A DNA stretch of 61,933 bases, the filler included. It is 6 parts of 6 records of this genome, joined end to end, with 100 filler letters (N's around TTAATTAATTAA, not from the genome) between each part and the next. Parts side by side here need not be neighbours in the genome. Positions count along the whole stretch, not along the records: positions 48,311 to 61,933 come from DRR723986_6890; 5 more parts are not named here. One strand, 5' to 3'. The position numbers were made by a program, and so were the translations under genes. A model generated the notes under the pieces. The model was not told the origin of the DNA. It saw only the letters and a list, made by a program, of their open reading frames with translations, and made no database searches. Positions 1-61,933 of this stretch are shown one piece after another (positions within the stretch are counted from its first letter, which is position 1; each line of letters begins with the position of its first letter).

Positions 1-157
1 CGACGTTTACATCCTGCCCAAGCATCTGGACGAAAAGGTCGCACGCCTTCATCTGGACCGGATCGGCGTGAAGCTGAGCAAGCTGGACCCGGAGCAAGCT
101 GCCTACATCGGCGTCAGCCCGGATGGCCCGTTCAAGCCAGAGCACTACCGCTACTGA
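1..157 (+). CDS. ahcY: Adenosylhomocysteinase, C-terminal fragment (5' truncated by window)
   Basis: Frame 2 reads [18 protein letters not shown]...[10 protein letters not shown], the canonical AhcY C-terminus; TGA at 155-157. Confidence 0.95.
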
Positions 158-178
158 TCAAACGCAACAGAATGTGAC

Positions 179-212
179 AAAGGCCGGGGTCGACAATTGC
201 CCCGGCCTTTCT
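179..212 (+). terminator. Rho-independent terminator after ahcY
   Basis: AAAGGCCGGGG (179-189) pairs with CCCCGGCCTTT (200-210), 21 nt after the ahcY stop. Confidence 0.75.
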
Positions 213-248
213 ATGTCTGATGGGTGATTGTAATTTGGGGTTAAGCCT

Positions 249-953
249 GTGCGGTTTGTGTCAGCAGTGTTTTCGATCTGCATTCTGCTTTCTGCGCTGG
301 CCTTGTTCTTGATCGCCCATCCACAATCACCGCTTCCGCCACAATGGAACCCCCTCAAACCGCTATCTGTGACCGACCCCATCACGCCCATGACGTCTTG
401 GAAGCTGAGGCAGGCTCTATCCGCTGACAGCCTCTGCCGCGCGGCGCTGGGCACCGGGGCCGCGTTTCAGGATCTCCCTGATTTTGAACAGAGTGCACAG
501 TGCCACATCAAACCGCAGGTGCGCCTGACCTCTGTGGGTGATGCCAGGATGCGCCCTCTCAACACCCGCTGCCAAACAGCTCTGCGTTTGGCGATGTGGC
601 ATCAGCATTCCATCGCGCCAAAGGCACAGGACATTCTGAACCAGCCTGTGCGCGAGATCCTTCATCTATCAAGCTACAACTGCCGTGAAATCCGCACGGC
701 CAGCGGCCCAACCGGGCGGATGAGCACCCATGCAACGGCTGACGCGGTGGACATTCGGGGCTTTGTCATGGCGGAGGGTCAAAGGATCCTGTTGCAGGAT
801 CATTGGCAGGACGGTGGTGAACGGGGCGGATTTCTGCGGGCGGTGCGGGATGGCGCATGCGATTGGTTTCGCCTGACGCTTGGCCCAGATTACAACGCCC
901 TGCATTCAGATCACTTCCATTTGCAGCACACCGGTTGGGGCCTTTGCCGATAA
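249..953 (+). CDS. Extensin-like C-terminal domain protein
   Basis: N-terminal TM/signal; motifs SYNCR, MSTHATADAVDIRGF, LGPDYNALHSDHFH typical of the Extensin-like_C family. Confidence 0.85.
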   Translation: MRFVSAVFSICILLSALALFLIAHPQSPLPPQWNPLKPLSVTDPITPMTSWKLRQALSADSLCRAALGTGAAFQDLPDFEQSAQCHIKPQVRLTSVGDARMRPLNTRCQTALRLAMWHQHSIAPKAQDILNQPVREILHLSSYNCREIRTASGPTGRMSTHATADAVDIRGFVMAEGQRILLQDHWQDGGERGGFLRAVRDGACDWFRLTLGPDYNALHSDHFHLQHTGWGLCR

Positions 954-1102
954 AGACGAGGGCTATCAGCCGTGAAGCAAGGGTGCATATGCGACGACAA
1001 CGCTAGAAATTTCCCCTTTGTCGGTTTGGGATTACGGATTAGTCTCTGCCCGAGATCAGGCATTCTGATCAGTCAATTCAATTTAAGGTGGGAGAATTCT
1101 GT

Positions 1103-1444
1103 ATGGGCAAGCGTGACGAATGGATCGCAAAATATGCGGACGATCTGAAGAACAAATGTGGCATGACGCCAGACATGGACCTGTTGACCAAAGTGACCAT
1201 CGGTTGCGGTCCGTCGATCTACAATGCGGATGCACAAACCGTCGCGGCCAGTCAGGACAGCGAGCTGGAGTTGGTCAAAAACAACTTTCTCATCAAGAAA
1301 CTGGGCATGTCTGATAGCCCCGAACTGATGGCGGGTATCAACAAGGCGATCGAAACCTACGGCAAGTCCGAGCGCAATAAATACCGCGCTGTGATCTATT
1401 ACATGCTGACCAAGCACTTTGGCAAAGAGGCCGTCTACGGCTAA
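1103..1444 (+). CDS. DUF2853 family protein
   Basis: MGKRDEWIAKY...GCGPSIYNADA...ERNKYRAVIYYMLTKHFGKE; GGAG RBS at 1091, ATG at 1103. Confidence 0.85.
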   Translation: MGKRDEWIAKYADDLKNKCGMTPDMDLLTKVTIGCGPSIYNADAQTVAASQDSELELVKNNFLIKKLGMSDSPELMAGINKAIETYGKSERNKYRAVIYYMLTKHFGKEAVYG

Positions 1445-1463
1445 GCCTGCCCCGATTTTATGC

Positions 1464-1500
1464 AAACGCCCGCTTTTGGTTAAGCGGGCGTTTCTTTTTC
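1464..1500 (+). terminator. Rho-independent terminator after DUF2853
   Basis: AAACGCCCGCTT / AAGCGGGCGTTT stem followed by CTTTTT. Confidence 0.8.
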
Positions 1501-1560
1501 TGGTGGGCTTTGAAGTATCATTTTCTTGGCTCAAGACTGCGCAAATGCTATCAAAATCAA

Positions 1561-1657
1561 AGGCCAGTAAGGCCAGAACAGATTTCGATACGTGTGCGGG
1601 GTTATGGGAGCACACGGGGTGAGAAGGGTTCTGGCATATGTGCCGGAACCCTTTTTT
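1561..1657 (+). ncRNA. Candidate ~100-nt small RNA
   Basis: TTGGCT-N17-TATCAA promoter-like motif at 1526-1554, hairpin CGTGTGC/GCACACG (1591-1616), then stem AAGGGTTCTGGCA/TGCCGGAACCCTT + T-run (1624-1657) oriented for the + strand. Confidence 0.35.
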
Positions 1658-1661
1658 AGTT

Positions 1662-2054
1662 TCAGAACAGCATCAGCACCAGACCAATGATGGCGCAGCC
1701 AAATGTGGCATAACCGCCGTCGATCAGGGTCAGGCGAAAGGGACGGCCAGCATAGCCATTGTTGATCATGATCCAGGGGCTGATGAAGAACAGACCGACG
1801 CCCAGACCGGACAGCAGCCCTTTGCCCATCGTATCAATCCCCGAAAGAGAAAACGTATGCCGCATCATCCCCGCCACCAGGATCATGGCAATTCCGGCAA
1901 GGATGAAGGGCGTCTTGGAAGACCCCTCAGGCTTGCCATCTGCACCCAGCTTTAGGCCGACCGCTTCCATCCACGGTTTTGACAGCACACCGTACCAGAC
2001 TGCCCCAAAGGCAAACCCCGCGGCGGCGGCAATGATCACTGCTAGAAAATCCAT
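1662..2054 (-). CDS. DUF1761 family membrane protein
   Basis: MDFLAVIIAAAAGFAFGAVWYG...W...; four hydrophobic segments; LIDGGY motif; GGAGG RBS upstream of ATG 2054. Confidence 0.85.
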   Translation of the reverse strand: MDFLAVIIAAAAGFAFGAVWYGVLSKPWMEAVGLKLGADGKPEGSSKTPFILAGIAMILVAGMMRHTFSLSGIDTMGKGLLSGLGVGLFFISPWIMINNGYAGRPFRLTLIDGGYATFGCAIIGLVLMLF

Positions 2055-2189
2055 GTTGTCCCTCCAATTTTTTGGCATTCTACGCAGCCGGGGCAGAAAA
2101 ATGCCAGAAAAATGGAAAATTCTGCAATATGTCAGGCGATACAGACAGCCTTTCGATCATGGCACTGGCATTGCCATGCCTTACCTCAT

Positions 2190-2609
2190 TTAAGGTTCGG
2201 TTTTCCCCAAATCACAGATCACCTGCCATTCGAGATCTGTCACGGGCTGCACGGACAAGCGGGAATTTTTGACCAGCACCATTTCAGCCAAGCGCGGGTC
2301 CGTTTTGATCTGGTCGAGTGAAACTGGCACCTCAAACGCGCGGACGGCCTTGATGTCTACGCATTCCCAACGGTCATCATCGGTTGTGCTGTCTGGATGA
2401 GATTCCGCACAAACCTCGACAATGCCGACCACTGATTTCTCTTTCATCGAATGGTAAAAGAAGCCCCGGTCGCCGAGCTTCATTTCGCGCATGAAGTTGC
2501 GAGCCTGATAATTGCGCACGCCATCCCATTCCTCGCCCTCATCGCCCTTGGCAACCTGATCATCCCAGCCCCATGTGTTGGGTTCCGATTTGAAAAGCCA
2601 ATATGCCAT
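2190..2609 (-). CDS. EVE domain protein
   Basis: MAYWLFKSEP...WDGVRNYQARNFMREMKLGD..FFYHS...SRLSVQPV. Confidence 0.93.
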   Translation of the reverse strand: MAYWLFKSEPNTWGWDDQVAKGDEGEEWDGVRNYQARNFMREMKLGDRGFFYHSMKEKSVVGIVEVCAESHPDSTTDDDRWECVDIKAVRAFEVPVSLDQIKTDPRLAEMVLVKNSRLSVQPVTDLEWQVICDLGKTEP

Positions 2610-2881
2610 CAGCCGATCACCCTGTTCCAATGGGTCAGCGTCACAGACTGGAACAATCCAGCCTTGGCATAGGGATCATTATTGGCCCAGTTTTGCGCTT
2701 CGGTCATGTCCGCCACATCGAGAATGATCAAGGAACCGACCATTCCACCATCCGCATCCAAAAGCGGACCGGCCTGCGCAACCACATCGGTTGATTTAAG
2801 GTAGTCCAAATGCGCCGGGCGGTTCTCTTTGCGGATCTCCAATGCACCGGGTTTGTCGTGGGCCATCAGGGCAACAAGCAT
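2609..2881 (-). CDS. YciI family protein
   Basis: R..NRPAHLDYL...AGPLL...GSLII...DPY motif; TGATG overlap with EVE gene. Confidence 0.9.
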   Translation of the reverse strand: MLVALMAHDKPGALEIRKENRPAHLDYLKSTDVVAQAGPLLDADGGMVGSLIILDVADMTEAQNWANNDPYAKAGLFQSVTLTHWNRVIG

Positions 2882-2882
2882 A

Positions 2883-3836
2883 TCATTCTTCCTTCAAGGG
2901 TCGGGCCAAAAGCGATTTCATCGCGTCGGGTACATCTTGCCTGCCATCCAACACCGCTGCAACGGCGGCGGTGATTGGCATGTCCAAATCGGCAGCTTGG
3001 CTCAGGGCATAAACTGCGCTGGCCGTTGCCGCCCCTTCAACTGTGGTTCCCGGATCAAAGGTATCCCCCCGCCCCAAAGCCAGGCCAAGACGGTAGTTCC
3101 GCGATTGATCAGAGGTGCAGGTCAGTGTCAGATCGCCAAAGCCGGACAGGCCAGATAGCGTGGTTGGATCTGATTTCAGATGGCGCGCAAGGCGCTGCAT
3201 CTCTGCATATCCGCGGGTCATCAAAGCGGCGCGTGCGCTTTCGCCCAAACCTGCGCCCATCGCGGCCCCGCAGGCAATGGCGATGACATTCTTCAAGGCG
3301 CCGCCCAGTTCCGCTCCGATGGTATCACTGGTGCGGTAAAGGCGTAGATTTGCCGTTGTTAGTGCCTGTTGCAGGTGCCTTCCCGCCGCATCATCGGCGC
3401 AGGCAAGGGTTAGTGCCGTGGGCAGGCCACGTGCAATATCGGCGGCAAAACTGGGACCGGTCAGGATGGCCGCTATTGCATCCGGCACTTCATGCTGGAT
3501 CACAGATACCGGCCCGATGCCCGTGCTCAGTTCAATACCTTTGCAGCACGCCACCAGATGTTTGCCAGACAGAACCTTTGTGTTCGCAGTCAGCATTTGG
3601 CGCAGTTTTTGCATCGGAACGGCCAGCAGAACGATGTCTGCGCGCTCAATGTCATTCAAGTTATCAGTGAGTGTCAGCTTCTCGGGGAAAGGACAGTCGG
3701 GCAACCGCGCGGTGTTTTCGCGCTGTGCCGCCATATCGCGCAGATCTCTTGCCCAAAGGGTGACGGGGCCGGATCCGGCCAATGAAATAGCCAGAGCCGT
3801 GCCAAATGCGCCTGCGCCCAGAACAGCAATACTCAT
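2883..3836 (-). CDS. gpsA: NAD(P)H-dependent glycerol-3-phosphate dehydrogenase
   Basis: [49 protein letters not shown]. Confidence 0.95.
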
Positions 3837-4921
3837 GCTTTGGCTCCTTTCTTGCCCGACCCAAGCATGGACGGGGTGGTTTGATCCAACGGCCAACGGG
3901 GCCGCGCCGAAAGGGTCAGATCATCCGCGAGACGGTGCTGCGCCTGTTCGGCGGCGGCATAGGCGATCATCGCGGCATTATCGGTACACAGCGCAAGCGG
4001 CGGCGCGATGAACCTGGCTTGGTTCTGGTCCGAAACAGTCTCTAATGCGGTCCGAATGGCCGAATTTGATGCAACGCCGCCCGCCACACATAGACTGCGG
4101 TTTGCGCTATCGGGATAGTGATCAAAGGCACGGCGGGTCTTTTCTGCGAGCACATCTACCACTGCGGCCTGAAATCCCGCTGCGAGGTCTGATTGATCCT
4201 GTTTCGTCAATCCGCCCTGCGCGGAAACCAAAGCATCCCGTTGACGCAGAACAGCCGTTTTCAACCCGGAGAACGACATATCGCTGCCCGGACGGTCCAA
4301 TAGTGGGCGCGGAAAGGCAAACCGCTTGGGATCACCGGCCTTTGCCGCCTGTTCGATGGCGGGTCCGCCAGGCTGTGGCAGGGCGATCAACCGCGCAACT
4401 TTGTCATAGGCCTCGCCCGGTGCATCGTCGATTGTACCGCCAAGACGTTTGTAATGGTCAGGGCCGGAAACCAACAAGAACTGACAATGTCCGCCCGATA
4501 CCAGCAACATCAGATAGGGATAGAGGACATTATCCGTCAGCCGCGGCGTCAACGCATGCCCTGCAAGGTGGTTCACACCATAAAGCGGCTTGCCCGTTGC
4601 TGCCGACAATCCCTTGGCGCACATCACCCCTGAAACCACACCGCCGATCAGCCCCGGACCAGCAGTCACACCAATGGCGTCGATGTCAGCAAGAGTGATA
4701 TTTGCCTGTGTTAGAGCCTGCTCGACGCAAAGATCCAGCTTTTCCGCATGGGCGCGGGCCGCGATCTCGGGCACTACGCCGCCAAAGGCCGCATGCAGGT
4801 CGGTTTGACCGGCCACAACCGATGACAATACCTCTGCACCCTTTTCGCCGACACGCACCAATGCGGCTGCGGTATCATCGCAGCTGCTTTCGATGCCGAG
4901 AATGGTCATGGTCTTTGTCAT
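3833..4921 (-). CDS. tsaD: tRNA N6-threonylcarbamoyltransferase
   Basis: [54 protein letters not shown]. Confidence 0.96.
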
Positions 4922-4994
4922 GGCGCTATCCGTTGCATGGGGCGTCCCTCGCAGGTAACACCGCAAGGAGGGGCAAACAATGCCGGGACATTCA

Positions 4995-5699
4995 ATGACC
5001 AATCCGATTTTGTTGATCACACGGCCCAGGCGCAGCGCGGAACGGTTCCTTGCGCGGCTTGATCCGGTGCTTTTGACCAAGGTCGATGTCGTGCTTTCGC
5101 CTTTGTTGGAGATTGTCCCAACCCAAAATCCGGTCGATCTTGATGCTGCCACTGCGGTGATCTTCACCTCTGCCAATGCCGTTTCGTTTTGCCCGCAGGG
5201 GCAGGGGCGCATCGCCTATTGCGTGGGTGAACAGACCGCAGAAGCCGCGATTGCCCATGGCTGGCGCAGTGCGTGTACAGCGCGGGATGCGGATGATCTG
5301 GTTGCACGATTGACTGCCGATGCGCCCCAAAGCAGGCTCGTCCATTTGGCGGGAAAGCATCGGAGGGGCGATATTGCAGCGCGATTGACAGCAAGCGGAG
5401 TCCAGACAGATGTGGTCGAAGTTTACGATCAGGCGCTTTTATCGCTAACAGTTGAGGCACAGTCCGCGTTGGCCAGCGAAGCAAGGGTTTTGCTGCCGCT
5501 TTTTTCCCCAAGAACCGCGGGGCATTTTGCCGCAGAGTTGCAGTCGGCCCAGAACCTCCAGATCGTCGCCATCAGCGCCGCGGTTGTTGAGGCGCTGGGC
5601 GAAAACGCGCCTGAGGATGTGATCATTGCAAAGGCACCAACGGGCAAAGATATGGTGCAATGCATTGAAAAACAGCTGCGCACCTACAGCTTAGCTTGA
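4995..5699 (+). CDS. hemD: Uroporphyrinogen-III synthase
   Basis: LLITRP start, [23 protein letters not shown]; sits upstream of Mic60/hemY; start could be 4980. Confidence 0.85.
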
Positions 5700-5771
5700 A
5701 GGCAGGTTTGATTGCCGGATACAATCGGGTGGTTAAACTGATCTGTCGATCAGAATCGGAAAGGTTGCAGA

Positions 5772-7130
5772 GTGGCTAAAGCGAAGAGACCCGTTACCGG
5801 AAACTCCTCCACATCAGCGAAAGCCGGTTCGGGAGGCAAGGAAACTGCATCCCGCGCCCCCAAAGTGTCAAAACCGGCCGCGGCGAAACCAAAGCCTGCA
5901 AGTGCCAAGCCAAAGCCCGCCGTATCCAAGGCCGCACCGGCCAAATCTGCGACCGCCAAATCGGTTTCGGAAAAGGCGCCTGAGAAGGGCGCTGTGAAAG
6001 AAACCACTGTAGCGGCAGCAGATCAGAAAAAGCCGGAAGCGGTAAAAGCATCCGAAGCGGCAAAGCCGGTGGAAACAAACAAGCCGGCCACTTCGACAGC
6101 CAAGCCAACGGAGTCTGCCACCAAACCCGCAGAAACCAGCGCGGCAAAGCAAACCACGCCGCCACCTGCGGCTGCGGAGAAACCCGTGCCGTCGGCACCT
6201 GCCTCTCAAGACCGCCAGAGTATATTTCTGCCGCTGGTTCTGGGCGGCGCTGTTGCCTTTGGCGCTGGTTTCTTGGCCTCTCAACTAGACCTGTTCGATT
6301 TGCGCGAAGACACGTCTGGCATGACGGCGCAGTTGTCGGCCCAAGCCGACAGGATCGCGGCGCTTGAGACTGCACAAGCACAGGTCGCACCGGTCGCCAA
6401 TACAGACGAGATTACAGCGCAGCTTTCTGGCATTGAGGGTCAGTTGGCCGCTTTGCAGGACCGCCTGAGCACAGTTGAAAAGCAACCCGTTGGCGAGGGC
6501 GCATCGGCCGCAGCGATTTCCGCCTACGAACGGGATCTGGCGTCGCTGCAATCATCGGTCGAGGCTCAGAAAGCCGAGATCGAAGCATTGTTAAACAACG
6601 CCAGAACCGTGGAAGAAGCGACCGCCGATGCGGCGCGGCAGGCAACGTTGCAAAACGCCCTGGCGCAGGTCACCGCAGCCGTGAATGCGGGCGCACCATT
6701 TGACGGACCCCTGGCACAGCTTAAGGCAGGCGGAATGGCAGATGTGCCGGACGCCCTGAATGCACTGTCTCAAACCGGTGTGGTGACGCTGATCAATTTG
6801 CAAACGAGATTTCCCGATGCGGCCCGTGCGGCCCTGACAGATGCCCGCGCAGCAGGCGTAGATGATGCCGAAGGCGGTCTTGGCGGGTTCCTGCGCCGCC
6901 AGTTGGGTGCCCGGTCTGTTGCCCCGCGTGAAGGCAGTGACCCCGATGCGGTGCTGTCACGGGCTGAGGATGCGGTGCGTAACGGCCGGCTTGGTGATGC
7001 GCTATCCGAACTTGATGCCTTGCCGGATTCATCCAAGGCGGCGATGCAAGGTTGGCTGACCGATGCGCGCGCGCGCCATGATGCAATGCAGGCGATCCAA
7101 ACCCTGTCCCAACGCCTGACGGCAAACTGA
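5772..7130 (+). CDS. COG4223 / mitofilin-family (alphaproteobacterial Mic60-like) membrane protein
   Basis: Low-complexity Ala/Lys/Pro N-terminus, single TM (LPLVLGGAVAFGAGF), coiled coil, C-terminal DPDAVLSRAE...GRL.DAL.EL..LP...W..DARAR; hemD-X-hemY synteny. Confidence 0.8.
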   Translation: MAKAKRPVTGNSSTSAKAGSGGKETASRAPKVSKPAAAKPKPASAKPKPAVSKAAPAKSATAKSVSEKAPEKGAVKETTVAAADQKKPEAVKASEAAKPVETNKPATSTAKPTESATKPAETSAAKQTTPPPAAAEKPVPSAPASQDRQSIFLPLVLGGAVAFGAGFLASQLDLFDLREDTSGMTAQLSAQADRIAALETAQAQVAPVANTDEITAQLSGIEGQLAALQDRLSTVEKQPVGEGASAAAISAYERDLASLQSSVEAQKAEIEALLNNARTVEEATADAARQATLQNALAQVTAAVNAGAPFDGPLAQLKAGGMADVPDALNALSQTGVVTLINLQTRFPDAARAALTDARAAGVDDAEGGLGGFLRRQLGARSVAPREGSDPDAVLSRAEDAVRNGRLGDALSELDALPDSSKAAMQGWLTDARARHDAMQAIQTLSQRLTAN

Positions 7131-7143
7131 GGTACATGAATTT

Positions 7144-8628
7144 ATGCTGTGGTCCTTGATCAAGATTATCCTGTTTGTTGCGGCGGTTGCGGTGCTGGCA
7201 TGGGGCGCGGGCTTCCTTTTGGAAAGTGAAGGCGGCGTTCAGGTGACGGTGCTGGGCACGGAGTACAGTTTCGGCCCACTGCAATCGGTGATCGCTATCG
7301 GGCTCTTGATCATCGCGGTTTGGCTGCTGATCAAGGTTGTATCGCTTTTGGTTGCGACCTGGCATTTCCTGAACGGTGATGAGACCGCGTTGTCGCGGTA
7401 TTTTGATCGCAACCGGGAGCGCAAAGGCTATGACGCATTGGCCGAAGGGCTGATGGCGCTGGCCAGTGGTGAGGGCCGCGTGGCGATGGCAAAGGCCGCG
7501 AAGGCGGACAAATATCTGGACAAACCGGCGCTGACCAACCTGTTGACGGCGCAGGCGGCAGAGTTGGCTGGTGATCGGCGTAAGGCCGAGGAAACCTATC
7601 GCAAACTGGTTGAGGATGAATCGACCCGATTTGTCGGCGTGCGCGGCATCATGAAACAAAAGCTGGCGGATGGGGATACCGAGACCGCGCTGAAACTGGC
7701 GGAAAAGGCATTTGCACTGAAGCCCAAGCATGAAGAAACCGGTGATGTTCTTTTAAAGCTTCAGGCGGAGAAAGAAGATTGGTCTGGCGCACGGCAAACC
7801 CTGAGCGCCAAGTTAAAGAACGGCCAGTTGCCCCGCGATGTTCACAAGCGCCGCGATGCGGTTCTGGCCTTGTCAGAGGCCAAGGATGTGATTGCGGATG
7901 GCAAAAGCATCGAAGCGCGTGAAGCGGCCATTGTGGCCAATAAAATGTCGCCCGATCTGGTGCCAGCCGCCGTGATGGCGGCACATGGGTATGTGGATCA
8001 GGGCAAGCCGCGCTATGCGACCCGTGTTCTGACCAAAGCGTGGAGCGTTCACCCGCATCCTGATCTGGCCGCCGCCTTTGCCGCGGTTGAACCGGACGAA
8101 AAGCCCGAGGCGCGGATCAAGCGGTTTAACGCTTTGGTCAAATCGCAACCGGATCATCCCGAAACCAAGATGCTGCTTGCCGAACTGCACATCGCCAACG
8201 AAGATTTCCCGCAGGCGCGCCGTGCCTTGGGCGATTTGGTAGAAAACGATCCAACCGCACGGTCCGTGACCTTGATGGCGGCGATTGAACGGGGTGAGGG
8301 GGCGTCTGATACCATTGTCAAAGGATGGTTGGCGCGGGCATTGACGGTCTCACGCGGGCCACAATGGATTTGCGAAAACTGTCACCACATTCATGCCGAA
8401 TGGCACCCGATCTGTGAAAACTGCAAGAGCTTTGACACGCTGGAATGGAAGACCCCTCCAATGTCCGAGGTTGCCATGCCCGGCGGCGTTCAGATGCTGC
8501 CGCTGATTGTCGGTGCGATTGAGGACAACTCGGGCGCAGATGGCCCCGGCCCGGTCAAAGACACTGATGCGATTGAGGATGCCGAATTGGTGGATGATCC
8601 GGCAGAAGGTGACGCAAAGGCGCCTTAA
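7144..8628 (+). CDS. hemY: HemY_N/TPR membrane protein with C-terminal CxxC...CxxC ribbon
   Basis: Two N-terminal TMs, TPR-like helices, WICENCHHIHAEWHPICENC. Confidence 0.85.
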   Translation: MLWSLIKIILFVAAVAVLAWGAGFLLESEGGVQVTVLGTEYSFGPLQSVIAIGLLIIAVWLLIKVVSLLVATWHFLNGDETALSRYFDRNRERKGYDALAEGLMALASGEGRVAMAKAAKADKYLDKPALTNLLTAQAAELAGDRRKAEETYRKLVEDESTRFVGVRGIMKQKLADGDTETALKLAEKAFALKPKHEETGDVLLKLQAEKEDWSGARQTLSAKLKNGQLPRDVHKRRDAVLALSEAKDVIADGKSIEAREAAIVANKMSPDLVPAAVMAAHGYVDQGKPRYATRVLTKAWSVHPHPDLAAAFAAVEPDEKPEARIKRFNALVKSQPDHPETKMLLAELHIANEDFPQARRALGDLVENDPTARSVTLMAAIERGEGASDTIVKGWLARALTVSRGPQWICENCHHIHAEWHPICENCKSFDTLEWKTPPMSEVAMPGGVQMLPLIVGAIEDNSGADGPGPVKDTDAIEDAELVDDPAEGDAKAP

Positions 8629-8637
8629 CCGGGCGCC

Positions 8638-9423
8638 TTATTTCCCCTTCCAAACCGGATCACGTTTCTCCGCAAAGGCGCGGGCGCCTTCCATCTGATC
8701 TTCTGAGGCATACAGCCGGTCAACCGTGGGCAACTGCCGCTTGGTGATCCGGTTCATCGTATCTTGAAACTTGCTGTCTTCCGCGTCGCGCACGATTTCC
8801 TTGATTGCGGCATAGACCAGTGGCGGACCGGAGGCGAGCAGGCGTGCCAGCTCCCATGCACGGTCGAGCAGTTGATCGCCCGGAACGATTTCGTTGATCA
8901 GTCCCCATGCCTTGGCTTCATCGACATCAAACCACCGCCCGGTCAAAAGCAGTTCCATCGCGATGTGATAAGGAATGCGCTTGGGCAGTTTCACACTTGC
9001 GGCATCGGCCACGGTGCCCGATCTGATCTCGGGCAGGGCGAATGTGGCATGATCGGCGGCAAGGATCATATCGGCGCTCAACGCCAGTTCCAGCCCGCCA
9101 CCACAGGCAATACCATTGACGGCAGCAATGATCGGTTTGTTCAGATCACGCATTTCCTGCATGCCGCCAAACCCGCCAACGCCATAATCGCCATCTACCG
9201 CATCGCCATCAGCAGCGGCTTTGAGATCCCAACCGGGGCAAAAGAATTTCTCGCCGCCGCCGGTGATGATGGCCACGCGCAGGGCCGGATCATCGCGGAA
9301 ATCTGCAAAGACCTCACCCATGAGGCGCGATGTTTGCAGGTCGATCGCATTGGCCTTGGGGCGGTCCAGCGTCACTTGCAAGATCGCGCCTTCGCGGTGG
9401 GTTTTGACGGGGCTGTCTGTCAT
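8638..9423 (-). CDS. caiD: Carnitinyl-CoA dehydratase (crotonase family)
   Basis: LDRPKANAID, FFCPGWDLKAAA, AAVNG.A.GGG.ELAL, FALPE, EG.RAFAEKRDPVWKGK closely follow CaiD. Confidence 0.8.
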   Translation of the reverse strand: MTDSPVKTHREGAILQVTLDRPKANAIDLQTSRLMGEVFADFRDDPALRVAIITGGGEKFFCPGWDLKAAADGDAVDGDYGVGGFGGMQEMRDLNKPIIAAVNGIACGGGLELALSADMILAADHATFALPEIRSGTVADAASVKLPKRIPYHIAMELLLTGRWFDVDEAKAWGLINEIVPGDQLLDRAWELARLLASGPPLVYAAIKEIVRDAEDSKFQDTMNRITKRQLPTVDRLYASEDQMEGARAFAEKRDPVWKGK

Positions 9424-9434
9424 CGGATGGCCTT

Positions 9435-9486
9435 TCAATTTAGGTCTGGGTCGCGCCGCAACAGGGCATCGGCGGCGATGGCATCG
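9435..9486 (-). CDS. C-terminal tail of upstream gene, possibly acyl-CoA ligase (truncated by contig end)
   Basis: DAIAADALLRRDPDLN* ends 11 nt before caiD start; xADAL ending resembles ADP-forming acyl-CoA ligases. Confidence 0.4.
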
Positions 9487-9586
9487 NNNNNNNNNNNNNN
9501 NNNNNNNNNNNNNNNNNNNNNNNNNNNNNNTTAATTAATTAANNNNNNNNNNNNNNNNNNNNNNNNNNNNNNNNNNNNNNNNNNNN
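9487..9586. other. Artificial contig linker
   Basis: 44 N + TTAATTAATTAA (stops in six frames) + 44 N. Confidence 0.98.
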
Positions 9587-9875
9587 CAACATGAACTACT
9601 CCATCTCCAACACTGCGGAATATGGTGAATATGTCTCCGGTCCGCGCATCCTGCCATATGATGAAACCAAGGCACGGATGAAGGCCGTATTGACCGACAT
9701 CCAGACCGGCAAATTTGTCCGCGACTTCATGCAGGAAAACGCCGTTGGCCAGCCGTTCTTCAAAGGCACGCGCCGCATCAACGACGAACACCAGATCGAA
9801 GAAACCGGCGAGAAACTGCGCGGCATGATGCCTTGGATCTCTGCGGGCAAGATGGTCGATAAAGCCAAGAACTGA
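9587..9875 (+). CDS. ilvC: Ketol-acid reductoisomerase, C-terminal fragment
   Basis: [19 protein letters not shown]...DIQTGKF...[15 protein letters not shown]. Confidence 0.95.
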
Positions 9876-9895
9876 GGTTTTCGAACCGACAATAC

Positions 9896-9930
9896 AGCGC
9901 CCAGCAGCCCGTTCTGCTGGGCGCTTTTTT
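9896..9930 (+). terminator. Rho-independent terminator after ilvC
   Basis: AGCGCCCAGCAG / CTGCTGGGCGCT + T-run. Confidence 0.85.
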
Positions 9931-10142
9931 GTGGTCCAGCCCCCTGCCAACACGCCGCATCAAGAAGATTGCACGCTGCGGATCAAGGGCTGAGCCATGC
10001 GTCCCTCCAGCCCACGAACGCAGCAGGTTGCCGAAAAGCAGCACCGCCATCTTTCGGCCTATGGCGAAGTGTTTCCGATTGACCCCGCCCCTCCGGCGGG
10101 TTTTCTTGCGCGCATTCACAACCCCAATCACAAGGGACACCT

Positions 10143-10640
10143 ATGCCCATCATCACCAAGGCCGGTGCAAAACGCGATAGCTGTGACGGCAAGAACAGCC
10201 CCTGTGGGTCTTATGACGCCCTGCTTTATTCCGACAGCGGTGGCTTGACCCAGTTTGGCGCTTTTGTTGAGACCCTGCCTCCGGGCTCGGCGTCCTCCAT
10301 CAAACATTGGCATGCCAAGGAAGACGAAATGATCTATGTTCTGGATGGCATTGCGACTGTCGTCGAAGGAGATGAAGAACATCAGCTCAGCCCGGGTGAT
10401 GCTGCGACCTTCAAGGCTGGTGCCCCGTTGGGGCATTGTGTGAAAAACAATTCGGATCAATCCATTACATATCTCGTCATTGGTAGCCGCAAAGAGGCGG
10501 ACACCGTGACCTTTCCGGATAACGACCGCGTTCTGCATTTCACCAGAGATGACACAGGCGAGACCGCCGAAAGGCGTTTTGAGACCTTGCAGGGCGCGCC
10601 TGCAACCAACCCCTATGTGATCGACGACAGTGCCACCTGA
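10143..10640 (+). CDS. Cupin domain protein
   Basis: GGLTQFGA..ETLPPG..SS.KHWHAKEDE..YVL.G...PGD...F.AG...GH. Confidence 0.85.
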   Translation: MPIITKAGAKRDSCDGKNSPCGSYDALLYSDSGGLTQFGAFVETLPPGSASSIKHWHAKEDEMIYVLDGIATVVEGDEEHQLSPGDAATFKAGAPLGHCVKNNSDQSITYLVIGSRKEADTVTFPDNDRVLHFTRDDTGETAERRFETLQGAPATNPYVIDDSAT

Positions 10641-11562
10641 CACCACCCCGCGGATCACCGTCTATAGCTGGCTGATGGTGGCCACGCTTGCCTTTGTCTG
10701 GGGTGGCACGTTTATGGTCACCGAAGTGGCGCTGCGCGGCATCACCCCGTTCTGGCTGGCGGCATCGCGCATTGTGTTTGCGGCGCTGGTCATGGTGGCC
10801 GTTTGGGGCTTGCGCGGGTTCGCGCTGTTTCAAGCGCCATTAAGCGGGCCACAGCGGGCGGCCCTGTTGACGATAGGCGCCGCCAGCTCTGCGGTGCCTT
10901 TTTCCTTGCTGGCCTGGGGCCAACAACATGTGACCTCTGGCTTTGCGGGTGTGTCCATGGCCTCGACCGCGCTGATCATGCTGGTGCTGGCGCATTTCTT
11001 TGTGCCGGGCGAACGGTTGACCCTACGCCGGTCTATCGGGTTTGCCATCGGATTTTGCGGGGTTGTGGTTCTGATCGGCGGACAGGCTTTCGAGACCTCG
11101 GGCGGCATGCTGGAACCCATTGGGCGTGCCGCCTGTATTGGCGCGGCCTGCTGCTATTCCGTCAGTTCGATCCTGATGCGCCGCCTTCCGGCGGTTGACC
11201 CGATCGGTCTTGCCACTGTCTTGCTGTTGATCGCCTCTGCGATCACCGTGCCGCTGGCCCTCATCACCGAAGGGTTCCCGCCCCTGCCCGACAAGCAAAC
11301 CCTTGTTGTGCTTGCCTTTTTAGGGCTAATCCCAACCGCCGCCGCCAATATTCTGCGGGTGCTGGTGGTGCGCAGCGCCGGTCCGGTCTTTATGTCTTTG
11401 GTCAATTATCAGGTGCCGGTCTGGTCCGTGGTGCTGGGCGGGTGGATTCTGGCCGAACCGATGCCGCCCTCGCTGCTTTATGCGATGGTCTTGATTTTGG
11501 CCGGTGTTGCGATCAGCCAATTCGGCGCGTTGCGCCGGTTGTTTGGCCGGGCTGGGACTTAA
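10630..11562 (+). CDS. DMT/EamA family transporter
   Basis: About 10 TMs; WGGTF, R, GER, G...SLVNY..PV...LG..IL.E. Confidence 0.9.
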
Positions 11563-12905
11563 CCGCCGACGGCCTCTGTCACAGCCGCCACTACGCCATC
11601 CACACAGCGCTCCATCAGCGCCGCATCTTCGTGCTCTGCCATCACCCGAACCAAAGGTTCTGTGCCCGATTTGCGGATCAGCAACCGCCCACCGCCGGAC
11701 AAATCCGCCTCGGCCTGCGCTATCGCGGCCTTCACGGGGGCCATATCAAGCGGGGTCTGTCCCGCACCAAAGCGCACGTTCTTAAGGAGTTGCGGCACCG
11801 CATCGAACTGATGCAACAGCTCTGACGCCTTGCGCTCTCCACGCACCAATTCCGCCAAAAACTGCATGCCCGCCATAAGACCGTCACCGGTGGTGGCATA
11901 ATCGGTCATCACGATATGCCCCGATTGTTCGCCGCCAAGGTTAAAGCCACCCTGCCGCATCCGTTCCACCACATAGCGATCGCCAACATTGGTGCGTTCG
12001 AGCCGCAGACCGCGGGCGTCCAGGAACCGCTCCAATCCAAGATTGCTCATGACCGTTGCAACAAGGGCGTTGCCCTTCAGCCGTTCTTCTTCGGCCCAGC
12101 GTGCGGCCATCAGCGCCATGAACTGATCGCCATCGCCAACATTGCCTTTTTCGTCGATCAGGATCACCCGGTCGGCATCACCGTCGAGACAGATCCCCAC
12201 ATCCGCGCCATGGGCCACGACAGTTTCTGCCGCCGATTGTGGATGCGTCGATCCGCAGCCCTCGTTGATGTTATGCCCGTTTGGGGCCACGCCCACGGGG
12301 ATCACGGTTGCGCCCAGCTCCCACAGGGTCATCGGAGCGACGTGGTGCGCTGCGCCATTGGCGCAATCAATCACCACCTTCAGCCCGTCCAGACGCATCT
12401 GGCGCGGAAAGGAGGATTTCACCCGCTCAATATAGCGAAAGCGGCTGTCATCGATGCGTTTGGCGCGGCCGATGTCTGCGGCGTCAGAGGGTTCAACACC
12501 TTCGGCCACCAGCGCCTCAATCTCGGCCTCGGCCTGATCGGACAGCTTAAACCCGTCAGGCCCAAAGAATTTGATGCCGTTGTCATGGGCCGGGTTGTGG
12601 CTGGCCGAAATCATCACGCCCAGATCGGCCCGCATGGAGCGGGTCAACAAACCCACCGCCGGGGTCGGCACCGGCCCCAACAGCAGCACATTCATGCCTG
12701 TGCTGGTCAATCCGGCGGTCAGCGCGTTTTCAAACATATAACCCGACAGCCGTGTGTCCTTGCCAATGACGACGCGGTGCACGCCTTTGTTATCACGCCG
12801 GAAATATTGCCCCACTGCCGCGCCGATACGCAGGGCCATCTCGGCGGTCATGGGATAGGTGTTGGCGGTGCCGCGCACGCCGTCTGTGCCAAAAAGCTTT
12901 GTCAT
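11559..12905 (-). CDS. glmM: Phosphoglucosamine mutase
   Basis: [46 protein letters not shown]. Confidence 0.96.
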
Positions 12906-13924
12906 GCCTGTCTTCCTGCCATGGCAGCCCGCCACAGCGCAATTGCCTGTATCGTTTGCGCCACATCATGCACACGCAGGATCTGAATACCATGGGCAAG
13001 GCCTGCAAGGGCAACGGCAATCGACCCCGGTGCGCGGTGATCTGCCTGCGGGGCATTGCCAATGGTGCCGATAAACCGCTTGCGCGAGGCACCCAGCAGG
13101 ATCGGCACCCCAAGATCGTGAAACAGGCCCAGCCGCGCCAGAAGGGTCAGATTGTGATCCAGCGTTTTGCCAAAGCCGATACCGGGATCAGCGATGATCC
13201 GGCTGCGCGGAATGCCCTGCGCCTCAAGCGTGTCAATGCGCCCCGCCAGGTAGTCGAAGACATCCAGCAACACATCATCATATCGCGGATCTTGTTGCAT
13301 GGTTTCAGGATCGCCCTGTGCATGCATCACACAGACCGGCAGGGACCGCGCCGCACAAAAGGGCGCGAGCGCATCGTCATAGGTCAGGCCGGAGACATCG
13401 TTCACCAGATCCGCACCCGCCCGCATGGCGCTTTCGGCCACTGCCGCCTTGCGGGTGTCGATGGAGATGGCGCAATCCACGCCGCTGGCCCGCAAGCTTT
13501 CGATCACGGGCGCGGTGCGGCGGATTTCTTCGTCCACAGCCACGGTGACAGCGCCGGGGCGCGTGGATTCGCCGCCGATGTCCAGAATATCAACGCCTGC
13601 CGCCTGCATCTGCAATCCGGCACGCACCGCGTCCTGTTCCGCCGCGTGAACCCCGCCATCCGAGAAACTGTCCGGTGTGGTGTTTAAGATGCCCATCACC
13701 CGCGGGCGGTCCAAGGTCATCATTGCCACTTGCGGGCGCGGCGTGGTCAGGCGGCCTGCGGCCTCTGCTGGCAGGTCTTGTGCCGGTATGATCTGGGCGG
13801 ACGCGCCCCGGCGCAGCACTTCGACTTCTGAAAACCAGCCCCAGCCGCCCGCAAGCTCTAGCGCATGATCAGGCCGCGCCGGGCCGCACTGCACAAGCGG
13901 GCGGAAGTAGTCGCGCCCGGTCAC
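12902..13924 (-). CDS. folP: Dihydropteroate synthase
   Basis: [50 protein letters not shown]. Confidence 0.96.
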
Positions 13925-14847
13925 AGCGTGCCTTGCTCCACCGGAACAGCCTTGAGCGGCACCGTTGCGGCATCAGGCAGATCGGCACCGATCACCAGCA
14001 TATCTTCGGCCTCCATCATAGCGGCAAACCACGCGGCCAGCGCCACCGCATCGCGCGGCTGGACAGACGGGGTGTCAACGGAATCCAATACAATCTTGGA
14101 CGGTGCCCAAACACAGGTCTGCCCGTTCTTCATCGCCCAGTCGAGTTCGGTGCGCGTGTCCACCACAACGCAGCGGTCGTCTTTGGACGCCAGAACCCAT
14201 GCGTTTTGTTCAATCGCCAACAGATCAATCCGGCGCTGTGCCATCTTGTGAGACAACTGCGGCGCGGCGGCATCCGGTGCGCCTACACAGAAGATCACCG
14301 GTTTGCCCTGCCCGATCAATTGATCCAGCCAGCCAGCCAAATGCGCAGAGGCGATGGCGGCATTGCCCAGAAACACCAACTGCGGCTGCGGCGGGGCCTC
14401 TTGGGCCACCTCGGCCATGGGCGCGGCGGCGACACGGGCGCGGACGATCTCAACCCCCAATGCGCCGGGCCCACGGTCCAGCTTTTCGATACGGACAAAG
14501 GCCCGCATCGCCTGCGGTTCCAGCAAAATGCGATCGGCAACCCGTTCGGCCAGTGTTTCAAGCAAAGCCAATCGTTCCACAGCCAGTTCGGCGGCAATCG
14601 CCTCGGTCACGCGGTCATAGCTCAGAATGCGGTCCACATCGTCTTCAATCGGTCCGGTCAGCGGCTGCACCTCGACCACGACGTTAAAGCAAATGCGCTG
14701 GGTCACGCCGCGTTCAGCCTGAAACGCGCCGATCTCGACCTCGACGATATGATCGCGCAGGGAAATGCGATCCAGCGGGGTGTCATCGGCCATGGCCTCT
14801 GCACGCTCTGAGGGATGCGCAAAGGCAAGGCGGACTTCGTTCGACAT
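13921..14847 (-). CDS. folB: Dihydroneopterin aldolase with C-terminal extension
   Basis: DRISLRD...IGAFQAERGVTQRICFNV...LSYD...LLETLAE..A...VRIEKLD, then ~165 extra residues; ATGA-type coupling to folP. Confidence 0.85.
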   Translation of the reverse strand: MSNEVRLAFAHPSERAEAMADDTPLDRISLRDHIVEVEIGAFQAERGVTQRICFNVVVEVQPLTGPIEDDVDRILSYDRVTEAIAAELAVERLALLETLAERVADRILLEPQAMRAFVRIEKLDRGPGALGVEIVRARVAAAPMAEVAQEAPPQPQLVFLGNAAIASAHLAGWLDQLIGQGKPVIFCVGAPDAAAPQLSHKMAQRRIDLLAIEQNAWVLASKDDRCVVVDTRTELDWAMKNGQTCVWAPSKIVLDSVDTPSVQPRDAVALAAWFAAMMEAEDMLVIGADLPDAATVPLKAVPVEQGTL

Positions 14848-14957
14848 GGTTCTGGCCTTCAATGGGTGTATTCAGATGCGGGCATAGCCGATCTGGGCCG
14901 CATTATCAGCCATTTTTCCGGCAGACCAGCACCGGAACACGCCCTTTTGGGCAAAAA

Positions 14958-15599
14958 TCAGTTGGACGCAGTGCGCCAGGTGTGACGGTAGAACAGATGC
15001 ACACCAATGCGGGCCGTGCGGGTGTAAACGCGCGACCAACGCGGTTTGACCGCTGTGGTGTGGTAATGGGTGGCGCCATCCGTCAGTTCCGGCGCTTTGC
15101 CATCAAGGCTGGCGCGGGCCACTTTGGCCACACGGGCAAAGGCGCGCGGCTCTGCGATCACCTCTTTGTGGCCGTCACAGGTATAGGTGAACTGACACTG
15201 GTACTTGCGGCCCGTGCCCTGATTGATCACACCGCAAGGGGTGCTGGGAAAGCGTTTGCTTTCCACCCGGTTCAGGATCACCTCGGCCACAGCAAACTGG
15301 CCCTTCACGGTCTCACCACGCGCCTCAAAGTAAAGCGCCTCGGCCAGACAACGCCACTGTGCCGACCCTGAGGCCTTTGGCTGTGCGTCGATCCACTTGC
15401 GCGAGAATTCAAGATCGGATTTGGCTTCTTTTGGTGCTGTCACCAACGACTTCAATCGTTTGTCCCCGGCAGATTTCAGGCCCTTTGCCTCCACCTTTGC
15501 CAGTTCTTCGGCCTTTTCTGCGTTGGCTGTTGCGACCACAGGCGTGATCACAATGGCCGACAAAAGTGCCGCGAAAATCGAAGTCTGAAACCAACGCAT
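14958..15599 (-). CDS. Cell wall hydrolase (SleB/Hydrolase_2)
   Basis: Signal peptide; CLAEALYFEARGE..GQ.AVAEVILNRV...CQF...GATHYH...P.W...IG.H.FY. Confidence 0.92.
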   Translation of the reverse strand: MRWFQTSIFAALLSAIVITPVVATANAEKAEELAKVEAKGLKSAGDKRLKSLVTAPKEAKSDLEFSRKWIDAQPKASGSAQWRCLAEALYFEARGETVKGQFAVAEVILNRVESKRFPSTPCGVINQGTGRKYQCQFTYTCDGHKEVIAEPRAFARVAKVARASLDGKAPELTDGATHYHTTAVKPRWSRVYTRTARIGVHLFYRHTWRTASN

Positions 15600-15727
15600 G
15601 CTGCGCCTCGTGTGCTGTTAACTCAGCTGAGCGCCTATCCAGAATCCGCGTTCTGGTAAACCCACCCGTTTACGGCTGCGACATTTGTGGAAAAAATTGG
15701 CCGGTATTGTTGATCTGCTGGGGGTTT

Positions 15728-18265
15728 CTACCCGATCTTGTGCTGAATTGCGAGTTGTGCAGCAGCAAGCCTTGCTACCGGAACGCGAAATGGAGAGCAA
15801 GAAACGTAATCGAACCCCGATTCCCGGCAGAATGCAATCGATTCGGGGTTGCCGCCATGCTCGCCGCAGATCGACAGGGTCAAACCGGGTTGCGCTTTGC
15901 GGCCCCGCTCTGCGCCAAGCTGCAAAAGCTCGCCCACGCCCTCGATATCCAGAACATGAAACGGATCTTCCGAATAGACACCTTGCTGCACGTAATCGGA
16001 CATGAACCGCCCTGCATCATCACGGGACAACCCATAGGTCATCTGTGTCAAATCGTTGGTGCCAAAGCTGAGAAAGGCACAATGCGGTGCAATTTCCGCC
16101 GCGCGCAACGCCGCACGCGGCGTTTCCACCATCACACCCAATCGGTAGGTAAAGCTGGCGTCGCTTTCGGTGCGCACCGCCGCCGCCACCGCATCCACGG
16201 AGGTCTTGATCAGCTCAACCTCGCGTTTGGCACTGACCAGCGGGATCATGATCTCCGGCACCACCGGTTCACCATCCTTGCTTGCCGCAATCGTCGCCTC
16301 AAAAATCGCCCGCGCCTGCATCTCGTAGATTTCTGGCACGGTGACGCCAAGACGCACCCCGCGCAGACCCAGCATCGGATTGTATTCGCTCATTGCCTCG
16401 ATGCGGCGGGTCACATCCGACAAGGGCAAGTTCAGCGCTTCGGCCAGCTCGCGCTGGCCAATCCGGTCAGCGGGCAGGAATTCGTGCAAGGGTGGATCAA
16501 ACAGTCGGATGCACACAGGCTGTCCCTGCATAATGCGGAACAATTGGGTGAAGTCATCGCGCTGCATCGGCAAAAGCCGTTCCAGCACCGCGCGGCGATC
16601 CTCGCCGGTTTCGGCAAAGATCATTTCACGCATCACAGTCAGGCGGCCGGGATCAAAGAACATATGTTCCGTGCGGCACAGCCCGATGCCATGAGCGTCA
16701 AAATTGCGGGCGGTCTGCGCGTCTGCTGGCGTGTCTGCATTGGCGCGAATGCCAATGTCCGCGACCTGCTCTGCCCAGTCGAGAAAGGTGTTAAAGGTCT
16801 CGTCCAGTGCGGCCTCTTGCATCTTGACCGCACCTGCCAGAACTTCGCCGTTTGACCCATCCAGCGTGATCTCGTCCCCTGCGTTGAACACCCGGCCATC
16901 CGGCGCGGTGATCTGCTTTTTCTTCAGGTTCAGCTTCATCGACGACGCGCCAACAACGCAAGGCAGGCCAAGGCCGCGCCCAATCACGGCGGCATGGCTG
17001 GTGATCCCGCCCCGTTCCGTCAAAACCGCGCTGGCCGCGTGCATGCCGCGAATGTCTTCGGGGCTGGTTTCGCGGCGGATCAGGATGCAAGGCTCACCGC
17101 GAGAGGCGCTGGCCTGCGCCTCGGTGGCGGAAAACACGATCCGGCCCGTGGCCGCGCCGGGGCTGGCGGCGATGCCGCGCCCGATCACGTCCCGCTTGGT
17201 CTTGGGATCCACCTGCCGGTGCAACAACTCGGTCAATGTGCGCGGTTCCACCCGCATCAATGCCTCTTCTCGGGGGATGATCTTGTCATCTGCCAAACGC
17301 ACGGCAATACGCACCGCCGCTCGCGATGACCGCACCACGCGCACACCGTCCAGAATGTGCAAGGCACCGTCCTGCACCACAAATTCGACCTGCATTTCCT
17401 CCCGCAGCTTGGCCCGCATCAAGGCCGCATGCTGGGTCAGCTCGGCAAAGGCGTCAGGCACCAACTCCTCAAGCGACATGCCGCGCGGATCTTTGGTCAG
17501 GTAAAGCGCCTCTGAATCGCCCTGGAGCGCATCGCGCCCCTGCGATTGGCTGAGGTAACGGCCCTTGATCTGCGGCAGCCCGGTATCGCTGTCCACCAGC
17601 TGCAAAACCCCCGATCCGCATTGACCGGTGCCAACGCCAAAGGCCATCTCCTGCACCACAAGGCCAAGCCCCGCATCCGCAGGCGCCCCCTTGGCCTGCC
17701 GCAAAAGCCGTGCCGAGGTGCCACCCCACGCCCGCGCCATGGAGCGCAAAACGCCCGCCAGTTGCTTGGCCGGATCTTGAGGAAAACTCTCCTCCGTCTC
17801 TTGTTCATAGGCCCAGAGCGATTGTTCCAACGCCGCGCGGCCATCACCGGTCACGTCATCGAACATATCAGGATCAAGCCGGGCCACATTGATCGCATAG
17901 GTCTGAACAAAACGGGTATATAGCGCCGCTGCCGGCTCCTCGCCCATCGTCTGGCAGAACTCATCAAACCGTTCGCCATTGATGCCGATGTTCAAAACCG
18001 CCCCCGGCCCGCCCCAATCAGGGTCTTGGCTGGAGGGGCGCACACAAAGCAACGCCTCTTTGGGAAACTGCGCCACCACGGCATCCACATCGGGCAAATG
18101 CCCCTCGGCGATCTTTTGCACCGCATCAAAGGACAGCGCCACCGTGCGCGGCACAGGCAGGTCAAGCCGCACCAGCCGTTGCAGGCATTTCGCCCGCCCG
18201 CCGTGGGTGTCATTCGCAATCGGCCCGTCGGCCGTTACCAGCGTTGTATGTGGATTATTCTGCAC
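15728..18265 (-). CDS. ppdK: Pyruvate phosphate dikinase-like protein with divergent nucleotide-binding domain
   Basis: Intact GGITSHAAV phospho-His domain, GIGLCRTEHMFF, SFGTNDLTQ, ICGEHGG, SCSPFRVP; start uncertain (18265 GTG or 18295 ATG). Confidence 0.85.
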   Translation of the reverse strand: MQNNPHTTLVTADGPIANDTHGGRAKCLQRLVRLDLPVPRTVALSFDAVQKIAEGHLPDVDAVVAQFPKEALLCVRPSSQDPDWGGPGAVLNIGINGERFDEFCQTMGEEPAAALYTRFVQTYAINVARLDPDMFDDVTGDGRAALEQSLWAYEQETEESFPQDPAKQLAGVLRSMARAWGGTSARLLRQAKGAPADAGLGLVVQEMAFGVGTGQCGSGVLQLVDSDTGLPQIKGRYLSQSQGRDALQGDSEALYLTKDPRGMSLEELVPDAFAELTQHAALMRAKLREEMQVEFVVQDGALHILDGVRVVRSSRAAVRIAVRLADDKIIPREEALMRVEPRTLTELLHRQVDPKTKRDVIGRGIAASPGAATGRIVFSATEAQASASRGEPCILIRRETSPEDIRGMHAASAVLTERGGITSHAAVIGRGLGLPCVVGASSMKLNLKKKQITAPDGRVFNAGDEITLDGSNGEVLAGAVKMQEAALDETFNTFLDWAEQVADIGIRANADTPADAQTARNFDAHGIGLCRTEHMFFDPGRLTVMREMIFAETGEDRRAVLERLLPMQRDDFTQLFRIMQGQPVCIRLFDPPLHEFLPADRIGQRELAEALNLPLSDVTRRIEAMSEYNPMLGLRGVRLGVTVPEIYEMQARAIFEATIAASKDGEPVVPEIMIPLVSAKREVELIKTSVDAVAAAVRTESDASFTYRLGVMVETPRAALRAAEIAPHCAFLSFGTNDLTQMTYGLSRDDAGRFMSDYVQQGVYSEDPFHVLDIEGVGELLQLGAERGRKAQPGLTLSICGEHGGNPESIAFCRESGFDYVSCSPFRVPVARLAAAQLAIQHKIG

Positions 18266-18321
18266 CGCAGCACCTTTCGTGTTCAGGTGCAGCATAGGCA
18301 GTTGACGCCAACAGGCAAGAG

Positions 18322-18354
18322 AAAGGCGTGAGCAGCAGACTGCATCACGCCTTT
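18322..18354 (-). terminator. Hairpin between glyS and ppdK, possible terminator
   Basis: AAAGGCGTGA / TCACGCCTTT inverted repeat followed on minus strand by CTCTT. Confidence 0.5.
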
Positions 18355-18400
18355 GCCTTCGTCAAACTTGCCGTATCAGCCCCGCCGGAGGGGCAGGCGT

Positions 18401-20629
18401 TTACCCATCAATCCGCGTCAGATCCGCAACTGAAGAACAGGTGGTGCGGATGCGGCTGAGCAGGTTCAGACGGTTGCGGCGCACGGTGCCATTGTCGCTG
18501 TTGACCTGAACCGCATCAAAGAACGCATCAATCGGACCGCGCAGCGCGGCCATGGCGGACATCGCTGTGGTGAAATCCTGCGCGGCCATTGCCGGGGCAA
18601 TCGCGGCTTCGGCCTTATCGAGCGCGGCGAAAAGCGCCTTTTCCTCATCGGTTTCGGCGAATTTGATGTCTGCACCGTAAAAATATTCCACGCCATCCGC
18701 CGCTTCGGCTTGGGTCAGGATGTTATTGGCGCGTTTGAAACCCTGGATCAGATTTTCGCCATCATCGGTTGACAGGGTCTCGGACAAGGCGCGGGCGCGT
18801 TTGACCAAGAGCGTCAGATCGTCGTTGCCTTCCATTTCGATACAGGCGTCGATGATGTCGTGGCGGATGCCTTGGTCCTTGAGGTAGACCTTGAGGCGGT
18901 CGTGCAAGAAACCCAGTAGATCCACCGATTTGTCCGGCACCTGTTCACCCAAAGCTTCAAAGGCAGCGTTGCCTTCCCCTTCGGCAAGGCGCGCCTTCAC
19001 GGTTTTGAATGCCGCCCCGAACACGCCGTGTTCGGCAATTTCTTCGACCAGATCGTGGATCAGGTTTGCCTTGAGGTCGCCATTTGACTGCCCCTTGTTG
19101 CGCACCAGTTGCGCGTCGATAAAACGGTCCATGTGCAAAGAGATGTCGTTCTCAACCAATATCCGAATTACCCCCAGCGCCGCACGGCGCAGGGCAAAGG
19201 GATCCTTAGAACCCGTCGGCTTTTCATCAATCGCCCAAAACCCGGTCAGCTTGTCGATCTTTTCAGCCAGCGACACGGCAACCGACACGGGCGCGATGGG
19301 CACGTCATCGGATGGCCCAAGTGGCGCGTAATGTTCCTTGGCTGCCGCCGCAACCGCATCGCTTTTGCCCGCCGCTTTGGCGTAACAACTGCCCATAAGC
19401 CCTTGAAGTTCGGGGAATTCATAGACCATTTCAGAACTCAGATCCGCCTTGGCCAGCCGCGCCGCCTGCTCTGCCTCATCGGCATCCGCGCCGACCATCG
19501 GGGCCAGCTCGCGGGCCAGCACGGCCATGCGTTCGATCAATTCGGCCTGCGTGCCAAGCTTGTTATGGAAGGTCACATTCTCAAGCGATTTAACCCAAGC
19601 GCTCATGCCCTCATTCGAGGTCGCGGTGCGCAGGTCGTTCTCCCAAAAAAACTTCGCATCTGCCAGCCGCGCCGACAGCACCTTTTCATTGCCGGCCAGA
19701 ATGGTCGCGCCATTGTCCGCCGTGGTGCGGTTGGCCACGGTGATAAATCGTTCGATCTGTCCGGTCTTGGGATTGCGCACGGAAAAGAACTTCTGATGTT
19801 CGCGCATAGAGGTCTGCAGCACCTCTGGCGGCAGGCCCAGAAAATCATCGGCAATCTGGCCCATCAGAACCACCGGATATTCGACCAGCCCTGCGACCTC
19901 AGCCAAAAGACCCGCGTCCTCCACCACTTCCAGCCCATTGGCAAAGGCCATATTGGTGGCGTCATTCCAGATGGTTTCAGCACGCTCTTCGGCGGAAAGC
20001 ACCACAAAGGCGCGTTTCAGTTTGGCCGCGTAGTCCTCAAAGCTGCTGACCTTGATCGCCTCTGGCGCAAGGAAGCGGTGGCCGCGAGTCTCATCGCCGG
20101 AGGTGATCCCGTCCACGTCCAGCGCGACAACCTCGGCGCCGTCTTCTGCCGACATAATGCACAGGATCGAATGCAGCGGGCGGACCCATTTCAGGCTGCC
20201 ACTGCCCCAGCGCATGGATTTGGGCCATGGGAAGTTGCGAATGGTCTGTTCAAGCACCTCTGCCACGATCTCGGCTGCCGGGCGGCCCGGCTTTTCGATC
20301 ATGGCAAAGAGGATCTTGCCTTTGGGGGTATCGCGTTCCTCAAGCTGGTCACGGGTCAGGCCCGCGCCGCGCAGAAACCCTTCGATGGCCTTTTCGGGCG
20401 CGTCAGCTTTTGGGCCTTTGCGTTCTTCGACGGTGCGCGGGCTGGCGGCCAGCATATCACCTAGCGCCAGCGTCAACCGGCGCGGCGTGGAAAAGGCCGC
20501 AGCAGAGCCATAGGTCAAACCCGCCTCGACCAGACCATTGGTCACCAGCTTTTTCAGATCCTCGGCGGCGCGGGTTTGCATCCGCGCGGGTATTTCTTCG
20601 GAAAACAGTTCAATCAGCAGGTCTGGCAC
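18401..20629 (-). CDS. glyS: Glycine--tRNA ligase beta subunit
   Basis: LLIELFSEEIPA, TPRRL, WPKSMRW, EFPELQG.MG, PTGSKDPFALRR, R.NRLNLL. Confidence 0.96.
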   Translation of the reverse strand: MPDLLIELFSEEIPARMQTRAAEDLKKLVTNGLVEAGLTYGSAAAFSTPRRLTLALGDMLAASPRTVEERKGPKADAPEKAIEGFLRGAGLTRDQLEERDTPKGKILFAMIEKPGRPAAEIVAEVLEQTIRNFPWPKSMRWGSGSLKWVRPLHSILCIMSAEDGAEVVALDVDGITSGDETRGHRFLAPEAIKVSSFEDYAAKLKRAFVVLSAEERAETIWNDATNMAFANGLEVVEDAGLLAEVAGLVEYPVVLMGQIADDFLGLPPEVLQTSMREHQKFFSVRNPKTGQIERFITVANRTTADNGATILAGNEKVLSARLADAKFFWENDLRTATSNEGMSAWVKSLENVTFHNKLGTQAELIERMAVLARELAPMVGADADEAEQAARLAKADLSSEMVYEFPELQGLMGSCYAKAAGKSDAVAAAAKEHYAPLGPSDDVPIAPVSVAVSLAEKIDKLTGFWAIDEKPTGSKDPFALRRAALGVIRILVENDISLHMDRFIDAQLVRNKGQSNGDLKANLIHDLVEEIAEHGVFGAAFKTVKARLAEGEGNAAFEALGEQVPDKSVDLLGFLHDRLKVYLKDQGIRHDIIDACIEMEGNDDLTLLVKRARALSETLSTDDGENLIQGFKRANNILTQAEAADGVEYFYGADIKFAETDEEKALFAALDKAEAAIAPAMAAQDFTTAMSAMAALRGPIDAFFDAVQVNSDNGTVRRNRLNLLSRIRTTCSSVADLTRIDG

Positions 20630-20743
20630 GGGCGGTGTCCTTCGTCTTGCCGCGATGCGGCGCGTCTTTTGCGCTTGGATACCCGCAGGGGCCGCGTGGG
20701 TCCAGCCCCGAAGCGCCAGTGCCGTGGCGATAGAGTCCGGTCT

Positions 20744-21559
20744 CTAGCTGGCCAATGTGCGGATATCCGGCGCTGACAGCTTGGGCACAACCCGCCAGCC
20801 GGCCTCGACCATGTTGTAAAGGGCAAAGGCGACCAGCCCCAGCCCGGCACCGGCCAGCAGGAACCGCCCCAGATAGGCACTGCGCAACTGGTCCAGCGCC
20901 TGCCCCAACCCGCCCGCCTGTGAGGGATCGGCGTTCAGCGCGGCAAAGCCAAGCGACAGAGCGACCAGCGCCAGCATCAAACCATAGATGACCAGACCTG
21001 CGGTCAGCACAGGATCAACCTTCTGCGTGAATTGTGAGCGGGCAAGATGTGACTTGTAGCTGCCGCGCCAGCCCTTCTGCATGTAGTAGATCCCGGCCCC
21101 GACAAGGATCAGCGCCGCCAGCGCCACCAGATAGCGCCCGCCCGGCATTGCCATCAACCGCGCGGTCCAATCCTGCGCTGCGCTGCCGCCTTGATCCGAT
21201 CCGGTGTAGGCCAAGCCAATCACCGACAACCCGATCCCGCCGTGGATCAACCCGGTCACGATCTGCCCGCCCCGCGCGATCAGGCCCTTTGGCCCGGTGC
21301 CATGATCCTCAACATCCGCAATCCCCGCCGCGACACGCCACAGCAGATAGGCCATGAGGCCAAGTCCGATTGCCCAAAGCGCCGGAACCCCCATGGGCTG
21401 TGCCCGCAGCGCCGCGAGCGTATCTTCGGTGCCGGAGCTGGACATAGAGGAGAACGACGCCCAGAACGCCAGCCCACCGATCAGGAAATAGATGATCCCG
21501 CGCGCGGCATAGCCGCAGCGCATGACCCATTTGAGGGCAGAATGAGGGGTGTCAGACAC
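20744..21559 (-). CDS. DUF1206 family membrane protein
   Basis: R.GYAARGIIY, repeated QP.G/MP.GR/AY.GR hairpin-TM units, GL..AL..L; GTG start inferred. Confidence 0.8.
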   Translation of the reverse strand: MSDTPHSALKWVMRCGYAARGIIYFLIGGLAFWASFSSMSSSGTEDTLAALRAQPMGVPALWAIGLGLMAYLLWRVAAGIADVEDHGTGPKGLIARGGQIVTGLIHGGIGLSVIGLAYTGSDQGGSAAQDWTARLMAMPGGRYLVALAALILVGAGIYYMQKGWRGSYKSHLARSQFTQKVDPVLTAGLVIYGLMLALVALSLGFAALNADPSQAGGLGQALDQLRSAYLGRFLLAGAGLGLVAFALYNMVEAGWRVVPKLSAPDIRTLAS

Positions 21560-21626
21560 AGGCAATTTCCTTTCGCTAAAAAGAAAACGCCTGTGAGGGG
21601 CGGTTTGGTTCCGCCTGCTGCGGGGA

Positions 21627-22151
21627 TTAGTCCGTGAGGCTGGACGGAAGCGGCGGGCATTCTTCGCCGACAACCGTGCCGTCATAGGCCTTTTCACCGC
21701 AATCGTTCAGCTCATGCCAGACATAGCCGCGCCCGTCATCTGTGATCGCAACAATCCGGTCAACGCCGTAAGCGATGTTCTTTTGCCCCAGAAAGGTCAG
21801 CGCCGTTCCGGTCTCGATTTCATTGCCCAGGGCTTCGGCGTCAAAACAATCGAACCAACCCGGCGCATTGCGCGGTGTGGCGCTGTCGACCAGCACATAG
21901 GTCTCGGTCAGCATTGGCAGGCTGAGATCGGTGGTAAAACAGGCGCGGAACCGAATGGGAGAGCTGTCTGCATCAATCGCCTGCATCCCGTCTGCTGCAA
22001 TGGTCTCAGGCTCTTGCGTGGCTAGCGAGACCAGCGTCACATCCGCCGCTGGCACCTCTCGGTAAAAACCGTAGATTTGCAGGTAATAAAGGCCAAGGCC
22101 CGCAATCAGCGCCGACACCATAATGACGATTCCCACGATCTTGCCGTTCAT
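21627..22151 (-). CDS. DUF6446-like protein (conserved downstream of glyQ in Rhodobacteraceae)
   Basis: N-terminal TM, YYLQIYGFY, AIDADSSPIRFRACF, APGWFDCFDA, YGVDRIVA, N.CG. Confidence 0.7.
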   Translation of the reverse strand: MNGKIVGIVIMVSALIAGLGLYYLQIYGFYREVPAADVTLVSLATQEPETIAADGMQAIDADSSPIRFRACFTTDLSLPMLTETYVLVDSATPRNAPGWFDCFDAEALGNEIETGTALTFLGQKNIAYGVDRIVAITDDGRGYVWHELNDCGEKAYDGTVVGEECPPLPSSLTD

Positions 22152-22178
22152 ATCCCTGCCCTCAATCTCACCGCGCGA

Positions 22179-22350
22179 TTACGCGGCATCCTCGGACCAG
22201 CCACCGGCGCGGGTCTGCACAAAGGCATCCGCACACATCTTGGCCAGCGCCCTGACCCGCCCGATATAAGCCTGCCGTTCGGTCACAGAGATCACGCCCC
22301 GCGCATCCAGCAGGTTGAACATATGGCTGGCCTTGATGCATTGGTCATAG
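22179..22350 (-). CDS. glyQ: Glycine--tRNA ligase alpha subunit, C-terminal fragment
   Basis: [37 protein letters not shown]. Confidence 0.95.
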
Positions 22351-22450
22351 NNNNNNNNNNNNNNNNNNNNNNNNNNNNNNNNNNNNNNNNNNNNTTAATT
22401 AATTAANNNNNNNNNNNNNNNNNNNNNNNNNNNNNNNNNNNNNNNNNNNN
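22351..22450. other. Artificial contig linker
   Basis: 44 N + TTAATTAATTAA + 44 N. Confidence 0.98.
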
Positions 22451-22461
22451 GAGAGGACGAG

Positions 22462-25400
22462 ATGAGGGTCGGGACGGCGTGCCTGTTGTTGGCGGCGCTG
22501 TGCGGCTTCCAAGCCTGCCTGGGACTCTCAACGGTGAGGCCCCGGTGCGGACAAGAGAGAGAGGGCGCGCACGTGTGTGTGCGTGTGAGTGTGTGTGTGG
22601 GGTTGCTCCAAGCGCGCTGGTGGTCCGACGCACACACGCACGCGCACGACACACACGCTCACGCACGCGCCGCAGAATTCCACTGCGACCCCGTCGTGCG
22701 TGTGCCACACGCGCGCGCTTGCGGGTTTCACCAACCCGTCCTGCGAGTGCGAGGCGTCGCGGGAGCGAAGCGGCGGGATCGTGAACGCGTTGGTCAACTT
22801 GCTGGACCTGGACAACGACAGCGACAGTGACAGCGACCACGAGAACGTCGGCTGCGTGTGCATCATCCAAACAACCAGGGGATTCCACGGTGGGGAGTGC
22901 AAGTGCGAGGGAGAGAAGGTCGAGTGCCCGCCGCACACGGGGCACCACCCCAACTGCACCCCCGACGAGGGCTACTTCGTGCATGCCGTGCTGTGGGATG
23001 CCGAGGCATGTCGCTTCAAGATGGTGGACGAGAACGGAAACGAGGTGACGGAGCTGAACAGTGCGTCCTTGCCCTTGCCTTGGTTGCGCTGCGGGGGCCA
23101 ACCGCGCATCACCCCCCCGCCCCCGTCGTTTTGCAGAGCGCGATTGCCCGGAAAACTCGAAAGGTTGGCCCAATTGTGAGTGCGAGTTTGGGTTCTCCGG
23201 ACACCCGACTTGGAACCCCAACACACTGATGTACGACAACGAGTGCCACTGTGAGTACGCACCGCTCTGGTCTTTGGGAGTTTTTGTGTGGGAAGGGGTG
23301 CATTGGATGTCTAACCCACGCGATACCCCCCCTTTTGTCAGTCGAATCTTGCCCGACCAACGCTGACGGCGCGCCGGCGTGCAAGTGCAACGTGGGCTTC
23401 AAGGAGACCTCGCATTTGGAGTGGAACGGTGGGTGGTTTTGACCCCCCTTTTTTTTGCGGTTGATTGGACAACCCTCTCGCGTCTGAACTTGGTGCTGTT
23501 TGTTGCCGGGTGCAGGCGGGACCCAGAAGTGGGTTGGAGCGTGCACGAGTGAGTGGCCAGTCGCCCCCGCTTTTCAGCACGCTGCAGAACGCAGTTGGTC
23601 ACCTCCCAATCCCTTTCTGTGCGTGGCGCGCAGAGCAAGACTGCCCCGCAAAGGGGATTGCCTCGTCCCATCCCCATTGCACCTGCAAGCTCGGCTACAA
23701 GGGCGTGATTTCGTGGAACGACGAGGGACACTACGTCGACCAGTGCGAAAGTGGGTCTCGTTGGGTTGTTTTTTTTTTTGCGACACGGTGGTGTGCTGCA
23801 TCTGACGGCGGTTTTCTTTTGGTGTAGTGCTCGACTGCCCGGCGCACTCCACCCATCCCGAAGAGTCAGGACACTGCGAGTGCGACACGGGGTACCATGA
23901 CTCGGCCGCAGAGCTGACCTTCAGCTTTGACGACCAAGCTTGGGAAGGCGCCTGCGAGGGTGAGATTTTGTGTGCACACGCACCGAGTTCCAGCCACACA
24001 CTTGCGTGTGTGTGCGTGCAACACCCCAGTTCGCGATTGCCCCAACAACTCTGACGGGCACCCCAACTGCGCGTGCGTGCGCGGGTTCCTGGGCGGCTTT
24101 GACTGGAAGCCGGCCGTCCAGGACTACGAGGGCCGGTGTGACGGTCGGTTCCCTTCTCCCCGTGTTTTCTTCTCGTTCCCCTTTTGCCCCCTCTTGACCC
24201 GAACACACGTGCCCCCCCCCCTCGCCACAGCTGCCGATTGCCCGAACGGAGGGTCTGGCGACGACTGCGAGTGCTTGACCGGGTACGTGTCTGATCCGCT
24301 GACCGGCCCTCGCTGGGTGTTCGGCACGGGCTGGACCCACACGTGCGCGCTGAAGGGCTGCCCCGTTGGTTGCGCTGGAACGGACGAGACTGACTGCCGT
24401 TGCGATCTCCCTGGGTTTGCGGGAGCCTTGAACTGGACTGGGCAAGTGTGGGGAACCTGCGACGGTGAGTGCTGGGATGCACCCCCCTCCCCCTCAAGCC
24501 AACAAGAGTCGCGACGTTGATGTGTGCGTGCGCAACTGTTGTGGGAGGACAGAGGTTGCTTGTCCCGCCAACGCCGTGCTTGGCACTCACGAGGGGAGGA
24601 AGTTTTGCGCTTGCAAGGTTGGGTTCAAGGGCAAGATCGATTGGAACAGCGACTCGGACTCGTGGGTCGGCGAGTGCGTTGGTGAGCTTTGCGTGCATGC
24701 ATGCACGTGCACGAGGGCTTGTTTGCTTGGCGTGCGGTGTCTCAAGCGTCCAATCCCACCCTCCACTTTTTCCAGAGGCCGAGTGCCCCCAGCACGCAAC
24801 GTGCATGCCCGCGACCAACCCCGTGTGCGACAAGGGCTACCTGCACAACGTCACGTGGCACGAGGGGAGGCAGGAGTGGGTGTCCGGTTGTGTCAGTGAG
24901 TGCCAAGGGCGTGCCCTCCCCCCCTTCTTTGTTGTTGTCTTTGACTACCGATCTCCTCACACGACCTGCCCACACACACGCGTGCACAACCGCAGAGGTG
25001 GAGTGCCCGAACGCTTCGAGCGGACACCCCGACTGCAAGTGCTTCAAGGGCTTTGTTGGCGGCGACGAGGACGGCATGCTGGAGTTCGTCCAGGACCATG
25101 ACCACTCGCGCTACGTGTGCACTGGTGAGGGGGCATCCTCGTCCGTGCCCCCCTTTGCCCCCCCTTGCGCCGCACACACATGTCCGCGCGTCTTCTTGTG
25201 CGTTTTCACAGGCGGCGCGGACTGCGACAACCACTGCACGATCGTGGAGTGCCCTGCGCACAGCACCAAGCTGCCCGACGGGTCGTGCAAGTGCGACTTT
25301 GGGTACCAGGGCAACATCACGTGGAACCGCCCCAAGTACGAGGGCGAGTGCGCGCCCGCGGCGTGCCCGAACAACTCGGTGGTGGAGTCGGGCCCCGGGT

Positions 25401-28400
25401 GCAAGTGCAAGAAGGGGTACCTGCCGTCGGACGACTTCCAGTTCCTGAAGGGCAACTGGGAGGGCGAGTGCGAGTACCAGACCTGCGGCCCGCACGTCAA
25501 GGACTGGCCCGACTGCGTGTGCGAGTACGCGGCGTGGTACGTCGACGACGCGCCCATCACGTGGAGCGACGACTCTGGCTACAGGGGGAGCTGCGCGCTG
25601 CGCCCGTGCCCCGACGGCTCCACGCCGCTCGGCAAGTGCGAGTGCAAGCCCGGCTACGCGTCGTTCATCGACGGCGAGGTGTCGCCGGACCGCGCGTCGT
25701 GGAACGCGCAGACGGGGCGGTGGAACCACGTGTGCAAGAAGATTGAGTGCCCGCTGGGCTGCGACGGCGAGCAGCACCCCAACTGCGAGTGCATGTCCGG
25801 GTACCGCGGCGCGCCGCAGTTCCACGCCGCGGAGGGGCGCTGGACGCCGTGCACGGAGATGCCGTGCGACTCGAACGCCGTGCTGAAGCGCGCGACGCCG
25901 GGCAGTCCCGCGCAGTGCAGCTGCAAGCCGGGCTTCCTCGGCCCCATCACGTGGCTGGCGGGCACGCAGGAGTGGAAGGGCAACTGCAGCGTCGCCGAGT
26001 GCCCGATCAACGTGGTGTGCGACGGCTCCACGGCCCAGTGCGCCAAGGGCTACACGGGCAACGTGACGTGGACCGGCTCGGAGTGGGACGCCAAGTGCGA
26101 GATGGTGAACTGTCCCGACAACAGCGCGGGCCACCCCGACTGCAAGTGCAACACGGGCTACGCGGGCGGCATGCTGTCGTTCAACGGCGTCGAGTACGGC
26201 TCGTGCACGTACGTGCCGTGCCCGGCCAACAGCGACCGCACCCCCAGCGGCAACTGCGTGTGCCAGTTCGCCTACGCGGGGCGCCCCGTGTGGAAGGAGA
26301 ACTCGTACGAGGGCAACTGCACGCTCGCGCCCTGCCCCGACCACTGCGGCAAGCCGCCGAACTGCGTGTGCGACTTTGGCTTCAAGCCGCAGGGGGTGGC
26401 GTGGTCGGACCCCGACCGCGCGTGGAAGGGGACGTGCAAGCCGGTGCAGTGCCCCGACAACTGCCTGTCGCCCACCGTCAACTGCACGTGCGGGTTCGGC
26501 TTCGTGGGCACCATCTCGTTCGACAAGGACCGCTTCGAGTTCGAGGGCCAGTGCGTGCAGGAGGACTGCCCCGCCCACGCCAGCGGCGAGTACTGCGTGT
26601 GCAAGTCGGGCTACCAGGGCGTGCCGGCGTGGAACGGCACGCGGTGGGAGCACACCTGCGTCGCCGCGCCCTGCCCCTCGCACAGCAAGAAGAAGGACCT
26701 CGCCGACGGCGGCTACGTGTGCGAGTGCGACGTGCCCTTCCGCGGCTCGCCCGAGTGGGCCGCCACGCAGTGGGACGAGAGCTGCGACGAGGTGGCGTGC
26801 CCCGTGCACTCGAAGCGCTTGGCCGACGACGTGTCCAAGTGCCAGTGCGACGACGGCTTCACCGGCACGCCCGCGTGGAACCCCAACATCCAGAACTACG
26901 ACGCGATCTGCATCCCCGCCAACTGCCCCGACCCCACGCTGGTGGACAAGGACACGGGCATGTGCGTGTGCCCGCCGGGCTTCAAGGGCGACTGCTTCTG
27001 GGACGTGGACGAGTGGAGCTGCAACTGCTCGCCGGGCGACTGCCCCTCCAACGCCAACTTTAGCGAGGCGCTGCAGTTCTGCACGTGCAACACGGGCTAC
27101 ACGGGCCACCTCACGTGGAACGAGGAGGGCGACCACTACGACGGGCGCTGCACCAAGGTGCCGTGCACCACCAACGTGGGCAACAGCACCAACCACCCCA
27201 ACTGCGAGTGCAAGGTCGGGTGGACCGGCACCGTGCGCTGGGACGACGACGCGGACGTGTACACGGGCCGCTGCGACCACGTGCAGTGCCCCGCCCACAG
27301 CGACGGCCACCCGTCGTGCACGTGCACGCGCGGCTTCCGCGACCTGCACGGCGGCACCGAGGCGCCCGCGTGGGTGGTCGCCTCGCAGAGCTACCGCGGC
27401 GGGTGCGAGCCCATCCCGTGCCCCGCCAACGCCGCCGGCGAGCCCGACTGCAAGTGCGTCAAGGGCTACGCGCCGAACGGCCTGGACGTGCAGGGGCAGC
27501 GCTACGTGGGCTCGTGCGACGCCGTGGCGTGCCCGTCCAACTTTGGCACCCACCCCGACTGCAACTGCACGCGCGGGTACGTGGGCCACATCCAGTGGAG
27601 CTACTCGGAGTACAAGTACAGCAACCCGTGCACCCCCGCGTCGTGCCCCAGCAACTCGGGCCCCAAGCTCGTGTGCGAGTGCGACGAGGGCTACCGCGGC
27701 ACCCCCGCGTGGAACGCCGGCGCCCAGACGTGGGACCACGCCTGCCCCAAGGTGGAGTGCCCCGAGCACGCGTCCGGCCACCCCGCCTGCGCGTGCGACC
27801 CGGGCTACTCGGGCACCGTGACGTGGAACGAGGACACGCAGGCGTACGACGGCACGTGCACGATCATCCCGTGCCCCGCGGGCTCGCGCCGCCGCGCCGA
27901 AAGGCTGCACGCCGAAGCCAAGATCACCGGCTGCGAGTGCTTCGTCGGGTGCGCGGGCGGGTACGACTGGTTCGACTCGGAGTACGAGGGCTCGTGCGAG
28001 TGCAAGGAGTGCCCCGCCACGGGCGACTGCGCCGAGCTGCAGGCCAACCCCGCCCTGGAGCGCACATCGTTCCCGTGCAAGCTGGGCTACGACGGCAACG
28101 TGATGTGGGAGGCCGGGTACCAAGGCCGCTGGTACGACCGCTGCCAGAAGCGCGAGTGCCCCGCCAACACCCACATGCACCCCAACTGCGAGTGCATCCC
28201 GGGCTTCCCGGGCACCGTGGACCGCAGCCGCAGCGTGCGCGACCGCCGCGGCGTGCTGCAGAGCACCACGTCGTACACCGACACGTGCGAGTTCTTGCGC
28301 TGCCCCGCGGTGGAGATGTCGCGCGCGGTGGACGGGACCACGCTGTTCCCCACCTGCACCTGCCCCGTGGGCTTCTCCGGCGTGGCGACGTGGAACAACG

Positions 28401-31400
28401 AGCCCGAGCCCGCCCTCCGCGCGTTCGCGGGCGCCACCGAGTGCACCGCCGTGGCCTGCCCCGCGGCGGAGATGGTCAAGGAGCAGAACAACCACGTGTG
28501 CAACTGCCCCGTCAACATGGTGGGCTCGGCGACGTGGGTGCAGGAGTCGCAGTCGTACCGCGAGCCCAACGCGGCGTGCGCCCAGGCCGAGTGCCCGTTC
28601 GGCGCGTCGTGCAGCGCCGACCCGGCCGAGCGCAAGTGCAACACGTACTTCACCGGCGCGCTCCGGTGGAACTTTGCCCTGCAGGAGTGGGACCACAACT
28701 GCGGCGTGGCGGCGTGCCCCGCGCACTCGAAGAAGCGCCCGTACGTGGACGACCAGCCCAACGGCTGCATCTGCCTCGTGGGCTACGCCCCCAACCCGAC
28801 GTGGAGCGCCGAGACGCAGAGCTTCAGCGGCTGCGAGCAGGACGCCGCGTGCCCCGCCAACGCGGACGAGAACCAGCGCGACCCGTCCACCAACGGCCGC
28901 CTGTGCCCCTGCAGCGCCGGCTTCTCCGGCAAGCGCAGCTGGGACGCCGAGGGCACCGCGTACAACCACACGTGCGAGCAGGTCAGCTGCCCCACGGGCG
29001 CGGTCCGCGGCATGGGCGCCGGCGGCGCGGGCACGGGCCTGTGCGACTGCGACGTTGGCTGGACCGGCAAGCTGAAGTGGGCGTTCGACTTCCAGACCTA
29101 CGAGGGGTTCTGCGAGCCCGCGAACTGCACCGGCAACGGCGTGGACTGCACCAACAGCAACAACACGGACGCGCGCGACGAGAAGGACCGCCTGCCCTGC
29201 GTGCCCGGCTACAAGAGCCGCTCCCTGTGGCGCCACGCCACCCAGGAGTGGGACAACCTGTGCCTGTGGGTCAACTGCCCCGCCAACGCGGTGCGCCTCG
29301 ACGTGGGCGAGTGCGCCTGCGCGTGGGGCTTTGCGGGCGAGGTGGCGTGGAACCAGACCGGCGAGAGCTTCGAGAGCACGTGCCGGGCCGTGGAGTGCCT
29401 CGCGCCCACCAAGGACCGCGGCGACGGCCACTGCGTGTGCCCGCGCGGCACCAGGACGGGCTCGTGCGAGTTCCAGCTGGACGACCAGTGGCACTGCGAG
29501 TGCTCGGACTACACAGCGTGCCAGGAGCACGCCCACGCCGACGGGCCCGAGTGCGTGTGCGACGACGCGTACAAGGGCACGCTCACCCTCGTGCCCTCGG
29601 TCAGCGTGGACGACAAGAACGAGACCTCGCTCGTGACCTCCAGCAACGCGCGCGCGGGCGAGTGCGCCGCCGTGCCGTGCCCCGCCAACACCGACGGCTT
29701 CCCGGCGTGCTCGTGCGTCAAGGGCTACGCCGGCGCCGTGGCCTTTGTCACCGCCTCGCGCACGTGGAACTCGACCTGCTCGATCCACGACTGCCCCGCG
29801 CACGCGTCGGGCGGGCCGGACTGCGCCTGCACGCGCGGCTACCTGGGCGACCTGAGCTGGAGCTTCGCCGACCAGGCGTGGGAGGGCGAGTGCCGGCTGG
29901 CGACCTGCCCGGAGAACGCCTCGCCCGGCGAGCACAACGGCGTGCCCACGTGCCCCTGCGACACGGGCTACCGCGGCACCCAGCAGTGGGTGCACGGCAC
30001 GGGGTGGACGCACGCGTGCGAGTACGTCGAGTGCCCGGCCTTTAGCGCCAAGGTGCCCGAGACGCACTACTCGTACCGCGAGGTCCCGCACCACTTTGGG
30101 TGCCACGACGGCACCACCGCCCTGGGCCTGGTGGAGCGCGCGTCGCAGATCCTCGGCCTCGCCGACGCGGCGTGCGCCTCGTACGAGGCGTGCGTGCAGC
30201 GCGGCCGCGACGCGTGCGAGCGCCTGGTGGAGCGCGGCGACGAGTGCTTCGGCTACGCCGTCAACCCCGAGTGGGGCGTGCAGGTGTACGACTCGAACGC
30301 GCGCAACCCCGAGGTGTGCAACGGGGTCAACGGCCTGCAGCAGAACGACGCGTGGACGTTCTTCCAGCGCCAGAGCGAGCGCAAGGGCGACTGCCGGTGC
30401 GAGGCGGGCCGCGCGGGCGCGTTCGTCTGGGCGGTGACCGAGTACGAGGGCGGGTGCGCCAGCGTCGCGTGCCCGGCCCACAGCGAGTGCAGCACCACGG
30501 TGGCGTGCAGCAAGGGCTACAAGGGCTCCAAGGCGTTCGTGTGGGACTTTGCCAACGAGCGCTGGGTGGGCGAGTGCGTGGCGGACCCGTGCCCTGCCAA
30601 CTCGGACGGCGCCTCGTTCCCCGACTGCCGCCCCGCGACGGGCTTCTCGGGCACGTTCACGTGGAACGCCGGCACCGAGGAGTGGGAGGGCACCGCCGCC
30701 AAGGTGGAGTGCCCCGCCAACTCCGACCCGAGCGGGCACCCCACGTGCAAGTGCAACGCCGGCTTCGTGCGGAGCGACCTGGTGCCCAACTCGGTGGTCG
30801 GCTGGCTGTTCGACACGCAGGCCTGGAAGCACTCGTGCGAGCCGGTGGCGTGCCCGGGGCACAGCGAGAAGGCCAGCGCGGGCGCGTGCGAGTGCCGCAT
30901 GGGCTACCGGGGCCACCCCGACTTTGACATGGTCACGGCCACGTACGCGGTGGACGGCGGCACGCCCGACTTCAAGTCGTGCGCGCTCGTGCCCTGCCCC
31001 GAGCACAGCACGGACCTGGGCGTCACCGTCCGCGGCGACCACAGCCCCGCCTGCCGCTGCAACAAGGGCTACGCCGGCGCCCTGAGCTTCGACTCGAACA
31101 GCTTCACCTGGGGCTCGTGCGCGCTGGTGGAGTGCCCCGCCCACAGCGAGGGCCACCCCAACTGCGCCTGCAAGCCCGGCTTTGGCGGCAACCTCGAGTG
31201 GGACGGCTCGGCGTACAAGGGCGCGTGCACCCAGCTCGACACCACCCCCAAGTGGGGCCCAGTCAGCCCGGGAGACTTGGCCGACGCGCGCTGCGTGCGC
31301 CTGCAAGGACCCCACGAGTCGCTCGCGTCGTCGGCCACGGACCCCGCCACCGAGTTCTCGTTTGTGTTCGGCGGCGACCAGGACACCGTGTCCATCCTGC

Positions 31401-31876
31401 GCTGCGACGTCACGCTCGGCAACGAGTTCAGCAAGGTCAAGGGCTCGTTCGACGTGGTGCCGGTGGACGACTCGACCGTCACCAACGCCTACACGATCAC
31501 CATGTGGAACTCGCCCTACGCCGCCGCCAAGGACAGCTTCATCGCGTTCGGCACCCTGTACAACATCGTGGACCCGGGCATGGAGCGCGGCAACACCCCC
31601 AAGACGTACACGCAGCGCACCACCGTGTCGATCCCCGACACCGCCGTCACCCTCACCAACACCATCCGCATCGAGGTCATGCAGCACGCGGGCACCAAGC
31701 TCACCATCGCCAACCTCGACCTCCAAACCTACAACGTTCCCGAGGAAATCGTCAAGTGCACCCGCACGTCCGGTGAGTCCTCCCTCCCTCGTAGGTCTCA
31801 CATTCGCACGTGCCTGCCAACGCATTTGCGCGCGCTGACCTTCCCCTTTGTGCGCGTTGTCTGAGCAGGGAACTAG
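22462..31876 (+). CDS. Eukaryotic spliced gene: secreted ~2744-aa cysteine-rich tandem-repeat (EGF-like) protein
   Basis: Hand-spliced exons 22462-22533, 22676-23060, 23137-23250, 23342-23428, 23516-23548, 23634-23750, 23828-23959, 24030-24143, 24231-24464, 24553-24681, 24776-24895, 24996-25124, 25212-31772, 31869-31876 give one open frame; GT..AG introns of 70-142 nt; signal peptide MRVGTACLLLAALCGFQACLG; last exon/stop least certain. Confidence 0.8.
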
Positions 31877-31987
31877 TGTGTTTGCGCGGACGAGCCGGGT
31901 GGGGAGAGGGAGAGAGAGAGAATTCGTCCTGGTCTCGTGTTTGTTTGGGGAGGGGCGAGCAAGCGGGGGCTTTGCAAACAAAGAGAT

Positions 31988-32087
31988 NNNNNNNNNNNNN
32001 NNNNNNNNNNNNNNNNNNNNNNNNNNNNNNNTTAATTAATTAANNNNNNNNNNNNNNNNNNNNNNNNNNNNNNNNNNNNNNNNNNNN
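31988..32087. other. Artificial contig linker
   Basis: 44 N + TTAATTAATTAA + 44 N. Confidence 0.98.
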
Positions 32088-35000
32088 CCCCGCGCCGGCA
32101 GCGTCCACCGCGCTGAACACGCACTCCACGCCACCGTTGTGGGCGCTCAGGTGGGCGCCCTCGATGCGCAGGAGGGTGCCCCCCAGCACGGTCCCCAGCG
32201 CGGGCTGCACGGCGCTGAGCGTGGCGTTGTGGAAGGTGAAGGGAAGGTAGTCCACGCTGAGGTCGTGCCCGTTGGCCGTCACCACGAGCCGCACCTCCCC
32301 GGCGGGGTGCGGAGGAGCAACGCAGCTCAGCGTGCGGTTGCTGTAGAGGATCGCCGGGGTGTCGTACCCGAGCGCCCCGTCCCCAAAGTGGCACCGGAGC
32401 GTTTCCAGCGCGGCCGAGCGTTCCGGAAAGTCCATGCCCTCCACCATCACCACCGTGCCGCCGCCGATGCTCCCGGACGCGGGGAACGCGCGGGAGAGGG
32501 CGACCAGGCGCTGGTACTCGAAGCGAACGCTGCAGTCGCAGTCCACGGCCCACGCGCCGCACTCGCCGCTGGGCGCCGAGCTGCTCAGGCACCCCGACCC
32601 GCCGTGGTGGTGGTCGGACGAGTAGTCCTGGTTGTTGACCGTCACGCTCACAGTCACGTTGACGGGGTGCGCGGTGGAGAGCGGGGACAGCGGCGACGGC
32701 GGCGACACGCACTGCACCCACGTGGAGTTGACCCACGTCGCGCGCACGCGGAGGTGCGCGAAGCGGCAGTGCAAGTCGGGCGAGTCCACAAAGTGCTCGC
32801 CCACGACGTTGACGACGGTGCCGCCCGTGAGGGGCCCCGTCACGGGGCGGACGTGGTGCACCACGGGCGCGGCGGCGACGCGGAGCGATGCAAAGGTGTC
32901 CGTCAGCCCGTCGGCGCCCACCGGGCTGGACAGCCGCACGTGGTACAGTCCGGCGGCGGGGAACGGCGGCGTGTCGCACGCCACCTCGCGGTACGACACC
33001 CACTGCGACGCCGTGTGGCGGAACGCGTCGCTGGGGAGCCGCACCCGCTCCGCCCCGTCGCCCTGCTCCGCCGCCCTCTCGAACACGCACACCGCGCCCG
33101 GGAGAAGGTTCTCGCCCACCACCGTCAGCTGCGTGCCCCCCTCTAGCATGGCGATGCGGGGCTCCAGGGCGGTGACGCGGGTTTGCGGAAGAAACACAAA
33201 CGGTTTGGCGGTGAGCGCGCTCGCGTACGCGGGGCCGGCCAAGTTGCTCACCACGACGTCCACCACGCCGTGCGGCATCGGGGGGGCGCGTACGACGATG
33301 GAGGTGGCGGTGGCGGACAGGGGCACGGCCTCCATCCACCCAAAGTACACGCGAAGGCGCGGCGACGGCACAAAGTCCGTGCCGTTGATCGTGACCAGCG
33401 CGTCGCGGTCCACCACGCCCGGCTCCACAGAGGCCACGGAGGGCGTCAGCAGGAACGAGTAGCGCAGCGTGTTGCTGGCGTAGTCCTCGCGCAGCACCGC
33501 CACCCGCAGCGCCGTGTGCGCCGCGAGCGAGGCCGCCAGCGTGCACCGCGCCAGCGAGTTGGACACGTGCGTGTACACGCCCGACAGCGCGTTCCCGCCC
33601 GCCGCGCGGACGTCCGGAGCAACGCCAATGCCACTGCCGTCCGCCTCTTCCTCCTCCAGGAAAGCGCACCCGAGGTCCGGGGTGAGGTTCGCGCCAACGA
33701 GATCCACGGTGAAGTTGGCGGGGCTGTACCACGCCGAGGTCTCGACGGCGTACAGCACGGGCACGTCCACAAACTCGAACAGCCCGCCCACCGCCCCGTA
33801 CTCCTTGTCGTTGAGGCTCACGGCCACGCGCACCACCTGCGATCGCGTGCCGACGCGCGCGTGCGGGGGCGACACGCACCGCACCGCCGTGGCGTTGAGC
33901 ACCGTGGCCGCCACGCGCGCCTGGTGGAACACACAGAACGTGGCGGCGGCCAGGCGCGCGCCGTTGTCGGCCAGGGACACGGTGACCGTGGTGCCGCCGT
34001 CCAGCTGCCCCGCCGTCGGGCTCACGGCCACCACCTCCGGCAACGGCGCGTACGTGAACACGTGGTCGTTGGTGGTGACGACGGGCAGCCCGCCCACGGA
34101 CTGGTCCACGTTGCTGCCCAGCGCCCACCCGTCCAGCTCCAGCCGCACGGCAACCTCGGTCGCCCCCAGCTCCCCCGTGGCATTGTCCACCACGGCCCAA
34201 GCCTCGCGAAGGCGCGGGGTGTCGCAGAACACGACCTGCGGGGAGGCGTCCCACGCCACCACGGCCGCCGTGCGGTCCGAGTCGAACTCGGTGTCCGTGC
34301 CGTTGACGACGCTGAACACACACGTGACGGCCTGCACTTGGGGGGACGTGGCCGCGTGCGGGACGAGCAGCGACGCGTTCGCGGCGAGCGTCAGCTCGAG
34401 CCTCGTCGCTCCCTCGAACCTGCCCACCGTCGGGTGCATCGAGTCCACGAACACGCGGTGGAACGTGTAGGACGACGACGACGAGGACGACGCCCGCGAC
34501 CACTGCGCGCCGTTGTTCGTGCTCACCTGCACGTCCACCGAGCCCTCGGCGTGCGGCGGCGCGCGGCACACCACCGCCGTGGCGTTCACGTGCGTGGCGG
34601 GCTGGGCCCTCGCCTCGGCGCCCCCAAAGCGGCACAGCAGCAACCCCATCGCCGCCGCGCGCTCGCTGAACCCCTCGCCCACCACCACCACGCTCTCCCC
34701 GCCCCCCACCGTGCCCTGCGCGGGGTGCACGGCGGACACGGCGGGCCACGCGGCCAGCTCCAGCAACGCGCTGTCGGTGCTGAGGTCGACGCCGTTGACC
34801 GTGACGAACACGCTGACGTTGAAGCTCCCGCCGCCGGGCACGCCCGCGCTGGCCCACGTCGACGCCACGAACGGCGCAGCCACGGCCAAGGACGAGGACG
34901 ACGAATCAGAAGGAGTTGCCGTGGAGGTGGGCAGTTGGCAGTCCACCCAGGACTCGTTGTGGAAGCGCGCAGGCACCGTCGTGTCAACGGCGAGGGCGCC

Positions 35001-38000
35001 CACGGTGGCCACGAAGCGGCACGCGAGCGTCTCTGCGCTCCGGAACCCGCTCCCCCGCACGTGCAGCGTCACGCCCTCTTCATCCCCGTCCTCCTCGGCC
35101 AGGGAAACGATCGGGGGGCGCACCTCCAGCACCCGCGCGTCTGGAACGTACTCGAACTGCGCGGCGCTGAGCCCGCGCTCCATCCCGTCGTACAGCACCA
35201 CGACGTCGCAGGGCCCCGAGGCGAGCCCGTCCATCCCCACCAGCCCCGCCGCGGGCGCCATGCACGTGGCCGTGGTGCCGTCGGCGGACACCGACGCGGC
35301 GCGCTGCTCCAGGGAGCCGCAGAACACGCACGAGGCGTCCGGGGGGAAGAACTCGCCCGTGATGGTGAGCTCCGTGCCGCCGGCGTGTGGGACCAGCACG
35401 GGCCACACCGAGAGCGACTGCGACAGCGGGAGGAACGACGCCGTGGTGTTCTCCGTGCCCTCCGTCCACTCCACGCCGTTGACCGTCACCTCCACCATCA
35501 CCACCCCGGGCTTGTGCGGAGGGGCAACGCAGATCACGGCGGTGGACGAAACGAACACGGCGGACCCGATGGCCGTGCCAAACCGGCAGAGCAGCTGCGG
35601 GGTGTCGCGGAAGTTGGCCCCGGTCAGCTCCACCATCCACCCGCCCTCGTGCGTGCCGGCGTGCGGGGCCACGCCCACCACCCGCACGTGCGCGTACTCG
35701 AAGGGAACCGGGAGGGACGCCCCCGCCGCGGACACCACCGTGAACGGCACCACCGTGGTGGCGGCGGTGGTGGTGGTGGTGGTAGCGTCCGAGGAGAGCG
35801 CCAAGGCGGGCACGGTGCACTCGCCCGCCTCGTCGCCGGCGTGGCGGAACCCAACGCTCACGTTCCCGAACCGGCAGTGGGTGGCCGCGGTGAGGGAAGC
35901 GCCCACCACGCGCACCACAGCACCGCCCGCGGGCTCGGCCACCAGCGGCCACGCCGCGAACACCGACGGCGACGCCGTGTAGTGGTACGACACGCCCGTC
36001 GCGCTGGCCTCCTGCGCGTTGACGCTGACAGCCACGGGCACGTCGGGCCCGTTCCACGCCGTCTCGTCGTGCGGCGGCGTCTCGCACTCCACCAGCGTGG
36101 GGTGGCGCCACCGCGCCCCGCGGCGCGCGTTGCCGAACAGGCAAAACAGCTCGCCGTCCGGCGCGTCCACAAAGCCCGTGCCCGCCACCTGCACGAGCTG
36201 CCCGCCGCCCAGCGGCCCCGTGTTCGGCTCCACCTGCAGCGCGATGGGCGTGGGCACAAACTCGAACGCCACCGCGTTGGTGGCCACCGTGAGCGAGCGC
36301 AGGCGGACGAACGTTGGCCCGACCTGCGACGGCAGCGCGGCGGGCGGCGCGTGGCACACCACGGTGTCCGAAGACACCAGCGCGGCCACGCTCGTGCCGA
36401 CGCCGTCGCCGTCCTCGTTGTCCGGGTCGCCGAACACGCAGTGGAGGTCGGGGTCGGCGGAGAGCCCGTCGACGGTCAGCCGAAGCTTCGCCCCGCCGAC
36501 CGCCAGCACGGCGGCCGGCCGCACGGACCGGATGGCCACGGCGACGTACTCAAACTCGGCTCCCCCCGTCGTGGTGGTGGACCACTCGTGGCCACCGTTG
36601 AGCGACACGGCCACGGGCACGGCGCCCGCCACGCCGCCCTTTGCGGGCGGGCTCGTGCAAACGATCTCGCCCGTGCTGACCCAAACCACCGAAGGCGACT
36701 CCACGTCGCCGAAGCGGCACCGGACGGAGCCGAGGGAGGCCGCGCGGCTGTGGAACGTGCCGGAGGCCGCGCGCACGTGCACGGCCGTGCCCCCGCCCAC
36801 GGACCCCAGCGCGGGCACCACCGACGCCACGCGCGGGGCCGGGACGTACTCGAACACGACCCCCGCGTCGGCGTACTGCTGGTTGTTGACGGTGACGGAG
36901 ACGGTGACGTTGACGCGGTCCGAGCCTTCCAGGTCGCGCGGGGCGGGCGGGGCGCGGCAGTTCACCCACGTGGAGTTGACGAACTGGGCCGGGACGCGCT
37001 CGTTGGCGAAGCGGCAGAACAGGTCGCTGGACGCCGCAAAGTGCTCGCCGCGCACGGCCACCAGGGCCCCGCCCTCGGCGTGCGCCAGCACCGGCACCAC
37101 CTCCAGCACGATCGCGGGCGGCATCACCACGACCTCGACCTGCGTGTCCGACATGCCGTCCACGCCGCCCACGGACGACACGCGCACCACGCACGCGCCC
37201 TCGTCCAGCTCGGGCGAAACGCACACCAGCTCGTTGTACGAAAGCCACATCGTCTGCGTGGCCTGGAGCCCGCAGAACAGGCACGTCGAGCCGGGAAGGA
37301 TGTCGCCGCGCGGGGACACCACCGTGACGAGCGTGCTCCCTGTGGTGGGCACGATCCGGGGGGTGACCTGCAGCGCGGAGGGGCCGGACACGAAAGCGAA
37401 AAGCAGCGCCTGGCCCGTGTCCGTGTCCACGCCGTCCGTCCACTCGTTGCCGTCCGCGCTCGTCTGCACCACCACCAGCGCGGGCTCGTGCGCGGGCGCG
37501 GTGCACCACAGGGTCGTGGAGGAGACGTAGAAGATCGCAGCCTCCGTCCTTCCGAACCGCACGCGCGTGGACGGGTGGAAGTTGGAGCCGGTCACGACCA
37601 CCTTGGCGCCTGGCTCGGCGGCGGCCTGCGGCGTGGCGCGGATGGCCAGCGGCGCGTCCGCGTACGTGAACTTGATCCCGTTGGCCGAGAACGTCGCGCC
37701 GTCGTTGGAGATCTCCACCGCCACGCGCGTCCCCGACGCCACGCCCTCCAGCGCGGGCACCTGGCACCGCACCATGTTCGAGGACACGAACACGCCGTCG
37801 ACGACGTCCGAGTCCCCGAACCGGCACTTGACCTGCGCCGTGCTCGTGGCGTCGATGTACTGGGCGATGTCCACGAGGTCCTTGCACACGACGGTGATGG
37901 TGGTGAGGGCGGGGCCTCGGCTCGGGGCGATGGCCACCACGGACGGCATGTCCTGGTAGATGAAGCGAACGCCCGTGTCCTCGGGCTCGTCGTCCTCGGT

Positions 38001-38937
38001 CAGCGACATGCGCAGCATCACCGACGACGAGGACACGGCCAGGTCCAGGAAAGGCGGCGACTCGCACGTCGCCGTGGTCTCTGTGAGGAACTGCGCCGGC
38101 ACGCGCGTGAGATGGAACAGGCACGACAGCTCCAGGATAAACTCGTTGAAATTGTTGCCGACCACCAGGAGCTCCGTGCCGCCCTCCGAGGGGCCGGACA
38201 GCGGGGACACCGACTCCACAGTGGCCGGCACCAGGAAGCTGAAGGCAACCGAGTTGGACTCCACCGCGGTGCTGCCCAGCCGCAGGCTCATCGCCACCTC
38301 GATGCTGGTCCCGTTCATGTCCTCGTCGATCGTTGGGGAGAAGCACACGAGCTTGCCGTCCTCTTGCCAGAACGCCGTGCTGCGCCCGTGGTCCCCGAAC
38401 ACGCAGAGCACCTCGTCGTCCTTGGGCAGGTAGTTGCCGTACACGGCGATGCGCGTGCCGCCCAGCGCGCTGCCCAGCGGCGGCACCACGCTCGTAATCT
38501 CGGGGACGTGGCTCGTGAGCACCACCGGCGCCGTGAACTCCTGGAGGTTGTTGCTCACGCTCACGTCAACGCTCGTGTCCGTGTCCACAAGGGCCCGCGA
38601 CTCGCACACAAGCGTGTGATCGTCCAACCACACCGCGTCCACCACCACGAGCCCGAACCGGCAGTGCAAAAGATCCAGCGACGCCGCCCGTTGCGAGAAC
38701 CCAGAACCTTCGATGCGGATCGCGTTGCTCCCGGTCCACGGCTCGTCCGCGGGCCTCAGGGCGGTGACGCTCGCGGGGGGGATGTACTCGAAAAGCTGGG
38801 CGTCGTGCGAGTAGTCCTGGTTGTTGCACGTGACCTCGAGGGTGACGTTGACGGGGGCGGCGCGCCATCCGGGGGCGTTGGACAGGGGCGGCGACTCGCA
38901 CTCCACCCACGTGCCGTTGATGAACCGCGCAGGCACC
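32088..38937 (-). CDS. Eukaryotic internal exon encoding >20 tandem IPT/TIG domains (gene incomplete at both ends)
   Basis: Repeats of P.V..V.P..G...GGT.V.V.G..F......C.FG......C..P....V.VS.N...F.Y; polypyrimidine tract and CAG acceptor at 38940-38938 on minus strand. Confidence 0.85.
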
Positions 38938-39013
38938 CTGGGGGAGAGGGAGAAGAGGGAGGGGGAGGGAGAGAAGAGGGAGGGGGGTGAGCAACGGTGG
39001 GAGGGGCTTTCGT

Positions 39014-39036
39014 TCTCTCTCTCTCTCTCTCTCTCT
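39014..39036. repeat. (TC)n microsatellite at contig end, intronic
   Basis: TCTCTCTC... runs into the assembly gap. Confidence 0.9.
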
Positions 39037-39136
39037 NNNNNNNNNNNNNNNNNNNNNNNNNNNNNNNNNNNNNNNNNNNNTTAATTAATTAANNNNNNNN
39101 NNNNNNNNNNNNNNNNNNNNNNNNNNNNNNNNNNNN
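39037..39136. other. Artificial contig linker
   Basis: 44 N + TTAATTAATTAA + 44 N. Confidence 0.98.
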
Positions 39137-39973
39137 CACGATGGGGCCGTGCCATGCGACGGGTTCTTCGATCGGCGCGCCTGAGATCAGCAGGAACCGA
39201 ATGCCGTCGGGGCCGGCCTGCACCGTGACCTCATCGCCCGTGCCAAAGCGGATCAGGGTGCGGTTGCCCGACAGATCGCGGATGTTCAGCTCTTGCCCTG
39301 CGACTTCTTTCTCCAGCAGCACACCGGACGGGGCGGAAGCATCTGCAAAGGCCCCGGCGCCGTCAAAGACATAGGCAAAGGCGCGGCGGTAGGTGTCGAT
39401 CCTGAATGTTTTTTTCACGCCTGCGGGCACAAAGACATCAAGATATTGCGGGTCGGCGGCGATGCCATCAACCGGGCCGCGTTTGCCCCAGAACTCTCCG
39501 GTAATGACTTTGACACGGGTGCCGTCGTCATCGGTGATCACCGGAATATCGGCAGCGGTCACATCCTGATAGCGCGGTGCGCACATTTTCTGCGCGCCGG
39601 GCAGGTTGCCCCAAAGCTGAAATCCGTGCATCTGGCCGCGGGCGTTTCCGGCGGGCATTTCCTGATGCATGATGCCCGATCCGGCGGTCATCCATTGCAC
39701 GTCACCCGCGCCCAATGTGCCGGTATTGCCGAGCGAATCTCCATGTTCCACCGTGCCTTCCAGCACATAGGTGATGGTTTCGATGCCCCGGTGCGGGTGC
39801 CAGGGAAAGCCTTTTTCAAAGTCTTCGGGCCGTTCGTTGCGAAAATCATCGAACAGCAGGAAGGGATCCAGTTCGGAGGGATCCTGAAAGCCAAACGCGC
39901 GGTGCAGTTTGACGCCTGCGCCTTCAAGGGTGGGGGTGGCGCGGCGGGTTTCCAATGTGGGTCTGAGAGACAT
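39137..39973 (-). CDS. Pirin family protein (3' truncated)
   Basis: EGAGV, DPFLLFD, GFPWHPHRGIETITY, QWMTAGSGIMHQEMP, FQLW.NLP, EPVAWHGPIV. Confidence 0.93.
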
Positions 39974-40071
39974 AGCATTCTCCTTTCTCAGCGTTGAGAG
40001 GGATATAGGGCTGTGCAACTCACGCGCCAATAGGGCCGAAACTCAGGGCGGCTGTGCGGCACTGCACAGAA

Positions 40072-40482
40072 CTAGGCGCGGCCCTTGGCGTATCGGGTCA
40101 GCCGCGTGTCCAGGGTGCCACTGTGCAGTTCGAACATGTGGTTGTCGTCGTCGTAGAAATAGATCGAATGGCCTTCGCCCTTCACACGCGCCCGGCCTTC
40201 GCGCAGGGTCAGACCCAGGTGTTTGATCCGCGCAAGGCGGTCGTCATAGTCATTCGGGCCCATCTTGAAGGCCACGTGGTTGTAGGTCTGATCGGCGAGC
40301 GGATCACCCTCCATCGTGGCCACCCACACCCCGCCAATGTCAAAGAACCGTTCGCGCGAGAGGGAGAAGGTCTCATCGCCGCTGTCATAGATCTTCTGCG
40401 CATCAAAGACGGTTGTGAGGATTTCCTCCATACGGTCGAGATCGCGGGTGACAAAGGTGATATGGCTGAGCCCTTCGATCAT
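40072..40482 (-). CDS. fosX: FosX-family fosfomycin (epoxide) hydrolase, VOC fold
   Basis: MIEGLSHITF, FSLSRERFF, TYNHVAFK, R..GEG.SIYFYDDDNHMFELHSGTL closely match FosX. Confidence 0.88.
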   Translation of the reverse strand: MIEGLSHITFVTRDLDRMEEILTTVFDAQKIYDSGDETFSLSRERFFDIGGVWVATMEGDPLADQTYNHVAFKMGPNDYDDRLARIKHLGLTLREGRARVKGEGHSIYFYDDDNHMFELHSGTLDTRLTRYAKGRA

Positions 40483-41654
40483 TCTGCCGCCGCCCACCAA
40501 TCGGAGGGTTTGCGCCGTTTGCCGCGATTTCGGTCCAGCCAAAGCGCGACTTTGCGCAGGGGTGACAGGGCCAGCTTGAGCCACAGACGGTGGCTGGATT
40601 TGCTAAAATCGCGGTTGAACGGGCAGACCCGCATGCAGATTGCACAATCGGATGACATCTTGGCCCAGAAACCAAAGCATTTCTCCGCATCGGAGGTCCA
40701 TTTGCGCACGCCCTTGATCGCGGAGGGGTTGCTGCCGCCAACCTCGGGCGGGCCAAAGGGCAGGGCTTTGACCGGGCAAGCATCGGCGCATTTGGTGCAT
40801 ATATCGCAGAAGGCGCGCACGCCCTTGGGTTCGGGGCGGTCATGGGTCAGGGGCAGATTGGTAAAGATCTTGGAAAACCGCAGGCGCGGGCCAAATTCCG
40901 GCGTGATCACCATCTGGTTGCGGGCGTATTCGCCAAGCCCCGCCTTGATCGCATAGGGGATCACCAATCCGGTGTCATTCATGCTGGCCGTGGCCTCGTA
41001 GCCCAGATTGCGGATATAGGCGGCCAGTTGCATGACCACGGCGGCCTCATGGCTGTACTCACGGCCCGTGGCGGCACCGGCGAGGGCGGAGGGGTAGGTG
41101 GCAACCAGCTCTTCTTCCATTTGGTGGCCCATGACGATCACTGATGTCATGCCTTCGGGCAGGTCATTGGGGGCTTCCGTCATATCACGGGTGTCGACGC
41201 GGCTGGCATATAGCCACCGTTCGTCCATATCGGTGATCCCGCAAAGGTCTGCACCAAAGAAACGCGCGATGCGTTTGATCTCATGGGACATTTTGGCCGG
41301 ATCGTCGATCTCTTGCTGCATCGGGGCGACCGGGGTGTCATTGGCAATCGAGGATTGAAATCCTTCGCGGCGGCCGGTGTCACCGCCGCGATCCGAGATC
41401 AGATCACTGATCAGCCAGGAGGCATTGCGCAGGGCAAAATCGCGCTGGGTAAAGCCATCACCGCGTCGCGGGGTGGCTTCCATCCGGTAGGAGGCAAAGA
41501 AGGCGTCGGACTTTTTGTTGCGGACTTTGTCGTCCCAAAAGGCGCGGGTGAAAATATCGTTGCGCTGGGTGAAACGTTCGAAGTCGTCGGTGATGTCGAT
41601 GCCTGCGGCGGCATCGTCCGGGCGGGTCTCGGGGCGGTTGGAGGGATAGCTCAT
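40479..41654 (-). CDS. Reductive dehalogenase-family protein (cobalamin, 2x[4Fe-4S]), no Tat signal
   Basis: ARFFGADLCGI, YIRNLGYEA, AGLGEYARNQMVITPEFGPRLR, FCDICTKCADACP, CFGFW...DCAICMRVCP. Confidence 0.85.
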   Translation of the reverse strand: MSYPSNRPETRPDDAAAGIDITDDFERFTQRNDIFTRAFWDDKVRNKKSDAFFASYRMEATPRRGDGFTQRDFALRNASWLISDLISDRGGDTGRREGFQSSIANDTPVAPMQQEIDDPAKMSHEIKRIARFFGADLCGITDMDERWLYASRVDTRDMTEAPNDLPEGMTSVIVMGHQMEEELVATYPSALAGAATGREYSHEAAVVMQLAAYIRNLGYEATASMNDTGLVIPYAIKAGLGEYARNQMVITPEFGPRLRFSKIFTNLPLTHDRPEPKGVRAFCDICTKCADACPVKALPFGPPEVGGSNPSAIKGVRKWTSDAEKCFGFWAKMSSDCAICMRVCPFNRDFSKSSHRLWLKLALSPLRKVALWLDRNRGKRRKPSDWWAAAE

Positions 41655-41660
41655 GGGCGG

Positions 41661-41689
41661 AGTTGAGCCTGCGGCGCCGGATTTGTCAA
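41661..41689 (-). promoter_or_regulatory. Putative sigma70 promoter giving a leaderless rdhA-fosX transcript
   Basis: TTGACA (41689-41684)-N17-TCAACT (41666-41661), 6 nt before ATG 41654; no SD sequence. Confidence 0.45.
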
Positions 41690-42795
41690 AGGCTGGATTG
41701 CGCGGCGGCGGCGGCGGTGTTGTTTGCAGCCTCCGGGCAGGAAAAGGCCGCACCGTGGCAAACTTCCGTTACTGGGCCGGCGGTGATGACTGGGCCTGTG
41801 CCTGCGAAGGCCTCAATGGCGGCGCAGATACGGCGCAGCGCATCTGAGGAGGACGCTCTGCTGCTGTCATAGGCCTGAAAGTTATGCGCCATGTCTGGCC
41901 ACAGATCGAGCAAGACATCAGCGCCTTTACTGGCCTGTTCTCGGGCAAAGTCGCGGATCATGTCCCGCAGGATTTCGCGGCCGCCTGCCTGCAGGTAAAT
42001 CGGTGCCAGGCCTTTGTAATCATATGCAATCGGGGACAGGCAAAGCCGCCCAAAGGTTTCTTTTGGGTCAAGCCATTCGCCAAACTTCAGCGCCATCCAG
42101 CCTTGCACAAGATCATAGTGGTCATTGGTGCGCAGGCTTGCCCCGCGATCGCCGATGTCTGTCCAGGGGCACAGCCCGATACAAAGGGCGGGCTGCGGCT
42201 CCCCCGCATCCTTGAGACGTTGCAGCAAGCTTAGCGCCATGTGGCCGCCTGCGCTGTCGCCGATCACCACGATCTGTTGGGCGGGGGTGGTTTTGCGCAG
42301 GTATTGCCAGGCGGCAAAAGCATCGTCCGATTGTGCAGGGTGCGGGTGTTCCGGCGTGAGGCGGTAATCAGGTGCATACAGCCGTGCGCCGCTGTGATGG
42401 GCCAACATATCGGCATAACGGTGGCTGACCGCGCCATGAAAGGTGTAGCCGCCGCCATGCAGATAAAGCAGGGTCGCCGCGCTTTTGCTGGCCTTCGGGA
42501 GATGCCACATGCCGTTCTGTCCCTTGCCCGGGGTGCGGGTGACCTCATAAATGTCGTCGGTTTCTGTTTGCAGGCTGTCAAACAGCGCCCGGCCTTTGTC
42601 CATATCATCCATGGCCATCGCCTTGGTAAACTGGTGGCGCCAGAACCGGATGCCGATCTCAAAGTGGGCGTCCCATGTCGGCTCCAACCTGCGGCCAAGG
42701 GCGTGGCGGGCATAGGTGGCGAGGGCGATCTTGTTGATTGTGAGAAAGCTGGACAGGCGCATTGAAAAGGGGCCGCTGAATTTGATCTTGGACAT
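41686..42795 (-). CDS. Alpha/beta hydrolase (HSL/Aes esterase family)
   Basis: LYLHGGGY, PDYRLTPEHP, GDSAGG, PW.D, E.L.D, M.H.F. Confidence 0.9.
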   Translation of the reverse strand: MSKIKFSGPFSMRLSSFLTINKIALATYARHALGRRLEPTWDAHFEIGIRFWRHQFTKAMAMDDMDKGRALFDSLQTETDDIYEVTRTPGKGQNGMWHLPKASKSAATLLYLHGGGYTFHGAVSHRYADMLAHHSGARLYAPDYRLTPEHPHPAQSDDAFAAWQYLRKTTPAQQIVVIGDSAGGHMALSLLQRLKDAGEPQPALCIGLCPWTDIGDRGASLRTNDHYDLVQGWMALKFGEWLDPKETFGRLCLSPIAYDYKGLAPIYLQAGGREILRDMIRDFAREQASKGADVLLDLWPDMAHNFQAYDSSRASSSDALRRICAAIEAFAGTGPVITAGPVTEVCHGAAFSCPEAANNTAAAAAQSSL

Positions 42796-42857
42796 GGGAT
42801 GCTCCGGCTTGGATCGTGTGGGTTTGGATTTGCCAGAGCCTGCCTGCGCGCAATAGA

Positions 42858-43715
42858 ATGATCGCGACAGTTGCGGAGAAAAGTGTGATCCCGATCTCAA
42901 AATTGTTTTTGCCTCCTGCGGGTTTGGCCGATGCGGTGTTTGCGGGTATCCTGCGCGACACACGCGGCTGCACCTTGAACGACGCGGACCGGTTGAACCA
43001 TTTCCCGGCATCGCCATTGGTATCGGTGTCCTTTGTGATCGAGGGGGGGCTGCGCATTTTGCCCGAAGGGTGTGATCTGGCAGCGGCCCGGCATTTACCG
43101 CAAATGGACAGGCTGTCCCTGACGCCGCCCCAAGATGGCCCGACCACCAGCTGGAGCGCCGGACCGGTTTATGCGATTTCGGTCGGATTGTTCCCGGACG
43201 CTTGGGACGGGCTGGCGGATGCGGCGCAGGGCGGGCCGATGCCAGGGTTTCTTGAGGCGGCATTAGCGGGCTACGCGCAGGGCTTGCCTGCGGATGCCGC
43301 TTGGGCAAAGTTTTGCGCTGCATTGATGGGGGAGCGGGCGCAGTCGGTTCCTGCGGGCGGCGGCTGGTCGGGCGGTCCGTGGTTGTCGGGCTGGTCGCGT
43401 GCCTTGATGCACCGCGCAGCGCTGGCCGGGCCGGGGCGCAGTTTGCGGGCGATGGAACGGCGGATCAAACGCTGGAGCGGGCAATCGCGCCAAACGCTGG
43501 CGTTTCACGCGGCGATTGACCGGCTGCATCAGATTTCGCTGGCAGAGAAAGACGCGCCGCTGGCGGCGATTGCCGTGGATGCAGGATTTGCCGATCAGTC
43601 GCACATGGGGCGCGCGGTGCGCCGCGCCACAGGTTTTTCACCCGCCAAATTGAACCACATGATTGAGACGCAAGAGGCGTTCTGGTGTTATCGCCTGCTG
43701 GGCGAACGGTTTTAG
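42858..43715 (+). CDS. AraC family transcriptional regulator
   Basis: C-terminal SLRAMERR.KRWSG...LAAIAVDAGFADQSHMGR.VRR.TGFSP; divergent from hydrolase; start uncertain. Confidence 0.85.
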   Translation: MIATVAEKSVIPISKLFLPPAGLADAVFAGILRDTRGCTLNDADRLNHFPASPLVSVSFVIEGGLRILPEGCDLAAARHLPQMDRLSLTPPQDGPTTSWSAGPVYAISVGLFPDAWDGLADAAQGGPMPGFLEAALAGYAQGLPADAAWAKFCAALMGERAQSVPAGGGWSGGPWLSGWSRALMHRAALAGPGRSLRAMERRIKRWSGQSRQTLAFHAAIDRLHQISLAEKDAPLAAIAVDAGFADQSHMGRAVRRATGFSPAKLNHMIETQEAFWCYRLLGERF

Positions 43716-43813
43716 CAGCAAACCCGCCCAATGTCGCCCAATGGCCAAAACGTCGCTATCAGGCGCGACAGGTCGCGGGCGGGCCTCGCTGATGGGACCA
43801 TGATTTCAGGGAG

Positions 43814-44770
43814 ATGCAGATGAAAGTTGGGTTTATCGGGCTGGGGAATGTCGGCGGCAAACTGGCGGGATCGTTGCTGCGCAACGGGGTGGATCTTACG
43901 GTTTTTGATCTGAACGCCGATCTTGTGGCCGATTTCGCCAAACGGGGCGCGGCGACTGGGGGATCTGCGGCGCAGCTTATGCAGGATTGCGATGCGGTGA
44001 TCACCTGCCTGCCCAGCCCGGCGGCCTGTGCGGCGGTGGTGGCGGATATGCTGCCGCATGTGGGGGCGGGCAAGATCTGGATGGAAATGTCCACCACGGA
44101 TGCCGACCAGATCAAGGCCCATGCCGAAGCGGTGATTGCCGCAGGCGGCGAGGCGGTGGATTGCCCTGTGTCCGGGGGCTGTCATCGGGCCGGGACCGGC
44201 AACATCTCGATCTATGCCGGATGCACGCGGCAGACCTTTGACAAGGTGTTGCCGGTCCTGACCCACATGGGACGGCGTATTCTGCATGTGGGCGATGTGG
44301 GCACCTCAAGCACCTTAAAGGTGATGACCAACTATCTGGCAACAATGAACCTTTTGTCCCTGTGTGAGGCGCTGACGGTGATGAAAGCCGCCGGAATGGA
44401 CCTTGCCACGACCTATGAAGCGATTGCGATGTCATCCGGCACCAGCTTTGTGCATGAGACCGAAAGCCAGCTGATCCTGTCGGGGTCGCGGGATGTGAAT
44501 TTCACCATGGATCTGGTGCAAAAGGACATCGGCTTGTTTCAGAAACTGGCCGATGATCACGGGGTGCCGCTGGAGCTGTCGCCCTTGATGATCGAGATGA
44601 TGACAGACGGGCAGAGACGTTATGGAGAACGGGCGCAGTCGGACCGGATGATTGAACGTCTCGAAGAGGCGACGGGCCTGAGCGTGACCGCCCCCGGTTT
44701 CCCGCAGGAACTGGTGGATGATGAGCCCGAGGAACGCGGTTATGAGGTGAAGGTCCGGCGCGGGGCGTGA
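43814..44770 (+). CDS. 3-hydroxyisobutyrate dehydrogenase-family NAD(P)-dependent oxidoreductase
   Basis: VGFIGLGNVG, TCLP, EMSTT, DCPVSGG, LKVMTN, F...L..KD. Confidence 0.88.
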   Translation: MQMKVGFIGLGNVGGKLAGSLLRNGVDLTVFDLNADLVADFAKRGAATGGSAAQLMQDCDAVITCLPSPAACAAVVADMLPHVGAGKIWMEMSTTDADQIKAHAEAVIAAGGEAVDCPVSGGCHRAGTGNISIYAGCTRQTFDKVLPVLTHMGRRILHVGDVGTSSTLKVMTNYLATMNLLSLCEALTVMKAAGMDLATTYEAIAMSSGTSFVHETESQLILSGSRDVNFTMDLVQKDIGLFQKLADDHGVPLELSPLMIEMMTDGQRRYGERAQSDRMIERLEEATGLSVTAPGFPQELVDDEPEERGYEVKVRRGA

Positions 44771-45014
44771 TCCGGCGGACGCGGCCCTTAGGGGCCGCGA
44801 CGTGATATCTGGCGCGGGGGGCTGCGTGAGCCCATGTTTTGATAGGGTTGCGGAGGTGAGGGCGGTGGCCCGTCTTGCGCAGAGGTGCTTGAGCCGCAAG
44901 TCTGCGCTCAAGTCACCTGTGCAAGGGTGTGGACGATTCCGTTCGTCCTCAAGGACAAGCCGGGCAGGCCCGGTGCTGCGCATCCTTGACCCCGAACAGA
45001 ATCGCCGCGTTTGA

Positions 45015-46388
45015 TCAGCAGTTGGGGACGTTGACGGCCAGACCGCCCAGCGAGGTTTCCTTGTATTTCTCGGACATGTCCGCACCGGTTTGGCGCATGG
45101 TTTCGATGCAGGCATCCAGCGGCACAAGGTGGGTGCCATCGCCGCGCAGCGCAAGTGAGGCGGCGGAAACCGCCTTGATCGCGCCCAGACCGTTGCGTTC
45201 GATGCAAGGCACCTGCACCAGACCTTTGACCGGATCGCAGGTCATGCCGAGGTGATGTTCCAGTGCGATTTCTGCTGCGTTTTCAATTTGTTCGGCGGTG
45301 CCGCCCATCACGGCGCAAAGGCCAGCGGCAGACATGGCCGCGGCAGAGCCCACTTCGGCCTGACAGCCCGCTTCGGCGCCCGAGATCGAGGCGTTGAACT
45401 TGACCAGCCCGCCGATAGCTGCGGCCGTCAGCAGGAAGTCCTCGACGTGGCTTTCGGAGGCGCCCGGCACATGGTCGAGGTAGTAGCGCAGGGTCGCAGG
45501 CATCACGCCGGCCGCGCCATTGGTGGGGGCGGTCACGACCTGTCCGCCAGCGGCGTTTTCTTCGTTCACCGCCATGGCATAAACGCTCATCCAGTCATTG
45601 ATGGTGTGCGGCGCGGATTGGTTCAGCCCGCGTTCGGCGATCAGGGCGTCATGGATGCCCTTGGCGCGGCGTTTGACCGACAGACCGCCGGGCAGGATGC
45701 CTTCGGAGGAAAGGCCACGGTCGATGCAATCGTTCATCACCTGCCAAAGCCGTTTGGTGCCGGAGCGCAGATGCACTTCGCCGTTGCGGGACACTTCGTT
45801 GTCGCGCTTCATCTGGGCGATGGACTTGCCAGAGGATTTGGCCATGTCCAGCATTTCGGCAGCGGATTTGAACGGGAAAGGCACGGGCGCACCTTCGTCG
45901 GTGTCTTTGCCTGCAGCCAGTTCGGCCTCGGTCATCACAAAGCCGCCGCCGATGGAATAGAAGGTCTCGCTCAAGTTAACGTCGCCTTGGCCATCGGTCG
46001 CCATCAGCATCATGCCGTTGGCGTGGCCTTCGAGTTTGTGATCGTAGTCAAAGATCATGTCGGACTTTGGATTGAAGCGCAGCGGGGGCAACCCGTCCAC
46101 CGTGATCTCGTGGGTTTCGTTGATCTGCGCCAGCACCGCCTCAGCGCGGTCAGCGTCATAATCGCCGGGGGTGAATCCTGCGAGGCCGAGGATTGTGGCG
46201 CGGTCGGTGGCGTGGCCAACGCCCGTAAAGGCCAGCGATCCATGCAGCGAGGCCCGCAGCCCCGCAAAGTGAAACGGAGAGGCGCGCATTTGGTCGAGAA
46301 ACCGCGCGGCGGCTACCATCGGCCCCATTGTATGCGAGGATGACGGGCCGATGCCCACTTTGAACATGTCAAAAACCGAAAGAAACAT
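45015..46388 (-). CDS. sdaA: L-serine ammonia-lyase (Fe-S)
   Basis: [74 protein letters not shown]. Confidence 0.96.
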
Positions 46389-47083
46389 CAGGTTGCGGAG
46401 CCTTCTGGTGGTGTTGGGCGCCGGGGCGCGGTGAAGGGTGTATCACCCAGACCTTCGGCCTTTTGCAAGGCGGCGGTGCAGGGCAGGGTTTCGATGCGGG
46501 TGCAGAGGTCTTGCAGGGCCGGGAAATTGGCCAGAGCGAACCAGCTGCGATCAGCGTCAGTCGGGTATAGTGCAGGCCAGCGCAGCAGGGCGGCGGCATA
46601 GAAATCAAGCACGCCGGGCTGCGGTCCACTGAGCCAGTCGCCGGATTGGGCGGCAAAGCTATCGAGCGTGGCAAAGCCTTGGTGCAATTGGATCTGTAAC
46701 CCGTCGCGCAAGGCCGCTTGATGCGGCGCATCGATGTATTTCTCGGGATAGAACAGCATCCGCAGACAGGGATGCAGGGTATTGGCCGCAAAGAACAGCC
46801 ATTTGAGGAACGCGCCCCGTGCCGGATCCGTTGGTGCAGGGCCAAGCCCGCCATGGGTGTCGGCCAGCCACAGCAGGATTGCGCCGGTTTCAAACAGCGG
46901 CCCTTGCGGGGTTTCCAGTGTCGGGATCAAGCCGTTGGGATTGAGCGCACGGTAAGCCGCCGAGCTTTGCTCTTGGCTGGCGCGGTCCACCAGTTGGGTC
47001 CGGTACGGCAGCCCGCGATGATCCAGCGCCATGCGAATGATCAGGGAGGCATTGTCAGGGGCATAGTGAAGCACATAGGTCAT
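46388..47083 (-). CDS. Glutathione S-transferase family protein
   Basis: Y.ALNPNGLIPTL, LFETGAILLWLAD, GST C-domain with D.Y. Confidence 0.9.
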   Translation of the reverse strand: MTYVLHYAPDNASLIIRMALDHRGLPYRTQLVDRASQEQSSAAYRALNPNGLIPTLETPQGPLFETGAILLWLADTHGGLGPAPTDPARGAFLKWLFFAANTLHPCLRMLFYPEKYIDAPHQAALRDGLQIQLHQGFATLDSFAAQSGDWLSGPQPGVLDFYAAALLRWPALYPTDADRSWFALANFPALQDLCTRIETLPCTAALQKAEGLGDTPFTAPRRPTPPEGSAT

Positions 47084-47260
47084 GGGACCGTGTAACGCTG
47101 CTGCGGTCTGGCGTCAGGTTTGAAAACGACCACTTGCCTCTTGAATGGGTCTTGCATGGCGGCAGGAGGATCGGGGGCGCAAAAAAGACCCCGCTGCCTC
47201 TCGCCCCCGCGCTGCAATGTGCCTATAACCGCGCCAGACGTCATTTATCGGAGCTGCCCC

Positions 47261-48049
47261 ATGTCCGGAGAACTCTCGCCCATCGACAAGGCCAAATTTG
47301 TCTCGGCGAAACGTGCCGCGCAATATGTCGAAGACGGGATGCGTGTCGGGCTTGGCACCGGATCAACCGCCGCATGGCTGGTGCGTTGCCTGGGGGAGCT
47401 GGTGCGCGATGACGGGCTCAAGATCAAGGGCGTGCCGACCTCCAGCCGCACCGCGCAGCTGGCGCGGGATGTGGGCATTGAGGTGATCACGCTGGATGAG
47501 GCCAAATGGCTGGATCTGACCATTGACGGGGCTGACGAATTTGATGGTGATCTGAACCTGATCAAAGGTGGCGGGGGTGCGTTGCTTTTGGAAAAGATCA
47601 TCGCGACGGCCAGTGATCAGATGGTGGTCATCGCCGACGTTGGCAAAGAGGTTGAGACGCTGGGCGCCTTTCCTTTGCCGGTGGAGGTGATCCCATTTGG
47701 CTGGCAGACCACGCAAGCTTTGATCGAAGAAACCCTGATCAGCATGGATGTTCTGGGCCGGACTTCAACCTTGCGGATGAACGGCGAGGCGCCCTATGTC
47801 ACCGACGAGGGCAATCACATCCTCGATTTGCATCTCAACCGGATCGGCAATGCGCGGCAATTGGCGCTGGTGTTGAACCAGATGCCGGGTGTTGTGGAAA
47901 ACGGCCTGTTTATCGACATTTGTGACACAGTTGTGATCGGCTATGGGGATGGCAAGGTCGAAGTGCGCGACATAAATGAAGGCACGGTTGCAACAGAACG
48001 GCTTGATTTTGTTGAATCTGACAATTTGTTTTCGGACCTTACGGAATAG
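47261..48049 (+). CDS. rpiA: Ribose-5-phosphate isomerase A
   Basis: GLGTGSTA, DLTIDGADE, LIKGGGGALL.EKI, TDEGN.I.D, PGVVENGLF. Confidence 0.96.
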   Translation: MSGELSPIDKAKFVSAKRAAQYVEDGMRVGLGTGSTAAWLVRCLGELVRDDGLKIKGVPTSSRTAQLARDVGIEVITLDEAKWLDLTIDGADEFDGDLNLIKGGGGALLLEKIIATASDQMVVIADVGKEVETLGAFPLPVEVIPFGWQTTQALIEETLISMDVLGRTSTLRMNGEAPYVTDEGNHILDLHLNRIGNARQLALVLNQMPGVVENGLFIDICDTVVIGYGDGKVEVRDINEGTVATERLDFVESDNLFSDLTE

Positions 48050-48210
<161 letters not shown>

Positions 48211-48310
48211 NNNNNNNNNNNNNNNNNNNNNNNNNNNNNNNNNNNNNNNNNNNNTTAATTAATTAANNNNNNNNNNNNNNNNNNNNNNNNNNNNNNNNNN
48301 NNNNNNNNNN
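48211..48310. other. Artificial contig linker
   Basis: 44 N + TTAATTAATTAA + 44 N. Confidence 0.98.
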
Positions 48311-48496
48311 CAGCAGCGGATACCACTTCATCAGCTTCATGGCCGCGGAGAAAGGAATGTCGCCACCGCCAGTGCCCCAAAGGGCCAGAGCGGCGATTGC
48401 GGCAATGCCGCCGATGGCGCCGAAAACGCGCTGCCCCGTCAGGAGCATCAGCATCATCGACGAGAACATCAGGAGAGCGATCATCTCGTATGACAT
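48311..48496 (-). CDS. TRAP transporter large permease, N-terminal fragment
   Basis: MSYEMIALLMFSSMMLMLLTGQRVFGAIG...; TGATG coupling to small permease. Confidence 0.8.
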
Positions 48497-49092
48497 CAGA
48501 GCGTCTCTCCCTTGATCAGGGCGATATCCTTGATGAATTCCGAGATGGCCTGCAGCAGCATCAAAACAAATCCAATGATCATTATGAGTTTGACCGGCCA
48601 GAGATAGGGCCGCCAGGCCGTCGGGCTGCGCTCGATATAGCCGAGCTTTTCAGCTGCCGCGTCAGGACCACCGGTGATGAAGGAAACGAACAGGTCCCAC
48701 CAGAAGCTGAGCGAGTCCTTGCCGAAATAGCCAAGCGAGTACGCCGTGGAATTCAGCGCGCCATAGAGCAGCACGCCGAGATAGAACATCAGCAGCAGCA
48801 CCGTGAAGGCATCGAACCAGGCCTTCTTCTTGGTGCTCCACTCGGCATAGAACAGATCCATGCGCACATTGGAGCCGAGCTGTATGGAATAGGGCCCGCC
48901 CAGAATGTAATAGGCAACCATCGCGAACTGGGCGACTTCCAGTGTCCAGAGCGATGGATTGAAGAAGGTCTTGGAGATCGACGACCACAGAAGGATCGCC
49001 GCCATGACGAAGACCCCCCACATGATTATTTTGCCGAGACCCCGATTGAAGCCGTCGACGATGCAGATATAGATGCGGGCAGCCTTAAGCAT
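48496..49092 (-). CDS. TRAP transporter small permease (DctQ)
   Basis: Four TMs; WTLEVAQF, VRMDLFY, P.WPVK...G..L..LQ. Confidence 0.88.
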   Translation of the reverse strand: MLKAARIYICIVDGFNRGLGKIIMWGVFVMAAILLWSSISKTFFNPSLWTLEVAQFAMVAYYILGGPYSIQLGSNVRMDLFYAEWSTKKKAWFDAFTVLLLMFYLGVLLYGALNSTAYSLGYFGKDSLSFWWDLFVSFITGGPDAAAEKLGYIERSPTAWRPYLWPVKLIMIIGFVLMLLQAISEFIKDIALIKGETL

Positions 49093-49882
49093 GGGCTTCT
49101 CCCTGCGTCTGCCCGCCAACGGCTTGCGCGGCGTGCTCCAGCAGGGGCGCCAGAAGATCGCTCCACTGCGCTTCTTCTGCCGAGGTCTTCACTTCGTCGT
49201 TGCGGATTTCAATCATCAGGCAAGGCAGCTTGCGATCCTCGCCGTGCCGACGGATTGTATAATAGACACCATCGGACGGAGCGTATGGCTCGTTGTCACC
49301 AACGGTCAGGCCGGCATGTGCCTTCAAGGCTTCCAGAACCGGATCCGCAAGACGCCGGTCCCTGTCGTAGATGAGGCCGATTTCCCAGGGACGGGACTGG
49401 CCCTTGTAGACCGGCGTGAACGAATGGATGGAGACCACCGCTGTCGGCAGCCCGCGCTCGAGACGCTGGCTGATCACATTGTCGATGGCGTCGTGAAACG
49501 GCCGGTGCGCAAGGTCCAGACGGAAGGTCTTCTCATCGGCCGACAGGTCCTGGTTGCCCGCAATCTTGGTGGTTTCGCTGAGGCACGGGATCAGGTCAGG
49601 CCGGTTTTCCTCACGATTGCAGTCGATGATCAGGCGCGAGACAGTGGTATGCACCAGCGGCGCATCAAGGCTCTTGGCCAGCCCCCTGGCAACGCCGAGC
49701 GCTCCCGGGTCCCACGCGATATGCGCAATCTTGTCCGCATCGGTAATCCCGAGCGATGTATCGTAGGGGGGCGGAAAGAAGTTGGAAGCGTGATCGCAGA
49801 CAAAAACGAAAGGCCCCGCTCCCTCCGCATTTTCAACGGCGACAGCCCGAGTCATTCCTCCGGTCTGGGGATTCGAACCCAT
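49085..49882 (-). CDS. N-formylglutamate amidohydrolase family protein
   Basis: CDHASN, HIAWDPGA, SRLIIDCNR, PFH, SIHSFTP, VGDNEPY, IEIRND. Confidence 0.9.
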   Translation of the reverse strand: MGSNPQTGGMTRAVAVENAEGAGPFVFVCDHASNFFPPPYDTSLGITDADKIAHIAWDPGALGVARGLAKSLDAPLVHTTVSRLIIDCNREENRPDLIPCLSETTKIAGNQDLSADEKTFRLDLAHRPFHDAIDNVISQRLERGLPTAVVSIHSFTPVYKGQSRPWEIGLIYDRDRRLADPVLEALKAHAGLTVGDNEPYAPSDGVYYTIRRHGEDRKLPCLMIEIRNDEVKTSAEEAQWSDLLAPLLEHAAQAVGGQTQGEAHA

Positions 49883-49914
49883 TCCCTACTCCCTGAAAGA
49901 TCGGCCCTGCATTT

Positions 49915-49969
49915 TGTAATGTTTATTACAGGATTGCCGACTTAACTAACTTCTGTAATATTTGATACG
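49915..49969. promoter_or_regulatory. Tandem palindromic operator sites, likely for the RpiR regulator
   Basis: Perfect TGTAAT-GTTT-ATTACA (49915-49930) and degenerate TGTAAT-ATTT-GATACG (49954-49969) in the divergent intergenic region. Confidence 0.6.
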
Positions 49970-50030
49970 CAGATTGCAGCGGCTGTCAAATGAAATTCAG
50001 TGCCGCGGACCGTCATAAAGGCCGACGCCC

Positions 50031-50900
50031 ATGGAACGTCCTCTTCTGGAAGATATTCGCGACCGTCTGGACGAATTCACCGCCACGGAAAAGAAGGCGG
50101 CGCATGCGTTGTTGGCCAATTACCCGATGCAGGGACTGGGCACCGTCGCCCAGTTTGCAGAGGCCGCGGGGGTCAGCTCCCCCACCATCTTGCGCTTCGT
50201 CGGCCGCCTGGGTTTTCCCGGCTTCGCCGAGTTTCAGCGGAAACTCCGCGGCGAACTTGAAAGCCAGCTGAATTCGCCACTCGCCCGCAGTGCCAACATG
50301 GAAGACGACCCGGTCGGCGACCCCCATGTCAGCCAGCTACTGGAAAATGTGCGCGAGACCTTTGCCCATCTGCCGAAAGGTGAACTGACCGGCCTCGTCA
50401 AGCTGCTGTCGGACGAACGCAAGCATGTGCACCTGATCGGGGGCCGCTTTACCGACGGCCTTGCCCGTTACATGGCAGCGCATCTGCGGATCGTCCGGGC
50501 CAACGTCAATCACGTCGCCGGCCAGCAGGGCAACTGGCTGGACCAGCTCATCGGCATCGGTCCGAAGGACGTTGTCGTCGTTTTCGATATCCGGCGCTAT
50601 CAGGCTGAAATCATCCAGTTTGCCGAAGCCGCCGCCCGTCAGGGTGCCACAGTGGCCCTTGTCACCGATAGCTGGATGTCACCGGTCGGCCGCATCGCCA
50701 CCTTCGTTCTGCCTGCCCGCGTTGCGGTCCCCTCCCCTTGGGACTCCTCGCTGGCACTCATGGCGATTGCCGAAGTGCTCATCACCGGCGTCACCCGTGA
50801 GAACCAGAAGCGGGCCCAGGAGCGCATGCGCGCACTGGAGAAATTGCGCAACGACATCGACCCCTCGACAGAAGGCCGCGCCATGGGGCCGGATATCTGA
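50031..50900 (+). CDS. MurR/RpiR family transcriptional regulator
   Basis: T.TEKK.A..LL, A.AAGVSSPTILRF..RLGF.GF.EF HTH, followed by SIS domain. Confidence 0.92.
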   Translation: MERPLLEDIRDRLDEFTATEKKAAHALLANYPMQGLGTVAQFAEAAGVSSPTILRFVGRLGFPGFAEFQRKLRGELESQLNSPLARSANMEDDPVGDPHVSQLLENVRETFAHLPKGELTGLVKLLSDERKHVHLIGGRFTDGLARYMAAHLRIVRANVNHVAGQQGNWLDQLIGIGPKDVVVVFDIRRYQAEIIQFAEAAARQGATVALVTDSWMSPVGRIATFVLPARVAVPSPWDSSLALMAIAEVLITGVTRENQKRAQERMRALEKLRNDIDPSTEGRAMGPDI

Positions 50901-51107
50901 CCGGGCCGGAACCACTTGAAACCGTACACAGTCGAAGATCGGTTCGCTCGCGGTGAGCGACTCACCTATACTCGCCCCATCACGGCCTGCTGAAAGCCGA
51001 AGCGGGCCCCTGACAGAAGCTGCGCCAGCCGGTCTGGCAGGTCCCGAACCGGCAGGCCTGAACAGGGAGCGAGATCCATCGCAAGTGACGCGCCCCTAAA
51101 AGGTGCC

Positions 51108-51566
51108 GTGTTTCGGCCCGTCATCCGCTCAACACCAAGAGCCTTTATCCGCCGGGGTGACCGGCTGCTGGTGCAAGACAAGCGACACCCCGTCAAAGGC
51201 CGGTACTTCACTCTGCCCGGCGGCAAGCAGGACCCGGGCGAAACGCTCGAAGCCTGCCTGAAGCGCGAATGCGTGGAAGAAATCGGTGCCGCAATCACCG
51301 TGTCGCACCTGATGCATGTGGCGGAAGTTCATCGGCGCAAACAGGCCGCAAGAGAGTATCAGCACCAGCTCGATTTCATTTTCGCCTGCAGCGTTGCAGA
51401 AGATTACCAACCGGTATTGGGACCACGCCCGGACCCGCATCAGGTCGGGACACGCTGGATAGGTTTCGACGAAGCTCAACAGCTACGTCCGCTTTATGTC
51501 ACAAAACTGTTTTCACTTGGCTGTACGCGGGAGCCCGAAGTCTATCTCGGACCCCATAATGATTAA
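51108..51566 (+). CDS. NUDIX hydrolase
   Basis: Nudix box GGKQDPGETLEACLKRECVEEIG; stop overlaps next start by 8 nt. Confidence 0.88.
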   Translation: MFRPVIRSTPRAFIRRGDRLLVQDKRHPVKGRYFTLPGGKQDPGETLEACLKRECVEEIGAAITVSHLMHVAEVHRRKQAAREYQHQLDFIFACSVAEDYQPVLGPRPDPHQVGTRWIGFDEAQQLRPLYVTKLFSLGCTREPEVYLGPHND

Positions 51567-53193
51567 TGCCCCAAAGACCATTCGGGAAAATCTCCGTTTT
51601 CTGTGCGCGGAAATCGATGGTCAGCTCATACAGCTTGAAGCCTTCTTCAAGGAACCGACGGCAGCGACGGCACGCCGGATCATGGACCGTGCCGGATACG
51701 CCCATAACCTGAAGAGCCGGATTCTTGCGGCCTGTGTCCAGCAGATGGCCGGAGCCAGAAAGAACGATCGCAAACATCTTACCCTGCGCAGCCTGGAGTT
51801 TGTCGCCACCGATCTTCAGCGCATCGCCAACCTGGTGCGCCAATCCTTGCGCCATGCAGAGCGCATCGAAACCTTTTTAACGCTCGAACCTGAACGTTAT
51901 CCCGCGATCGTCAGTCGTGTTCGACAAGGCGTTGCCCGCATCGAGGACGCCCTTCTCAGCAGGGACAGTGAAAAGGCCATAGAGATCGGCCAGCTCCAGA
52001 ACAAGATCGAGGCTGACTACCGCAAGCTCTTCAAGGCCTACACACGCGACATGCGCAACCCGGACCGGCTGCCGGCCGACATCGCCAACAGCCTGCTGGT
52101 CGCCAGCGAATTCCAGCGCATGGGTGAATCCCTGCGGGCCATAAGCGAAGCGCTGATTTCCGCCAACATCGGACAGGCAGTCAATTTCGAACGCTATTTC
52201 GCCCTGCAAAGCCTGATGTCGGACCTGGACACGGCCAGCGACGATGTCACCATTGAAACGATTGCCGAAACCAGGTCGGGAAGCTCCATCTCCGCCATCA
52301 AGGACAAGAAGACCGAAACGGTTACGGCCGTTTTCAAGGATGGCGACAAGAGCAAGGTCAAGGAAGAGCGCCAGGGCGTGAAAAGCTGGCATTCCATCTA
52401 TCCAGGCCTTGCCCCGAAAATCCTGTCCTACCGCAAACGCGACCAGTCGGCAGCGCTCCTGATCGAACATTTGCCTGGCCTGACCTTCGAGCACATCGTC
52501 CTGAACGAAGGCGACGCCCTGCGCAACCAGGCACTTGCCAGTCTTTCCCGCACGCTGAAAGACGTCTGGAAGCAGACGCGGACCGCAGAACCGGCGGATC
52601 TTGGCAGCATGCAGCAACTTGGCAAACGCCTTGGAGACGTCCGCAGGGTTCACCCGGAATTCAAGGAAACCGGCATCCATTTCGCGGGAGAGACCCTTCC
52701 CTCGCTCGACGCCCTGATCACCGAGGCAGCCGGCCGCGAGGCAAGGGTGACCGCTCCCTTTTCCGTCTATATCCACGGCGACTTCAACGTCGACAACATC
52801 ATCTACGACCCGGGCGAGAACCGGATCCACTTTGTCGACCTGCATCGCTCCCGCTACATGGACTACGTCCAGGACGTGTCCGTGTTCATGGTCTCGAACT
52901 ACCGGCTTCAGGTACTCGACAGGGAAACACGCCGGCGGATCAGCGATGTCTCTCTCGCATTCTACAAATCCGTACGAGCCTTCGCCCGCAAACAGGGTGA
53001 CGACACGTTCGAATATCGGCTTGCCCTTGGCCTTGCCCGGTCCTTTGCCACGTCGACGCGGTTCATTCTGGACAAGTCGCATGCCCGGCGCATGTGGCTG
53101 CGTGCCCGCTACCTGATCGAACAGGCCCTTGCCTGCCCGCCTGGCGCCGAGGCCCGGTTCCGCCTGCAAATGAAGGAGATCTTCGTTGACTGA
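51559..53193 (+). CDS. PhoU-domain / APH-like (protein-kinase fold) phosphotransferase fusion, GAK-associated
   Basis: Two helical PhoU-like repeats (DLQRIANL, EFQRMGESL), then VFK..KVKEE, IHGDFNVDNII, FVDL, QD. Confidence 0.75.
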   Translation: MINAPKTIRENLRFLCAEIDGQLIQLEAFFKEPTAATARRIMDRAGYAHNLKSRILAACVQQMAGARKNDRKHLTLRSLEFVATDLQRIANLVRQSLRHAERIETFLTLEPERYPAIVSRVRQGVARIEDALLSRDSEKAIEIGQLQNKIEADYRKLFKAYTRDMRNPDRLPADIANSLLVASEFQRMGESLRAISEALISANIGQAVNFERYFALQSLMSDLDTASDDVTIETIAETRSGSSISAIKDKKTETVTAVFKDGDKSKVKEERQGVKSWHSIYPGLAPKILSYRKRDQSAALLIEHLPGLTFEHIVLNEGDALRNQALASLSRTLKDVWKQTRTAEPADLGSMQQLGKRLGDVRRVHPEFKETGIHFAGETLPSLDALITEAAGREARVTAPFSVYIHGDFNVDNIIYDPGENRIHFVDLHRSRYMDYVQDVSVFMVSNYRLQVLDRETRRRISDVSLAFYKSVRAFARKQGDDTFEYRLALGLARSFATSTRFILDKSHARRMWLRARYLIEQALACPPGAEARFRLQMKEIFVD

Positions 53194-54076
53194 CCTCAGG
53201 ATCGGCGTTGTCGGCATACCCGGCAAATGGTCGACGGAAGTTCTGGCGGACGCCCTGGAAGCACAAACAGGTTTTCGCTGCGTGGTCGACATGGCCGACG
53301 TCGTTCTGGATCTGGAAACCAGGGCGCTGATGGCTGGGCAGATCGATCTTTGCAGCCTCGACGGCATCGTGGTCAAGAAGATCAGCCAGACCTACAGCCC
53401 CGCAACGCTGGACCGGCTGGAGATGTTGCGCCTTGCCGAGGCCAGCGGCATCAAGGTCTTTTCCAGCACAAGGTCCATTCTCGGCCTGGTCAACCGGCTG
53501 AGCTGCACCGTGACGCTGGCCAATGCAGGCATTCCCATGCCAGCCACCTGCGTGAGCGAAAGCGAAGACGAAGCCCTGGGCGCCGTCCTGCGGTTCGGCA
53601 GTGCGGTGTTCAAGCCCCTGTTTTCGACAAAAGCCCGCGGCATGACGCTGATGGATGCCGCCGAGGGCGAAACAGCCCTCCGGCACAAGATTGCCGCGTT
53701 CAAGGCCGAAAATCCGGTGATGTACCTGCAAAAGAAGGTCAATCTTTCCGGCAGGGACCTCGGCATGGTTTTCCTCGGCGGGTCCTATCTCGGCACCTAT
53801 GCCCGCGTTGCCCAGACAAACAGCTGGAACACGACCATCCTTCACGGCGGCAAATACGAGCCGTTCGAACCGGATGCCGAACTGATCGAACTGGCGCGCC
53901 GCGCGCAGGAACCGTTCGATCTCGACTTCACCACCGTGGATGTCGGCCTGACGGACAGCGGACCGGTCGTGTTCGAGGTCTCGGCCTTCGGTGGTTTCAA
54001 GGGAGCTCTGGAAGGCGCCGGCATCGACGCTGCCAAGCTTTACGCCAACCATGTAATTGAAAAGGTGCGCGGATGA
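53186..54076 (+). CDS. GAK system ATP-grasp enzyme (RimK-like)
   Basis: IGVVGIPGKWSTE.LAD, GIPMP.T, VFKPLFSTKARGM, YLQK, RDL, WNTTILHGGKY, TVDV, FEVSAFGGF; TTG start. Confidence 0.85.
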   Translation: MTDLRIGVVGIPGKWSTEVLADALEAQTGFRCVVDMADVVLDLETRALMAGQIDLCSLDGIVVKKISQTYSPATLDRLEMLRLAEASGIKVFSSTRSILGLVNRLSCTVTLANAGIPMPATCVSESEDEALGAVLRFGSAVFKPLFSTKARGMTLMDAAEGETALRHKIAAFKAENPVMYLQKKVNLSGRDLGMVFLGGSYLGTYARVAQTNSWNTTILHGGKYEPFEPDAELIELARRAQEPFDLDFTTVDVGLTDSGPVVFEVSAFGGFKGALEGAGIDAAKLYANHVIEKVRG

Positions 54077-55173
54077 CCGGCATAACCGTCCAGGACGTTG
54101 TCGACGCTCTTTCCCCGGCTCGGGAAACGCGAAACTGCGATCCGGTGTGCCTCACGGTCGGCGGCCATGTGGTCGAGGTGAGATGCACCTCTTCGGCGCT
54201 TCTGGCCGAATTGCTGCGCTATTTCCAGCATGTGATTTCCGCGCCGAGCGAACCGGACAGGATCGTCCATGTGCTCGGATCCATGGAACTGCCCTTTGAC
54301 CCGGAGTACACCGACTGGGAGCGGGAAACGGGAAAGTCCGGCCGCAAGGATGCGGTCTGCGACCTTGAAAACGGGCGCCTGATCCTGAAGGTCCGCACGG
54401 GTCTGCAGTTCCTGCAATCCCCCGACTGGGCGATCGCCTTTGGCCCTACGGACGATCACCCCAACCAGGTGATCAACTTCATCAACACCCAGTTTCTCAA
54501 TCACTTCCAACGGCAGGGGTGGGTCGCCTGTCATGCAGCGGCTGTCCGCACCCCCAACAGGGGGCTTGCGATATCGGGCCTTTCCGGCGGCGGCAAGTCC
54601 ACCTCGATGTTGCGCCTGATGGAACTCACCGGCACGCAGTATGTCACCAACGACCGCCTTCTCGTGCGCAATGCCGGCAACAGCACCGATGCGCTCGGCA
54701 TTCCGAAACTGCCGCGCATCAACCCGGGCACCATCGTCACCAATGCACGGCTGACCGGTCTTATCGACGAGGAGCGCGAAGAGGAACTGCGCAACCTGGA
54801 ACCGGACGAACTCTGGCACCTGGAAGAAAAATACGACCTCTTCATCGATGACATCTATGGCCCCGGGCGCATTTCCCACGATGCGCGCCTGACAGATTTC
54901 TGGGTGTTGAACTGGTCCCGCGACAGCGCCGACGCGACCGAGGTAAGCAAGACGGATCTGAAGGACCGGCCGGATCTTCTGTCGGCGATCATGAAGAACC
55001 CCGGCCCGTTCTACCAGACACCGCAAGGCCCGTTCTGGCCGATGAAAACACCGCTCGACACAGAGGCCTACCTGGGGGCGCTCGAAGGTGTTCAGGTGTG
55101 GGAAGTGAAGGGACTGATCGATTTCGACGCCCTGTTTGAAGCCGGTGCAGAGCTGCTGGGACAAACGCCATGA
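54073..55173 (+). CDS. HprK-related kinase B (GAK system)
   Basis: KVRTG, NQVINFIN, CHAAAV, Walker A GLSGGGKST, TNDRL, PKLPRINPGT, LW.LEEKYD. Confidence 0.85.
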   Translation: MTGITVQDVVDALSPARETRNCDPVCLTVGGHVVEVRCTSSALLAELLRYFQHVISAPSEPDRIVHVLGSMELPFDPEYTDWERETGKSGRKDAVCDLENGRLILKVRTGLQFLQSPDWAIAFGPTDDHPNQVINFINTQFLNHFQRQGWVACHAAAVRTPNRGLAISGLSGGGKSTSMLRLMELTGTQYVTNDRLLVRNAGNSTDALGIPKLPRINPGTIVTNARLTGLIDEEREEELRNLEPDELWHLEEKYDLFIDDIYGPGRISHDARLTDFWVLNWSRDSADATEVSKTDLKDRPDLLSAIMKNPGPFYQTPQGPFWPMKTPLDTEAYLGALEGVQVWEVKGLIDFDALFEAGAELLGQTP

Positions 55174-55871
55174 CAGACCGCTTCGCCATCCTGGTGCGTC
55201 ATGGCGCTTACAATCAAAAACCGGACACGCCGAGTGCCCTGCAGCCCTATGGCCTGACCGATGCAGGCAAGGTGCAGGCACAAGAACTTGGCGCCGAGAT
55301 TGCAGACATCGCGCGGCAGGAAGGCTTCCGGCTGGCACCGGAGATCTTGTGTTCACGCCAGCTCAGAGCCTGGCAGACGGCAGCGCTTCTTGGCCAGTCG
55401 CTTGGTGAAGTCCTCGGATCGGACTTCACGATCACCGAGGACGAAGCTCTTGCCGAACGCAGTGTCGGTGCCCTTGCCAACCTCACCTTGCGGGAAATCG
55501 AGCAGGTGATAGCAGACGATCCACGCACCGCCCCGCTGCGGGGAGACTGGAAGTCGAACAGCCACCACAGACTGCCGGTTCAGGGCGCTGAGAGCCTGAT
55601 GGAAGCCGGACAGCGGGTGGCTGCGTTCCTGGATCAGAAGATGGCAGATCTGGATGACGAGGCAGGACCCGGTGCCCGGATCTTCGTCGGCCACGGTGCT
55701 TCCATACGACATGCCGCCCATTGCCTGGGTGTGCTGACGTTTGACCAGATCCGCCAGCTCAGCATGCACCACGCGCGCGCCGTCGTCCTGAAACTGGAGA
55801 GCGATGGCACCTGGGTGCACCACCGGGGTGACTGGAAACTGCGACAGCCACTTGAAACCGCAACGGATTGA
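55170..55871 (+). CDS. Histidine phosphatase (phosphoglycerate mutase superfamily)
   Basis: LVRHG, LT..G..QA, RAWQTA, LAER, GAES, VGHG. Confidence 0.88.
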   Translation: MTDRFAILVRHGAYNQKPDTPSALQPYGLTDAGKVQAQELGAEIADIARQEGFRLAPEILCSRQLRAWQTAALLGQSLGEVLGSDFTITEDEALAERSVGALANLTLREIEQVIADDPRTAPLRGDWKSNSHHRLPVQGAESLMEAGQRVAAFLDQKMADLDDEAGPGARIFVGHGASIRHAAHCLGVLTFDQIRQLSMHHARAVVLKLESDGTWVHHRGDWKLRQPLETATD

Positions 55872-57250
55872 ACCGGATTGCTGCCATGATGACCCATCTG
55901 CCACTGACCCCGCTTCTGCCGCCGATGGACCAGGCGGAAGCCATTGATCTCGGCCTGCCCGAAAGCTGTATCCCCTGGCCACTGGCGCCCATCGGGAATC
56001 TGCCCCTCGGCCAGTTCACCACCGAAAGCACCCTTCCCGGTGTTGTCGGCAGCCTTGCCCGGGCAAATGCTCTTGGCCCCTGGGACTGGCCGGAAAAGCC
56101 GGTAATCTTCATTTCCGACCTGCATGCGGATGCGGAAAGCCTGTTGAGATCCCTGACGGCGGCACGGGCAATCCAGCGCAATGGAGATGGTCTGAGCGAC
56201 TTTCACCTGACGCCCTTCGGCCGAAGCTGCCAGTTCATCATCGGTGGCGATTGCCTGGACAAGGGCCCCAGCAATCTGGACCTTCTCGACAGCCTCAGCG
56301 CGCTGCTGAAAACCGGCGCCGATGTCGTCATCCTCGCCGGCAACCACGACCTGCGGCTTTACCTCGGTCTCGAAGCCCTGACGGTCAAGCGCAGCTCGCT
56401 CAACGCCCATATGTTCGTTCGCATGGGCAAGAAGGTGATGCCGCTCTTGAAGGAAGTACACGAGCGGTATGTCGGCAGCTCGGCCGACCTCGCCATGCTG
56501 CCCGACGAGGAAACCTGCCTGTCGCTGATGGTTCCGGGAAAGAAGTGGACCAGACAATTTCCGAAGGCAGCCTCACGCTATCTGAGTGACGCGGCCATCC
56601 GCAAGGAAATGCAGCGGCTTAAGAAGAAGGCGGACAAGTTCGCGGAACACGCCGCCGAAGTCGGCCTTACCATTCGTCAGCTGTATGCTGCCGCGCTCAA
56701 ATGCCGGGAACTCTTCGTTGAACCTGGCGGACGCTACGCCTGGTTCTTTCAAAGTCTCAAGGCCGTGCATCAGAGCGGCTCGCTGCTATTCGTGCATGCC
56801 GGTATCGATGATCACATGGCTGCCCAGATCTCGGCAAAAGGTGTGGCCCACGTCAATCGCCGCTTTCGGAAGGAAAGCCGGAAGGACCCATTCGTGTTCT
56901 ACTCCGGCACCATCGCCAATCTGATGCGCACGAAATACCGGGATGTGGACCATCCCTTGACCGAAACCGGCGTAGACGATCTCCATCTTGCCGGCATCAG
57001 GATGCTGGTACAGGGGCACGTCAACAGGCACAGCGGACAGGAGCTGACGTCCAAGCACGGCCTCTTGCATCTGGAAGCGGACATCACGCTCGACCGGCAT
57101 TCCAGAAGCTCCGAAGGTCTTGAAGGCATCGGCACAGGTGCCACGATCATCTGCCCTGATGGCAACATCGTCGGCATCAGCCGGGATTATCCCCACGCCA
57201 AGCTGTTCAATCCGGCACACATTCTCCAACAACACGGTTTGTCGTCATGA
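55868..57250 (+). CDS. Calcineurin-like metallophosphoesterase
   Basis: SDLHAD, GGDCLDKG, GNHD, FVHAG, QGH; start uncertain (TTG 55868 or a slightly later ATG). Confidence 0.85.
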   Translation: MNRIAAMMTHLPLTPLLPPMDQAEAIDLGLPESCIPWPLAPIGNLPLGQFTTESTLPGVVGSLARANALGPWDWPEKPVIFISDLHADAESLLRSLTAARAIQRNGDGLSDFHLTPFGRSCQFIIGGDCLDKGPSNLDLLDSLSALLKTGADVVILAGNHDLRLYLGLEALTVKRSSLNAHMFVRMGKKVMPLLKEVHERYVGSSADLAMLPDEETCLSLMVPGKKWTRQFPKAASRYLSDAAIRKEMQRLKKKADKFAEHAAEVGLTIRQLYAAALKCRELFVEPGGRYAWFFQSLKAVHQSGSLLFVHAGIDDHMAAQISAKGVAHVNRRFRKESRKDPFVFYSGTIANLMRTKYRDVDHPLTETGVDDLHLAGIRMLVQGHVNRHSGQELTSKHGLLHLEADITLDRHSRSSEGLEGIGTGATIICPDGNIVGISRDYPHAKLFNPAHILQQHGLSS

Positions 57251-57522
57251 TGGAACGCAAGGGCCGTTTCCGGCACCAGTCCCTGCAGGACAGGAAATCG
57301 ATCCAGAAACTGCTCGACGCGGTCAAGCGTGGCATTGCCAAGGGCGAGCTGCAATTCGGTGACGACACTGGTGAGATTACCCTGCACCCGAAAGGTCTGC
57401 TGGCCATCAGGGTGACAGCCACTACGGAAGACGACCAATCCCGACTGGACCTGCGCATCACATGGGCCAACGACGGCCAGGACAAGAAGGACAATGGCAA
57501 GCTGAAGGTAAAGGGCGGATAG
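57247..57522 (+). CDS. Amphi-Trp domain protein (GAK system)
   Basis: F.HQSLQD..SI..LL.A...G...G.L......ITLHP..L...V.A......L.LRITW: amphipathic helix/strands ending in the conserved Trp. Confidence 0.82.
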   Translation: MMERKGRFRHQSLQDRKSIQKLLDAVKRGIAKGELQFGDDTGEITLHPKGLLAIRVTATTEDDQSRLDLRITWANDGQDKKDNGKLKVKGG

Positions 57523-57555
57523 GGCCAAGCCCCGAAAACCGGTTACCCCTTCGCC

Positions 57556-57742
57556 ATCATTCCGGACAAGGAAGGCGCAGCCCCCCGCAGATCCGGAATC
57601 CGGGCATCAGCCGCGCTGAAAGCGCGTCCTCTCATATCCCGACACCTGTGCCTGGCCGGGAGGAGAAATCAGCCTCCCTTGGAGGAAAACAAAGCCCGGT
57701 GTGTACTGGATCCCGGTCCTGGTTGCGCCAAACCGGGATGAC
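57556..57742. repeat. Pair of inverted CGTC-type palindromic intergenic repeats
   Basis: ATCATTCCGGAC...GATCCGGAATCC (57556-57601) and, on the minus strand, GTCATCCCGG...CCGGGATCCAGTA (57742-57704). Confidence 0.65.
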
Positions 57743-57783
57743 AAACATCGGATTGGGAAAGAGCCTTGGGGCCAATGCGGCCC

Positions 57784-58821
57784 TCAGCAGATGCGCGGCA
57801 GTTGCTCGCCCGAGAGCCAGTCGACAACACGGGAGCCGCCGAAGCCGGTCTTCATGACCACCATGCAATCGGCGTCCTCCACGATTTCGCCGATCTTCGC
57901 AGCATTCTGCCCCAGCGGGTGTGCCTTCATGATCTCCAGCAACCGGTCTGCATCAGACGCCTCGCAAATGCAGATCAGCTTGCCTTCATTGGCAACGTAA
58001 AGCGGGTCGAGACCGAGCAGCTCGCAGGCCCCTTCCACGTCCGGGCGAACGGGGATCTCACCCTCGTCGAGCATCACGCCAACCTTCGAAGCATGAGCGA
58101 TTTCGTTCAGCGCAGTTGCCAGTCCACCCCTGGTCGGATCCCGCAGAACCGAAATGCCCGGCACCGCGTCGACCATCGAACCGACGAGGCCATGTAGTGC
58201 TGCACTGTCGGACTGGATTTCGGTTTCGAAGGTCAGGTTTTCCCGTTTCGACAGGATGGCCACACCATGATCGCCAATGGTACCGGACAGAAGAACCGCC
58301 TGACCTGGCTTGGCCGCAGCGGGAGAAATCGAGACGCCTTCCGGCAGAACTCCAACACCGGTCGTTGTGATGAAGACCCCGTCGCCCTTCCCCTTTTCAA
58401 CCACCTTGGTATCGCCGGAAACCACCGGCACTCCGGCTTCACGGGCTGCGCGCGCCATGGATATGACAATGCGTTCCAGATCTGCCAGCGGGAACCCTTC
58501 TTCCAGTATGAAACTTGCTGTGAGGGACACCGGCCTTGCACCAGCCATGGCCACATCGTTCAAGGTACCATGGACCGAAAGCGATCCGATATCGCCACCC
58601 GGAAAGAACAGCGGCGAGATCACATGGGCATCGGTCGACATGACGAGCCGTCCTGGCGGCACTTCGAGCACCGCCGCATCATGGCCCTGGTCCAGGATTG
58701 TATTTTTCAGATGCCGGTGAAACAGGTCCTCGATCAGGACGGCCATGGCCCGGCCGCCGCCGCCATGGGTCATATCGACAGCGCCGGTACGGAATTTTGC
58801 CTGCGGATCGATGCTGGTCAC
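57784..58821 (-). CDS. hypE: Hydrogenase maturation carbamoyl dehydratase
   Basis: HGGGG, STD.HVISPLFFPGGDIG.L.V.GT.ND, GDTKVV, RDPTRGG, ANEGK, GEQLPRIC*. Confidence 0.96.
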   Translation of the reverse strand: MTSIDPQAKFRTGAVDMTHGGGGRAMAVLIEDLFHRHLKNTILDQGHDAAVLEVPPGRLVMSTDAHVISPLFFPGGDIGSLSVHGTLNDVAMAGARPVSLTASFILEEGFPLADLERIVISMARAAREAGVPVVSGDTKVVEKGKGDGVFITTTGVGVLPEGVSISPAAAKPGQAVLLSGTIGDHGVAILSKRENLTFETEIQSDSAALHGLVGSMVDAVPGISVLRDPTRGGLATALNEIAHASKVGVMLDEGEIPVRPDVEGACELLGLDPLYVANEGKLICICEASDADRLLEIMKAHPLGQNAAKIGEIVEDADCMVVMKTGFGGSRVVDWLSGEQLPRIC

Positions 58822-59969
58822 GCCGCAGCTCCCTTGGCGGCGGCAATCGCCTCGCGCTTGCGGCCATAGGTCCAGTATGCGGCGCAGGCACCTTCAGAGG
58901 AAACCATGCAGGCCCCCATCGGATTGTCCGGCGTGCAGACCGTGCCGAACAGCTTGCATTCCGTGGGCTTCTTCACCCCGCGCAGGATCGCCGGACATTC
59001 GCAGGATTTGACTTCGCGCGACTCCTTCGGGCTGAGCGCAAAGCGCACTTCGGCATCGAAGTCGACATAGGCTTCTCGGATTTTCAGGGCACTGTCAGGA
59101 ACATAGCCGAGCCCGCGCCATTCAAAGGTCCGGCGCAACTCCAAAACGTCGTCAACCAGCCTTTGGGCCTTGCGATTGCCTTCCTTCGTGACGACCCGGG
59201 TGTACTGGTTTTCCACTTCATGCCGGCCTTCGTTGATCTGGCGGATCAGCATCAGGGTCGACTGCATCACGTCGAGCGGCTCAAAGCCGGCAATGACGAC
59301 TGGTCTCCTGAAGTCCCGCGCCGCCGGTTGGTACGGCGCCCAGCCGATGACCGAGCTGACGTGAGAAGGCCCGAGGAAACCGTCGATTTTCACCGGCTGC
59401 TCCCCCGGCTCCGCCGGAGCGTTGACGATATGGGCGATGGCAGGCGGTGTCAGAACGTGATTGCAGAAGACGGAGAAATTCTTCAGGCCTTCCGCCTTTG
59501 CCTGCAGGATCGCGACCGCCGTTGGCGGCGTCGTCGTCTCAAAGCCGATGGCGAAAAAGACCACCTGCCGTTGCGGGTTCTCCCGCGCAATCCGCAGGGC
59601 ATCCTGGGTCGAATAGACCATCCGGATATCGGCGCCTTCGGCCTTGGCCCGGATCAGGCACTTCTGCTTGGTGCCCGGCACCCGCATCATGTCGCCATAG
59701 GTGGTCAGGATCACATTCGACTTCAGTGCCAGCTCGATCGCATCATCGAGACGCCGTACCGGCAAGACACAGACCGGGCATCCCGGCCCATGCACATACT
59801 CGACATTTTGCGGAACCAGATCCTGCACTCCGTAACGGAAAATGGCGTGAGTATGCCCACCGCAAAATTCCATCAGATGGTAGCGTCGGTCCGGATCAGC
59901 TTCCTGCCCGATTGCAAGGGCAAGCTTTTGCGCCAGTTTTCCGTCCCGAAATTCCTTGATGTATTTCAT
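58818..59969 (-). CDS. hypD: Hydrogenase formation protein
   Basis: MEFCGGHTH, GPGCPVC, GFETTTP, PSHVS, C.LFG..CTP..P.GACMVSSEGAC. Confidence 0.96.
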   Translation of the reverse strand: MKYIKEFRDGKLAQKLALAIGQEADPDRRYHLMEFCGGHTHAIFRYGVQDLVPQNVEYVHGPGCPVCVLPVRRLDDAIELALKSNVILTTYGDMMRVPGTKQKCLIRAKAEGADIRMVYSTQDALRIARENPQRQVVFFAIGFETTTPPTAVAILQAKAEGLKNFSVFCNHVLTPPAIAHIVNAPAEPGEQPVKIDGFLGPSHVSSVIGWAPYQPAARDFRRPVVIAGFEPLDVMQSTLMLIRQINEGRHEVENQYTRVVTKEGNRKAQRLVDDVLELRRTFEWRGLGYVPDSALKIREAYVDFDAEVRFALSPKESREVKSCECPAILRGVKKPTECKLFGTVCTPDNPMGACMVSSEGACAAYWTYGRKREAIAAAKGAAA

Positions 59970-60235
59970 GCGCCCGTCCCCACCACCGGCTCGCCCGCCA
60001 TCTCCTCCAGCTCCTCGGCAAGAACACCGGCTTCCGCCATAAGCTGAAGGGTCCGTTCGGCTTCCTCCTCGCTGAGCTTGTGCAGGGCATAGCCGACATG
60101 GACGAGCACATAGTCGCCAACGGCAACCTCCTCCAGGAGAGCCGTCGAGACCGGTTTCCGGATCCCTTCCAGAGCGACGGTTGCCATGTCGTCGCTATCG
60201 ACGGAAACCACCCTTGCGGGAATGGCGAGACACAT
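59966..60235 (-). CDS. hypC: Hydrogenase assembly chaperone
   Basis: MCLAIPA...VGDYVLVHVGYA. Confidence 0.96.
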   Translation of the reverse strand: MCLAIPARVVSVDSDDMATVALEGIRKPVSTALLEEVAVGDYVLVHVGYALHKLSEEEAERTLQLMAEAGVLAEELEEMAGEPVVGTGA

Positions 60236-60247
60236 GACGGAGAACTC

Positions 60248-61069
60248 CTATTCCGCAGCAAGACCGCGTGCGTGCGCTGCCTGCATCTTCAAGGCACCGT
60301 CCAGCCAGACTAACCAGCCTTCCAGGCCACCGCCAGTGCGCGCCGACACTTGCAGGACCTGGATCTTGTGATTGACCCGTCGTGCATTCCCGATCGCCGC
60401 GCCGACGCAAAAATCGACATGCGGCAGAAGGTCGGTCTTGTTGAGGATCATCAGGTCGGCGTTGGCGAAGATATCGGGGTATTTCAGCGGCTTGTCCTCG
60501 CCTTCCGTCACCGAAAGGATCACCACCTTGAAGGCTTCGCCGAGATCGAATGCGGCAGGGCAGACCAGGTTGCCGACATTCTCGATGAAAAGCACGCTGC
60601 CTTCGTCCAGCGGCAACTTCTCCAAGGCATGACCGACCATATGTGCATCCAGATGGCACCCCTTGCCGGTGTTGATCTGAATGGCAGGTACTCCCGTTTC
60701 CCGGATCCGCTCGGCATCGTTTGACGTCTGCTGATCGCCTTCGATGACCGCAGCCGGGGTCCTGCCCGCCATCCGCTTCAAGGTTTCGACAAGCAGCGTT
60801 GTCTTCCCGGAGCCGGGGCTTGAGACAAGATTGAGTGCCAGAACGCCTTTTGCGGCCAGCAATGCACGATTGTTGTCCGCATAGGAATTGTTCTTGCCCA
60901 GAATATCGGTTTCGATCTGGATCAGCCGTGCCTGGCTCATGCCCGGAACGGAAACGCCGGCTTCCCCTTCGCCGAAATGGACATGACTTGCGTCATGTGA
61001 ATGGGCGTGTCCATGGTGATGCTCATGGTCATGTTCGTGAGACCCGCTGCAACCGCATACCGTACACAT
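60248..61069 (-). CDS. hypB: Hydrogenase nickel incorporation GTPase
   Basis: MCTVCGC, His-rich tract, [28 protein letters not shown]. Confidence 0.96.
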
Positions 61070-61410
61070 CACACCACCTCCAGTTCCCGGATCTTCAGCT
61101 CTTCCCCACTGACAACCTGCAGGGCTTCCGAACCACATTTCGGGCAGCAATCGAACCGTGCGTTCACCTGCACGGTCTTGAAACAGGAAAGACACAGCGC
61201 GTCGGCTGAAGGCCTGGATATTTCCAGAATGGCGCCTTCGGCGAGTGAACCCCGCATGACAACGTCGAATCCGAATTTCAGCGCCTCTGGTTCGACGCAA
61301 GACAGCGGTCCGATGTCGACCGCGACCCGCTTCACCCGGGTAAAGCTATCCTTCGCCGCCTGATCCTTCAAAATGTCGAGTATGCTCTCGCAAAGTGACA
61401 TTTCATGCAT
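61069..61410 (-). CDS. hypA: Hydrogenase nickel metallochaperone
   Basis: MHEMSL, CLSC, CPKCG, G.EL.I. Confidence 0.96.
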
Positions 61411-61861
61411 GGGCTGCCTCCCTCTGCTGATCTGCCTTTTGCAGCCACTCCAGCAAGAAAGCCTCGGCTGCAGCCAGATTGGCAGTTGCCTTGTCGGACA
61501 GCCCTTCCTTTACCTCACCAAATTCATAGCCTGAGATACCAAGCACGAAGGCTTTCGGTCGGGCGCCATAAAGGGTATCGCAAAGCGCCAGAACAGTCTG
61601 CGGAATCAGGCTGTGGCTGCCAAGCACTTCCGGTGCACCCGGCGCGATTTCCCGGAACGAATAAGGTCCCGCGGCACCGATCTCCGCATCAACGAAGATC
61701 ACCACATCGTGCTCTGAGACTGCCAGTGCATGTTCGGCGACGAGCTGATAATCGGTATCGACCTCCAACCCCGACAATCCGCGCGCGGCGATAGCCTCGG
61801 ACAACGCCGGCCCAAGCCCGTCATCGCCCCGCCCGGGATTGCCATATCCGATCAGAAGCAT
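61403..61861 (-). CDS. Hydrogenase maturation protease (HoxW-like)
   Basis: LLIGYGNPGRGDDGLG, YQL..E, IFVDA, SH, F.E..GLS. Confidence 0.88.
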   Translation of the reverse strand: MLLIGYGNPGRGDDGLGPALSEAIAARGLSGLEVDTDYQLVAEHALAVSEHDVVIFVDAEIGAAGPYSFREIAPGAPEVLGSHSLIPQTVLALCDTLYGARPKAFVLGISGYEFGEVKEGLSDKATANLAAAEAFLLEWLQKADQQREAAHA

Positions 61862-61904
61862 GAAGACGTCCTCTTTTCAGAGTTCCTACAAAAACCCTTT
61901 CCAG

Positions 61905-61933
61905 CGTCATCCCGGCCAAGCGCAGCGCGAGCC
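61905..61933 (+). repeat. Start of CGTC-type palindromic repeat, truncated by window end
   Basis: CGTCATCCCGGCCAAGCGCAGCGCGAGCC shares GTCATCCCGG with the copy at 57742-57733. Confidence 0.6.

Follow-up and report, generated by a model that had tools for sequence, protein, structure and literature searches.

A distinct alpha- and gammaproteobacterial subtype of the GAK locus, with a possible reversible modification cycle on its amphi-Trp protein

The GAK system is widespread in bacteria and uncharacterised, and a literature search found no published function for it. Its component families have better described relatives. Among the ATP-grasp enzymes, LysX/ArgX and RimK are amino-acid ligases whose substrates are small proteins (LysW and ribosomal protein S6, respectively), with a conserved C-terminal Glu as the typical acceptor, and RimK-like ATP-grasps also make graspetides. 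Nucleotides and other small phosphates are the main substrates of the NUDIX, ApaH-like, SixA-like, and PHP families (the last including RNase AM and pAp phosphatase), and the NUDIX and metallophosphatase families include polyphosphatases and Ap4A hydrolases. The lasso-peptide kinases PadeK, ThcoK, and PsmK are presumably the enzymes that the 'HprK-related kinase A' model describes. A review describes such HprK-like kinases as acting on a Ser of the precursor peptide, by phosphorylation and polyphosphorylation (PMC9266682). CHAD domains, which are encoded beside some GAK loci, bind polyphosphate (PMC6537752).

In this study, we report a computational analysis of a seven-gene operon at positions 51108-57522 of the window, which is the whole analysed stretch of 61,933 nucleotides, filler included. 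ORF calling placed all seven genes on the plus strand without internal stops, with successive overlaps of 8, 8, 4, 4, 4, and 4 nt (Table 1), reproducing the coordinates and overlaps of the seven coupled ORFs of the initial annotation; the catalytic motifs listed there were all found intact by a motif search of the proteins. The longest ORF of the PhoU-APH gene begins at 51496 (565 aa); the start given in the table is the position at which homologues from many loci align at residue 1. The surroundings consist of housekeeping genes (rpiA, an rpiR-family gene, and hyp genes), and the position of the locus is kept in 13 of 14 Roseibium loci (L001-L014). The operon had also been described as lacking CofD-like and XXXCH genes, and this held: tblastn revealed no CofD-like gene anywhere in the window, and HMM search matched none of the seven proteins to XXXCH (TIGR04358). 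No CHAD gene was found in the window.

Table 1. Genes of the GAK operon and their positions in the window
Gene product	Coordinates	Strand	Start codon	Length (aa)
NUDIX hydrolase	51108-51566	+	GTG	152
PhoU-APH kinase	51559-53193	+	ATG	544
GAK ATP-grasp ligase	53186-54076	+	TTG	296
HprK-related kinase B	54073-55173	+	ATG	366
Histidine phosphatase	55170-55871	+	ATG	233
Metallophosphoesterase	55868-57250	+	TTG	460
Amphi-Trp protein	57247-57522	+	ATG	91

Three of the products pass the NCBIfam cut-offs of GAK models, namely the ATP-grasp ligase (grasp_GAK, TIGR04356; 448 bits against a cut-off of 300), kinase B (HprK_rel_B, TIGR04355; 305.4 against 200), and the amphi-Trp protein (TIGR04354; 58.5 against 31), so that the three-protein signature proposed initially is upheld by HMM search. 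The operon is a complete and intact locus of the GAK system. The ATP-grasp ligase, the most conserved GAK protein with at least 57% identity across the aligned alpha- and gammaproteobacterial rows, also passes for the Pfam RimK domain (40.4 against 21). Its best non-GAK model is MptN (137 bits, E 6.4e-40), CofF matches as well, and its closest solved relatives in the PDB are LysX (5k2m, E 8.5e-17) and RimK (5zct, E 4e-10). Assignment as an equivalog of these enzymes was rejected, the scores falling below the cut-offs of MptN (350), LysX (99.9 against 275.6), rimK_fam (98.6 against 143.4), and RimK (45.8 against 331). MptN, the best characterised match, acts on a small-molecule cofactor, which is a counterpoint to a protein-modification cycle. 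The core of kinase B comprises H154, the Walker A sequence GLSGGGKST (169-177), and NDR (193-195), all invariant columns in the alignment, and these motifs are in register in a profile comparison with HPr kinase/phosphorylase (2qmh/1jb1, E 4.7e-5).

The PhoU-APH protein is a fusion of a PhoU-like N-terminal domain (PF01895, 35.9 bits against 23.5, residues 143-219 of the 565-aa ORF) to an APH/choline-kinase-type kinase domain (PF01636, 39.1 bits against 23.2, residues 306-466 of the same ORF), with the catalytic loop HGDFNVDN at 406 and DLH at 427. It has the general APH fold only and is not assigned as an aminoglycoside-resistance enzyme (best equivalog APH_3p, 33.7 against 205), nor as a full-length two-repeat PhoU (phoU_full, 27.8 against 130.25), one repeat passing in Pfam; PhoU in the type I orthologue (see below) scores 60.7. 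A search by sequence found no solved structural relative of this protein. The NUDIX protein (PF00293, 61 bits) carries the Nudix box GKQDPGETLEACLKRECVEEIGA at residue 39, an exact match to GX5EX7REUXEEXGU, and the histidine phosphatase (PF00300, His_Phos_1, 73.4 bits; superfamily branch 1) has RHG at 10 and GHG at 174. In the metallophosphoesterase, PF00149 (Metallophos; 27.5 bits against 21.5) covers the N-terminal part only and the long C-terminal half has no family match; its motifs are of the PPP/ApaH type (DLH 84, GDCLDKG 127, GNHD 158, HAG 310, GH 383). ApaH, Pnkp, and PdeM match weakly, the PDB gave 4j6o at E 0.003, and ApaH equivalogy was rejected (22.2 against 176).

The amphi-Trp protein is the only non-enzyme of the operon and lies just below the Pfam cut-off (PF20068, 25.7 against 27). 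Its N-terminal conserved FRHxSLQD motif is followed by one amphipathic helix, four strands leading to the invariant Trp73, and a variable Lys-rich tail; the AF2 model has a mean pLDDT of 85.7, and structure and fold comparison found no solved fold match. The alignment shows conservation of 90% or more at H10 and S12, with Ala replacing Ser12 in two of 47 aligned proteins (L123 and L124). The C-terminus contains no conserved column (…KVKGG, …PKVS, …PRIDS, …LSVK) and no LysW-type acidic acceptor, and this variability means that a RimK/LysX-style C-terminal ligation would be without its expected acceptor. In three of three genomes the gene is present as a single copy, inside the locus.

Conservation of the gene order, whose absence would have counted against the initial annotation, holds in both alpha- and gammaproteobacteria: the order is the same in most of the 80 loci retrieved with kinase B, and the layout was seen again in all 12 loci taken from kinase-B-positive Pseudomonadota genomes sampled at random, two of them without one of the two phosphatase matches. 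This recurrence is far beyond chance. Among the 73 such loci with full flanks, all encode the PhoU-APH kinase, the ATP-grasp ligase, and the amphi-Trp protein; 67 encode the histidine phosphatase and 67-68 the metallophosphoesterase, and the NUDIX gene is an accessory one (51 loci); a SixA-NUDIX fusion is encoded in 32. A second architecture is found in distant relatives (type I, n=25), where the histidine phosphatase, the metallophosphoesterase, and NUDIX are each absent from all 25 loci, and which carry the PhoU-APH kinase (24/25), a PHP-like phosphoesterase (25/25), XXXCH (17/25), and an in-operon CofD-like gene (24/25). A purpose-built XXXCH model that detects the type I proteins at 70-83 bits matched none of the 73 loci of the first kind. 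The two gene sets never co-occur (histidine phosphatase or metallophosphoesterase in 68 loci, XXXCH or PHP-like in 25, both in none, neither in five), in locus sets that were each gathered by similarity to a separate query, a selection that may have missed intermediate architectures. The kinase B tree likewise comprises two clades that match the two types, and the single change of type label falls on a branch whose SH-like support is 100%. The proposal that this locus is a distinct GAK variant is thereby substantiated: the operon belongs to a distinct alpha- and gammaproteobacterial subtype, here termed type II.

The invariant core of the system consists of the PhoU-APH kinase, the RimK/LysX/MptN-like ATP-grasp, the HPr-kinase-like P-loop kinase B, and the amphi-Trp protein; that the first of these is an invariant member in both types was overlooked in the initial annotation. 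To this core, type II adds the histidine phosphatase and the PPP-like metallophosphoesterase, usually NUDIX, and often a SixA-NUDIX fusion; roughly one locus in two has a CofD-like gene alongside. In type I, the protein without annotation has the fold of a PHP phosphoesterase (RNase AM 9etk, E 1.8e-5; 3e0f, E 3.4e-5; 2yb1, E 9.5e-4; model pLDDT 91.3). Both types thus retain phosphoester hydrolysis, by unrelated enzymes. The earlier suggestion that the phosphatases stand in place of the CofD-like protein did not survive, since 33 loci carry both. A CofD-like gene adjoins 36 of the 73 type II loci, divergently transcribed in 35 of the 36, and in Roseibium aggregatum IAM 12614, which has a kinase B with 95% identity to that of the window, the CofD-like gene lies on another contig (TIGR04357, 497 bits against 340). 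This frequent partner contains the CofD Pfam domain (138 bits); CofD itself is a small-molecule phosphotransferase, a further counterpoint to a protein-modification cycle.

The explanation that we favour overall, with confidence that is evenly balanced, joins the distinct type II locus to a reversible modification cycle on the amphi-Trp protein. The narrower proposal that amphi-Trp is the substrate or scaffold of this cycle is tentative, drawn by analogy with the relatives of the two enzymes concerned, and we rate it somewhat below an even chance; the initial idea of a putative write/erase module is reasonable. Kinase B would phosphorylate, and possibly polyphosphorylate, a hydroxyl residue of amphi-Trp, for which Ser12 of the FRHxSLQD motif is the best candidate, in a step modelled on HPr kinase acting on HPr and on the HprK-like lasso-peptide kinases. 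On the same substrate, the ATP-grasp ligase would join an amino acid to a carboxylate, and the phosphatases and NUDIX would reset this substrate. The PhoU domain in a core kinase and the CHAD plus ParA-like gene pair near some loci (see below) point to a link with phosphate; the PhoU domain may couple the cycle to phosphate status, and the output of the cycle may concern polyphosphate granules. The GAK system merits experimental study.

A different reading, possible but rather unlikely, assigns the enzymes to the synthesis and turnover of a metabolite or cofactor-like compound that is phosphorylated and capped with an amino acid, by chemistry similar to that of the F420/methanopterin side chain: a CofD-like transferase would form a phosphodiester, and an MptN/CofF-like ATP-grasp would add the amino-acid cap. 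The two kinases would then make phosphorylated precursors, the hydrolases would proofread or recycle, and amphi-Trp, rather than being the target, would serve as a regulator, chaperone, or carrier. The MptN and CofF matches of the ATP-grasp ligase point this way, as do the small-molecule substrates typical of APH-type kinases, the nucleotide-linked substrates of NUDIX and PHP enzymes (pAp phosphatase, 2yb1), and the CofD-family protein, which sits in nearly all type I operons and co-occurs with the system (kinase B is present in six of the seven genomes with CofD_rel_GAK, compared with 14 of 401 genomes overall). However, no CofD-like protein scores above cut-off in eight of 14 sampled kinase-B-positive genomes, one with a largest contig of 4.08 Mb, and it is therefore dispensable. 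Moreover, neither a donor-activating nucleotidyltransferase, nor a transporter, nor a typical biosynthetic partner is conserved (the first in either subtype), and an invariant small non-enzyme, of which type I loci encode up to three paralogues, would be unusual for plain metabolism.

It is improbable that the kinases and hydrolases serve polyphosphate or nucleotide-polyphosphate homeostasis directly, acting on polyphosphate, pyrophosphate, or dinucleoside or alarmone-type polyphosphates, with the basic-tailed amphi-Trp as a granule- or polyanion-binding protein. CHAD and ParA-like neighbours lend modest support to a polyphosphate link of GAK, the pair being found at varying positions in 12-13 of 92 loci from both alpha- and gammaproteobacteria, with a CYTH protein in one; the PhoU domain, the Lys-rich amphi-Trp tails, the Lys/Pro/Ala-rich tail of the second paralogue in several type I loci, the weak ApaH match, and the polyphosphatases and Ap4A hydrolases among NUDIX and metallophosphatase enzymes fit as well. 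Yet CHAD is a minority neighbour (10 of 73 full type II loci, 0 of 25 type I loci), the conserved neighbour clusters include neither ppk nor ppx, acidic tails occur in some amphi-Trp proteins, and an ATP-grasp of the amino-acid-ligase type would be left without a role. Very doubtful indeed is a graspetide-like peptide product, with amphi-Trp as the precursor cross-linked by the ATP-grasp, or an anti-phage, abortive-infection module. Graspetide synthesis by RimK-like ATP-grasps, the tailoring of lasso peptides by HprK-like kinases (PMC9266682), an AAA_21/RloB pair inserted in the locus of one relative (L120), and a weak match of the NUDIX protein to the PADLOC candidate PDC-S07 (39.4 bits) would agree with it. 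Against it, amphi-Trp is modelled as a confidently folded 90-aa domain with a variable tail rather than a leader-core peptide, neither a protease nor an exporter is conserved, and the locus sits among housekeeping genes and keeps its position in 13 of the 14 Roseibium loci; PADLOC models match only the NUDIX protein at E <= 0.001, and of the other six proteins, five have no match and one a marginal JetA match (E 0.0093).

Comparison with characterised systems places the favoured modification cycle in context. HPr kinase/phosphorylase and kinase B have in common the catalytic core of His, Walker A GxSGxGKS, and then [DN]DR, but only about 55 residues align, and the N-terminal region and the remainder are unrelated by sequence. 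Like HPr, the suspected partner amphi-Trp is small, with about 90 residues, although no HPr-like fold is detectable in it and the GAK locus has no PTS genes. PadeK, ThcoK, and PsmK form a sister HprK-like group acting on a ribosomally made peptide, on which several phosphates per Ser are possible (PMC9266682); unlike their systems, the GAK locus encodes no lasso cyclase, protease, or RiPP recognition protein. LysX/ArgX and RimK, the groups with the closest solved ATP-grasp structures, differ in that the GAK enzyme scores under every equivalog cut-off and the acceptor Glu of LysW and S6 has no counterpart in amphi-Trp, whose C-terminus varies. As for the cofactor side-chain enzymes CofD (F420) and MptN/CofF, the match to MptN remains far under its cut-off, the CofD-like partner is optional, and none of the genes of the F420 and methanopterin pathways occurs in the locus. 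The nearest system is type I, the 'classical' GAK of NCBIfam/TIGRFAM (TIGR04354-TIGR04358). There, the amphi-Trp gene comes first, the CofD-like gene directly follows kinase B, and a second, long-tailed amphi-Trp paralogue, XXXCH, and the PHP-like phosphoesterase are present without the type II hydrolases; in the window, amphi-Trp comes last, and the operon includes the histidine phosphatase, the metallophosphoesterase, and NUDIX, not the CofD-like and XXXCH genes. Both types share four orthologous core proteins and the common order PhoU-APH, ATP-grasp, kinase B.

The seven-gene operon in the window is a new variant of the database-defined GAK (Grasp-Amphipathic-Kinase) kind that is real, intact and conserved, and both its identity and its assignment to type II, the subtype with a histidine phosphatase and a metallophosphoesterase, can be stated with high confidence. 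The seven open reading frames contain no internal stops, consecutive genes overlap by 8, 8, 4, 4, 4 and 4 nt, and every catalytic motif named in the initial annotation was recovered in them. The proposed GAK affiliation also holds at the level of NCBIfam models, with the ATP-grasp ligase, the HprK-related kinase B and the amphi-Trp protein all exceeding their cut-offs. The longest frame of the second gene, encoding a PhoU-like domain fused to an APH-type kinase (PhoU-APH kinase), begins at 51496, and in many loci the homologues align from residue 1 of the protein that starts at 51559. Kinase B is 99% identical to an NCBI protein named from Roseibium aggregatum.

Features of the operon, its surroundings and related loci (plain coordinates refer to the window; L numbers denote fetched relative loci, with coordinates within each locus)
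Feature	Location	Strand	Evidence or description
Low G+C segment	47500-49000		about 0.51; surroundings about 0.60-0.62
325-aa ORF	48397-49374		no Pfam match
RpiR-family regulator	50031-50900	+	HTH_6 + SIS
Upstream intergenic variant	50885-50901		17-nt insertion in two of the RNA-library contigs
Gene 1, NUDIX	51108-51566	+	Pfam/NCBIfam; canonical Nudix box
Gene 2, PhoU-APH kinase	51559-53193	+	PhoU and APH domains; HGDFNVDN
Gene 3, ATP-grasp	53186-54076	+	grasp_GAK, 448 bits (cut-off 300)
Gene 4, kinase B	54073-55173	+	HprK_rel_B, 305.4 (cut-off 200); GLSGGGKST, NDR
Gene 5, histidine phosphatase	55170-55871	+	His_Phos_1; RHG, GHG
Gene 6, metallophosphoesterase	55868-57250	+	Metallophos, 27.5 (cut-off 21.5), N-terminal part only; DLH, GDCLDKG, GNHD, HAG, GH
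Gene 7, amphi-Trp	57247-57522	+	amphi-Trp model, 58.5 (cut-off 31)
Downstream intergenic variant	57634-57716		81 nt swapped for 68 other letters in contigs of four RNA libraries
HypE-like AIRS protein, HypD, CobW/HypB-type GTPase	57784-61300	-	hydrogenase maturation
Type I PHP-like protein	L133:4665-5846; L146:4975-6141		also in 38 further metagenome loci
Second amphi-Trp paralogue, type I	L165:11246-11743; L173:2520-3038; L188:10094-10504; similar		long low-complexity tail
Endonuclease/exonuclease/phosphatase-family gene	L053:861-2015; L069:556-1725	-	rearranged gammaproteobacterial loci
AAA_21 ATPase + RloB-like protein	L120:11105-12796		inside a gammaproteobacterial GAK locus

Both flanks are of a housekeeping nature, with rpiA, N-formylglutamate amidohydrolase and an RpiR-family regulator upstream and the hydrogenase maturation genes, convergent to the operon, downstream. 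The RpiR-family regulator lies about 200 nt 5' of the operon on the same strand; as a candidate member of the system it was rejected, since it adjoins the operon in 13 Roseibium loci only and its position is therefore probably local synteny. It could control the operon within Roseibium. Farther upstream, a drop in G+C content and an ORF lacking a Pfam match were observed. A scan of 49800-58200 returned 0 sigma-70-like promoter sites and no plus-strand terminator after the amphi-Trp gene. The region 49900-58000 is spanned by contigs of four RNA libraries, which establish neither a single transcript nor its level. Three of these libraries yield one contig of 13-17 kb each, which may be DNA because opposite-strand genes are spanned too, and the fourth consists of low-depth pieces bridging five of the six gene junctions. 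Both intergenic segments flanking the operon are strain-variable.

So far the GAK system has consisted of database models only, yet kinase B relatives occur at no fewer than 598 places in a collection of 185,579 species, each represented by a single genome; 1936 matches at E <= 1e-5 were obtained among the scored candidates, and those at E <= 1e-30 form 280 clusters at 50% identity. When the best 80 kinase B loci were probed by tblastn with the window proteins, the complete order from NUDIX to amphi-Trp recurred throughout Roseibium, Rhodobacterales and several gammaproteobacterial groups. Kinase B exceeded its cut-off in 14 of 401 evenly sampled Pseudomonadota genomes, and all 12 of these for which wider flanks were analyzed have the window layout, one lacking a histidine-phosphatase match and one on a contig that stops short of amphi-Trp. 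The gene order is thus conserved. The SixA-NUDIX gene, a fusion of a SixA-like histidine phosphatase and a NUDIX domain, is placed between kinase B and the histidine phosphatase in gammaproteobacteria and adjoins a divergent CofD-like gene in Rhodobacterales; one protein query found no orthologue in the R. aggregatum IAM 12614 genome.

Several individual loci deviate from this pattern. In two rearranged gammaproteobacterial loci, NUDIX and kinase B are accompanied by a gene for a further type of phosphoesterase, and another such locus holds, between the metallophosphoesterase and CHAD genes, an AAA_21/RloB-like pair typical of defence or abortive-infection modules. One type II locus (L029) resides on a 266-kb plasmid, unnamed2 of Marinibacterium sp. 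SX1, and four Roseibium kinase B proteins (L035, L039, L046 and L062) cluster in the FastTree phylogeny with Roseobacteraceae/Paracoccaceae, outside the R. aggregatum clade; together these cases suggest horizontal transfer among marine alphaproteobacteria.

The second architecture, type I, was recovered from metagenome contigs; the query alignment was headed by a remote kinase B that is 33% identical to that of the window, and the type I ORFs were scored with HMMs built from the first (type II) locus set. The type I order is a protein of about 390 aa, amphi-Trp, PhoU-APH kinase, ATP-grasp, kinase B, CofD-like, a second amphi-Trp and often an XXXCH protein; NCBIfam models confirmed amphi-Trp, CofD_rel_GAK (518 bits) and XXXCH (70-83 bits). 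The tails of the second amphi-Trp paralogue are in some cases Lys/Pro/Ala-rich and histone H1-like, and in others strongly acidic. No model of Pfam or NCBIfam recognizes the ~390-aa protein, and the conserved His/Asp/Glu columns of its family read HxH, H, E, H, H and DDxH. Its AF2 model (pLDDT 91.3) matches RNase AM (9etk, E 1.8e-5), 3e0f (E 3.4e-5) and 2yb1 (E 9.5e-4), and the protein is thus predicted to have the PHP phosphoesterase fold, into which a large helical segment is inserted. In hhalign comparisons of this PHP-like family with the ten families of the first set (the type II hydrolases, CofD-like, CHAD, ParA-like and the three core enzymes), probabilities did not exceed 1.6%, and a search of its profile against the sequences of solved structures gave nothing useful.

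Gene content of type II loci (73, each flanked by 5 kb or more on both sides) and type I loci (25 with sufficient flank)
Gene	Type II	Type I
PhoU-APH kinase	73/73	24/25
ATP-grasp	73/73	
amphi-Trp	73/73	
Histidine phosphatase	67/73	0/25
Metallophosphoesterase	67-68/73 (68 by HMM recount)	0/25
NUDIX	51/73	0/25
SixA-NUDIX	32/73	0/25
CofD-like	36/73 (35 divergently transcribed)	24/25
CHAD	10/73	0/25
PHP-like protein	0/73	25/25
XXXCH protein	0/73	17/25
RpiR	13/73, Roseibium only	

Among 98 loci, 68 have the type II phosphatases, 25 the type I pair (PHP-like/XXXCH), none has both and five have neither, with the proviso that each locus set was selected by likeness to one query and intermediates could therefore exist. 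A FastTree phylogeny was built from 84 kinase B proteins, after removal of all 46 rows that could not be typed and of roughly half of those belonging to type II; in it, one branch with 100% SH-like support parts the two types. What is invariant is a core of two kinases, an ATP-grasp ligase and the small non-enzyme amphi-Trp. The anatomy of the system becomes clearer: a four-gene core in which the PhoU-APH kinase is newly listed, two accessory sets that exclude each other, and a phosphoesterase step replaced non-orthologously. Phosphoester hydrolases of unrelated families are added in both types, a pattern that makes most sense if the system includes, as an integral step, the hydrolysis of a phosphate ester or anhydride, and from the core, the exclusive sets and the replacement we argue that a cycle of phosphorylation and dephosphorylation is central to the GAK system.

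The CofD-like gene behaves differently from the core. As the initial annotation stated, the operon lacks it, and none occurs anywhere in the window; the accompanying view that phosphatases are present instead of it does not hold, both being found in 33 loci. R. aggregatum IAM 12614, which has a kinase B with 95% identity to that of the window, carries CofD_rel_GAK (497 bits, cut-off 340) on a separate contig, between genes for a DUF4147/MOFRL protein and an RbsD/FucU protein. It was above cut-off in seven of the 401 Pseudomonadota genomes, six of them also kinase-B-positive. Because it is unlinked to kinase B in three of these six genomes and missing in eight of the 14 kinase-B-positive ones, among them a genome with a contig as large as 4.08 Mb, it is a frequent yet dispensable partner.

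A protein of about 500 aa with a CHAD domain, a domain described in PMC6537752 as binding polyphosphate, occurs together with a ParA-like ATPase in 12-13 of 92 loci, in alphas and gammas alike. The pair may follow the operon in convergent orientation, precede it on its own strand or lie within it, and is once accompanied by a CYTH protein. As neither the window nor any of the 25 type I loci has the pair, the link to polyphosphate through these neighbours is suggestive only. Direct action of the system on polyphosphate or nucleotide polyphosphates is possible, at a low probability. The pairing of CofD-like with an MptN-like ligase keeps a small-molecule pathway a serious, if rather doubtful, alternative. 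A role in natural-product synthesis or defence is very unlikely given the housekeeping flanks and the confident fold of amphi-Trp, and for defence PADLOC returned no meaningful match.

The AF2 model of amphi-Trp (pLDDT 85.7) comprises an N-terminal segment, a helix at 16-32 and four strands. The polar residues under the strongest conservation belong to the N-terminal FRHxSLQD motif: H10 and S12 are at least 90% conserved, S12 being replaced by Ala in 2 of 47 sequences; the C-terminal tail is Lys-rich and variable. No solved structure with a matching fold was found (best Foldseek E 1.1, best VIA-align Z 3.0 in a wide search), and a protein atlas returned amphi-Trp clusters only. Sequence searches of solved structures gave nothing useful for kinase B as a single sequence, PhoU-APH kinase, histidine phosphatase or amphi-Trp. 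A complex prediction for ATP-grasp, kinase B and amphi-Trp scored 0.00 with the three chains together, without alignments or controls, and speaks neither for nor against their association. A LysW-like carrier role for amphi-Trp was dropped because its C-terminus is not conserved. A terminal GG is found in 12 of 13 close Roseibium relatives and elsewhere in a single tail (L116).

No paper on the function of the GAK system was found in the full-text literature, most subscription journals lying outside its coverage; an amphi-Trp protein is listed, with no function, among the 20 most abundant proteins in a proteome table of Dissulfuribacter thermophilus. As far as our searches show, there is no earlier description of the two types, of the PhoU-APH kinase as a core member, of the PHP-like family or of the association with CHAD/ParA. 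With these neighbours and the PhoU domain, a phosphate/polyphosphate connection becomes testable, and R. aggregatum, a cultivable marine organism with a compact seven-gene version, is a practical species to work with.

From the relatives of kinase B and the ATP-grasp ligase and the conserved FRHxSLQD segment, we tentatively favor a cycle in which amphi-Trp would be reversibly modified, gated by the PhoU domain. Taken on its own this cycle is somewhat less likely than not; the combined statement on the type II GAK locus and the cycle is given about an even chance. In a bolder version, kinase B would place a phosphate or short polyphosphate chain on Ser12, which the CofD-like protein and the MptN-like ATP-grasp might extend into a phosphodiester-linked, amino-acid-capped group, a cofactor-tail chemistry carried out on a protein. 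Its removal would fall to non-homologous phosphoesterases, in type I the PHP-like protein and in type II the histidine phosphatase, metallophosphoesterase and NUDIX. Phosphate status would gate the cycle through the PhoU-domain kinase, and modified amphi-Trp would control the formation or use of polyphosphate granules. That all these steps occur together, making amphi-Trp a novel type of modified carrier or signal protein, is improbable. Among known systems, kinase B has its catalytic core in common with HPr kinase/phosphorylase, and its lasso-peptide cousins are described as phosphorylating, and even polyphosphorylating, a serine of a ribosomal peptide (PMC9266682). The nearest solved relatives of the ATP-grasp ligase are the small-protein modifiers LysX/ArgX, acting with LysW, and RimK, acting with S6; among characterised families it is best matched by MptN, which ligates glutamate to a cofactor.
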